IMG/VR virus record: IMGVR_UViG_2574180227_000019
Direction: 5' to 3' (one strand)
Length of the DNA stretch: 33,201 bases
Source of the DNA: a virus
Taxonomy: Duplodnaviria; Heunggongvirae; Uroviricota; Caudoviricetes
Shown: positions 1 through 33,201 of the stretch, one piece after another
Layout of the letters: each line of letters begins with the position of its first letter
Position numbering within the stretch: position 1 is the first letter of the stretch
Program-made: the position numbers and the translations under genes
The notes under the pieces: model-generated
Seen by the model: the letters and a program-made list of their open reading frames with translations, nothing else
What the model was told of the DNA's origin: nothing
Databases searched by the model: none

Positions 1-18
1 AACCTCGGTTTACGGGAA
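1..18. other. Partial gix-like inversion crossover site (18 of about 26 bp; remainder left of the window)
   Basis: aacctcggtttacgggaa is the reverse complement of ttcccgtaaaccgaggtt, the first 18 bp of the complete site at 1418..1443; the two copies are in inverted orientation. Confidence 0.55.
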
Positions 19-387
19 ACGGTAAACAGGGCGGCGAATGCCCTGCCATCGAACGGAACGGCCGTTGCCGCGAACAGGCTGGCAAATGCCCACACAATTA
101 ATGGTGTTCCCTTTGACGGAACGCAGGATATCAACATTACCTCCGGTATGACCGAAGCTGCTGCTGATAACAAATACGTTCGCAACGTTCAGCTTGGTGC
201 CCAGAGTTACCATTCACCCGGAGGTAATGAAATGTCCTGGAGTTATGGCGCGCCTTCCGGTTGTATGCTTTCAGGTATTAACGTGCAGGAGACCGGGAGA
301 AATTCAGCCGATAATATCGGAGGCGTTTATTACCGTCCGGTGCAGATATATATCGGTAATGCCTGGCGCACAGTTTCATCCGTCTGA
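1..387 (+). CDS. Alternative tail-fibre C-terminal cassette (S'v-like), promoterless and without its own start; would be fused to the constant fibre N-terminus after inversion
   Basis: Frame 1 from position 1 reads NLGLRETVNRAANALPSNGTAVAANRLANAHTINGVPFDGTQDINITSGM..., homologous to residues from about 195 of the minus-strand tail fibre (NLGLRETVNKAADALPSGGTAVAANRLATPRNINGVPFDGTRDINITSGM...), then diverges. Stop at 385-387. In frame across the gix-like site. Confidence 0.6.
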   Translation, partial: NLGLRETVNRAANALPSNGTAVAANRLANAHTINGVPFDGTQDINITSGMTEAAADNKYVRNVQLGAQSYHSPGGNEMSWSYGAPSGCMLSGINVQETGRNSADNIGGVYYRPVQIYIGNAWRTVSSV

Positions 388-395
388 TTAAAGGA

Positions 396-418
396 AAAGG
401 GTGCGATAAGCACCCTTT
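396..418. terminator. Bidirectional hairpin between convergent fibre cassette and tail-fibre assembly gene
   Basis: Perfect 9 bp stem aaagggtgc / gcacccttt (396-404 / 410-418) with 5 nt loop gataa, lying between the stop at 387 (plus) and the stop at 422 (minus); T/A-rich flanks. Confidence 0.45.
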
Positions 419-421
419 ACG

Positions 422-964
422 TTATTCAGGCTTCTCCGGCCATTTAATGTCGTCAAATTCAGCTTTGTTTTTAATCGCTGGTAGTTCCATTTTTTTCACC
501 TGACTGATGTATGCCATCCATCGGGTAAGTGCGGCTCTGTCTTCATCACTGATGGTGCCCAGCTGTAATTCTGTTCTCCAGTCATTAATTTTTTCATATG
601 CCTGATTAAGATATGACTGGCGCATTGCTTCCAGTTTTCTTGCGTAGTTAACCGGAATACGGGAGATCACGCCATTATCAAACTTCCAGTTACCCGAAAT
701 ATCAGCACCTTCAGGGAGTTCGTCGACTTCAACCACAGAGAACCCCGCAGGATACAGCGCCGAAGCGTCCTGTGATATTGAGCAGATAATGCCGCTGTCA
801 GGTGTTATACAAAGTTTATATTTTTTTGTGAATAATGGCAGGGACTCGTAGAAATCCTTACCATCTTCACTCTGAAAATACTGTACATCATTACCATAGA
901 GGGTATTTTCCGGGTAATATCGTTTAACATTAATCAGTTGCATAAACATCACCATGTGAATCAA
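422..964 (-). CDS. Tail-fibre assembly protein (Tfa / Mu U-like)
   Basis: Translation has ...SEDGKDFYE...DASALYPAGFSVVEVDELPEGADISGNWKFDNGVISRI... and a C-terminal WPEKPE, resembling the Mu U / Tfa family as remembered. The track start is a TTG; a nearby in-frame ATG is equally plausible. Confidence 0.75.
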   Translation of the reverse strand: MIHMVMFMQLINVKRYYPENTLYGNDVQYFQSEDGKDFYESLPLFTKKYKLCITPDSGIICSISQDASALYPAGFSVVEVDELPEGADISGNWKFDNGVISRIPVNYARKLEAMRQSYLNQAYEKINDWRTELQLGTISDEDRAALTRWMAYISQVKKMELPAIKNKAEFDDIKWPEKPE

Positions 965-1063
965 TGATAAAAACAGGAATAATACTATCGCTATATACGG
1001 ACAGGGGTTGTCTGAGATAACGCATATATCAGGCGCTGCCTGCCGTACGCCATGAGCCGTTAA

Positions 1064-2017
1064 TTAAATACTTGCAGCGGATACCCAATTCCCATTAATA
1101 CAATATTGTATCTGTCTGTAATAAACACGGTCATCACCACCACGCATTTCCCAGTCTCCGTCAGTCTTAAAACCGGTAATCACATTTCCTGATGACAGGG
1201 AGTAATTATATTCCAGTACGCCGCTTAATGCCTGCGCTCCCAGTCTTACCCCTGTAACATAACGCTGATTGGCCGTTGATTCCGGCATTCCTGACGTAAT
1301 GTTTATATCCCGCGTCCCGTCGAAAGGAACACCATTAATATTTCTTGGGGTGGCGAGTCTGTTTGCTGCCACGGCGGTTCCCCCCGATGGCAGGGCATCA
1401 GCGGCCTTATTTACCGTTTCCCGTAAACCGAGGTTATCGATAAAGGCACTTCTGTTTGCAATGTCAGAACCATTTGACGCAACCTTAAGATATGACCCAT
1501 CACTTTGTTCGCGACTATATGAACCAATATCTGCGCCGCTTTTCAGATAACGCCGATCACCTTCTTCTTTACTGTAAACCCCAAGGTTGGTACGGGCCGC
1601 AACTTTATCGGGTACGTCAGACAAATTTTTGCTTTTTTCAAGCGCACCAACATCTGTTGGTGAAAGCTTATCTTTTGTCGCCAGAGTCCCCAGCCCAAGA
1701 GCTTTTCTGGCATTCGCCTGAGCACCAGCTCCCGCATCCTCGATTTCTTTCAGGTTGTTTTTACGTAAAAAAGCATTGGCCGTAATAATGGCCTTGATTG
1801 CCAGTGTAAGCTGATTCAGCTTCATTTTATCTGGTTGAATTTTTCCTTCAGTCAAAATCGCAAGCAATTCTGCCTGAATGATATTAAGCCAGTCCTGCCC
1901 GATATGGCTGATACCTTTATTACCGTCGCCTTCCGTAAACCACTTAACTTCAGTACCCTGCGATGGAGCCAGCGCTGGCATCTCTGTCGTACCGGTATTG
2001 TTATCCACGAAATACAT
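1064..2017 (-). CDS. Tail-fibre protein (constant N-terminal part about 194 aa plus variable C-terminal part Sv)
   Basis: 317 aa ORF, ATG at 2015-2017 overlapping the upstream stop (TAATG). A gix-like site sits inside the gene at the constant/variable junction; the C-terminal part is homologous to the plus-strand cassette at 1..387. Confidence 0.8.
   Translation of the reverse strand: MYFVDNNTGTTEMPALAPSQGTEVKWFTEGDGNKGISHIGQDWLNIIQAELLAILTEGKIQPDKMKLNQLTLAIKAIITANAFLRKNNLKEIEDAGAGAQANARKALGLGTLATKDKLSPTDVGALEKSKNLSDVPDKVAARTNLGVYSKEEGDRRYLKSGADIGSYSREQSDGSYLKVASNGSDIANRSAFIDNLGLRETVNKAADALPSGGTAVAANRLATPRNINGVPFDGTRDINITSGMPESTANQRYVTGVRLGAQALSGVLEYNYSLSSGNVITGFKTDGDWEMRGGDDRVYYRQIQYCINGNWVSAASI
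1418..1443. other. gix-like crossover site for a Gin/Hin/Cin-family serine invertase
   Basis: ttcccgtaaacc-ga-ggttatcgataa: 26 bp, two 12 bp imperfect inverted half-sites around a central GA. Closely resembles the gix site as I recall it (TTCCTGTAAACCGAGGTTTTGGATAA). Inverted partner at 1..18. Confidence 0.6.
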
Positions 2018-2574
2018 TATTCCGTCTCCTCATGCGACTTTTCGTAAATGTATAAAAACGTCTGCCAGGCCGGTTTATACCGGTTTAAAATGCATTCCAG
2101 CGCACCACCTTCATATATCCGCAGAGGCGTCAGAATGTGATCGAGCACATGCATGTGACGATACCCAACCTCGCTTTTTACGGTCACAATACTGATCCAC
2201 TGCGATTCCGGTGATGGCTGAATATCAATCACATAGCCAAATTCAGCCGCAAACCGGATATAAAACTCGCGGTTCAGTGACGGCTTCATACGGTATTTAT
2301 TCGCCGCGTATCGCTGGCGCTCCTGCAACGTTGCTCCTGCCATATCACATTCAGGCAACCCCAGATAACGCTCCCAGTCCTCCAGTAACATCCGGGATGT
2401 TTCCGGAAAGCGCTCCGAAAGTAACTGATTAGCCGTCCAGGATACACGCTCGGTGGCGTGACTTAGCCCAAGACATAAGGCTGACAACACGGATTCAGGA
2501 CGTTTATCCCATGCCAGGCCATCGGGTAGGAGCTGCAACAATGCGCGCTGATGAGCTGCAAGCGTCAGAGCCAT
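2017..2574 (-). CDS. Tail/baseplate protein (Mu gp48-like)
   Basis: 185 aa ORF immediately upstream of the tail fibre, ATG at 2572-2574, overlaps its neighbours; position matches Mu gp48. Call is by synteny. Confidence 0.55.
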   Translation of the reverse strand: MALTLAAHQRALLQLLPDGLAWDKRPESVLSALCLGLSHATERVSWTANQLLSERFPETSRMLLEDWERYLGLPECDMAGATLQERQRYAANKYRMKPSLNREFYIRFAAEFGYVIDIQPSPESQWISIVTVKSEVGYRHMHVLDHILTPLRIYEGGALECILNRYKPAWQTFLYIYEKSHEETE

Positions 2575-3650
2575 GTAATTTCTCCCACCGTCAGCAATTC
2601 AGCATCACCAGCCATAACCGATTTGAGGGGGCTGCGGACTTCAAAATCCTCAAGATTTTTCACACCTGCCACGGTTCGCCAGAATGAAGACGGAAGAACC
2701 AGGGCCCCCGGGCTTGATTCGTTATACAACAGGTCTGTCAGCGCCTGCTTTACAGCAGCCTGGTTCTCCGGCGTTTTCGGGACTATGCGGATTTCAAAAT
2801 CCACGGGCTTATTCGTTAACTTAAAGACCTTTACCGTTGGTCCCAGTGGCTGTCCGACGGGTTGCCCCGTTGCTGGATCATCATGGCTACGGATATATTC
2901 CGCCACGCGCTGTACGTCACCTTCGCCGGGGAAAATATCAGGGTTGTTATCCTGAACAAAGGTCACTCCAACGCTGCCAGCCTGAGGCCATTCCGGTTTA
3001 CACCATGCACGGGTTACCCCCGGAACTTCACGCGCCCAGCGCTCAAAATCATACTGCGTACCACCGGATGGTGGATTCTGTACACGAAACACCAGGCGGG
3101 ACAGCAATTCCGGGACTGACTCAACATCCGCACCTCCGGTGATCCCCGTACCGGTAATGGTGGCTGTCTGATTTATACCCGCCTGCGGGGTGACGAACGT
3201 CAGGGGGGTACCTGCTGGGGCATTACCGGAACGACCTGCATTTTCCGCTTCAACCTGCACGGTCAGGGTTCCGGCCTTTCCGGTAACAGACCCGGTGATG
3301 CGGTACACCTCACCATCACTGCGCTGAAGTTGTACCCCTTCGGTCACCCCGGCATCTGTCGTCAGCATCAACTGGACGGGACCATCGCCACGTGATGCCG
3401 GTTTACGGATCACACCCCAGAAGGAACAGTGTTTCAGCAGTTCAGCCTCGTCTGCTTCTGTCGGAATAATCTGCCTGGCAATCCAGGCAAGGTGCTCATG
3501 CTCCTGCGCAGACAACCCGGCCTGAGCATATGCAATGGCATTTAATGTTGTTTCACTCACACCCGGCTGGGAACCGGGAAGACGCTGGCTGATATCCTGC
3601 TGTGTCTGGGTGATCAGTTGCGCCAGTGGCAAGGGCTGATAAGGCATCAT
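2565..3650 (-). CDS. Baseplate J-like protein (Mu gp47-like)
   Basis: 361 aa ORF, ATGA overlap with the upstream gene; size and position match the baseplate J family in Mu-like tails. Confidence 0.7.
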   Translation of the reverse strand: MMPYQPLPLAQLITQTQQDISQRLPGSQPGVSETTLNAIAYAQAGLSAQEHEHLAWIARQIIPTEADEAELLKHCSFWGVIRKPASRGDGPVQLMLTTDAGVTEGVQLQRSDGEVYRITGSVTGKAGTLTVQVEAENAGRSGNAPAGTPLTFVTPQAGINQTATITGTGITGGADVESVPELLSRLVFRVQNPPSGGTQYDFERWAREVPGVTRAWCKPEWPQAGSVGVTFVQDNNPDIFPGEGDVQRVAEYIRSHDDPATGQPVGQPLGPTVKVFKLTNKPVDFEIRIVPKTPENQAAVKQALTDLLYNESSPGALVLPSSFWRTVAGVKNLEDFEVRSPLKSVMAGDAELLTVGEITWL

Positions 3651-4084
3651 TCCCCCTTAATATCAGCATAAAAAATCATGGGTTCCCGACTGCCGTCCGG
3701 CAGCGTGATTTCAACAAATAATGAAAGTTGCTCGTGCGCCGTTCGTTCAGCACGACACACAACATCCGATGCAACGCCGCTCTGACGAAGCCATGCCAGC
3801 GCCTCATCCGCATACGCCTGTGCACGACTTACCACCGAAGTAAGCGTTTTTTCCCGGCTCAGCAACCACAGACGGGAGCCTATGGGGTATTCCCGGAAGC
3901 TGTCACCCCACCATCCACGGCGATCGCGGGTACCATCTGGTATGACATCTGATGCCAGGGCTCGACGATCAGTAAACAGTGAGATAATCACTGCCGTCTG
4001 CAATGTATTGTCTGTCAGAAGATCTGCGCCATTCAGTTGCAGTGCACCATGCCCCTGTTTCCATATCACGGCAATATCAGCCAT
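3647..4084 (-). CDS. Baseplate protein (Mu gp46-like)
   Basis: Start re-chosen at the ATG at 4082-4084 (MADIAVIWKQ...), preceded by GGAGGA; the longer track ORF (to 4213) would overlap the upstream gene by about 135 nt. Confidence 0.6.
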   Translation of the reverse strand: MADIAVIWKQGHGALQLNGADLLTDNTLQTAVIISLFTDRRALASDVIPDGTRDRRGWWGDSFREYPIGSRLWLLSREKTLTSVVSRAQAYADEALAWLRQSGVASDVVCRAERTAHEQLSLFVEITLPDGSREPMIFYADIKGE

Positions 4085-4691
4085 TTTCCGGTCCTCCTGT
4101 TTTACTTCCTTTGCCGTTGTCATGGTGCACATGTCCGGAATAGGTGATCCCCGCAATCTTGGCTTCAGACATAGTAAATGTGCCTTTTGACATACCGGTT
4201 CCATCGATCGCAAGATTGCCTTTCACATGCAGATTTTTTTCCACGATGACATCGCCGGTGAAGACCGTTTCAGGGGTATCAACGCTCACGCGCTCATCAG
4301 CAAAAATCTCAAGCGTCCGGCAGGTGATGATGATGCGTCCGTCTTTTGTCAGGCGAATGCGGTGCCCTTCGTAGTGATAAAGCCCACTGTCGCCGGAAGT
4401 CAGCCCGGATGGGCGGTAACGCCGGTCATCAACCACCAGAACAACGGCCTGATCACGCTGACCACCAGGACAGGCGAAGAATAGCTCCGCCCCCGGTAAG
4501 GGTACGCTGATTTGTCCGTACTGCTGTGGCCGTTCAACATCATCAAACGTTTCCCCCTCCATTCCGGTAAGCTGTACATTCTGCATTTTCAGCTCATCAC
4601 GGATACCGGTAAGAACCCCCCGTCCAATCAGAAGACGCACCCCACGCATAACGGGGGCTATAAGGCGGCTGAAAACCTCTTCATTTATCAT
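4077..4691 (-). CDS. Baseplate assembly / spike protein (gpV-like, Mu gp45-like)
   Basis: 204 aa ORF, ATG at 4689-4691; position between the gpD/P-like gene and gp46-like gene. Confidence 0.6.
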   Translation of the reverse strand: MINEEVFSRLIAPVMRGVRLLIGRGVLTGIRDELKMQNVQLTGMEGETFDDVERPQQYGQISVPLPGAELFFACPGGQRDQAVVLVVDDRRYRPSGLTSGDSGLYHYEGHRIRLTKDGRIIITCRTLEIFADERVSVDTPETVFTGDVIVEKNLHVKGNLAIDGTGMSKGTFTMSEAKIAGITYSGHVHHDNGKGSKTGGPENG

Positions 4692-5811
4692 TAAAGGTGA
4701 TCCCCTGTTTTTTCATCTGCTGATGGATAAAGGCATCCACGCCACCGGCATCATTTCCGCCCCGACCTTTACTGTCAGGCTCCGCAGGAACAATAAAACC
4801 ATCACGGGGGGCAAGAATCAGCCGCGTGGTTTCGCCTTTTTGTGCGTCCAGGGAGAATTCAACCTGGCAAATCAGCAGATCACGCTGGTCAATACCAAAC
4901 CGTGAAGCGGTAACGCGCGTCAGCAGATTAAGATCCCACAACGTGCCGTCTGAGCGGAACCAGGTACGCACCACGGCGGTAAAGCGGGAGGAACGGGCCA
5001 CTGCCCGGCGCATTTCCCGTAATCCCCGCTGTGTGGCTCCGCTGGTATCAATGTGATGATCGGCGAGAACAATTTTCGGACGGTAACGGGTAACACCTTC
5101 GTCATTCACCACCCCGACCGGTGCAGACAGGCTGGCTGGTTTTGCGCTGTCACCGGATTTGCCGCCTCCGCGCCCGTGTCCTCTGATTCGGTATTCGCTG
5201 TAGCGCATACGGTGGTCATCGTTATAAATGGCCTCAAGCAAATTCTCACCCAGTACAAGCGTATCGGTCTGCTTGCTTCCAGCCTGAGTAAAAACCAGTT
5301 CACCCACAGCGTTACTGGTTACCAGAACCCCACGATGCCGTGCGGCTCGTGTGAGTGCATCCGCCACTGTTTCTGAGTTCTCAAGCGTGAAAGATGCGAA
5401 CGGTTTCTCTGCCGTGACATCATTAACCTGCCAGCGAACGCTGATACCAAACGGCGCACACAAATCAGCGGCTATCTGGGCCAGCGTCCGGTTCCGCCAC
5501 TGACTTCCCTGGTGAACAGCAGAGCAGTCAACCAGATCACCTGTTTTATCGCGGCCACTGATAGTAATTTGATAACGCGTGGCGCTGATACTCTGATTCA
5601 CCTGATCCAGCCAGCCGCTGATGACTGTCTGACCGTTAATTTTCAGTGTCACTGACTGACCGGGCGAGATGATCGCCGGAACCGGTTCACCGGGGAGCAT
5701 AAGGCCCAGCTCGAATGATCCCGCAAGATGTTCAAGAGAACGTCGTACACTGACCGTCACCCAGCCGGTAAAAATCTGGCTGCCAAGATACAGCTCCACT
5801 TTACTGTTCAC
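4681..5811 (-). CDS. Tail protein P (late control gene D / gpD family, baseplate hub)
   Basis: 376 aa ORF, GTG start at 5809-5811 with GGAGG six nt upstream; N-terminus MNSKVELYLGSQIFTGW... is typical of the gpD/Mu P family as remembered. Confidence 0.65.
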   Translation of the reverse strand: MNSKVELYLGSQIFTGWVTVSVRRSLEHLAGSFELGLMLPGEPVPAIISPGQSVTLKINGQTVISGWLDQVNQSISATRYQITISGRDKTGDLVDCSAVHQGSQWRNRTLAQIAADLCAPFGISVRWQVNDVTAEKPFASFTLENSETVADALTRAARHRGVLVTSNAVGELVFTQAGSKQTDTLVLGENLLEAIYNDDHRMRYSEYRIRGHGRGGGKSGDSAKPASLSAPVGVVNDEGVTRYRPKIVLADHHIDTSGATQRGLREMRRAVARSSRFTAVVRTWFRSDGTLWDLNLLTRVTASRFGIDQRDLLICQVEFSLDAQKGETTRLILAPRDGFIVPAEPDSKGRGGNDAGGVDAFIHQQMKKQGITFNDK

Positions 5812-7216
5812 TGATCACCTCCACAGTACTTCCCCCCGGCACAAAAAGCGGGTCTGAAATGTTGTTACGACGCACAAAATGTTGCCAGCGGGTGCTGTTT
5901 CCTGTTTCACGGTACAGGGTTACCAGTGCAGGTTCTGTCGCCCGGACGGATACCTGTACAGCCCCCGGCAGGGAGACCGCCCTGACCGTAAGATCTTCTG
6001 TCAACGCCAGGCGGGCATCCCTGAGAGTCAGGGCTGTGGAGGTATACCCCAGCGCAGACAAATCCATGACCTGTAATTCAAGCGCATCACTCAAATCACG
6101 GTTGATACGCTCAACATCTGCGGCACTTTCCAGCCAGACAAGACCGGCTGACTTCGTGTTATTACTTGTCCGGGCTGTTTCAAGACTGATTACCTGATCC
6201 AGCAATTTTCCCACTGTCTGAGCCTGAGACACCACGGCTGCACTCTGCATCACTGCCCTGAGAAGCCGGATATTTTGTTGAGCTGGCGGGGTAAGCCCAA
6301 TCAGACGCTGTGGATCATCCTGTTCTGTCAGCGCATAACGCAGGGAGGATAAGGTTCTGTAGAGCTGAGGAAGTCCCTGTTCAAGGGTGCTCTGCATCAC
6401 CACATCCAGACTCCCTGCGGGCAATTCGCCTCCACTGCCTCTGGTGTAAACCGTACCGCCATTCCCCCCGGAAGCACCGGTTACGGTACTGCCGGTATTC
6501 TTCCGGGTAAGGGAGAGCGCAGGGATCGTGGGTAATGCCGTCAGGGTGACAAACATACCCGCCAGTGATTCCGCCATTCGCTGCGGACTTGTGAGCAATG
6601 CGGTAACGTTACCTTTAAGCGCCGTAAACGTGGCCGTAAAGGCACTGATATCCTGCACAATCCCCATCCCGGAAACGGAATTTTCCAGCGCCTCAATTTT
6701 GTCACTGATGGTTTCAGCCATTGCCTGCACATCATGCATACCATCGGAAATGACGGTCCAGCCACTTGCCAGCGTACCAAACATGCTGTTCAGGGCTGCA
6801 CCACTTCTGGCCTCCAGAAGTGCAGCCGTATCCTGGCTGGCCGTTGGCGCTGTTTCATCACTGACCGGAGACACATTAATTGTGAATTCAACAATGCGCT
6901 GTTCATCGGCGCTGTAACGGCTTTCAAAGCTGTTTATCATCACGTTTAAAGTGCCATATTCCGGGTGCATAAGTTCACCCGGCCCGGGGGCGCGAAGGGC
7001 ATCCCGAAGACGGCTTCGTTGCGTGTGAACATCCTCTCCCATCACCAGTACGGTGAAGGTGTATTCCGGCAGTTTTGGCCCCAGATCATCTGCACCGCCC
7101 CGTTCCTGTAACGGATATTCCCGGCGAACGATATTACGCCCACCGCGTTCACGCTGTTCGCGAAATACCAGGAATGGCACACCGCGAAACGACCCCTTGC
7201 CGTCACCAGTGGACAT
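5801..7216 (-). CDS. DNA circularisation protein N-like (Mu gp43-like)
   Basis: Start re-chosen at the ATG at 7214-7216 (MSTGDGKGSFRGVPFLVF...) with GGAGGT upstream, overlapping the tape-measure stop (ATGTCCACTGGTGA); the track's N-terminal extension is rejected. Confidence 0.6.
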   Translation of the reverse strand: MSTGDGKGSFRGVPFLVFREQRERGGRNIVRREYPLQERGGADDLGPKLPEYTFTVLVMGEDVHTQRSRLRDALRAPGPGELMHPEYGTLNVMINSFESRYSADEQRIVEFTINVSPVSDETAPTASQDTAALLEARSGAALNSMFGTLASGWTVISDGMHDVQAMAETISDKIEALENSVSGMGIVQDISAFTATFTALKGNVTALLTSPQRMAESLAGMFVTLTALPTIPALSLTRKNTGSTVTGASGGNGGTVYTRGSGGELPAGSLDVVMQSTLEQGLPQLYRTLSSLRYALTEQDDPQRLIGLTPPAQQNIRLLRAVMQSAAVVSQAQTVGKLLDQVISLETARTSNNTKSAGLVWLESAADVERINRDLSDALELQVMDLSALGYTSTALTLRDARLALTEDLTVRAVSLPGAVQVSVRATEPALVTLYRETGNSTRWQHFVRRNNISDPLFVPGGSTVEVISEQ

Positions 7217-9269
7217 AGTTACCTCCGTTCCAGACATCCACATCCAGCGAACTGCCGGAGGTTTCATTGATATCAATACTTCTTGCGCTCCAGCCATCCG
7301 GGGCAACCAGCTCCACACGGGCAGAAGCCTGTTCAGCGGCTTTTCCTCCGCTGTTATCGGTATCCCCCCGTAGTTTTTGCCAGGCTTCTGTCAGCCAGCC
7401 GCCGAGATAATTACCGAGATAACTTCCCACCGTTGAACCGATAGCCACGCCGACAGGTCCTGCCGCAGCTCCCAGCGCTCCACCGGCAATGCTGCCAGCA
7501 AGAGAGCCGACAGCCTCCCCCTTGTTGGTAGCACTGGCACTATCGTCCAGCAGGACAGGGGCGGCCATCGCCCCGGCCCAAAGGGCTCCACCGCCCAAAC
7601 GACCGGCAACCCCACCGGCACGGCGGAAAAGGCCGGAGAAACGCCCCATACCCAGCCGGTTACCGGCGGATGAAAGCAAGCCACCGGCACGGCTCATCAT
7701 GCGCCCGAAGAAGCCCTGAGGGGGTGAGGCTGGCGGCGTTGCCGGTACAGTAACAACCGACGTCACCGGGCGTCCGCGCCCCGGCCCGCGTCTGGTGCGT
7801 CCACGCTGACGTTTTCCTTCACCTCCGCTGATCACATCAGAAACGCCCCCCGCCATGGCACCGGCTGGCCAGTTCATGACATTTACGGGCTGAATGGCTG
7901 CGGGGTTAACCCCCGTCAGAAAATTCAGGAACCGACCGCCACGCCCCGGTATGGTTTCGGGAACGGTGGTCTGTGGTTTGCGGAAGGGGGAGGTCAGAAC
8001 AGAAGCGGTGGACATGCCCCAGCGAAGCGGTGTTGCACCAAGACGCAGCGCACTTCCACCAACAGCCCTGACCAGTTTCAGTGCCCGGGTGGCCAGATAC
8101 ATATACAGCAGATATTTCGCAGCTGTCTGTGCACCACGAGCGATACCGTCCAGCGTATCGCCATACCCTGCATCACGCAGCGCCTGAAGCGTTTCCCGTA
8201 CCTTCTGAATAGCCCGGTAAAAACCAGTTGCCGCATCACGGGCATACTCAAAGCCCTGATTCAGGGCACCCGCTGTCTGTGCCGCCAGTTTTTCCTGAAG
8301 ACCGCTGGACTTTGCCTCATCAGCATAATCCAGAAAGCCTTTAAGGCTGTTTTTAAGGCTGTCAAAAGGTCCTTTGGCCATGACGTCACGGGCAAAGTCA
8401 TCCCATACATCCCCCATCATGGCAGTCATGCCCGTCCAGGAGTTCATGGCATTTTTCTGTGCACCTTTTGCCTGTTCTGCCATGACCTGGAACAGGAGAC
8501 GAATGCTGTCCGGTCCCAGCTTACCTTTGCTACCCAGATCACGAAGTACTTTCTGATCAACTTTCAGTTTTTCAGCCAGCAACTGATAAACGTTGATACC
8601 GTAGCCCGTCAGAATACTGGCATCAGCCGCCTGAATTGCACCACGGGAATACATCTGTTTGAGCTGAAGGGATGCGCCCTGCGCGTCAGCAAGGGACCAG
8701 CCGTGATAGCCCCCCTGATCCTGAAGCATGGTGATAAAGTTACGTGCTTCCTTATCACTCATACCAAAACCACGGCTGGAAGCGTATTCCTGCATAACGC
8801 CAGCCAGCCCCCACGTGGTTTCTTTTGCATTCTGGACAGCCCACTTACGGACGTCTTCTGTTCTGGATGTATCACCATGATTGATGGCATTGAGACGAAG
8901 AATGTAATTCTCCATCTCTGATGCGGGACGAAGAAAAGCCTTGTTAAATCCGTACGCAGCCGCACCACCGGCCAGCATCCCGTAAAGGTTGCTGATACGT
9001 CCCAGCGTACCGGTAATACTTCCCTGAAGCCGGTCAAAATCAGAGGTGACTGAACGGATACTGCCACGGACTCCGGCAAGCATACGTTGCATACGGGTGC
9101 CAACAAGATCAGTTTCCTGACCGGCACGACGGGCTGCATTACCCAGACCACCCAGCCCCGACTGTCCGGAACGGGAAAATGCCCCCAGCTCCTGCGACCA
9201 CTGGCGAGATTTAGCGGAAATATTGCCGAGCAGATCGACTATCAGGGAGGCTTTCAGATTTTTTGCCAT
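7203..9269 (-). CDS. Tail tape measure protein
   Basis: 688 aa ORF downstream of tube and chaperone; Gly/Ala-rich C-terminal region; correct position in a contractile-tail module. Confidence 0.8.
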   Translation of the reverse strand: MAKNLKASLIVDLLGNISAKSRQWSQELGAFSRSGQSGLGGLGNAARRAGQETDLVGTRMQRMLAGVRGSIRSVTSDFDRLQGSITGTLGRISNLYGMLAGGAAAYGFNKAFLRPASEMENYILRLNAINHGDTSRTEDVRKWAVQNAKETTWGLAGVMQEYASSRGFGMSDKEARNFITMLQDQGGYHGWSLADAQGASLQLKQMYSRGAIQAADASILTGYGINVYQLLAEKLKVDQKVLRDLGSKGKLGPDSIRLLFQVMAEQAKGAQKNAMNSWTGMTAMMGDVWDDFARDVMAKGPFDSLKNSLKGFLDYADEAKSSGLQEKLAAQTAGALNQGFEYARDAATGFYRAIQKVRETLQALRDAGYGDTLDGIARGAQTAAKYLLYMYLATRALKLVRAVGGSALRLGATPLRWGMSTASVLTSPFRKPQTTVPETIPGRGGRFLNFLTGVNPAAIQPVNVMNWPAGAMAGGVSDVISGGEGKRQRGRTRRGPGRGRPVTSVVTVPATPPASPPQGFFGRMMSRAGGLLSSAGNRLGMGRFSGLFRRAGGVAGRLGGGALWAGAMAAPVLLDDSASATNKGEAVGSLAGSIAGGALGAAAGPVGVAIGSTVGSYLGNYLGGWLTEAWQKLRGDTDNSGGKAAEQASARVELVAPDGWSARSIDINETSGSSLDVDVWNGGNYVHW

Positions 9270-9275
9270 CGTTTA

Positions 9276-9485
9276 CTGCTTCGCTTTAAGGATTTTTTCC
9301 GTTTGTTGGCAGTGCCGGTAAAGTTGCGATAAGGGGAGGTTCAGCGCCCATTCCGGGCCGCTTTTCGTCACCATCCCCAGTACTATCGCCGCTTCTTCAA
9401 TCTGCGCCCGACACTGCGCCTGCTCGCCCCCGGTCAGCCGCCAGCTTTCCGGCCATGGCTGTATCCAGAATGCCGACCGCCGCCA
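9276..9485 (-). CDS. Candidate frameshift extension of the tail assembly chaperone (+1 frame relative to 9397..9873)
   Basis: Manual translation: the frame shared with the tape measure is open for 70 codons between stops at 9486-9488 and 9273-9275, overlapping the last 28 or so codons of the chaperone and ending 3 nt before the tape-measure ATG. The -1 frame is closed (stops at 9434-9436 and 9383-9385). Confidence 0.3.
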
Positions 9486-9873
9486 TCAGACGGGACAGGT
9501 CACGTTCACTCAACTGCCCAACCTGGCGGAGGGATAACGGTCCCTGAATCTCACCGACAGCGGCAATCTGACGGCGCAGAAGTGCAATCCCCCGTAGAGA
9601 GGGAGACGCAATCAGCATCGGACCGTTACGTGTATCCATCACTTTCTCGGCTTCTGATTCAGCATCAATGCTGTCTTTCGCGGTCAGTTCCCGGAATGTG
9701 ACACGGTATTCACGGCTTTCACCGCAGGGCAGACCATCCAGCAGATCCACATACCCATTAGCCAGTTGTTCAGTCAGACCGGCGGTGCGCGGATCGCCTC
9801 CTTCAAGCGCTTCACGAATGGCCTCCATGACGCCTTCGTCTGAAACCGCTGTTTTTTTCTTACGTGATGCCAT
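9397..9873 (-). CDS. Tail assembly chaperone-like protein (Mu gp41-like)
   Basis: 158 aa ORF between tail tube and tape measure, the conserved location of the chaperone gene. Confidence 0.5.
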   Translation of the reverse strand: MASRKKKTAVSDEGVMEAIREALEGGDPRTAGLTEQLANGYVDLLDGLPCGESREYRVTFRELTAKDSIDAESEAEKVMDTRNGPMLIASPSLRGIALLRRQIAAVGEIQGPLSLRQVGQLSERDLSRLMAAVGILDTAMAGKLAADRGRAGAVSGAD

Positions 9874-9882
9874 AACTGCTCC

Positions 9883-10248
9883 TTACTGAACACGGGTACT
9901 GGTTGCGCTGGCGAACTTCGCAGAGATATCGCCACCACCATCTAAAGACGCGGGCTCCACACTCCAGGCTTTGGTCATCATATGGACTTCACCGGTATCG
10001 GCGACGAATTCAATTGTGACTGCGTTCCAGCTGTTGATTTCATCCGTTGCCGGCGAGCCTTCACCACCGGCCGGAAATTTGCATTCCAGCGTGGCCTCAC
10101 GGGGTTTCTCCCGGTAACCGTAGACCTTTGCGCCTTTCACGGCTTCACGTTCAAAACCGGATGGCGAGAAGGTTGCGCCTTCCAGCGTGGCAAACTCCTG
10201 ACCGTTCACACGGATGGTTGCGGTCCCCTGATACTGTTTTCCGCTCAT
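9883..10248 (-). CDS. Tail tube protein (Mu M-like)
   Basis: 121 aa ORF immediately downstream of the sheath gene; size and position. Confidence 0.65.
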   Translation of the reverse strand: MSGKQYQGTATIRVNGQEFATLEGATFSPSGFEREAVKGAKVYGYREKPREATLECKFPAGGEGSPATDEINSWNAVTIEFVADTGEVHMMTKAWSVEPASLDGGGDISAKFASATSTRVQ

Positions 10249-10256
10249 GAATTACC

Positions 10257-11759
10257 TCACAAAATGAAACGGATCTGCGCGGCCATAAAGCGGAACTGGT
10301 TAACCAGGTCCGGTGTGCACAACACATCAAGGCGGTTGCGATCTGATGTGTTACGCTCCACGAGCAGATTCTTTTTAAAAGTGTCCAGGTTCTCGACCAA
10401 CCCCTGATCGACCCATTCCTCACCCAGAGCAATCAACTGAAGCGTCATGATTTCCGGGGTTACAATATTCTGTCCCGCGCTCACCGGTGTGCCATTATCC
10501 GCCAGCTTATGGCGCGGAAAACGCTGCGTGATGAACGTTCGCAGGGAGTAACGCAGATATGAAAGGGTGTAGACGGTTTCCACATCCAGATAGCTGGGGT
10601 CATTGTCTCCATAGGCGTTCTGACGATACATCGTCACCTGACGTTCGATTTGCACCACATCACCGGTTGCGACGGTTACTGTAGCGATACCGCTCCACAG
10701 CAGGCTGTTTCGCTCTTCACGGGTCAGACGATCCGCTGCGGCGGGTGCCAGTCGGGGCGTGATGGCCAGTGTCTGAAGTGGACGTGCCGGATCCGAAGAT
10801 AATGACGGTGCGCATGTCGCACACACCGAGGCTGCCCACAGATAATCGGGTTCCGGTGCTTTTGGAATAGCCGTACAGGTAGCAAGAAAATCGTTACGTT
10901 TTTCACCGAACGCCTGTACTTCTCCGAATGTGCCCGTGTGAGCCATCCAGATGACTCCATCGGACATTTTGACCGGTCCCCAGCGTTTCAGCAGTTCATC
11001 GCTGATCACCTTCAGGTTTGCGTCATCCTTATAGGGCATGACGATGTAGTTGTACTGACGATCCCCCATCCCCGCCACGCTGCGGGTGATATCCGGGTTT
11101 GTGGCCTTCTGTTTTGGAGATGTTATCTGCAATGTAAGGCCGGAAGGGGTGGTTTCACCGTCGTAATAGTTCACACGTAAATCATGAACTGAGCACTCAC
11201 CGGTAAAACGGGCATTCACCCCCATACTGCCTTTAAGGCCTTCAGCATTATCTCCACTGACTTCTGCTGCATAAGCCGTGAATGGTGCATCAACATCGGC
11301 GTTAATGACCTTCACAAGTGCTTCCACAAGCGCTTTACCTTTTTGCCCTGTACCGACAGCCAGCAGATAACGGCGACCACCAATATAGACGCATAACACA
11401 CCGTCTGCCGTCGCCGTACCAATGATATTCATCACACACGCCTGCGGCTGACCAGTGCCCGCCCCCTGGGCAATGGCATATAACTCTGTGTCGGGATTAA
11501 TGGCGATGAATTCCGCCACCATCAGCGCAATCATGGAACCACGCCCCCAAAGCTCTCTTGCCTGAGATGCACGGGTAATACGTACAGGAATGTCCAGTTG
11601 ACCGGAACCCTGTACGGCGGTGTCTTTCATGGCAGCCTGCCCGAACAGCAACACAGACTGACGTTGCGCCGGGGTGCCGGTGACGGCCATGGAATTATCA
11701 AATTCAATCTGTACAAGCGGGATGCGGTTATCATCCCCAATCTGATTAAAACTGATCAT
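10257..11759 (-). CDS. Contractile tail sheath protein (Mu L-like)
   Basis: 500 aa ORF, ATG at 11757-11759, followed by the tube gene; size and synteny. Confidence 0.75.
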   Translation of the reverse strand: MISFNQIGDDNRIPLVQIEFDNSMAVTGTPAQRQSVLLFGQAAMKDTAVQGSGQLDIPVRITRASQARELWGRGSMIALMVAEFIAINPDTELYAIAQGAGTGQPQACVMNIIGTATADGVLCVYIGGRRYLLAVGTGQKGKALVEALVKVINADVDAPFTAYAAEVSGDNAEGLKGSMGVNARFTGECSVHDLRVNYYDGETTPSGLTLQITSPKQKATNPDITRSVAGMGDRQYNYIVMPYKDDANLKVISDELLKRWGPVKMSDGVIWMAHTGTFGEVQAFGEKRNDFLATCTAIPKAPEPDYLWAASVCATCAPSLSSDPARPLQTLAITPRLAPAAADRLTREERNSLLWSGIATVTVATGDVVQIERQVTMYRQNAYGDNDPSYLDVETVYTLSYLRYSLRTFITQRFPRHKLADNGTPVSAGQNIVTPEIMTLQLIALGEEWVDQGLVENLDTFKKNLLVERNTSDRNRLDVLCTPDLVNQFRFMAAQIRFIL

Positions 11760-12037
11760 CAGAGCGTTTCCTCATCTGAGACTGCGGGGCCGGATACCGT
11801 GTCACTGTCCATAACCGGGTCGGCATTCATCGCCATGTCGTTATCACTGTTTTCTTCCGTCACGGCGGGAGCTTCACTTTCCGGCAGGCTTCCAGGCTGA
11901 ATGACATCGCCGTCATCAAGACGCCGACACCAGAACGGCGTGAAGGTTTTTTCCTCCCCCTCCTGTGCCAGCGGGCGCATTGTGTCGGGATCACGAATCA
12001 GGCGTCCCGGCGCGGGTTTGATAAAGATGGTTTTCAT
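11759..12037 (-). CDS. Hypothetical neck/tail protein (Mu gp38 position)
   Basis: 92 aa acidic ORF overlapping the sheath start by 1 nt; synteny only. Confidence 0.4.
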   Translation of the reverse strand: MKTIFIKPAPGRLIRDPDTMRPLAQEGEEKTFTPFWCRRLDDGDVIQPGSLPESEAPAVTEENSDNDMAMNADPVMDSDTVSGPAVSDEETL

Positions 12038-12598
12038 TTACAGTTCCTCCGGCGGTTCGACCGCCGTTGTCGTGTTCCCCGGCAAATCAATATGTGCCTC
12101 AAACGGCGGCGTACCGGGCGGCTCCACAAAGGTTTCGTAATGACGCAGGAAGTCGTCCAGCGAGCTGATATCGGTCAGCGGTGCGATCATTTCCTCGCAG
12201 GAGAAATAAAGCGCATACATCACCGCACCACTGTTCGCCTGGGTTTCGGTGTAACCGTTGACCGCCTTTTCAAAGTAAAGCGGTGAGGTTTTTTCGGTTC
12301 TGAAGCCGTTAAGCACGGCAATCAGCCGGGCCACAATCTGATACAGTCCGGGACGGCTGGCCTCACGCCCGTTGAGCATGTCGCCGATGACGTAGAACAC
12401 CCAGTGACTGACCAGGCGACCACGGGTACGGCCTTCACCGGCACCCAGCCAGGCAACGTAGATCGCCGGAGCGTTAATCAGCATGGTGCGCAGTACGCTG
12501 TCGCTCCAGTCGCCGGGATGCGTGTCAACAGACACAAGTTCATTCCCGAAATACTCACGGATACGGGCGATGTATGCCTGTTCGGTTTCCGTAATCAT
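12038..12598 (-). CDS. Head-tail joining protein (Mu gp37-like)
   Basis: 186 aa ORF; synteny only. Confidence 0.45.
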   Translation of the reverse strand: MITETEQAYIARIREYFGNELVSVDTHPGDWSDSVLRTMLINAPAIYVAWLGAGEGRTRGRLVSHWVFYVIGDMLNGREASRPGLYQIVARLIAVLNGFRTEKTSPLYFEKAVNGYTETQANSGAVMYALYFSCEEMIAPLTDISSLDDFLRHYETFVEPPGTPPFEAHIDLPGNTTTAVEPPEEL

Positions 12599-13014
12599 AT
12601 GAAGCCCTTCTGGTTGCGCCCGAATACCGCTGCATCAGACTGAACCTGTGGTAAATCCCCGGATTCAGGGGCCGCACCGTTCGTATCCACACCTACCGGC
12701 ACATTGCCGTTCATGACATCTTTCAGCCAGGCCAGCGCTTCACGGTAACGGTCACGCGCCTGATCGGAGGCTCGCTGATCGCACAGGTAATAAAAGGCAA
12801 TCGCGCAACAGTGCTGAACAAGAACAGCCGGGATAACCTCCAGCGGCAGCGTGTAACGGGCGGACAGATAGCTGTCGATAAGGGCTGACGCATCTGTCAG
12901 CGCCCGGTTCAGCTTGCGCGTGTCCAGCTCATCCGAACGGGGCACTGCCAGTAACGGCCTGAGCAAATCCTCGCGGTAACGCGCCCGCATATCGCTTTCA
13001 GTGGCGTAATTCAT
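12595..13014 (-). CDS. Head-tail connector protein (Mu gp36-like)
   Basis: 139 aa ORF; synteny only. Confidence 0.45.
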   Translation of the reverse strand: MNYATESDMRARYREDLLRPLLAVPRSDELDTRKLNRALTDASALIDSYLSARYTLPLEVIPAVLVQHCCAIAFYYLCDQRASDQARDRYREALAWLKDVMNGNVPVGVDTNGAAPESGDLPQVQSDAAVFGRNQKGFI

Positions 13015-13394
13015 GCGCGGGCCTTTTTCGCCTGTTTCGCTTTGTTACCGGTCTTTTTCCGGGGAGCATCCTGTCCGGCTTCGGCTTCGGCTTCGGCTTC
13101 GGCTTCGGCTTCGGCTAAATCTGTACCGGCCACTGCATGAACCACCCCCGCCACGCTCCCCGCATCATCAGCAGGCGTCTGTAGTATTCGCACAGTGAGG
13201 CATGGCTCCGCCTCCAGTCGGGCAAGCTGCTCCGGGGTGACCTCAACCTGCTGACGTCCACGCGTGAACAGGAACCCCGCACGACGAAACGCCGAACGAC
13301 TGCAACGCACTTCTGCCAGCACCGTGACAGAATTGTCACCACTGACCTGAAGACCTGAATCATCTGTTGCTGCCACAGTGTGATGTTCATTCAT
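13011..13394 (-). CDS. Hypothetical protein (Mu gp35 position) with internal (Glu-Ala)6 repeat and Lys-rich C-terminus
   Basis: 127 aa ORF, ATG at 13392-13394 with GGAGGG upstream; contains the (GCTTCG)n repeat in frame. Confidence 0.5.
   Translation of the reverse strand: MNEHHTVAATDDSGLQVSGDNSVTVLAEVRCSRSAFRRAGFLFTRGRQQVEVTPEQLARLEAEPCLTVRILQTPADDAGSVAGVVHAVAGTDLAEAEAEAEAEAEAGQDAPRKKTGNKAKQAKKARA
13076..13116. repeat. Hexanucleotide tandem repeat (cggctt)x6.8, in frame, encoding (EA)6
   Basis: Read directly: cggctt repeated 6 times plus a partial copy at 13076..13116. Confidence 0.9.
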
Positions 13395-13409
13395 ATTTGC
13401 CCTCCGCAG

Positions 13410-13432
13410 GGGCCGGGCCGTAAGCCCGGCTC
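13410..13432 (-). promoter_or_regulatory. GC-rich hairpin immediately downstream of the major capsid gene
   Basis: ccgggc / gcccgg stem (13413-13418 / 13424-13429), extendable by about 2 bp, loop cgtaa; no U-tract follows, and the next gene's Shine-Dalgarno lies just beyond. Confidence 0.3.
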
Positions 13433-13437
13433 ACCGT

Positions 13438-14385
13438 TTACAGATAATCCGCGACAACCAGCTCCAGCTTGCCCTTCATCTCGTTAGAGACGGTGGCGTT
13501 TCCGTCTGCGAACAGTTCACGCTCCAGCAGCTGCACCGCCTGTTTTTCCAGCGAGGTGGGGACAACAATATGGGTGGGTTTGATGCCGAGCTTGCGGCCA
13601 CCGTCAGCGGTAAATTCGCGCATGGCTGACCAGCCGTGCCACAGTGCATCCAGCGTCAGCGGTGACTGCATCATGTAGGCCATCTGCCAGAAGCCGTAGC
13701 CCACATTGCGACGGGCGGAAGCACCGAACACAAATTCGTTATCGGTGAATGCGCGACCTTCATCGACTTTGGTCTGGGCAACCAGTTCAGCCTTACGGCG
13801 ATCCTGATAAATCAGCGGTTTGATTGCGCGTGAACAGTCGAGCAGATACCAGGCAGGACCGCTGTAATCCGCCTGTGCACCGACAGAGCCGGTTTTTGCC
13901 ACAAACATATTGCTGACCATCTGCGCATCCCCGGAGCCATCCACTTTGGGGTAAACAGGATGTTCGGTATCAAAGAAGTTCTGGCCGTCATAGCAGGCCG
14001 CATTAATCCCGTCACGAAGAGCAGCAAAGACCAGTTCATCCGGTTGTGCCGCAGCAGCGCGCCCCATCTCCTGGAACAACGGGGAATAAATACCGAGGTT
14101 ATCGTCTTCGAAGTCATCACGGTTAATGGCGACGGTGCCTTCAAAGGTTTTGTTCACGATGGCATAGCCATAGGCCTTCATCTTCTCGATGACGCGGGAG
14201 CCGATCCACTCACGGAACTGCGGGAACTGCCCCAGCCAGCCGTAGGTGTTGGATTTCGAGGTGGAGGGCACGGTCATCGCAATTTTTTTGTACTGCGACG
14301 GGGCCATGGACATCCCGGCCTGAAAATCAGAACGGTAGCCCGTCATCAGGGCGGTGATCATCGCCGGTGTAATCGGGGTAGGCAT
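13438..14385 (-). CDS. Major capsid protein (Mu T-like)
   Basis: 315 aa ORF directly after protease/scaffold gene I with 1 nt overlap; size and position match Mu T. Confidence 0.75.
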   Translation of the reverse strand: MPTPITPAMITALMTGYRSDFQAGMSMAPSQYKKIAMTVPSTSKSNTYGWLGQFPQFREWIGSRVIEKMKAYGYAIVNKTFEGTVAINRDDFEDDNLGIYSPLFQEMGRAAAAQPDELVFAALRDGINAACYDGQNFFDTEHPVYPKVDGSGDAQMVSNMFVAKTGSVGAQADYSGPAWYLLDCSRAIKPLIYQDRRKAELVAQTKVDEGRAFTDNEFVFGASARRNVGYGFWQMAYMMQSPLTLDALWHGWSAMREFTADGGRKLGIKPTHIVVPTSLEKQAVQLLERELFADGNATVSNEMKGKLELVVADYL

Positions 14386-15509
14386 TATTGCATTTCCTCT
14401 TTCATTTTCAGGAATTCGGCTTCGGTTTTACCCAGAAGATGGGCGGCGGCGATATCTTCAGCCGACAGCGAGGCGGTGGCGGTCTTTTTATCCGGCACGG
14501 TCACGGTGTCGGTCTGAAGACCGGTCAGAGCCGCAACCGGCTGGCGGGCGTCAAGCTGCGCAGAAAGTGCTGCAACGCCAATCTGTTGTCCGAGTCCTTC
14601 CATGTATCCGCGTTCGCTTTTGAAAATGCGTCCTTCGGACTCGGCCTTATCCAGCAACTGCTCCAGCGTGGTGCTGCCGTGCTGTGCCGACAGCGCGACA
14701 TATTCGGTACGCAGGGCGTTATACGTCTCAACGGGCACGTATTTCGTCAGATCAATACTGCCGCCAGCCGGTGTGCCTTTTGCGGTTTCCAGCTCTGCCG
14801 ACAGACTGGCGACCTGTGTTTTCAGGTTGTCGTGTGCATCCGCACGGGGTTTGATCCCGGTGAGGGCAGACAGCGCCGCCGTGCCCAGCTCCGGCGTAAA
14901 TTCGTCACCGTCAGCCACGGTCAGACCGAGCGCCGTCAGCAACTGGCGTAATTGCTCATTCATGGAGGTATCCTTTAAAGGAGGGTTTAAGGCGTTATAA
15001 AGGTCATCCGCCGACAGCGCGGCGACAGGATTCATGCCGGTCAGACCGGGGTCACCGGTAATAGCCAGCATCCGAAGTTCGACAGGTTCGCCGGTGTTCT
15101 CGTCATAGCCAATCACCGGTGAAAACCAGGGGAATTCGTTATTACGCAGATGTTCAAGGGCCGGAGGGTTCCACTTCGGGCGCACCTCGAAGCCACGCTC
15201 TTCACTGAAGCGGAAGTTTTCCGGTGAAGCCGTCACAAAACCGGCAGCCGGTGCCTGATGCCCCTTAATCAGGGTCTGGTGGTTGTAGTCAATTTTTACC
15301 GGCTGATTGAGCGCCACAACCCGGGATACCATGCGCTCAACGGTCGCACGGTTAATCAGCCAGCCTTCAGCCGGTTTTTCCGGGCGACCGTCACGGGCCT
15401 TTACCCGACCGGCTGGCATGATCTGACACCAGTCACCGTCCCCGTCTGCGGACAGGCTGATGGCATTCAGAATGGCATAAGCAAGTTTGGGCGTGTTTTT
15501 CGTCTTCAT
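14385..15509 (-). CDS. Prohead protease / scaffold protein (Mu I-like)
   Basis: 374 aa ORF between G and T; N-terminus MKTKNTPKLAYAILNAISLSADGDGDWCQIMPAGRVKA... resembles Mu gpI as remembered. Confidence 0.75.
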   Translation of the reverse strand: MKTKNTPKLAYAILNAISLSADGDGDWCQIMPAGRVKARDGRPEKPAEGWLINRATVERMVSRVVALNQPVKIDYNHQTLIKGHQAPAAGFVTASPENFRFSEERGFEVRPKWNPPALEHLRNNEFPWFSPVIGYDENTGEPVELRMLAITGDPGLTGMNPVAALSADDLYNALNPPLKDTSMNEQLRQLLTALGLTVADGDEFTPELGTAALSALTGIKPRADAHDNLKTQVASLSAELETAKGTPAGGSIDLTKYVPVETYNALRTEYVALSAQHGSTTLEQLLDKAESEGRIFKSERGYMEGLGQQIGVAALSAQLDARQPVAALTGLQTDTVTVPDKKTATASLSAEDIAAAHLLGKTEAEFLKMKEEMQ

Positions 15510-15654
15510 TCCGGCAGCATAAGCCGGGAATTTTCAGGGCGGGTTTTGCGGGATTTCAGGAAGTGCTTTCAGGGGAAAAATACAAAGGCGCTTCACGCAG
15601 ATTTTAAAGCCCGTTAAATACAGGTTAGAAAATCACGACACGCGCCTGAAGGGG

Positions 15655-15681
15655 GTAAGGTAATGCATTTGCATACCTTAA
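15655..15681. promoter_or_regulatory. Imperfect palindrome in the G-I intergenic region (candidate late-promoter operator or RNA hairpin)
   Basis: taaggta ... tacctta inverted repeat flanking the self-palindromic atgcat core, inside the 176 bp non-coding gap upstream of gene I. Confidence 0.25.
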
Positions 15682-15685
15682 ACAA

Positions 15686-16159
15686 TTAAGGCGTTTCTGT
15701 GGCCTTTTTAAAGCGTTTTCTGATTTCGTCCATGATCTCCTGTTCAGCCACCTCATCAAAGCCCATATACGGACGTGCGCCAATGGCTGCCAGTCCCGGT
15801 GGCATACCAGGCAGGCCACCCCACTGATGAATGGCTGCATAAGGTTCATTTGATCCAATCAGCGCCCAGGTATCGCCATAATCCGTGGTCAGGCGGCGGG
15901 CCAGATCGCCGTTCAGCGTCAGGATTTTGCCGGGCGTGTATCCCTTACGGGTACGCCACTTGCGGTAAGGATCTGACCAGTCATGCCAGCGTTCGCCGTC
16001 CGGCTCTTTTTCCTGTTCAAACGCCATTTCTGAGGATGACAGAAGGCTGGACGCCACACTGCGGGCCAGGTCTTTTCCGCCCCCCACAAACTGAAGCCGG
16101 GCAAACACCCGCTGGAGACGCGTAACGTCAACAACGACAGCGGCATCAATGGATGACAT
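15686..16159 (-). CDS. Virion morphogenesis protein (Mu G-like)
   Basis: 157 aa ORF, ATG at 16157-16159 with GGAGG upstream; position between F and I. Confidence 0.65.
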   Translation of the reverse strand: MSSIDAAVVVDVTRLQRVFARLQFVGGGKDLARSVASSLLSSSEMAFEQEKEPDGERWHDWSDPYRKWRTRKGYTPGKILTLNGDLARRLTTDYGDTWALIGSNEPYAAIHQWGGLPGMPPGLAAIGARPYMGFDEVAEQEIMDEIRKRFKKATETP

Positions 16160-16197
16160 ATTGCCTCCGTGAAACTACCTGGTTAAAATAAAAGCAG

Positions 16198-16282
16198 GTC
16201 GGTGTACTCTTAACTGGTAAAGCGGCGCCTGATGGTTTTTTCCTGAGGGATGTTTATGCGGGTTCGACCCCCGCCACCGACC
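16198..16282 (+). ncRNA. tRNA-like element (class II length), uncertain
   Basis: Perfect 7 bp acceptor-like stem (16198-16204 with 16275-16281), T-arm gcggg-ttcgacc-cccgc (16258-16274), T8 A9, GG in the D-loop, U33 and purine 37 around a GAT anticodon-like triplet. The anticodon stem pairs poorly (G-U pairs and mismatches) and the D-stem has one mismatch. Confidence 0.25.
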
Positions 16283-17607
16283 TACAATTCACCCTCCAGT
16301 AATTCCAGCTTTCCACCGCGCAGATCATCAAGTAATGCCTCCTTTTTGACTCTGTAGGCATTAATCACCACATCCAGCTTATCCGGCTGACGTTTCACAC
16401 TATAAGGCGCATTGACGGCAATCTTTGCCGTTCCGTCACGGGTTTCAGTGATGTAAAGCAGATTCTGATGGACATGATCCCACAGCACGGCATCAGGCGC
16501 GGCCAGCATTGCCGGTAATCGCCCGAAATCCTCCGGCGTCAGGGCAATGCCGTCATTCTGATGTTTCACGCTGTCCGCATGGAGCACATTTTTACCGCTC
16601 ATCGCCAGCAGGCGGGCCGGTGGCGTTCCCGTCCGGCTTTCCACCGCCTGCGCAATACTTTCGGTCATAAAGCCCAGCGTGCGGATATCGTGACCACCTC
16701 GCCGGGTCTTCATGATGTTTTTTGCCCAGATGCGGAACGCCAGCTGCCGCTCCGGGCTGTTGTTCATCTCCTGAACCACCATTTCCCGTAACGCCGGGCT
16801 TTTCACCTCGATCAGTTTACGGATCAGCGCCTGGTCTGTGCCGAACGCCGCCGAACCGGGGTTATATGACCAGCCCACATCCGGTGTCATGGTTCTGGTG
16901 CCATCTGAATATGTGGTCACCGGCATTTCTCTGACTTCTCCGGTCTGCTTATCCACGCCAGCCTCAACATTGCGGGTGGAGAGATGATCCTGACCGGATG
17001 AAACGGATAACCCCATTGCATCCAGACGGGCCTGAGATAATGGCCGGACACGGCAGCGGCAGTTCCAGCCATTGGGCGGGTAGTGTGTATTCCAGAACGG
17101 ATCGTCATAGCGGAATACCAGCCCGTTAAAGGCGGAATGTGCCGGGCGGGTGCGGCTGTCCATCACCGCCACATACTGCCAGAACGGATGCGTGTCCGTG
17201 TTGTTCATCATCTGCGTGTAACGCCCGGCATTGTAAGCCACACGGGTGTTCACGTTGTAAATCAGCGCCAGACGGCGGGGACTGCCCAGCTGCACTTCTT
17301 CCGCGTTACCGGCACTGTCCACCACAATCTGTTTTCCCCACCATCCCAGCTTTTGCAGGCGGGGTGTCAGCGTGCGAATAAATGCTTTCTGTGAAATTCC
17401 CTCATCAATGGCCCGCTGCACTTCGGCCTGTAACGTGGTCACCACATCCAGGCGTGCCGCTTTTGCTGCCGTGAATGAGCGGGCATGAACATCCGCGGCT
17501 GTTTCGAACCAGTTCCAGCTGATATGCGCCCCTTTGACACGGAAGTATGCTACCGCCTCTTTTGAGGGAAGCGTGGCGGCATAACCTAAATCAATCCCCT
17601 GTGTCAT
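16282..17607 (-). CDS. Head morphogenesis protein (Mu F-like)
   Basis: 441 aa ORF after portal; contains ...SRTRPAHSAFNGLVFRYDDPFWNTHYPPNGWNCRCRVRPL..., typical of the Mu F / minor head protein family as remembered. Confidence 0.75.
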   Translation of the reverse strand: MTQGIDLGYAATLPSKEAVAYFRVKGAHISWNWFETAADVHARSFTAAKAARLDVVTTLQAEVQRAIDEGISQKAFIRTLTPRLQKLGWWGKQIVVDSAGNAEEVQLGSPRRLALIYNVNTRVAYNAGRYTQMMNNTDTHPFWQYVAVMDSRTRPAHSAFNGLVFRYDDPFWNTHYPPNGWNCRCRVRPLSQARLDAMGLSVSSGQDHLSTRNVEAGVDKQTGEVREMPVTTYSDGTRTMTPDVGWSYNPGSAAFGTDQALIRKLIEVKSPALREMVVQEMNNSPERQLAFRIWAKNIMKTRRGGHDIRTLGFMTESIAQAVESRTGTPPARLLAMSGKNVLHADSVKHQNDGIALTPEDFGRLPAMLAAPDAVLWDHVHQNLLYITETRDGTAKIAVNAPYSVKRQPDKLDVVINAYRVKKEALLDDLRGGKLELLEGEL

Positions 17608-19189
17608 CCAGCATCCCCTTCATTTCCGCAGCAAACATGGCATCACTGAGCAGCGTCATCAGGCGGGAATCATCCATTTCACGATAAAGGGCAGGCAGGT
17701 CTGCCAGCGCATCCGCCAGCCCCCGCGTTCTGATGGCATCAATGACCGGCTCCAGTACCGGGTCGATGGCCTCCTGTAAGCGGCGGGCAGGCACCGCGTC
17801 CCCCATATCATCCAGTTCATCACGCGGCGTGCTTTTCGCTTCCGGCAGTCTGGCTGACAGCGCCGTCTGCTCTGTTTTTTCCTGTTTTTCCGGTGGTGTT
17901 TCCCTGTCGGTCTGAGCCGGTTCATTGCCACTCTGACGGACACGGAATATGGCTTCACCGGGCGTGGGCTGCGGAATACCCGTCTGCTCACGTATCCAGG
18001 GATCAGAAATATCCATCCCCGTACTGAGCTGCATCACCGCACTGGTGATTTTGGTGATATCCCCCGGTTCTTTTGTCTGGAAGCAGATACGTGGCAGACG
18101 GCGGATATCAATAGTGTGCGTGGTGTTCAGGGCGTACAGCGGATACACCAGATCGCGGTTCAGGGTTGCAGCCAGCTGTCGTAAATCAGAATCCCTGATT
18201 TCCCGGCGCACCTCGTTATGCACTTCACCCAGCGAGCGCGCGCCTTTGTCTCCGGCTTCCGTGGTCAGCGTGCCGCCGAGTATTGCTTTGGAGATGGAGC
18301 GCTCCCCCCACGAAATCATGGTTTCAAACGGATCGGCCTGACCGTTCGCGGCTGCCTGAAACTCCAGCGACATCCCGGCCGGGATGATCCCGCCTGTACG
18401 TCGCCCGATATCCATCACCGCCCGCATCAGGGCGCTTTTCTGCTCCGGTGTTGCCCCGGACGGGTATTTACCGACCTTCATCGGCAGGCCGTACACCTCC
18501 AGAAATTCAGCCAGATCGCGCACGGAATAGTTTTTGAAAATGAACGGCCAGATAAGCGTTCTGACAAGCCCTGTTGCGCCGCCGTAACCGGTGCGTGAAC
18601 GTGACTGATGCACTATCCAGCCAAAGGGCTGAAACGCCACCCCGGCATGGCTGCCGTCACGCAGCCGCAGTTCGCTCAAATCATCCGGGTTAAGGCAGAA
18701 ATGCCCGCTGTCACGCCAGCGGATGGCGCGGATGATGTGCATTTTACCGAGCATCCCGTGCTCAATCTCCATGCAGGAATAGCCTTTCAGGATGGCATCG
18801 GTGGCATCAAACAGCATGGCATCAAACCAGTCGGCGGAATGCAGGTATTCGTCGAGCATTTCCGCGTCCTTTTTCTCATTCGCGCTGGCGTTCGGGGGCG
18901 GCTCAATACTCCAGGGCACCCCCTGAATGGCAAGACGTCGCTTGCCCAGCTCTGCAAAAAGATGGGTATCCTTTTCTTCAATGTCAGCGGCCAGATCGGA
19001 CTGGGCAATCAGATCGCCACGTTCAGCCCCGCGAAGGCACTGTGCCGCCCGGTTCGGGGTGATACCCGAGGCCGGATGTTCAATATAACGGCTGGCAATC
19101 TGCGGAATATCCAGCACGGCACTCTGCATCTCCGGGTCAAAGGAGAAAGGTTTTCCGTCAAGATCAATTATGCATCCCACTACCAGCAC
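17591..19189 (-). CDS. Portal protein (Mu gp29-like)
   Basis: 532 aa ORF between terminase large subunit and F; GTG start in the track, true start uncertain. Confidence 0.75.
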   Translation of the reverse strand: MLVVGCIIDLDGKPFSFDPEMQSAVLDIPQIASRYIEHPASGITPNRAAQCLRGAERGDLIAQSDLAADIEEKDTHLFAELGKRRLAIQGVPWSIEPPPNASANEKKDAEMLDEYLHSADWFDAMLFDATDAILKGYSCMEIEHGMLGKMHIIRAIRWRDSGHFCLNPDDLSELRLRDGSHAGVAFQPFGWIVHQSRSRTGYGGATGLVRTLIWPFIFKNYSVRDLAEFLEVYGLPMKVGKYPSGATPEQKSALMRAVMDIGRRTGGIIPAGMSLEFQAAANGQADPFETMISWGERSISKAILGGTLTTEAGDKGARSLGEVHNEVRREIRDSDLRQLAATLNRDLVYPLYALNTTHTIDIRRLPRICFQTKEPGDITKITSAVMQLSTGMDISDPWIREQTGIPQPTPGEAIFRVRQSGNEPAQTDRETPPEKQEKTEQTALSARLPEAKSTPRDELDDMGDAVPARRLQEAIDPVLEPVIDAIRTRGLADALADLPALYREMDDSRLMTLLSDAMFAAEMKGMLDDTGD

Positions 19190-20844
19190 CCCCGATCAAA
19201 TTCATGATATGCCTCATCGTCATCACGATAACCGCCCTCCATGGCCCGCGACCGCTCCGGCAGCGCCTGGCAGGCTGATTCATCCAGGATAAAGCCCTCC
19301 ATGTATGACGCCCGGTTTGCCATACAGAGCGCCACGGCAAAATCACCATGGCGGCGGGCGTTCACAGCCGTTGCGTTCTGGTCCTTCGTACGCCCCTTGT
19401 CGATTTGCGGGATACCGTTCACCACCTTCACATGGCGCAAATCATCAAGCGTGGTCTGATGGCGGGCGACGAGGATATTCTGATCCTCAAACTCGGCCTT
19501 CAGTTTTGGCATCCACTCGCCGTACCACTTCGGCGATAACATCACGCAGTCGATGATGTCCGGGCCAAAGGCCAGCAGCGCGGCTTCGGCCAGATAGCCG
19601 CCGTTACCGGTGGCGTCGAACGCCGCACCGACCAGCGCCGGAACGCGGGTCAGGATGTACATCATCACCTGCTCCTGCTGGGCATACGGCAGGTTGCGCA
19701 GCTCCACGCGAAACACCTCGCGTTTTGCCAGGGATTCAGTGATTTCCAGCAGCACAAAACAGGACAGGTCTCCGGTGCGGGCAAAGTCTTCCCCGAAGCT
19801 GAATCGGGAACGGGGATTTAACGCCTCTAAAAGCGGTTTTAAATGTTCTTCACACCAGGTTAAAACCTCCGATTCACGCAGCCATGCGGCACGGCTGATG
19901 AAGTCGTCCGGGGCTTCAAACGTCAGAATCGGGATGTCGCGGATCATCGCCATTTCAATAAGCGCGTGAGGAATATAGGCACCGCCGGATTTTTTCGGGA
20001 TACAGCCGTATTCCTCGTCGGCATCCTCACGGGTCGGGGCGTTTTTGTAGAGATCATCACGCCACTTCTGCTCGCTTTCCGGTGACCATTCGCGGCCGGT
20101 GACATAACAGATACGACGGTACAGCCCGTCCGCAATGGCATCATCCAGGGTAATGCGGTGGACGCTGTAATCCTTGCGCCCTTCGCGGGCTTCCTGAATG
20201 TACTGATTAAACAGATTATCGACGCCGTTATGCGTGGAGATAATACGCACGCGCGCGCCCCACATGGTAAGCGCCATTGCCGCCTTGAGAAGCTCATCCA
20301 GTGACTCGTGGAACGCGGCTTCATCAATCACCACATCCCCCTGAAGGCCGCGCAGGTTTGACGGACGGGAAGACAGTGCCTGAATTTTGAATCCACTGTT
20401 CGGAAAGCGGATCATGTAGGTCAGAATTTCTTCTTTTTTATCCCGATCCCAGAAGGTCTGCTCATACACATCAGCATCTGCCAGCTGGTTAAAGGCACGG
20501 GAGAACAGTGCACAGGCAGAAATATATTCCAGCGCCATCTCCTGCTTTGACCCCACATAAAACACATTGCGGCCACCGCGCCGCTTCGGTTTTGCAGCGG
20601 TAATGACGTTACGCCCGGCTTCCGCCCAGGTAAGCCCGGTGCGGCGGGATTTTTCCGCGATGCAGACCTCGCTTTCATCCTCAAACCAGCGGGCCTGATA
20701 ATCCAGAAATACCGGCATATCACCGGGCAAATCAAGGCTGTCCGGCACATCCACGCCCAGTAGGGCTTTTTCACCGGCCAGATCAATTTTGCGGGTGGAG
20801 ACGGTATTCGTCAGTAAGGGGGAGAGTTCTTCGGCGTTATTCAT
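19180..20844 (-). CDS. Terminase large subunit (Mu gp28-like)
   Basis: 554 aa ORF, ATG at 20842-20844; position immediately after the small-subunit gene. Confidence 0.8.
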   Translation of the reverse strand: MNNAEELSPLLTNTVSTRKIDLAGEKALLGVDVPDSLDLPGDMPVFLDYQARWFEDESEVCIAEKSRRTGLTWAEAGRNVITAAKPKRRGGRNVFYVGSKQEMALEYISACALFSRAFNQLADADVYEQTFWDRDKKEEILTYMIRFPNSGFKIQALSSRPSNLRGLQGDVVIDEAAFHESLDELLKAAMALTMWGARVRIISTHNGVDNLFNQYIQEAREGRKDYSVHRITLDDAIADGLYRRICYVTGREWSPESEQKWRDDLYKNAPTREDADEEYGCIPKKSGGAYIPHALIEMAMIRDIPILTFEAPDDFISRAAWLRESEVLTWCEEHLKPLLEALNPRSRFSFGEDFARTGDLSCFVLLEITESLAKREVFRVELRNLPYAQQEQVMMYILTRVPALVGAAFDATGNGGYLAEAALLAFGPDIIDCVMLSPKWYGEWMPKLKAEFEDQNILVARHQTTLDDLRHVKVVNGIPQIDKGRTKDQNATAVNARRHGDFAVALCMANRASYMEGFILDESACQALPERSRAMEGGYRDDDEAYHEFDRGCW

Positions 20845-21425
20845 CAGACTTTACCCAACAGAATCCCCTTAATACGGGACTCAAGCTGTTCACTCATCCC
20901 GTCCACGCCGCGCAGCTCGTCGGTGACGGCGTTTGCCATCTCTTCAGCAAATGCAGCCCTGATTTCTTTTTCACGCTTAATGCTGCGCTCGGCGGCACTT
21001 TCCGCACGCTGTGCTGACAGGAGGATGTCCTTAATAAGACGCATATCCACGTCGCTGTCACTGTTCAGGGATTCGGTCGCGGCACGCAGACGGCGGTACA
21101 TCAGGGCGCGGGACATCTCCAGGATCAATGCAGTGGTTTCACCGGTTGGCTTGTCCCCCAGTTCGGCCATCATGGCTTTTGTCTGCTCGCGTAAATCACG
21201 CAGGTTACGGGCAATCAGCTCATTACGGGAGGCTTCCCGGCTGATGGCCGCCGGTGAAAGCTGCTGCTCTTCCGGCAGGCCCGCCTCACGGATCAGACGG
21301 TTGATTTCCTCGCGTATCTGGACCTGCGTCAGACGTTTTTCACGCAGCATTTCCAGCAGTGGCTTACGGATGCTGTCGGGGAGCAAATCCACCTTGCGCA
21401 CGCGTCCACGCGTCGGCTTGTCCAT
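20844..21425 (-). CDS. Terminase small subunit-like protein (Mu gp27-like)
   Basis: 193 aa ORF with AAGGGGGT Shine-Dalgarno, coiled-coil-rich, directly upstream of the large subunit. Confidence 0.55.
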   Translation of the reverse strand: MDKPTRGRVRKVDLLPDSIRKPLLEMLREKRLTQVQIREEINRLIREAGLPEEQQLSPAAISREASRNELIARNLRDLREQTKAMMAELGDKPTGETTALILEMSRALMYRRLRAATESLNSDSDVDMRLIKDILLSAQRAESAAERSIKREKEIRAAFAEEMANAVTDELRGVDGMSEQLESRIKGILLGKV

Positions 21426-21427
21426 CG

Positions 21428-21718
21428 TTACCCCCTTGCGCGTGGTTTCTTCACACCCGGAACGCTGGCGCGGCCTTCCGCCACATCCTGCCCCCGGCCG
21501 GTCAGTTCCGCGATGAAATAACCGTTAATCAGAACGCGTTTGCGCACCAGTCCCTGCTCGGCAAGCCAGGCAATGTGGGTGTGAACGGTGTCGCGGGACA
21601 CGCGGTGGCCGTAATCATCCAGACAGTCCTGGAGCACGGATTCACCCAGTTCACCGTTGTAATCTGCCAGCGACCGCAGAATGACCAGACGCTGATCTTC
21701 AGTAATGAAATCACTCAT
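21428..21718 (-). CDS. Hypothetical protein (Mu gp26 position)
   Basis: 96 aa ORF; synteny only. Confidence 0.4.
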   Translation of the reverse strand: MSDFITEDQRLVILRSLADYNGELGESVLQDCLDDYGHRVSRDTVHTHIAWLAEQGLVRKRVLINGYFIAELTGRGQDVAEGRASVPGVKKPRARG

Positions 21719-22022
21719 TCGTTTTTTTCCTTACCGCCTGCTCCAGCAGCAGTTCGTTCTGATAGGAGACAGAGCGGAGCGTGGCGTTCGTGGTTTTCAG
21801 TTCACCCCGCAGGGTCACGATTTCCACATTCAGACGGTTGACCTCAGCTTCTGTCGGCAGTGACGACAGGCGGGTTTCCACCTTCTCAACGCGGTCGGAG
21901 AGTTTTTCAAAGGCCTCGCGGGGGACAAACGTTTTGCGCATCAGCGCCATGAATATCCCGCCAGCGGTTGCCGTCGCCGAAAGGATCGGCACAACATAAT
22001 CTTTAACGATGCTGACCCACAT
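21711..22022 (-). CDS. Small membrane protein (Mu gp25-like; candidate lysis accessory / releasin-like)
   Basis: 103 aa, N-terminal hydrophobic helix (VVPILSATATAGGIFMALM) then coiled coil; GGAGG Shine-Dalgarno; adjacent to the lysis genes. Confidence 0.4.
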   Translation of the reverse strand: MWVSIVKDYVVPILSATATAGGIFMALMRKTFVPREAFEKLSDRVEKVETRLSSLPTEAEVNRLNVEIVTLRGELKTTNATLRSVSYQNELLLEQAVRKKTNE

Positions 22023-22230
22023 GACGGGCCTCCATGATGTTCTGGCAGTTCACACAACGGATGGCATCCGGCACAGCAACAAGACGTGCGGCGGGGATCT
22101 CTCCGCCACAGTCCGCGCAGACACGTCTGCCCGGAGCATCCATTGCCCGGCGCTTACGTGTCAGCCGGTTACAAAGGGCGCGTTCTGATCCCCGCTCCAT
22201 CACAGCCTGAGCACGATCTGAATCATCCAT
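22003..22230 (-). CDS. TraR/DksA-family C4 zinc-finger protein
   Basis: 75 aa with CADCGGEI...x17...CVNCQ (CxxC-x17-CxxC) and AAGGA Shine-Dalgarno. Confidence 0.6.
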   Translation of the reverse strand: MDDSDRAQAVMERGSERALCNRLTRKRRAMDAPGRRVCADCGGEIPAARLVAVPDAIRCVNCQNIMEARHVGQHR

Positions 22231-22240
22231 ACCTTTTTCC

Positions 22241-22516
22241 TTACTTCGTCTTTCCTGCCGGAACAGCAGGCGTTCCGGTCATATCAGTAAATTCATGTTG
22301 TCGCCGCGCCTCCAGACGACGAATACTGGCCTTGTCCACGTTGCAGTTCTTGATCACCGCCAGCAGTTGCAGGTTGTAAGTGACCGATGCCCCAAACGTG
22401 AACGGCTCCGGCACAGGAGGGACCAGGCAGTCAGCCAGCCATTCAGCGGGGATCGGCACCGGCTTCACAGGCACGTATTTCACAGACGGCCCGGCGCACC
22501 CGATCAGCCACATCAT
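22241..22516 (-). CDS. o-spanin (Rz1-like outer-membrane lipoprotein), overlapping the i-spanin in another frame
   Basis: The internal part of track ORF 22241..22807 reads MMWLIGCAGPSVKYVPVKPVPIPAEW...: hydrophobic leader, lipobox LIGC, proline-rich mature region. Start ambiguous (alternative ATG near 22612). Confidence 0.45.
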   Translation of the reverse strand: MMWLIGCAGPSVKYVPVKPVPIPAEWLADCLVPPVPEPFTFGASVTYNLQLLAVIKNCNVDKASIRRLEARRQHEFTDMTGTPAVPAGKTK

Positions 22517-22793
22517 CAGGAACAGGGGCAGAGGCCGCAGGCACCGCTGCCAGCGACCGGCGGACAACGCTCTGCTGTCCCTCGCTGTGCTGAATGTTCT
22601 GTTGTTTTTCATTCGTGGCCGCCTCACTGATTTGTGAAATGAGTTGCAGGGTGTGCTGCTGATTTGCCAGCACCTGACGCGCCTCATCCCGCTCACGCAC
22701 AAGCACCTGATTATTGTCTTCAAGGCGCTGCGTCTTCTGGTGCATTCCCCATATCGCGGCAACCAGTACAGCGATAATCCCCAGCGCCGCCAT
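22443..22793 (-). CDS. i-spanin (Rz-like inner-membrane protein)
   Basis: From the ATG at 22791-22793: MAALGIIAVLVAAIWG (transmembrane helix) followed by a Gln/Glu/Arg-rich predicted coiled coil. Start uncertain; in-frame ATG also at 22943 and TTG at 22964. Confidence 0.45.
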   Translation of the reverse strand: MAALGIIAVLVAAIWGMHQKTQRLEDNNQVLVRERDEARQVLANQQHTLQLISQISEAATNEKQQNIQHSEGQQSVVRRSLAAVPAASAPVPDDVADRVRRAVCEIRACEAGADPR

Positions 22794-22905
22794 GCACGCC
22801 CCGGCAATCAGGGCCGGTAAGGCATTATTCACCGCAGCCACAAGACACCCCGTAACAGCAGTACCGCACACAGCAGCGCTATCATGAGCGGTCGCCAGAA
22901 GCGGT

Positions 22906-23406
22906 TCAGACTTTCGGCAAGTCGTAGCGACATAACCATTCATCCGCCGAACGGCGGGCCTCAAGGCCGGGGAGTTTCACCCCCTTTGAATAAATCCAGC
23001 GGATATACTGCTTACAGGACGCGGGCATCTGCCCGGCATTGATCAGGCGCAGAAGCGTGGAGTTGCGGAAGTTCGTTTCACCGGCCCAGAAGATCCACGA
23101 AGCCAGCGCCACAGTCTGACCACGGGTAAGCGGCACCTGAACACGCCGATCAATGGCCGCAAAGGCCCATTTCATGTCCTTTTCCAGTAGTTCCAGGCAT
23201 TCTTCATCCGTCAGGGTCATACCCGGTTTCACATCCGGGCCGGTATGGCCGTAACAGATGGTGGGTGTACCGGTGGGATCGATATACGTGGAGTTTTCTT
23301 TCCCTTCCCAGTAACCGGTGTAATGCGTGGCAATCGTGAACGTCCCGGCACCGGCCAGAACAAGGGCAATCAGCTTTTTACGCAGTGGTGCGGGGAGTTT
23401 TGGCAT
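22906..23406 (-). CDS. Endolysin, phage lysozyme with N-terminal signal-anchor-release (SAR)-like domain
   Basis: N-terminal KKLIALVLAGAGTFTIA hydrophobic segment followed by YWEGKENSTYIDPTGTPTICYGHT, i.e. the E-x8-D-x5-T catalytic arrangement of T4-type and SAR lysozymes. Confidence 0.75.
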   Translation of the reverse strand: MPKLPAPLRKKLIALVLAGAGTFTIATHYTGYWEGKENSTYIDPTGTPTICYGHTGPDVKPGMTLTDEECLELLEKDMKWAFAAIDRRVQVPLTRGQTVALASWIFWAGETNFRNSTLLRLINAGQMPASCKQYIRWIYSKGVKLPGLEARRSADEWLCRYDLPKV

Positions 23407-23407
23407 T

Positions 23408-23445
23408 GTTACGCTGTCTCATGATGTTCTCTGAGTCAGCGTAAC
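23408..23445. promoter_or_regulatory. Perfect 9 bp inverted repeat ending 1 nt before the endolysin start codon
   Basis: gttacgctg (23408-23416) and cagcgtaac (23437-23445), 20 bp spacer, in the 71 bp gap between the Mor/C-family gene and the endolysin. Confidence 0.3.
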
Positions 23446-23477
23446 GGTGAAGGAAAGGCGGCAGGCTTTGCGGAATA

Positions 23478-23903
23478 TCAGAAAAGTGGCGGTTGCGTTC
23501 TTGCCAGATGCAGACGGCGCTGTTCACGTATGACGGTATAAATCTGGGTTTCTGACATCCGGTAATGGCGGCGAAGGGATTCAATTTTCTCGCCCCGGTC
23601 CCAGCGCGAAAATATCTCATTGTTTCGCAGCTCGGCAAAGAGAGATTCCCCGACCGGCAGGTAATAACCCCGTCCGCCCATATAGGCTGCCTGAGCCGCA
23701 GCCACCTTGCGTGCCAGTTTACCGGCCAGTACCGGCTCAATCCCCTGACGCTGAAGTTCTGCGCCGGTGACTTCAACCAGTTCTGACAGGGTCCGCGGCC
23801 AGTTCTTTTTGAGAACATCATCAGGGATGTCATCAAGGCGGTCGATAAGGGCGTGCAGTTGCTCACTGTCACCACCAAACATGCTCATCTGAGTTTCTGC
23901 CAT
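23478..23903 (-). CDS. Mor/C-family transcriptional activator (middle/late gene activator)
   Basis: 141 aa; C-terminal ...YYLPVGESLFAELRNNEIFSRWDRGEKIESLRRHYRMSETQIYTVIREQRR... resembles the Mu Mor/C family as remembered; GGAGG Shine-Dalgarno; lies just downstream of an intrinsic terminator and upstream of the endolysin. Confidence 0.7.
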   Translation of the reverse strand: MAETQMSMFGGDSEQLHALIDRLDDIPDDVLKKNWPRTLSELVEVTGAELQRQGIEPVLAGKLARKVAAAQAAYMGGRGYYLPVGESLFAELRNNEIFSRWDRGEKIESLRRHYRMSETQIYTVIREQRRLHLARTQPPLF

Positions 23904-23944
23904 ATCAGCCTCCGGTTCTCGCGTTCCCGGTAAGTTTAAAATAA

Positions 23945-23968
23945 AAATCCCGCGTTGTGGCGGGATTT
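23945..23968 (-). terminator. Rho-independent terminator between GemA and the Mor/C-family gene
   Basis: On the minus-strand transcript: aaaucccgc-cacaac-gcgggauuu (9 bp stem, 6 nt loop) followed by uuauuuuaaa. Confidence 0.5.
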
Positions 23969-23972
23969 GGGG

Positions 23973-24482
23973 TTAACGGGGAAGTGATTTTTCATACTGC
24001 CTGCAAACGGCGTCATACCCCATCAGCGTGCGTTCGGGCATTCCCATCGCGGCCAGCATTTTGCGGCGGTGCCATCGCTTGAGACGCTCCAGCACATCTG
24101 AGGCCAGGGCGGGGTGTTGCTCCAGCCACTGCCAGTTTGCCACACCTTCGCCGCCGTTCTGCGCGGCCGTCTGCGATTTCACCCAGCGGTTAAGAGCGGT
24201 TTCCGCACCATCAGAGATAAAGCCCTGCCGGTGCATCACCTTCCAGATGGCGCGAATTTTAGCGGTCACCGTACCCGGTTTTAAGGCCCGGTTAACCGGG
24301 TTCTGACGCACTTTAAAACCGCGTTTTTTGAAAACATCCAGCACGCGGGACAACTCATCCGGTGACATATCCCGGCAGCTGGTTTTGCCGGTGGCTGCCA
24401 GCAGCACGAATGTATAAGTCTCATCATCCAGGGCAAGCTCGCGCTTTGCCACATGAATGGCGGATATCAGTTTTCCTCTCAT
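23973..24482 (-). CDS. GemA-like protein (Mu gp16 family)
   Basis: 169 aa ORF directly upstream of the Mor/C gene; sequence and position consistent with Mu GemA as remembered. Confidence 0.6.
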   Translation of the reverse strand: MRGKLISAIHVAKRELALDDETYTFVLLAATGKTSCRDMSPDELSRVLDVFKKRGFKVRQNPVNRALKPGTVTAKIRAIWKVMHRQGFISDGAETALNRWVKSQTAAQNGGEGVANWQWLEQHPALASDVLERLKRWHRRKMLAAMGMPERTLMGYDAVCRQYEKSLPR

Positions 24483-24775
24483 ACCGTATTTACCTTTTTA
24501 CGGACATGGAAAGCCTTTTCTGCCTCATCCCACCGGGCATGGTGTGTTGGCGGAATAATCATTATGTGCCAGCCATCTCTGGTTGTTATCCGGCAGAAAA
24601 ATTCACCGCTATATAACACAATGGCCTGCTGAATGAGCGCATCAGCCGCCCGTTCAACCGGATGTCTTTTATCAAAAAAGCAGATGATTTTTCGACATAA
24701 CCACCGGGTAATAACAAATGCGCCGAAAAAGGATGTGATATATAAGCACCAGAACAACAGAGAACTATTGTCCAT
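24479..24775 (-). CDS. Small membrane protein, unknown function
   Basis: 98 aa, strong AAGGAG Shine-Dalgarno, N-terminal hydrophobic helix (LLFWCLYITSFFGAFVI); ATGA-coupled to GemA. Confidence 0.5.
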   Translation of the reverse strand: MDNSSLLFWCLYITSFFGAFVITRWLCRKIICFFDKRHPVERAADALIQQAIVLYSGEFFCRITTRDGWHIMIIPPTHHARWDEAEKAFHVRKKVNTV

Positions 24776-24955
24776 TATCTTTCTCCTTATTCACTCTTCT
24801 GCGGCATTCGGCACAGTCATCAGGGCTTTCAAATGTATCCGGCTCGCGATTATGAGCCAGATATAACCACCGTCCACATATACTGATATTTTCGCCTGTT
24901 TTAAAAAAAATGATGCTTCCTGGCCATTAGTGGCCGCGCCCATCCAGCGGGTAGA

Positions 24956-25291
24956 CTATTCATTTGCTTTATCCTCCATACTGGAGAGAATCATATGTAT
25001 TAATGTCGGGCGTGGAGATATACGCATTTCATTAAGCGTCTGAAGGGCAGCAACAGCTGCCTGTTTATCGGTGCCTTTGGCAATTTCAGCAAGAGAATGC
25101 ACAATCCATAACGGGCTTAACGCTACGGCTGAATGCAGAATCATGTCATCCATAATAATTTCTGGCATATCCCGTTTGTCACATTCTTTATCCATAAAAG
25201 AAACAATTTTTTCTGCATCTTCCGGTTTCATGCCTCCGGCGATGAGAATTTTACGATATTCATAAGACGATCTTAATTCAATACTCATCAT
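24956..25291 (-). CDS. Hypothetical early protein
   Basis: 111 aa ORF in the AT-richer early block; no recognisable motif. Confidence 0.4.
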   Translation of the reverse strand: MMSIELRSSYEYRKILIAGGMKPEDAEKIVSFMDKECDKRDMPEIIMDDMILHSAVALSPLWIVHSLAEIAKGTDKQAAVAALQTLNEMRISPRPTLIHMILSSMEDKANE

Positions 25292-25303
25292 TCACCTGCC
25301 TGT

Positions 25304-25672
25304 TTAATCAGTTTCCAGTGCTTTGCTACGGGCAACAGCCTCACACTCAAAAAATACCGACTCCGGCACACGTTCTTTTAATTCACGAACAAGGAAGTTA
25401 TTAACGCGCTCGTGACATCTTATATTTCTTTCCTTTTCCTCCTGGCGTAATACAGCAAGGCGGTATTCAACAGTCCGGCGTTGTTTCTGAAAGACAGCCA
25501 GTGCTTTTCTGGCAGAGTTACGCCATGTATCATCACCACAGGGTGCGTATTCAAGCTGAAATTTAATCTCTTCAATGGTTTCTTTTATTTTTGCCAGCAA
25601 GCTAAGACAGTCGCTGATTGTCTTCAGTTTTTCATTATCAATATAACTTCTCACGCATTCACCTCCCGTCAT
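25304..25672 (-). CDS. Hypothetical early protein (coiled-coil)
   Basis: The track ORF runs to 25696 (GTG); the ATG at 25670-25672 forms an ATGA overlap with the upstream stop, and an in-frame GTG at 25654 has GGAGGT upstream. Start uncertain. Confidence 0.4.
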   Translation of the reverse strand: MTGGECVRSYIDNEKLKTISDCLSLLAKIKETIEEIKFQLEYAPCGDDTWRNSARKALAVFQKQRRTVEYRLAVLRQEEKERNIRCHERVNNFLVRELKERVPESVFFECEAVARSKALETD

Positions 25673-25980
25673 TCCGGTAAAGCTGAAATATGGCACCAGT
25701 GCGTCACCTGTCCGTCCTCATCTTCAAGGCAGGCTCCGGTTTCTTCATCAACAAAAAAGCCTTCATACCCCATATGGCCGATGCGCAGCTCCTGACGGTG
25801 ACCATACTGAACAATCAGCACGACAGCCTCCATATCAGGTGGGAAAGCATCATTCAGTGAATGCCAGGGATAACCGCGTAAATCCCCGAAATAAACACCG
25901 GTCAGCGTTCCGCCACAGAGCGGCATTCCGGCGGCACACACAAGAGGTTCATCTGATTCAACAAATAAGGTCGTTATCAT
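25669..25980 (-). CDS. Hypothetical early protein (possibly DUF551-like)
   Basis: 103 aa, ATGA-coupled to the upstream gene; the DUF551 resemblance is a weak impression from memory. Confidence 0.4.
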   Translation of the reverse strand: MITTLFVESDEPLVCAAGMPLCGGTLTGVYFGDLRGYPWHSLNDAFPPDMEAVVLIVQYGHRQELRIGHMGYEGFFVDEETGACLEDEDGQVTHWCHISALPE

Positions 25981-26528
25981 GGCGTTAACTCCCGTAATAC
26001 AGCGTCCTCGGCAGTCCGGCGACGGTAATAAACTGCGTGAGCAGAATGTTCAGATATTCCAAACTTTTCGCCAATTTCCCGGAATGACAGACGGCGTGGG
26101 TAATCGGAATCACGCAGCGCACGTATAAGACGTACATCATAATCAGATATGCGCGTGCCGGGGCGTAACTCTCCGCACTTTGTTAATCCAGCACCAATCA
26201 TTCCTGCCCGACATCTGACAGAATCTTTATTACGTCCGAGATATTCTCCCATTTGCTGGCAGGTCATTGTTCTGGCATTTTTTCGAATAAACTTATCTTC
26301 ATCAGGTGTAAATCTTGGGTGTTTATATTTCAGTAACTCCGGGTATGAACTGCGCAATACACCAGTCCGGTTATATACAGCCCAGACAGTTCTTTTTATT
26401 CTGGCAGCAATATCCTTAACCGGGGTGGATGAATAAAGCGCAATCAGCAGCGCATCTTCTTCAGGTGTCCACGGACGGACATGAGCGGGGGCGCGACCTT
26501 TTAGTCCCATGGGTTGTAATTTCATCAT
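25977..26528 (-). CDS. Putative DNA-binding protein with tandem helix-turn-helix repeats (Myb/SANT-like and sigma region-4-like)
   Basis: 183 aa, GGGGGTGA Shine-Dalgarno. Two repeats of the pattern (W/F)TPEED...x20-25 (RPWTPEEDALLIALY...IAARIKRTVWAVYNR and PRFTPDEDKFIRKNARTMTCQQMGEYLGRN), then ...LSFREIGEKFGISEHSAHAVYYRR. Confidence 0.45.
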   Translation of the reverse strand: MMKLQPMGLKGRAPAHVRPWTPEEDALLIALYSSTPVKDIAARIKRTVWAVYNRTGVLRSSYPELLKYKHPRFTPDEDKFIRKNARTMTCQQMGEYLGRNKDSVRCRAGMIGAGLTKCGELRPGTRISDYDVRLIRALRDSDYPRRLSFREIGEKFGISEHSAHAVYYRRRTAEDAVLRELTP

Positions 26529-26531
26529 GCA

Positions 26532-27047
26532 TCACCCCCTGACTCGCTTTTCAGCAGCATAAAACTCATCAGACAGTATTTCGGTCATTTTCTGTTTTGC
26601 GGGTTTTACGCCGCACTGAAGGTAAATCACATCGTCAACGCAGAACCACTTCACAGGGCCAAACAGGATTGCCGAGAAATCAATACCCAGCCAGAACAAC
26701 AGCGCATCGGTTCTGGCATACGTGACGGGCGAATATTCACGCCACAGACTGTACAGTTCATCAGAGGCAACACGCAGGGTTTTAGGGATACGTGATGTGC
26801 GCGGTGTGCAGCTCCAGCCATTCGACGCAGTCGGTTTTCGCCATAAGTCGCGATGAAAAGGATATTTGTCCTCCGTAAAACGCAGTCCCTTAAAGCAAAA
26901 TCCACTGATACCGGATACAAATACCGACCGGCACGCAACATTCAGCACGGCCTCAAGGCGTTTTGCCTCATCCTTAACTTTCTGGCAGTCCTGCTGGTAT
27001 TTTTGCCACGCAGCCAGCGCGGAAGGGTTTGATGTTTTAAAGAACAT
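26532..27047 (-). CDS. Hypothetical early protein
   Basis: 171 aa, GGAGGTGG Shine-Dalgarno, tightly coupled to its neighbours. Confidence 0.45.
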   Translation of the reverse strand: MFFKTSNPSALAAWQKYQQDCQKVKDEAKRLEAVLNVACRSVFVSGISGFCFKGLRFTEDKYPFHRDLWRKPTASNGWSCTPRTSRIPKTLRVASDELYSLWREYSPVTYARTDALLFWLGIDFSAILFGPVKWFCVDDVIYLQCGVKPAKQKMTEILSDEFYAAEKRVRG

Positions 27048-27580
27048 TACGCCACCTCCGCAGATATCCCGGCAGGCGCAGCCGTCCGGTCAACAATCAG
27101 GTAACGCAGAACATGTTCGGTGATATTCCAGCCGCTTAAACCGCAGATAATGACACCCAGGCGAATGTCGATATACGCCATCACAAACTGGGGCACGCCT
27201 TCTTTCATGGCCTGCTCATCAACTTCAGCCACCACATAAACGGTTTCACAGGTCAGAACGCCCTGAGCAAATTCCCACGCCATCGACGGAATATCATGCC
27301 CTTCAATCCACGGCAGGGATTTTCTGAAGCTGCACCACTGAACATCATCAGCCGCAGACTCCTGGCTGCATTTGCGACGAACCGGCTGCACCGGGCGGGG
27401 ACGCGGAATATCATAAAAACCGTTACGGTCCGTCAGCACGCCTGCATCAACCGCATCACGCAGAAAATAAACCATGGAGGATAGCGGCATATTCATTTTT
27501 TCTGCCAGAGAACGACTGGTCAGACGGCCAGAAAAACGCAGCCAGTTTTTAACCCCTTCAAGCACTTTTGCATCAATCAT
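27047..27580 (-). CDS. Hypothetical early protein with N-terminal winged-helix-like segment
   Basis: 177 aa, GGAGGA Shine-Dalgarno; N-terminal ...TSRSLAEKMNMPLSSMVYFLRDAVDAGVL... looks HTH-like. Confidence 0.45.
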   Translation of the reverse strand: MIDAKVLEGVKNWLRFSGRLTSRSLAEKMNMPLSSMVYFLRDAVDAGVLTDRNGFYDIPRPRPVQPVRRKCSQESAADDVQWCSFRKSLPWIEGHDIPSMAWEFAQGVLTCETVYVVAEVDEQAMKEGVPQFVMAYIDIRLGVIICGLSGWNITEHVLRYLIVDRTAAPAGISAEVA

Positions 27581-27583
27581 GAA

Positions 27584-28126
27584 TTATTCCTCCGTCAGCG
27601 CCACATATTCAGAATGTTTAATCTCCTGGCATTCTTCAGGAATACACCCTTTTATTTCCCTGCCATAAGCGCCTACTTTAAACACCACGCACAGGGCATC
27701 ACGGGAGAGCGACGGGGTCCACCAGGAGTCCGTGTTAAACATGGAGGGGATTCTCATTACCCCCAGCTTTTCACAGAGCCAGACAAGGAAATCAGGACGC
27801 TTTCTTAACTCGCGTTCAGCGGCTTCAATCATTGCGGCAATCGCCGCTCCTTCAGGGCATGACTCATCAGGTCTGGCTATAAAGCACTGTCCACCACCGA
27901 TAAAAGCCACATCATCGCGCTTACACCAGCCCGCAGGCAGAGCACCGGAAAAATAAAACTCACTGATTACGTCCATGGCGAACGGCTTTAAGCGCAATCC
28001 GGTAGCGCCTGTATTTTTCAGTAACGCCCGAAGAATACTGTTGCGTAGCGGTAAAACAGTCTGTTGATATTTGGTGAAATATTTATTTGTCTGCACACAG
28101 TCTAATTTGAAATAAAAATATGCCAT
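27584..28126 (-). CDS. Hypothetical early protein
   Basis: 180 aa, AGGA Shine-Dalgarno; no recognisable motif. Confidence 0.45.
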   Translation of the reverse strand: MAYFYFKLDCVQTNKYFTKYQQTVLPLRNSILRALLKNTGATGLRLKPFAMDVISEFYFSGALPAGWCKRDDVAFIGGGQCFIARPDESCPEGAAIAAMIEAAERELRKRPDFLVWLCEKLGVMRIPSMFNTDSWWTPSLSRDALCVVFKVGAYGREIKGCIPEECQEIKHSEYVALTEE

Positions 28127-28223
28127 ATTTCCTGTTCCTTATTTTCAGTTTACAGGCGCAGGCAGTCCCCTGACGCGAGCGCCATAATTAAAATGAAGTG
28201 ATATTTAAAGATTTAATGCGGTG

Positions 28224-28754
28224 TTATTTGTTCAGTCCGGCGTCCTGTTCAAAAGGCTCGACATAAAAACTTTCAGCGCCTTTATTCACCTTAATACCGG
28301 CAATGTCTTTCACCGCATCCGGCTCCGCCAGGACAGCTTGCTTATTCACTTCCTCTTTCGTGCGGATGAAGCGCTCAAGGCCCATACGGCGCAGCATTTC
28401 AATCACGCCTTCCACATCACGGCTGACGCTGCATGATGGCGTTCCCAGCCGCCATGACACCGTTCCGGTGGTCAGATTGGCTGTTTTGGTTTCACCGCCG
28501 TTCGTCAGCTCATTGCGGTTGGTTTTACACCAGTCCTGAATCCCTTTAAAAAGCACTTTGATTTCTTTTTTAAGGTTTTCAATCTGCGGCGTATAACGGG
28601 CGGTAATTTCTGCCACTTCGTCATTCATCGCTGTTTCCAGGCGCAGCGCCTCACGCTGCATATCCCCAAAGCGTCGGATATCGCGGCTGACTTCTTCGCG
28701 GGTCTGTGGTGCGGCCTCGGCTGCGGCCTTTAATTTTGTAACGCGTTTAGCCAT
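28224..28754 (-). CDS. gam: Host-nuclease inhibitor Gam (Mu Gam family)
   Basis: 176 aa; ...FGDMQREALRLETAMNDEVAEITARY...WCKTNRNELTNGGETKTANLTTGTVSWRLG...GLERFIRTKEEVNKQAVLAEP...PFEQDAGL closely parallels Mu Gam as remembered; AAGGA Shine-Dalgarno. Confidence 0.85.
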   Translation of the reverse strand: MAKRVTKLKAAAEAAPQTREEVSRDIRRFGDMQREALRLETAMNDEVAEITARYTPQIENLKKEIKVLFKGIQDWCKTNRNELTNGGETKTANLTTGTVSWRLGTPSCSVSRDVEGVIEMLRRMGLERFIRTKEEVNKQAVLAEPDAVKDIAGIKVNKGAESFYVEPFEQDAGLNK

Positions 28755-28765
28755 TTTGTTTTTCC

Positions 28766-29059
28766 TTATTGCAGTGTGCCTGATGCTTTATGCACGCGGT
28801 GGTGTTTAATGATGGCATCCGCTCCAAAATCCTGTGCAGATGCCTGAAATTCCGCTGAGAGGAAATGAATAATTGCAGGACTGTGATACTGGAGAATACT
28901 TGCATAAACATCACAGAGTGACGTCGGGCTGTTCTCCGTATCACGTTCTGTTTTCACATCCACACCAATCTTTTCATGCACTTCAACACAGTCATTGCCT
29001 GCCAGCTTTTCGTCATGCGAAACATTCTCAAATTCAAAAATAACGCGTACTTTGCTCAT
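28766..29059 (-). CDS. Small early protein, paralogue B of a tandem pair
   Basis: Start re-chosen at the ATG at 29057-29059 (MSKVRVIFEFENVSHDEK...); the N-terminus parallels the adjacent gene. Confidence 0.45.
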   Translation of the reverse strand: MSKVRVIFEFENVSHDEKLAGNDCVEVHEKIGVDVKTERDTENSPTSLCDVYASILQYHSPAIIHFLSAEFQASAQDFGADAIIKHHRVHKASGTLQ

Positions 29060-29063
29060 GGAA

Positions 29064-29336
29064 TTACCCCTGCTGATTAAATTCATTACCTTTAATAACC
29101 CCGGAACTCATGTTCATATCTTTCATGAGCGCTCTGGCTTTCATTGCCACAAGTTCAGCAAAGTCTCTGCTTTCCGCGAGCATAACCACCCCAAAAATCA
29201 TGGCGGGTCCATCACCTTTCTGCTTTATCCCGGTTGAACGTATGTCCAGACTTACCCCCATGTGCACTGTTTCATCAGCGTTTTTATGGATAACGTGCTC
29301 CTTGTATTCGAAAATAATGCGTACAACTTTACTCAT
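29064..29336 (-). CDS. Small early protein, paralogue A of a tandem pair
   Basis: 90 aa (MSKVVRIIFEYKEHVIHKNADE...), GAGGA Shine-Dalgarno, ATGA-coupled to the upstream gene. Confidence 0.45.
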   Translation of the reverse strand: MSKVVRIIFEYKEHVIHKNADETVHMGVSLDIRSTGIKQKGDGPAMIFGVVMLAESRDFAELVAMKARALMKDMNMSSGVIKGNEFNQQG

Positions 29337-29614
29337 CCTCTGGTCCTCGTTCTGTTTGGATAACTGACCCGGCGTCTGACCTCACGGCAGAACCGAATCA
29401 TGGCATTAAAGGCTTCTTCCTCCGTCACCGCTTCCGGTATCCCCGGAACCAGTAACTGCTCCTGTTCATCACGTCCATGACGCGCCATAACCTCAATCAC
29501 ATGCCGTACTGTGGCAGGCTTTCCGGCAACTATCGGCAATGCACCTTCCGGCAGGACGTAACCAAACTCAATGAGACCGCTCGACCACGCCCACGCAATC
29601 AGATTTCGTTTCAT
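29333..29614 (-). CDS. Hypothetical early protein
   Basis: 93 aa with strong GGGAGGTG Shine-Dalgarno. Confidence 0.45.
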   Translation of the reverse strand: MKRNLIAWAWSSGLIEFGYVLPEGALPIVAGKPATVRHVIEVMARHGRDEQEQLLVPGIPEAVTEEEAFNAMIRFCREVRRRVSYPNRTRTRG

Positions 29615-29615
29615 C

Positions 29616-29870
29616 TCACACCTCCCAGTAAACCGTGCATCCGCTTATGCGGGTGGCCTTCACACGGCGGCGCAGGCCGTTGGTCTGTATGGTGATTTCA
29701 ATTTCACCGGTTCCCTGCACGTTGCCTACCGGCGGCGTGGTTTTCAGTGCAAAACGTTGTGGGTAGCGCTTACTGCGTTCCAGTACCGCACCGGCAAGTT
29801 CGGTCAGACGGCGCGCGCTGTTCAGGGAGTCGAATAAATTCATTTTGTTACCGCAGGATTGCATATTCAT
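29616..29870 (-). CDS. Hypothetical early protein
   Basis: Start chosen at the ATG at 29868-29870, preceded by GAGGTG; the track start at 29882 has no Shine-Dalgarno. Confidence 0.4.
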   Translation of the reverse strand: MNMQSCGNKMNLFDSLNSARRLTELAGAVLERSKRYPQRFALKTTPPVGNVQGTGEIEITIQTNGLRRRVKATRISGCTVYWEV

Positions 29871-29882
29871 ATAACACCTCAT

Positions 29883-30104
29883 TTAGCTGACTTGTTTCGC
29901 ACCAACAGAACGGCATATTCCGCTGTAAACTTCTGTCGCACCTTCGCGATCAAGTCCGGCAGATATCACCATTCGTGTGCGGTCATTAAATTCAAAAAGT
30001 AAATCGCCACATTCTTTATTTTCGGCCAGTGAAATCACCTTCACGTTATCGAAATTAACCAGGTAAAAGCGTCCGTAAATATCAGGAATATAAAATACCG
30101 CCAT
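29883..30104 (-). CDS. Hypothetical early protein at the Mu kil position (function not verified)
   Basis: First gene after B; ATG at 30102-30104 preceded by AGGTG (the track start at 30110 is GTG). Call is by synteny only. Confidence 0.4.
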   Translation of the reverse strand: MAVFYIPDIYGRFYLVNFDNVKVISLAENKECGDLLFEFNDRTRMVISAGLDREGATEVYSGICRSVGAKQVS

Positions 30105-30106
30105 AA

Positions 30107-31039
30107 TCACACCTGTGAGAGTAATTCAGGGTTGGTATAAACCTCTTTAAAGGCCGCATTAATATGTTTTTCTGTCAGCGCCGCGCCTTCACCACTGGCG
30201 GTGATCCATGCCTGGTTAAGCGTATGTGTCAGAACACGTAATGCTCCCGGTTTTTCAGCGATAGCCTGCATGACAGCCAGCTCGGCCTCACCACTGATAC
30301 CCCACGCCCTGGCAATAGCCAGCACATCCGCCTTTTTGGCCTTGCGAAGTTGTTTTGTACGGGCAAGACGGCTGAACAGGCGCGATAAATCATCAACGGC
30401 GCGGCGCCCCCCCTTAAACAGTCCGCGCGGGTTACCAATAAGCACCATCCCGATCCCCGTGGCGTCCTGGATTGCCCGGAGTTGCTCCAGACCGTCAATA
30501 CCAAGATGATCCGCCTCATCCACAATCACCAGTCCACGCGTTCCCATCAGGCGACGGCGGATGGCGCGGGATAACGCCCCTTTGTTCGCGCGGGTATAAT
30601 CAATCCCCAGCGCATCGGCCAGCTCCAGCAGACACTCCGTGACGCTGGAATGCGCGGGAGACAGGGTGATCATCCAGGTGTTTGGTTGCTCCTGGCAGTA
30701 ATTACGGGCGGTGGCCGTTTTACCCACCCCGGGCACGCCCACTATGACGTTAATACAGCCCATCAGGCGGACCGCCTGAAACAGCGCGCGCAGCTCCTGG
30801 ACTGTCTGCGTTTCCACAAACTGCGGCGGCTCGGGCAGTGCGCTTTGTTTATTCCAGTTCTCATACCAGGAACGCAGGGAAGCAGCCACAGCAGCGTTAT
30901 CGCCTTTATATTTTCCCTTACGGAAAGCCGATAATGTGCCATCGGAAATTCCCGCCTCTCTGGCGATGGCATACTGCGTCAGTACGCCGCCATCAATAAG
31001 TTCATCAATGGTCTTGATTACATCGTTAATATCAGTCAT
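30107..31039 (-). CDS. B: Transposition target-DNA activator B (MuB-like AAA+ ATPase)
   Basis: 310 aa, directly downstream of the transposase; Walker A GVPGVGKT, Walker B-like VIVDEADHL, N-terminal HTH-like segment. Confidence 0.85.
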   Translation of the reverse strand: MTDINDVIKTIDELIDGGVLTQYAIAREAGISDGTLSAFRKGKYKGDNAAVAASLRSWYENWNKQSALPEPPQFVETQTVQELRALFQAVRLMGCINVIVGVPGVGKTATARNYCQEQPNTWMITLSPAHSSVTECLLELADALGIDYTRANKGALSRAIRRRLMGTRGLVIVDEADHLGIDGLEQLRAIQDATGIGMVLIGNPRGLFKGGRRAVDDLSRLFSRLARTKQLRKAKKADVLAIARAWGISGEAELAVMQAIAEKPGALRVLTHTLNQAWITASGEGAALTEKHINAAFKEVYTNPELLSQV

Positions 31040-31077
31040 ATTATTAACCTCTCATTTGATACCTTGTTTAATCAAAT

Positions 31078-31107
31078 AACCTGAGTCGCCGCTCGGGTTA
31101 TTTTTTT
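31078..31107 (+). terminator. Terminator-like hairpin plus T7 tract in the A-B intergenic region, best oriented on the plus (antisense) strand
   Basis: aacctgag-tcgccg-ctcgggtt (8 bp stem, one G-U pair) followed by attttttt on the plus strand; on the minus-strand mRNA the same hairpin is followed by a weaker auuugauu. Confidence 0.35.
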
Positions 31108-31110
31108 ATT

Positions 31111-33201
31111 TCAGGCCAGCGGGTCATTTTCTTTTAATTTCGCTTCCAGCAACTGCAATCCCCGCTGGAAATTACGCTCGTATTCTTCATCAGGTTCATC
31201 ATCAACGGCAGGTTGCTGAACGGCCACCGTATTACCCACCGGGCGGTAGATGTTTTCCAGCCATGGCTCCTGCGGCTTGTGCTCCAGCACGTTGACAACC
31301 TCATCCTCGGCATCACGGATTTTTTCCTCTGCGCGTTTACGCATACCTTTAAGGCGCTGCTGCTGTTTGTAGTATTCCGCGCTGACCGGGAAGGCTTCGC
31401 GTTTATTGCCGTCCCATACCGCCTCGCAAATCACGCTGCCATCCGGGCGACGTACGGTAATTCGTTCGGCATCATGAATGTCATAGCTGATAAGCACTTT
31501 GCGGCCATGTTCATCACGCAGCTCGGGCGCGTAGTAAATATTATTCAGCCAGCGTATTTCACAGCGTCTTACAGGGCGTTCCACCATCGGCCGGAACATG
31601 TCCCGCAATTCCACATCGGACAGCCATTCAATTTCCGTGTCCTCTTCTGCCAGGCGTTTTTTTCTGAACTCCGCCGGGCTGTAATGTTTACCGTTCGGCT
31701 TCATGGGTAATTCATCGTGCGGCCGGTTGTTGTACCACTCAACGCCGTCACGAATGGCATCAATCAGTTCAGACCAGGACGGTAAATCACGCATCGCTGA
31801 CTGCTGCCGGGCGTTCAGCCGCTTGCCCTGTTGCAGGGCAGTGAATGCCGAGCGTAAATCGCGGTTGGTTTTGCGTAACGTCTCGCGATCTGCACCTTTC
31901 CCGAAATAGGTGCGGTATTTACGGGCTATGCGCATCGGTAATGTGCGGTTAAGCCGTTCGATAATGCCCCGTCCCTGCGGATTACCGGCAATCCCGGTCG
32001 GGTGATTAATCCCCAGTCGCGGTAGTATCCCCACAATCTCCTTATCCAGGATGTCGGCGGTTTCCCCGGAGCCATTATCCGAGTAATACAGAAACGGTTT
32101 GCCGTGATGTCGAATACCGTGCTGTATGGCACCGGCTACGGCGAAAACATTTTCAGCCAGGTCAAGGCTCCAGCCCACCACAAAGCGTGTACCGCCATCG
32201 ATAACAAAGGTTACTTCCGGTGCAAATGGCCGCCCGTGAACCGGGTGCCTGCATTTCAGCTTCATGCCGTGACCGTCACCAATCCAGACATAGTTCACCG
32301 GCATTCTGGACCAGTCGCGGCGCGTGAATCCCTCAAGCTGGCGGTATTCACTGCCGGTCACCCGGCCTTTTTGTTTCACCACTTCCGGCAGTTTCTTCAT
32401 TGCGCGGCGAATGGTGTCATAAGACGGCATGATATCGAGCATATAAGGCTCATCAGCGTGCCGGTGCTGCCATTCAGCAACAAAATCCTCGTAAGCCTCG
32501 GTCATTGGTCGGCCGTTTGACTGGCGATACTGCGCCAGAAATTCGGGCAGCCAGTTAATATCTTCGGCTTTTATTTCCTGACGTTTACCCGGTGCCAGTA
32601 AAAGCAGGCGTTCAGCGGCGTTCTGTGCCTTGTTAAAGGCCGCAATCCAGCGTTTCAGCGTGATTTCACTCAACACGCGGCTGTTTCCCTTTTTGGCGTT
32701 CGCCGTCTCAACCATTGCCACTATGCGCTCGTCCAGTTGTGAGCGTGACAGGCGGTCAACGATAAAACGGATGGCTCTAGCGCAGCTGAAACCGGGTTGT
32801 TGCGCGAATTTCAGCACCTCGCTGACAATCGCGATTCGTGCCTCTGCCACCTGGCGCTGTTTTTCAGTCAGGGCATTGAGGCGTTCGACCATCAGTTGTG
32901 GTGAACCGCGATATGCCTCCACCGCATCAACCACGTCAGGTGAGCGTCTGGCCTTTGTCACCACCGGAACCGGTGATTCATCGACTTTTTGAGTCATCAG
33001 TTGCAGGGCGTAGCGTTCACGTAATGCCTGCTGCGTCACTTCAGGTAAACAGTCGATGCTGTATTCAGTTGCTTTAGAGCCTGAGCGACGACGGGAACAA
33101 CAGCTTTTCCCTTGTACGTAACGTTGTAATGCCTGGCGAATACCTTTTGTTGTAGCAGGCATTCCGGGCGCGCCAATCAGTTCTTTTGCAATGACATACA
33201 T
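31111..33201 (-). CDS. A: DDE transposase A (MuA-like); start at or just beyond the window edge
   Basis: 696 aa; N-terminus MYVIAKELIGAPGMPATTKGIRQA... parallels the MuA N-terminal DNA-binding domain as remembered; followed by the B gene as in Mu. The ATG falls on the last 3 nt of the window. Confidence 0.85.
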   Translation of the reverse strand: MYVIAKELIGAPGMPATTKGIRQALQRYVQGKSCCSRRRSGSKATEYSIDCLPEVTQQALRERYALQLMTQKVDESPVPVVTKARRSPDVVDAVEAYRGSPQLMVERLNALTEKQRQVAEARIAIVSEVLKFAQQPGFSCARAIRFIVDRLSRSQLDERIVAMVETANAKKGNSRVLSEITLKRWIAAFNKAQNAAERLLLLAPGKRQEIKAEDINWLPEFLAQYRQSNGRPMTEAYEDFVAEWQHRHADEPYMLDIMPSYDTIRRAMKKLPEVVKQKGRVTGSEYRQLEGFTRRDWSRMPVNYVWIGDGHGMKLKCRHPVHGRPFAPEVTFVIDGGTRFVVGWSLDLAENVFAVAGAIQHGIRHHGKPFLYYSDNGSGETADILDKEIVGILPRLGINHPTGIAGNPQGRGIIERLNRTLPMRIARKYRTYFGKGADRETLRKTNRDLRSAFTALQQGKRLNARQQSAMRDLPSWSELIDAIRDGVEWYNNRPHDELPMKPNGKHYSPAEFRKKRLAEEDTEIEWLSDVELRDMFRPMVERPVRRCEIRWLNNIYYAPELRDEHGRKVLISYDIHDAERITVRRPDGSVICEAVWDGNKREAFPVSAEYYKQQQRLKGMRKRAEEKIRDAEDEVVNVLEHKPQEPWLENIYRPVGNTVAVQQPAVDDEPDEEYERNFQRGLQLLEAKLKENDPLA

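What the first reader, a model, noticed from the sequence alone, without database searches (positions are those of the whole stretch)
25977..26528. Early protein with tandem Myb/SANT-like repeats and a sigma region-4-like helix-turn-helix
The 183 aa product has two consecutive repeats of the pattern (W/F)TPEED...x20-25 followed by a C-terminal LSFREIGEKFGISEHSAHAVYYRR segment. A three-module DNA-binding architecture is unusual for a small phage early protein and suggests a host- or phage-promoter regulator.
Basis: seen in the sequence. Interest (0 to 1): 0.4.

Follow-up and report, generated by a model that had tools for sequence, protein, structure and literature searches.

The report
Triple helix-turn-helix early prophage protein
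This is a real early gene of a Mu-like E. coli prophage encoding a small basic protein built from three helix-turn-helix DNA-binding modules; it belongs to an already catalogued, widespread phage family (prototype: phage T5 protein D5), so it is a fairly ordinary, though functionally untested, phage DNA-binding protein.

Summary
A 183-aa ORF lies at 25977-26528 on the minus strand, with WTPEED (aa 20-25), FTPDED (aa 73-78) and the C-terminal LSFREIGEKFGISEHSAHAVYYRR segment. The window is a Mu-like E. coli prophage. The gene sits in the early "semi-essential" operon and is translationally coupled to its neighbours.

The architecture is not unusual. The protein belongs to PHROG 323 (E 1e-51). 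It is collinear with phage T5 D5 (hhalign 97.4%), an early DNA-binding protein needed for replication and late transcription. Mu gp9 is a two-module member. Homologues also sit in P2-like early operons, and thousands of proteins carry the same repeat. RefSeq already labels the protein SANT/Myb-like.

One new point: two alleles (~71% identical) circulate in near-identical backbones, and they differ mainly in the three recognition helices.

Function remains inferred: a monomeric multi-HTH dsDNA binder acting early in lytic growth. Verdict: new member of a known kind, low-to-moderate interest.

The parts
25977..26528 (-). CDS of 183 aa (21 kDa, pI 10.0); D5-like triple-HTH protein; stop TGA at 25977-25979
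   Evidence: WP_032182839.1; PHROG 323, E 1.3e-51
26535..26540 (-). Shine-Dalgarno AGGGGG, 6 nt upstream of the ATG; it abuts the TGA stop (26534-26532) of the preceding gp12-like gene, so there is no intergenic promoter space
   Evidence: read directly from the sequence; no sigma-70 consensus upstream on the minus strand
26472..26528 (-). aa 1-19: conserved basic N-terminal arm (MxLxPMGxPGxxPAHVR), predicted disordered (pLDDT 44-61); 0 of 21 positions (aa 1-21) differ between the two alleles
   Evidence: PHROG 38779 match to aa 2-54
26352..26471 (-). aa 20-59: HTH module 1 (helices 22-31, 37-43, 48-59), Myb/SANT-GcrA-N-type repeat beginning WTPEED
   Evidence: 35.2 bits to the unit HMM
26193..26312 (-). 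aa 73-112: HTH module 2 (helices 75-84, 90-97, 101-110), second copy of the repeat beginning FTPDED
   Evidence: 97.7% vs module 1; 49.7 bits
26151..26192 (-). aa 113-126: linker 2 with the family-invariant K117 and G119 (K-x-G-D/E motif)
26019..26150 (-). aa 127-170: HTH module 3 (helices 129-140, 149-156, 160-169); generic or diverged tri-helical HTH containing LSFREIGEKFGISEHSAHAVYYRR; carries the strongest allele divergence (7 of 10 helix-3 positions)
25980..26018 (-). aa 171-183: conserved C-terminal helix (RTAxDxxxRExLP); 0 of 14 positions (aa 170-183) differ between alleles
25977..25980 (-). ATGA overlap: the stop of this gene overlaps the start of the next ORF (25669-25980), indicating translational coupling within the early operon

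Best explanation
The gene encodes a member of the phage 'D5-like' family (PHROG 323). It is a small, basic, non-enzymatic protein made of three tandem tri-helical helix-turn-helix modules. A conserved basic N-terminal arm precedes them and a conserved C-terminal helix follows. It is transcribed as part of the early (repressor-controlled, semi-essential) operon of a Mu-like prophage, so it is made soon after induction or infection.

Most likely mechanism: it binds double-stranded DNA as a monomer. The third helix of each module would sit in successive major grooves, as in c-Myb R2R3, GcrA-DBD, Tc3/Pax bipartite domains and archaeal Cbp proteins. The flexible 13-18-aa linkers would let the modules track along the helix, and the N-terminal arm may add minor-groove or backbone contacts. 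By analogy with T5 D5, DNA occupancy would modulate the early-to-late programme (damping early transcription, assisting replication/transposition and late expression) as an accessory rather than essential factor.

Shown here: the gene is real and under purifying selection, it sits in the early operon, it has a three-HTH fold, modules 1 and 2 are repeats, it is homologous to T5 D5 and Mu gp9, and the alleles diverge mainly in the recognition helices. Inferred, not shown: DNA binding itself, monomeric binding, sequence specificity, and the regulatory role.
For: Family and homology:
- PHROG 323 match at E 1.3e-51. T5 D5 and Mu gp9 hit the same PHROG at 1.2e-71 and 5.2e-29.
- hhalign of the 25-member family alignment against T5 D5 gives 97.4%, E 9.6e-12, with 163 aligned columns spanning all three modules.
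- The family HMM hits Mu gp9 at E 2e-14, over modules 2-3.
- The T5 record describes D5 as 'DNA-binding protein; required for DNA replication and late transcription; also involved in shutoff...'. PMC12630848, citing McCorquodale 1979, says the same.

Fold:
- The AF2 model has pLDDT 83.6 and shows three 3-helix bundles.
- The family profile matches c-Myb at E 4.9e-8 in tandem register and a CRISPR-repeat-binding two-HTH protein (2lvs) at E 2e-5.

Charge: pI 10.0, with net positive charge in every module and every helix 3.

Context: the gene is always in early lytic operons. In 40+ E. coli/Salmonella Mu-like loci it lies between the gp12-like gene and the next small ORF. In about 20 P2-like loci it lies between the cox/ead-like genes and replication gene A. 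No partner gene is conserved across the two contexts.

Selection: between the two E. coli alleles dN/dS is 0.24-0.30 overall, 0.04-0.10 in helix 1, and 0.56-0.95 in helix 3. Fixed differences are 15 of 32 helix-3 positions against 20 of 151 elsewhere (Fisher p 6e-5). This places the variable surface on the canonical DNA-reading helices.
Against: - There is no experimental data for this protein or any close homologue.
- The only characterised relative, T5 D5, is distant (about 25% identity). It has an extra ~70-aa N-terminal region and is acidic-neutral (pI 6.3 against 10.0), so function transfer is weak.
- No candidate binding-site array or repeated motif was found in the early region of the window.
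- Whole-chain Foldseek against the PDB is non-significant (best E 0.04). The inter-module geometry is undefined (pTM 0.48).
- SANT-type domains can be protein-binding rather than DNA-binding.
- High dN/dS in helix 3 is also what simple relaxation of exposed residues would give.
- The highly diverged segment is confined to the gene itself, with no linked non-coding DNA. That argues against a co-evolving phage cis-site next to the gene.
Confidence: 0.6

Rival explanations
1. Classical sequence-specific transcription factor. The three different recognition helices together read one long asymmetric operator at a particular phage or host promoter. The two alleles recognise different operators.
For: - The three modules have different helix-3 sequences.
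- Allele differences are concentrated in helix 3 of all three modules, while helices 1-2, the N-arm and the C-tail are invariant.
- The structural analogues c-Myb R2R3 and GcrA-DBD are sequence-specific.
Against: - No candidate operator or repeated motif was found in the early region.
- The diverged cassette contains no non-coding DNA, so no linked cis-site travels with the allele.
- The allele class is not linked to the type of late activator (C-like gene) carried by the same prophage.
- From memory, not checked here: the characterised relative T5 D5 is described as a general, cooperative dsDNA binder.
- The window lacks the left-end operator region, so phage operators could not be examined.
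Confidence: 0.25
2. Protein-binding adaptor rather than DNA binder. SANT-like modules, the conserved disordered N-terminal peptide and the conserved C-terminal helix would dock onto a host protein (RNA polymerase/sigma, a nucleoid protein or a defence protein). Helix-3 variation would reflect an arms race with that partner.
For: - The most conserved parts of the family are outside the recognition helices: the N-terminal peptide PMGxPGxxPAH, the KxGD linker and the C-terminal RxTAxDxxxRExLP.
- GcrA, the top structural hit, works through sigma-70 contact.
- The gene recurs in accessory early regions, which are rich in host-takeover and anti-defence genes.
Against: - pI is 10.0, with positive charge on each helix 3.
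- Sequence-profile similarity is to DNA-binding Myb repeats, not to SANT co-repressor domains.
- The same repeat is fused to HNH endonucleases, methylases and helicases as an apparent DNA-targeting module.
- There is no PADLOC hit.
- GcrA's sigma-interacting zinc domain is absent.
Confidence: 0.1
3. Degenerate remnant: the orphaned DNA-targeting domain of a homing endonuclease or another mobile-element protein, carried passively in the variable early region without a function of its own.
For: - Residues 12-118 match the N-terminal regions of mycobacteriophage HNH endonuclease/methylase genes (35% identity, E 2e-7).
- PHROG hits to HNH-endonuclease families are weak (phrog_1891).
- The gene behaves as a mosaic cassette.
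Against: - A full-length ~180-aa architecture is conserved at 36-47% identity between Mu-like and P2-like phages.
- dN/dS is 0.24-0.30, with helix 1 at 0.04-0.10.
- It has an intact SD sequence and translational coupling.
- No adjacent nuclease pseudogene is present.
Confidence: 0.03

Closest known systems
Phage T5 protein D5 (T5.118), prototype of PHROG 323 'transcriptional regulator, D5-like'
   Same: Both belong to the same PHROG. hhalign gives 97.4% over all three modules, collinear, including the WTPE / FTPDE module starts. Both are early genes and non-enzymatic multi-HTH proteins.
   Different: D5 is 255 aa and has an extra ~70-aa N-terminal region that looks like a fourth HTH. Its pI is 6.3 against 10.0, and identity is only about 25%. 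D5 comes from a virulent phage and is needed for replication and late transcription. The prophage protein sits in a dispensable-type region and is untested.
Phage Mu gp9 (Mup09, formerly E8), function unknown
   Same: It is in the same PHROG (E 5e-29). The family HMM aligns it to module 2 + linker + module 3 at E 2e-14. It also lies in the semi-essential early region of a transposable phage, and each genome has exactly one family member there.
   Different: gp9 is 99 aa with only two modules. It lacks the N-terminal arm, module 1 and the KxGD linker. It lies upstream of gam, whereas here the gene lies downstream of gam/gp11/gp12.
Eukaryotic c-Myb/B-Myb R2R3 DNA-binding repeats (Pfam PF00249)
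   Different: Only the first of the three spaced tryptophans is kept (W20/F73). This protein alone is below Pfam's threshold (19.7 vs 24.4 bits). The third module is not Myb-like. The context is prokaryotic/phage.
Caulobacter GcrA N-terminal DNA-binding domain (PDB 5yiu; Pfam PF07750)
   Different: GcrA has a single DBD plus a C-terminal CCCH zinc domain that binds sigma-70. That domain is absent here, and there is no PF07750 hit for this protein.
Multi-HTH monomeric DNA binders: Tc3/Mos1 transposase bipartite domains, the Pax paired domain, the archaeal CRISPR-repeat-binding protein (2lvs)
   Same: All have beads-on-a-string tri-helical HTH modules joined by flexible linkers, each contacting a separate major-groove segment.
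   Different: There is no catalytic domain, there are three rather than two modules, and similarity is at fold or weak-profile level only (Foldseek E >= 0.04; profile E 2e-5 for 2lvs).

Membership tests
PHROG 323 / T5 D5-like phage proteins | Significant match to the family profile | tested here: met
   E 1.3e-51, 177 bits, aa 2-182. T5 D5 and Mu gp9 hit the same profile.
PHROG 323 / T5 D5-like phage proteins | Collinear tandem HTH modules shared with the prototype D5 | tested here: met
   hhalign of A2 vs D5: 97.4%, E 9.6e-12, 163 columns, query 17-183 aligned to D5 71-252.
PHROG 323 / T5 D5-like phage proteins | dsDNA binding; requirement for replication and late transcription; early shutoff (the experimentally defined properties of D5) | not testable with these tools
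   Known only from the T5 record note and cited 1979 work. Basic pI is consistent with DNA binding.
Myb/SANT DNA-binding domain (PF00249, PF13921) | Score above Pfam's gathering threshold | tested here: not met
   19.7 bits vs 24.4, and 15.9 vs 22.9, for this protein. Relatives P0034 (32.4 bits) and P0022 (140 bits) pass.
Myb/SANT DNA-binding domain (PF00249, PF13921) | Three-helix bundle with an HTH, in tandem ~50-aa repeats | tested here: met
Myb/SANT DNA-binding domain (PF00249, PF13921) | Three regularly spaced tryptophans (or aromatics) forming the core of each repeat | tested here: not met
   Read from the alignments. Only the first position is kept (W20 invariant; F73 in module 2). The positions of the second and third Trp hold V/T-type residues.
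GcrA family (PF07750) | N-terminal GcrA-type HTH fold | tested here: met
GcrA family (PF07750) | C-terminal sigma-70-interacting CCCH zinc domain, and a Pfam profile match | tested here: not met
   No PF07750 hit even at E <= 10. The protein ends 13 aa after module 3 and has no C-x14-C-x9-C-x2-H motif (sequence; motif definition).
Sigma-70 family, region 4 (PF04545; TIGR02937) | Score above the curated thresholds, and presence of sigma region 2 | tested here: not met
   Sigma70_r4 12.1 bits vs 24.1 (E 0.15), covering only aa 145-160. TIGR02937 11.9 vs 42.9. No region 2 is present.
AsnC/Lrp family (the name many database copies carry) | HTH_AsnC-type above threshold plus a C-terminal AsnC_trans_reg (RAM) ligand-binding domain | tested here: not met
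   HTH_AsnC-type 20.4 bits vs 27. No RAM-domain hit, and there is no room for one. The 'AsnC family protein' names seen are over-annotations.

The most novel reading that the evidence does not exclude
The gene is a swappable specificity cassette. Otherwise near-identical Mu-like prophages carry one of two anciently diverged alleles (dS ~0.6) that differ mainly in the three DNA-reading helices. Exchanging the allele would retarget an early-lytic multi-HTH regulator to different DNA sites in the host or in rival prophages, adding a previously unrecognised layer of inter-phage competition or host reprogramming. A more remote variant concerns this lineage specifically. It lacks Mor and keeps its single C-like late activator behind an intrinsic terminator, so the D5-like protein might supply the missing early-to-late switch.
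Probability: 0.1. Interest if true: 0.55.

Novelty: new member of a known kind. Interest (0 to 1): 0.25.

Why it matters
The practical gains are modest.

1. It corrects annotation. Copies of this protein are variously labelled 'AsnC family', 'winged HTH' or 'SANT/Myb-like'. None of the sigma-70, AsnC or GcrA memberships holds. The informative link is to T5 D5 and Mu gp9.

2. It ties one uncharacterised gene of the classic Mu semi-essential region (gp9) and a common P2-like early gene to the only family member with genetics, T5 D5. The mechanism of T5's early-to-late switch is still unresolved. A small, soluble prophage homologue with two natural alleles that differ in the recognition helices would be a convenient handle for working out what D5-like proteins do.

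3. It documents that tandem Myb-like/GcrA-N-like HTH repeats are abundant in phages and bacteria, from 2 to about 12 copies and fused to helicases and nucleases. This bears on the origin of Myb-type repeats.

Tried and rejected
- Plus-strand reading of the interval: full of stops.
- Single-sequence PDB search: nothing significant.
- NCBIfam: only a sub-threshold sigma-70 hit. PADLOC: no defence-system match for this gene or three neighbours.
- BLASTP against Mu gp9: not significant (E 1.7). The relationship appears only with profiles.
- Module 3 as a third copy of the repeat: not shown directly. The unit HMM gives 0.5 bits, hhalign of module 1 vs module 3 gives 10%, and module 2 vs module 3 gives 68%. 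I left this as 'possible'.
- Search for a binding-site array: TRF and direct/inverted repeat scans of the window and early region found only chance-level short repeats.
- Internal promoter that would make the gene a lysogen-expressed moron: no consensus hit upstream on the minus strand, and the promoter-like count equals the shuffled expectation.
- Linkage of allele class to neighbouring genes or to the C-like activator type: none.
- The search for related loci with the broad alignment failed because no stretch was conserved enough. The genome-contig scan returned a single weak Verrucomicrobia locus.
- Literature searches for phage Myb-like proteins, Mu early-region functions and T5 D5 found no modern functional study. 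The 1979 D5 paper is not held.
I do not rely on it.

Full report
**1. What is at the coordinates**

The interval 25977-26528 holds a 183-aa ORF on the minus strand. The plus-strand frame is full of stops.

An AGGGGG Shine-Dalgarno sequence lies 6 nt before the ATG and abuts the stop codon of the preceding gene. The TGA of this gene overlaps the ATG of the next ORF as ATGA (sequence). No sigma-70-like promoter lies upstream on the coding strand, and promoter-like matches in the region are no more frequent than in shuffled sequence. The gene is therefore an internal, translationally coupled member of a long operon.

**2. Where the window comes from**

The window is 100% identical to a prophage of E. 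coli strain SW070917. Similar DNA is annotated as a 'Mu-like phage' inserted in Stx phage records. All genes run on the minus strand:

- Mu transposase A and MuB
- small early ORFs, then Gam, gp11-like and gp12-like genes
- the gene in question
- four or five small ORFs
- a gp16/GemA-family gene
- one Mor/C-family gene
- lysis, head and tail genes, an invertase and a Com/methyltransferase module

The gene thus lies in the equivalent of Mu's early 'semi-essential' region (compare the Mu map). RefSeq already names it 'SANT/Myb-like DNA-binding domain-containing protein' (WP_032182839.1). Related DNA occurs in 232 of 5,426 complete E. coli genomes.

**3. Anatomy of the protein**

AlphaFold2, run with 16 homologues, gives mean pLDDT 83.6. 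It predicts three separate three-helix bundles:

| Module | Helix 1 | Helix 2 | Helix 3 |
|---|---|---|---|
| 1 | 22-31 | 37-43 | 48-59 |
| 2 | 75-84 | 90-97 | 101-110 |
| 3 | 129-140 | 149-156 | 160-169 |

A final helix spans 173-181 and the N-terminus is disordered. The low pTM (0.48) indicates no fixed arrangement between modules.

Modules 1 and 2 are genuine repeats. The profile-profile comparison gives 97.7% and E 2e-12. A single-unit HMM built from unrelated multi-repeat proteins scores them at 35.2 and 49.7 bits.

Module 3 is different. It scores 0.5 bits against that unit HMM and gives 10% against module 1 and 68% against module 2 by hhalign. In the alignment to T5 D5 it pairs with D5's last module, which does match the unit (13.9 bits). 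I therefore treat module 3 as a generic tri-helical HTH that may be a strongly diverged third copy.

The protein is basic (pI 10.0), with net positive charge in each module and on each third helix.

**4. Domain assignments**

For this protein alone every Pfam hit is below the curated threshold:

| Pfam model | Score | Cut-off |
|---|---|---|
| HTH_AsnC-type | 20.4 | 27 |
| Myb_DNA-binding | 19.7 | 24.4 |
| HTH_10 | 18.7 | 23.1 |
| Sigma70_r4 | 12.1 (E 0.15) | 24.1 |

NCBIfam gives only a sub-threshold sigma-70 hit.

At family level the picture is clear. The 25-sequence family profile matches c-Myb R1R2R3 at E 4.9e-8, with modules 1+2 aligned in tandem to R2+R3. It also matches B-Myb, v-Myb, Trichomonas Myb proteins and a two-HTH CRISPR-repeat-binding protein. 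Relatives pass Pfam's Myb threshold (P0034 at 32.4 bits; P0022 at 140 bits in 7 stretches). In module 3 the relatives pass Sigma70_r4, HTH_38, HTH_23, HTH_24 and HTH_7 about equally.

In summary, modules 1-2 are Myb/SANT-GcrA-N-type repeats. Module 3 is 'sigma-r4-like' only in the sense that all simple tri-helical HTHs are. The 'AsnC family protein' label carried by many database copies is not justified, because the protein has no RAM domain and is below threshold.

**5. The family it belongs to**

The strongest assignment is PHROG 323, 'transcriptional regulator, D5-like' (E 1.3e-51 over aa 2-182). The prototype, phage T5 D5 (T5.118, 255 aa), hits the same PHROG at 1.2e-71. It aligns to the family profile at 97.4% probability (E 9.6e-12) over 163 columns covering all three modules. 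The T5 record describes D5 as a DNA-binding protein required for DNA replication and late transcription and involved in shutoff of earlier expression. A recent paper summarises it the same way, citing McCorquodale 1979. A D5 homologue is abundant enough to contaminate virion preparations of a T5-like Yersinia phage.

Phage Mu's own gp9 (99 aa, function unknown) is a two-module member of the family. It hits PHROG 323 at 5e-29, and the family HMM hits it at 2e-14, aligned to module 2 + linker + module 3. It lies upstream of gam rather than downstream. In the stretches scanned (this window, the first 11.5 kb of Mu, and one Salmonella Mu-like locus), each holds exactly one family member.

**6. How common the architecture is**

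A profile search of 1.84 billion representative proteins finds 9,757 hits at E <= 1e-3. About 25 clusters are of the full-length ~180-aa type, from E. coli and Salmonella. Many others are 300-1,100-aa proteins with 4-12 tandem copies of the unit WTxEEDxxL...EIAxxLGRSxxAxxxRAxxLGI. One of these has an N-terminal helicase.

The two-repeat part also matches N-terminal regions of mycobacteriophage HNH-endonuclease/methylase genes and proteins of Klebsiella, Vibrio and Goslar phages. Twenty-eight predicted viral structures match at E <= 1e-3, including a 'D5 protein' and 'Myb-like' proteins. The architecture is therefore not unusual for phages.

**7. Genomic contexts**

Sixty-three IMG/VR loci encode relatives. 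In all the E. coli and Salmonella Mu-like loci the gene follows the gp12-like gene. In about 20 P2-like (Peduoviridae) loci, and in Citrobacter phage Shae_phiSM, a 36-47%-identical homologue sits in the early operon between the cox/ead-like genes and replication gene A. The common denominator is the repressor-controlled early lytic operon near the replication/transposition genes. No neighbouring gene is conserved across the two contexts.

**8. Two alleles that differ in the recognition helices**

E. coli Mu-like prophages carry either this allele (96-99% identity) or a second one at 69-74% identity. The flanking gp12-like and downstream ORFs stay 90-100% identical.

Nucleotide identity drops to 58-86% across most of the gene, against 85-100% in the flanks. 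dS is about 0.6 along the whole gene, so this is an old allele embedded in a young backbone. Overall dN/dS is 0.24-0.30, which indicates a functional gene.

Selection is very uneven along the protein:

| Region | dN/dS |
|---|---|
| Helix 1 | 0.04-0.10 |
| Helix 2 | 0.09-0.22 |
| Helix 3 | 0.56-0.95 |

Fixed differences fall on 15 of 32 helix-3 positions against 20 of 151 elsewhere (Fisher p 6e-5). Seven of the ten helix-3 positions in module 3 differ. None of the first 21 or last 14 residues differs.

This is what a change of DNA-reading specificity would look like. Relaxed constraint on exposed helices, or an arms race with a protein partner, would give the same pattern. The diverged segment contains no non-coding DNA, and the allele class is not linked to the type of C-like activator in the same prophage. 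Nothing points to a co-evolving cis-site nearby.

**9. Most likely mechanism**

I commit to a monomeric, multi-HTH dsDNA-binding protein of the D5 family, made early in lytic growth. Each helix 3 would engage a major-groove segment and the basic N-terminal arm would add contacts. The protein would modulate the phage's early-to-late programme or replication as an accessory factor.

The fold, the family, the early-operon placement and the selection pattern are shown here. DNA binding, stoichiometry, specificity and biological role are inferred. Confidence is about 0.6 for this general statement and much lower for any specific role.

The rivals are a classical operator-specific regulator (0.25), a protein-binding adaptor (0.1) and a decaying nuclease-targeting remnant (0.03).

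**10. Searches that found nothing**

- No repeated cis-motif array in the early region.
- No PADLOC match.
- No significant whole-chain Foldseek hit in the PDB.
- No literature on phage Myb-like early proteins or on Mu gp9.

The window lacks the prophage's left-end operator region, so I could not look for phage operators.

**11. Verdict**

The gene is a new member of a known, catalogued but poorly understood family. Interest is low to moderate. The allele pattern and the link between T5 D5, Mu gp9 and the P2-like early genes are the useful take-aways.

Noticed in passing
window 23478-23968 (minus strand): The prophage has only one Mor/C-family gene (23478-23903). It is closer to Mu C (39% identity, E 4e-35) than to Mu Mor (27%, E 3e-14). 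It lies directly behind a strong intrinsic terminator (9-bp stem at 23968-23945 plus a T-run) that starts 5 nt after the gp16/GemA-family stop. Only about 30 nt separate the T-run from the C-like ATG, leaving no room for a Pm-like promoter. The early-to-late cascade must therefore differ from Mu's Mor -> Pm -> C scheme, for example through read-through or antitermination.
   Followed up: partly
window ~16199-16283 (plus strand): RefSeq annotates a 'tRNA-OTHER' between the virion-morphogenesis (G-like) and head-morphogenesis (F-like) genes. ARAGORN finds no tRNA anywhere in the window and Rfam gives no match at gathering thresholds. The annotation looks doubtful.
   Followed up: partly
window 25304-25980 and related loci L004-L043: The small ORFs just downstream of the target (103 aa, 130 aa and 111 aa; PHROGs 6925, 6158 and 1988, all of unknown function) are present or absent in different combinations among otherwise near-identical E. 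coli Mu-like prophages. This stretch is a mosaic hot spot of the early region.
   Followed up: no
window 27584-28126 (minus strand): The 180-aa ORF between Gam and the gp11-like gene (PHROG 2260, no Pfam hit) is replaced in some related prophages by a version only 23-30% identical, or is absent. This is a second variable cassette in the early operon.
   Followed up: no
proteins P0022, P0026, P0031, P0079 (from; not in the window): These metagenomic proteins of 300-800 aa consist of 5-12 tandem copies of the same Myb-like/GcrA-N-like HTH unit. One (P0022) has an N-terminal ResIII/Helicase_C helicase. Such long arrays of HTH repeats appear uncharacterised.
   Followed up: partly
window 13076-13116: A perfect hexanucleotide tandem repeat, CGGCTT x 6.8, lies inside the head/tail-joining gene region. 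On the coding strand it would encode a short dipeptide repeat.
   Followed up: no
just outside the window, NZ_CM129862.1 1875731-1876937 (locus L067:1-938): At the right end of the same prophage the Com-like regulator is followed by a 'DNA cytosine methyltransferase' rather than a Mom-type modification gene. This is a different DNA-modification module from Mu's com/mom.
   Followed up: no

Follow-up and report, generated by a model that had tools for sequence, protein, structure and literature searches.

Seroconversion modules of temperate phages, such as the Gtr glucosyltransferase clusters, the O-acetyltransferases and, in phage D3, iap plus enzymes, are enzymatic systems. The protein Mup07 of phage Mu, also known as E6 or gp7 (orf63, NP_050611.1, NC_000929:4784..5047) and named gnarl2 in 2025, is among the first small phage proteins that change the O-antigen without a phage-encoded enzyme (Silas et al., Nat Commun 2025, PMC12373910; bioRxiv 10.1101/2023.04.06.535777). 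When gnarl2 was expressed in wild E. coli, the O-antigen ladder was shifted downward in ECOR1 and ECOR22, and infection by T5 was raised 10^5-6-fold in the same two strains; ECOR3 is absent from the strains in which gnarl2 had these effects (PMC12373910). Affinity-purification mass spectrometry on gnarl2 revealed no clear target, and the authors propose a non-enzymatic seroconversion that could serve superinfection exclusion or receptor masking (PMC12373910). The phenotype derives from heterologous expression (PMC12373910).

Here, we analyzed two small genes, termed g1 and g2, in a stretch of 33,201 nt of DNA (the window), which as a whole represents a Mu-like transposable prophage with its early operon on the minus strand. 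The genes of the operon follow the order A, B, 75-aa gene, kil, 93-aa gene, g1, g2, gam (Table 1), and homologues of Mu gp11 and gp12 are also found in it. The window gam shares 55% identity with Mu Gam. A preliminary description had reported two adjacent small genes next to gam and 4 nt apart from each other, and both the coordinates and RefSeq, which has identical gene calls of 90 and 97 aa and labels both products as hypothetical protein, agree with it. The start of g2 was taken at the family-conserved MSKV; a longer ORF would reach an upstream ATG at 29086. The ATG of g1 overlaps the stop codon of the upstream 93-aa gene (ATGA), the stop codon of g1 is a TAA at 29066-29064, the ATG of g2 lies at 29059, and 11 nt separate the stop of g2 from the start of gam. 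Shine-Dalgarno-like sequences (GAGG/AGGGG) are located about 7 nt 5' of both genes, and that of g2, AGGGG, lies within the 3' end of g1. Promoter-like or terminator-like sites were looked for on the minus strand from 28000 to 30200, and none was found. Between positions 28200 and 30150, the window shares 100% identity with E. coli SJ7 (NZ_CP044315.1). A match to this region is present in 232 of the 5426 complete E. coli genomes, and many of these belong to Shiga-toxin producers.

Table 1. Genes of the early operon around g1 and g2 (positions in the window)
Feature	Position	Strand	Assignment and remarks
Transposase A	31111-33201	minus	
MuB-like ATPase (B)	30107-31039	minus	
75-aa gene	between B and kil	minus	
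Kil-like gene	29616-29882	minus	
93-aa gene	29333-29614	minus	phrog_1518, PHROGs name 'host nuclease inhibitor'; without Pfam family
g1, 90 aa	29064-29336	minus	WP_032180721.1; phrog_4107, E 5e-59; begins MSKVVRIIFEYKEH
4-nt spacer, g1 stop to g2 start	29060-29063	minus	read from sequence
g2, 97 aa	28766-29059	minus	WP_032182843.1; phrog_2230, E 2.3e-36; begins MSKVRVIFEFENVSHDEK
gam (host-nuclease inhibitor)	28224-28754	minus	PF07352, E 2.6e-40; downstream anchor gene of the module

The two proteins had been described as sharing an N-terminal motif and then diverging, which holds. A single BLASTP comparison of g1 and g2 revealed 15/39 identities across residues 1-37 (E 0.005). When the g1 family was aligned with the g2 family by hhalign, probabilities of 81-87% were obtained over 33 columns, with E values from 1e-5 to 4e-6; the comparison of groups set by single-linkage clustering at 45% identity gave 86.9% and E 4e-6. 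Reversed-sequence controls resulted in E values of 0.55-0.74, and 21 control comparisons with seven unrelated neighbour families in E values of 0.009-0.8 and at most 4.6%. The direct similarity ends at approximately residue 34-37, and the C-terminal halves compared alone showed no significant similarity (E 0.12). Both proteins are assigned to separate PHROGs, 4107 and 2230.

The shared N-terminus has special features, but it is not merely a translation-initiation region. Across the first 12 aligned codons, 28 of 36 nt (78%) are identical, two of the eight identical residues within them are encoded by differing codons, and the DNA 5' of the two start codons, which contains the Shine-Dalgarno sequences, is unrelated. 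The strand M-[AS]-K-V-hydrophobic is kept in every subfamily, including phages whose Gam is just 55% identical. Some degree of local homogenisation or recombination at the 5' ends of g1 and g2 is likely for three reasons: dS amounts to only 0.04 in the first 11 codons of g2 compared with 0.28-0.53 elsewhere, the locus L055 carries a g2 fused to the g1 upstream context with the junction within the shared ~28 nt, and in the stretch MSKV(V)R(I/V)IFE g1 and g2 are closer to one another than to other subtypes. Part of the exceptionally high similarity in these 12 codons looks like the outcome of local homogenisation or of a constraint common to both genes.

With g1 and g2 as queries, word-indexed searches across 5.8 billion proteins returned close E. 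coli relatives only, and tblastn against isolated phages retrieved solely the Mu-like insert in two Stx-phage records. Since direct searches gave only N-terminal or close-relative matches, Mu-like loci were gathered by means of their Gam protein from one-genome-per-species contigs (23 loci) and from IMG/VR (80 loci), and all ORFs upstream of gam were inspected. The ORFs starting with M-[AS]-K-V split into the subtypes g1, g2, A, B, B2, and C. Type A corresponds to Mu gp7/E6 and type B to gene 7 of phage D108 (97.8% identical), type C was found in Kluyvera and other Enterobacteriaceae, and the g2 subtype comprises two allele classes that are ~53% identical. A profile search of the 5.8 billion proteins and HMMER added the D type (MSNK...IFTFE, 93-98 aa) and several singletons; the family profiles were made from about 150 relatives. 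The Gnarl2-type family is very small: an exhaustive HMMER search over 1.84 billion representatives retrieved only 35 at E <= 0.001, and the family comprises about 35 clusters at 50% identity among these representatives. Wherever a source organism is named, it belongs to the Enterobacteriaceae, and all members are annotated as 'hypothetical protein'.

Members of the family have 85-100 aa, an N-terminal M-[AS]-K-V-hydrophobic strand that opens a long predicted beta-hairpin, a loop often with P...GP.D, then one or two helices, and a tail that varies. The proteins g1 (90 aa) and g2 (97 aa) lie within this size range, carry the motif, and are co-linear with the other members in the multiple alignment; their genes are located, as expected of family members, in a Mu-like early operon between B/kil and gam. 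The same region houses a family member in 39/39 Mu-type loci as well as in the D-, C-, and X-type loci.

The hhalign comparisons firmly place g2 in the superfamily. It matched the D type with a probability of 99.4% (E 8.5e-22, 93 columns), the D108-type B with 97.4% (E 1.2e-11, 73 columns), and the family profile built without g1 and g2 with 99.2% (E 2e-19, 83 columns). For g1, the corresponding value against the family without g1 and g2 was 94.8% (E 5e-8, 78 columns), with 95.1% against the bridging singletons (E 3e-8, 72 columns) and 96.3% against all others (E 1.5e-9, 77 columns). An HMM built without g1 and g2 recovered g1 at E 2.8e-7 from a 6132-sequence database, and an HMM lacking the Mu gp7 group recovered Mu gp7 from the same database at E 3.6e-7. 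The bit scores of g1, ~28-29, would be borderline database-wide, corresponding to an E of the order of 0.1 when scaled to 1.8e9 sequences. Nonetheless, g1 probably belongs to the superfamily as well.

Mu gp7 matched the rest of the family with probabilities of 95-97%, including the bridging group (97.0%, E 1e-10, 75 columns), and the B type with 93.8% (E 1.8e-7, 68 columns). Its direct comparison with g1 (2.0%, E 0.024) and g2 (1.0%, E 0.057) was not significant, the E values lying inside the control range of 0.009-0.8. Thus, Mu gp7 joins g1 and g2 solely via intermediate subfamilies. It also matched the PHROG of g2 over the full length (E 0.009). Iterative jackhmmer searches seeded with Mu gp7 or with g2 both converged in five rounds on identical sets of 216 sequences, which contained all g1, g2, and gp7 types and not one unrelated ORF among about 5900; a search seeded with g1 alone gained nothing beyond g1. 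By eye, g1 seemed specifically closest to Mu gp7 (GDGPAMIFGVVML versus DEGTLAGMVALLVL), but the statistics do not support this assignment (E 0.024-0.1).

According to the preliminary description, a similarity confined to the first dozen residues would argue against paralogy. This is not what we observed, because g1 aligns over 77-78 columns and matches even without its first 13 residues: the truncated protein gave a probability of 73% against the family profile, with E 3e-5 over 56 columns and an unchanged register. Residues 38-90 of g1 alone still matched the family in register, albeit weakly (30%, E 5.5e-4). Judged by these profiles, g1 and g2 appear to be true but very distant paralogues in one superfamily with Mu gp7/E6 and D108 gp7. 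The proposed paralogy is hence supported only at the level of the superfamily, and mostly via intermediates.

A copy-number survey across related prophages had been suggested together with the paralogy. All 39 Mu-type loci (Gam 55-59% identical to that of the window) carry one family copy, in the gene order B, kil, gp6, [A or B or B2], gp8, gp9, gam, and types A, B, and B2 are mutually exclusive in this gp7 slot (39/39). In the lineage of the window, both g1 and g2 are present in 38/41 loci; the three exceptions are a contig beginning at gam, the deletion in L055, and one locus with damaged ORFs. Mu-like phages of other genera (Gilliamella, Pseudomonas, and others) have no family copy in 21/23 loci. 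In the D-type and other loci L108-L116, the single copy immediately precedes gam or, where gam is replaced, the gene of a DUF3164 protein; it usually lies beside a homologue of the 93-aa gene, and the single-copy D-type loci L108-L113 are syntenic with g2. Of the 5426 complete E. coli genomes, 228 contain g1, at 271 places in all, and 232 contain g2, at 274 places. The gene g1 was found solely in this lineage of E. coli prophages, which is rich in STEC.

The gene g2 sits where related phages keep their single copies; it thus holds the ancestral slot before gam, and g1 is an additional copy specific to the lineage of the window. The two genes are not each other's closest relatives, as g2 is nearer in hhalign to the single-copy D-type and D108-type genes than to g1. 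The pair is therefore not the product of a recent tandem duplication, and the comparisons argue for an ancient rather than a recent paralogy. Either an old duplication was followed by very fast evolution of g1, or g1 was imported separately. The tandem duplication with divergence put forward in the preliminary description captured the diverged paralogues correctly, but it is too simple in view of the closer relatives of g2 elsewhere.

The 93-aa gene upstream of g1 does not belong to the g1/g2 family (hhalign against g1 and g2, 0.1%). Its homologues adjoin the family member in L108, L111, L114, and L115, where 90-aa and 84-aa neighbours were considered as second tandem copies and turned out to be homologues of the 93-aa gene. 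The 93-aa gene is a frequent neighbour of Gnarl2-like genes in Mu-like phages.

Pairwise dN/dS values (Nei-Gojobori) within the lineage of the window were 0.29 for g1 and 0.36 for g2, compared with 0.09 for B, 0.095 for gam, 0.105 for kil, and 0.126 for the 93-aa gene. Relative to gam, dN is 4-fold in g1 and 9-fold in g2. The N-terminal strand of g1 is under tight constraint (omega 0.07), as is, in both proteins, the central helix to a lesser degree (omega 0.10 in g1 and 0.22 in g2); variation is found at the tip of the hairpin, in the loop, and in the C-terminal tail, with omega values of 0.35-1.4. For the first 11 codons of g2, dN and dS are both ~0.04, and since both are equally very low, the omega of this segment says little. 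Chimeras between the two allele classes of g2 exist, e.g. P0047, and the allele types of g1 and g2 reassort, with all combinations present in 35 loci. Selection on g1 and g2 is purifying but relaxed. Gene-wide positive selection was not seen in either gene, the omega staying below 1. Because dN/dS is raised yet below 1, the core is constrained, and the alleles reassort, both genes are functional and fast-evolving as accessory genes are. A function under diversifying pressure, as previously suggested, is borne out in part by the dN/dS above the ~0.1 of B, gam, and kil and by the reassorting g2 allele classes; against it stand the gene-wide omega below 1 and the strong conservation of the N-terminal strand and the central helix.

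Structure prediction of the pair had also been proposed. AlphaFold2 models computed from narrow family alignments showed the same topology for g1 and g2, namely a hairpin at ~4-19/24-39 followed by a long helix, but with low confidence (pLDDT 56 and 53 for the two models). A Foldseek search of BFVD with both low-confidence models gave no match at E <= 0.001, and a profile search of the PDB with the family alignment gave nothing under E 0.04, the matches being irrelevant. Scans of g1, g2, and Mu gp7 against Pfam, NCBIfam, and PADLOC assigned no family. Neither g1 nor g2 is a Gam protein: Pfam matches were absent up to E 0.1, and hhalign against the gam family gave 0.1-4.6%.

We consider it rather likely that g1 and g2 are co-transcribed, diverged members of the Gnarl2 superfamily, with g1 as the extra copy, and that both probably bind host factors and thereby perturb the O-antigen/LPS. 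Within the early operon of the Mu-like prophage, the two closely packed genes would be transcribed together, and each product may act as a small, non-enzymatic binder of a host factor, by analogy with Gnarl2. Their early expression would perturb O-antigen/LPS biosynthesis, and the altered cell surface could lead to superinfection exclusion or receptor masking. Since the copies are divergent and each has allele cassettes that can be exchanged, the pair might widen or change the range of strains or serotypes affected. That both proteins act as small binders like Gnarl2, with an LPS-directed function and a broadened specificity, is inferred from the distant homology and the common genomic context.

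The function of g1 and g2 may differ from that of Gnarl2, because the pairwise identity to Gnarl2 is below 20%. It is possible, though not likely, that one or both proteins belong to the same superfamily and do another job, acting on a host target other than O-antigen biosynthesis, such as a nuclease, cell division, or a defence system inside the cell, as Mu semi-essential early-region genes do. Besides the low identity and the lack of a direct profile match to Gnarl2, the combination of a variable hairpin, loop, and tail with reassorting cassettes is typical of target-switching accessory genes; kil, gam, and the gene named 'host nuclease inhibitor' in PHROGs are the neighbours, and for Gnarl2 itself no clear direct target emerged. 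However, the sole experimental datum for any family member is an alteration of LPS (PMC12373910), and the N-terminal strand and the central helix are kept in all subfamilies, which suggests a common core mechanism. An even more remote proposal has g1 and g2 acting as one unit, e.g. as a heterodimer formed via the long beta-hairpins, instead of providing two independent specificities. Their near-obligate co-occurrence (271 versus 274 places in E. coli genomes), the 4-nt spacing with co-transcription, and the long N-terminal hairpins predicted for both, which would be able to pair, are compatible with such a complex. Yet the alleles of g1 and g2 do not co-vary, as all combinations occur in the 35 loci, a single copy suffices in every other lineage, and L055 retains g2 alone, which makes a joint unit very unlikely.

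The homology itself can also be questioned. The two genes could have only the first dozen or so codons in common, either because neighbouring genes underwent conversion or because both face the same constraint on translation initiation or on the N-terminus, with the remaining part of g1 being unrelated to g2 and Gnarl2. The early end of the direct similarity and the insignificant match of the C-terminal halves fit this view, and so do the high DNA identity of the first 12 aligned codons, the low dS at the 5' end of g2, the L055 junction inside the shared stretch, and the g1-seeded jackhmmer search that stayed with g1; in one run, moreover, only 12 columns were aligned when the N-terminal part alone was compared with g2. 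We nevertheless regard it as quite unlikely that g1 and g2 are not true paralogues. The truncated g1 aligned with the family in register at an E value that no control approached (E >= 0.009), as did residues 38-90 alone, and g1 was found by an HMM to which neither g1 nor g2 had contributed. Both proteins agree in length, predicted hairpin-plus-helix topology, and genomic slot, and the unrelated upstream DNA and the differing codons for two of the eight identical residues speak against a common initiation region.

The reading of g1 and g2 as distant Gnarl2-type binders of host factors can be extended, although we think the extension unlikely. The Gnarl2-type family might constitute a modular, non-enzymatic system for seroconversion or surface remodelling, in which g1 and g2 are two specificity modules stacked by the STEC Mu-like lineage, and in which the variable hairpin, loop, and tail choose the serotype-specific O-antigen protein that is bound. 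The allele cassettes would be swapped by recombination at the conserved 5' end. If this were true, several E. coli serogroups, among them O157, O111, and O103, which are typed in the clinic, would have their O-antigen remodelled upon induction or early expression. For the favored, narrower reading, the distant homology leads to a testable prediction, namely that prophages with g1 and g2 can alter the O-antigen of their host. About 4% of the complete E. coli genomes, with many Shiga-toxin producers among them, harbour the prophage lineage with the two diverged copies, and the variants of g1 and g2 provide a natural set for mapping specificity. The Gnarl2 family is now delimited as a small family with mutually exclusive slot alleles in Mu-type phages and with conserved and variable parts.

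In comparison with the enzymatic seroconversion modules, the outcome would be the same if the analogy to Gnarl2 holds, i.e. a prophage-driven change of the O-antigen that affects the adsorption of other phages. Unlike these modules, g1 and g2 comprise only 90-97 aa and have no transferase or membrane-enzyme domain, and inspection of the early-operon genes within ~26.5-33.2 kb of the window revealed no enzyme of the seroconversion type. The mechanism would be interference with host enzymes rather than catalysis. In D108 and in many prophages of the Mu type, the uncharacterised D108 gp7 (type B) fills the gp7 slot in place of the gp7 of Mu. It shares phrog_2230 with g2 and matches it in hhalign with a probability of 97.4%; it differs from g2 in its length of 89 aa, its start MAKVIFEF, and an identity of ~25%, and from the g1/g2 pair in being a single copy followed by gp8 and gp9.

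The closest resemblance is that to Gnarl2. Like the 87-aa Gnarl2, g1 and g2 are small early-operon accessory proteins of a transposable phage, encoded between B/kil and gam; they have the N-terminal M-[AS]-K-V-hydrophobic strand and a co-linear hairpin, loop, and helix in the family alignment, they lack an enzyme-sized domain and a Pfam or NCBIfam family, and profile and iterative searches group them in the same superfamily. In Mu, gp8 and gp9 lie between gam and the only copy, gp7, whereas the window has two copies that abut gam, and neither g1 nor g2 has a significant direct match to Mu gp7 (E 0.024 and 0.057). Within the family, the O-antigen phenotype has been described for Mup07. We conclude that the pair is best classed with the recently recognised Gnarl2 kind, to which it adds two highly diverged members, and that the two-copy arrangement is a lineage-specific peculiarity.

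Two allele classes of g2, the downstream, 97-aa member of the g1/g2 pair of Gnarl2-family paralogues next to gam, are approximately 53% identical and read HDEK.../SAEF... and HEVK.../TDEL..., respectively; chimeras also occur. The divergent class, with 60-80% nucleotide identity, was found in 26 of 233 E. coli records. Codons 1-11 of g2 are almost unchanged between the classes (dS 0.04), as expected under recombinational exchange of cassettes at a conserved 5' end. Coordinates are listed in the table. Beyond this start, the g2 frame remains open for another 27 nt in the upstream direction and reaches an ATG at 29086, within the 3' end of g1. We favor the 97-aa over the resulting 106-aa form, because the MSKV/MAKV start is conserved throughout the family and agrees with the RefSeq annotation.

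Two loci are rearranged. In E. coli 23CRST049 (L002), ISEc22, an IS66-family element, is inserted between g1 and g2 and replaces the final ~10 codons of g1, while g2 and gam still follow downstream. Locus L055 lacks g1 and most of the upstream 93-aa gene. Here, the upstream context of g1 is joined to g2, with the junction lying within ~28 nt common to the 5' ends of both genes. This arrangement suggests that the paralogues recombined unequally or, alternatively, that a one-copy state has persisted as a relic.

Homologues of the 93-aa gene adjoin a Gnarl2-like gene, on either side, in several other Mu-like lineages. The two genes may constitute a recurrent module. Some Mu-like prophages encode a DUF3164 (PF11363) protein in place of Gam, directly downstream of the Gnarl2-like gene. 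The highly repetitive, 710-aa protein P0122 matched the family profile with an E-value of 3e-24. This score arises from 13 short repeats aligned to profile positions 35-54 and is probably a repeat artefact.

Features of the g1/g2 region and of related loci
Feature	Location	Strand	Remarks
93-aa gene, upstream of g1	window 29333-29614	minus	phrog_1518, 'host nuclease inhibitor'; no Pfam match
93-aa gene homologues	L108:3732-4004; L111:3732-4004; L114:452-706; L115:2119-2373
g2 and homologues (examples)	window 28766-29059; L003:2067-2360; P0047
Longer g2 ORF	window 28766-29086	minus	106 aa, MNLISRGNS-MSKV...
ISEc22 locus	L002 (NZ_AP045822.1) 506-2947
Locus without g1	L055 (IMGVR_UViG_2654587996_000001) 3796-4188
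DUF3164 protein at Gam position	L108:4303-4941; L109:4303-4941; L114:719-1336
Phage Mu family member	L004:4784-5047		gene 7, type A (Gnarl2)
Phage D108 family member	NC_013594.1:4732-4998		gene 7, type B

Across the 39 Mu-type loci, a single slot holds family subtype A, B or B2 in a mutually exclusive manner, and the close relatives Mu and D108 differ in the subtype present at gene 7.
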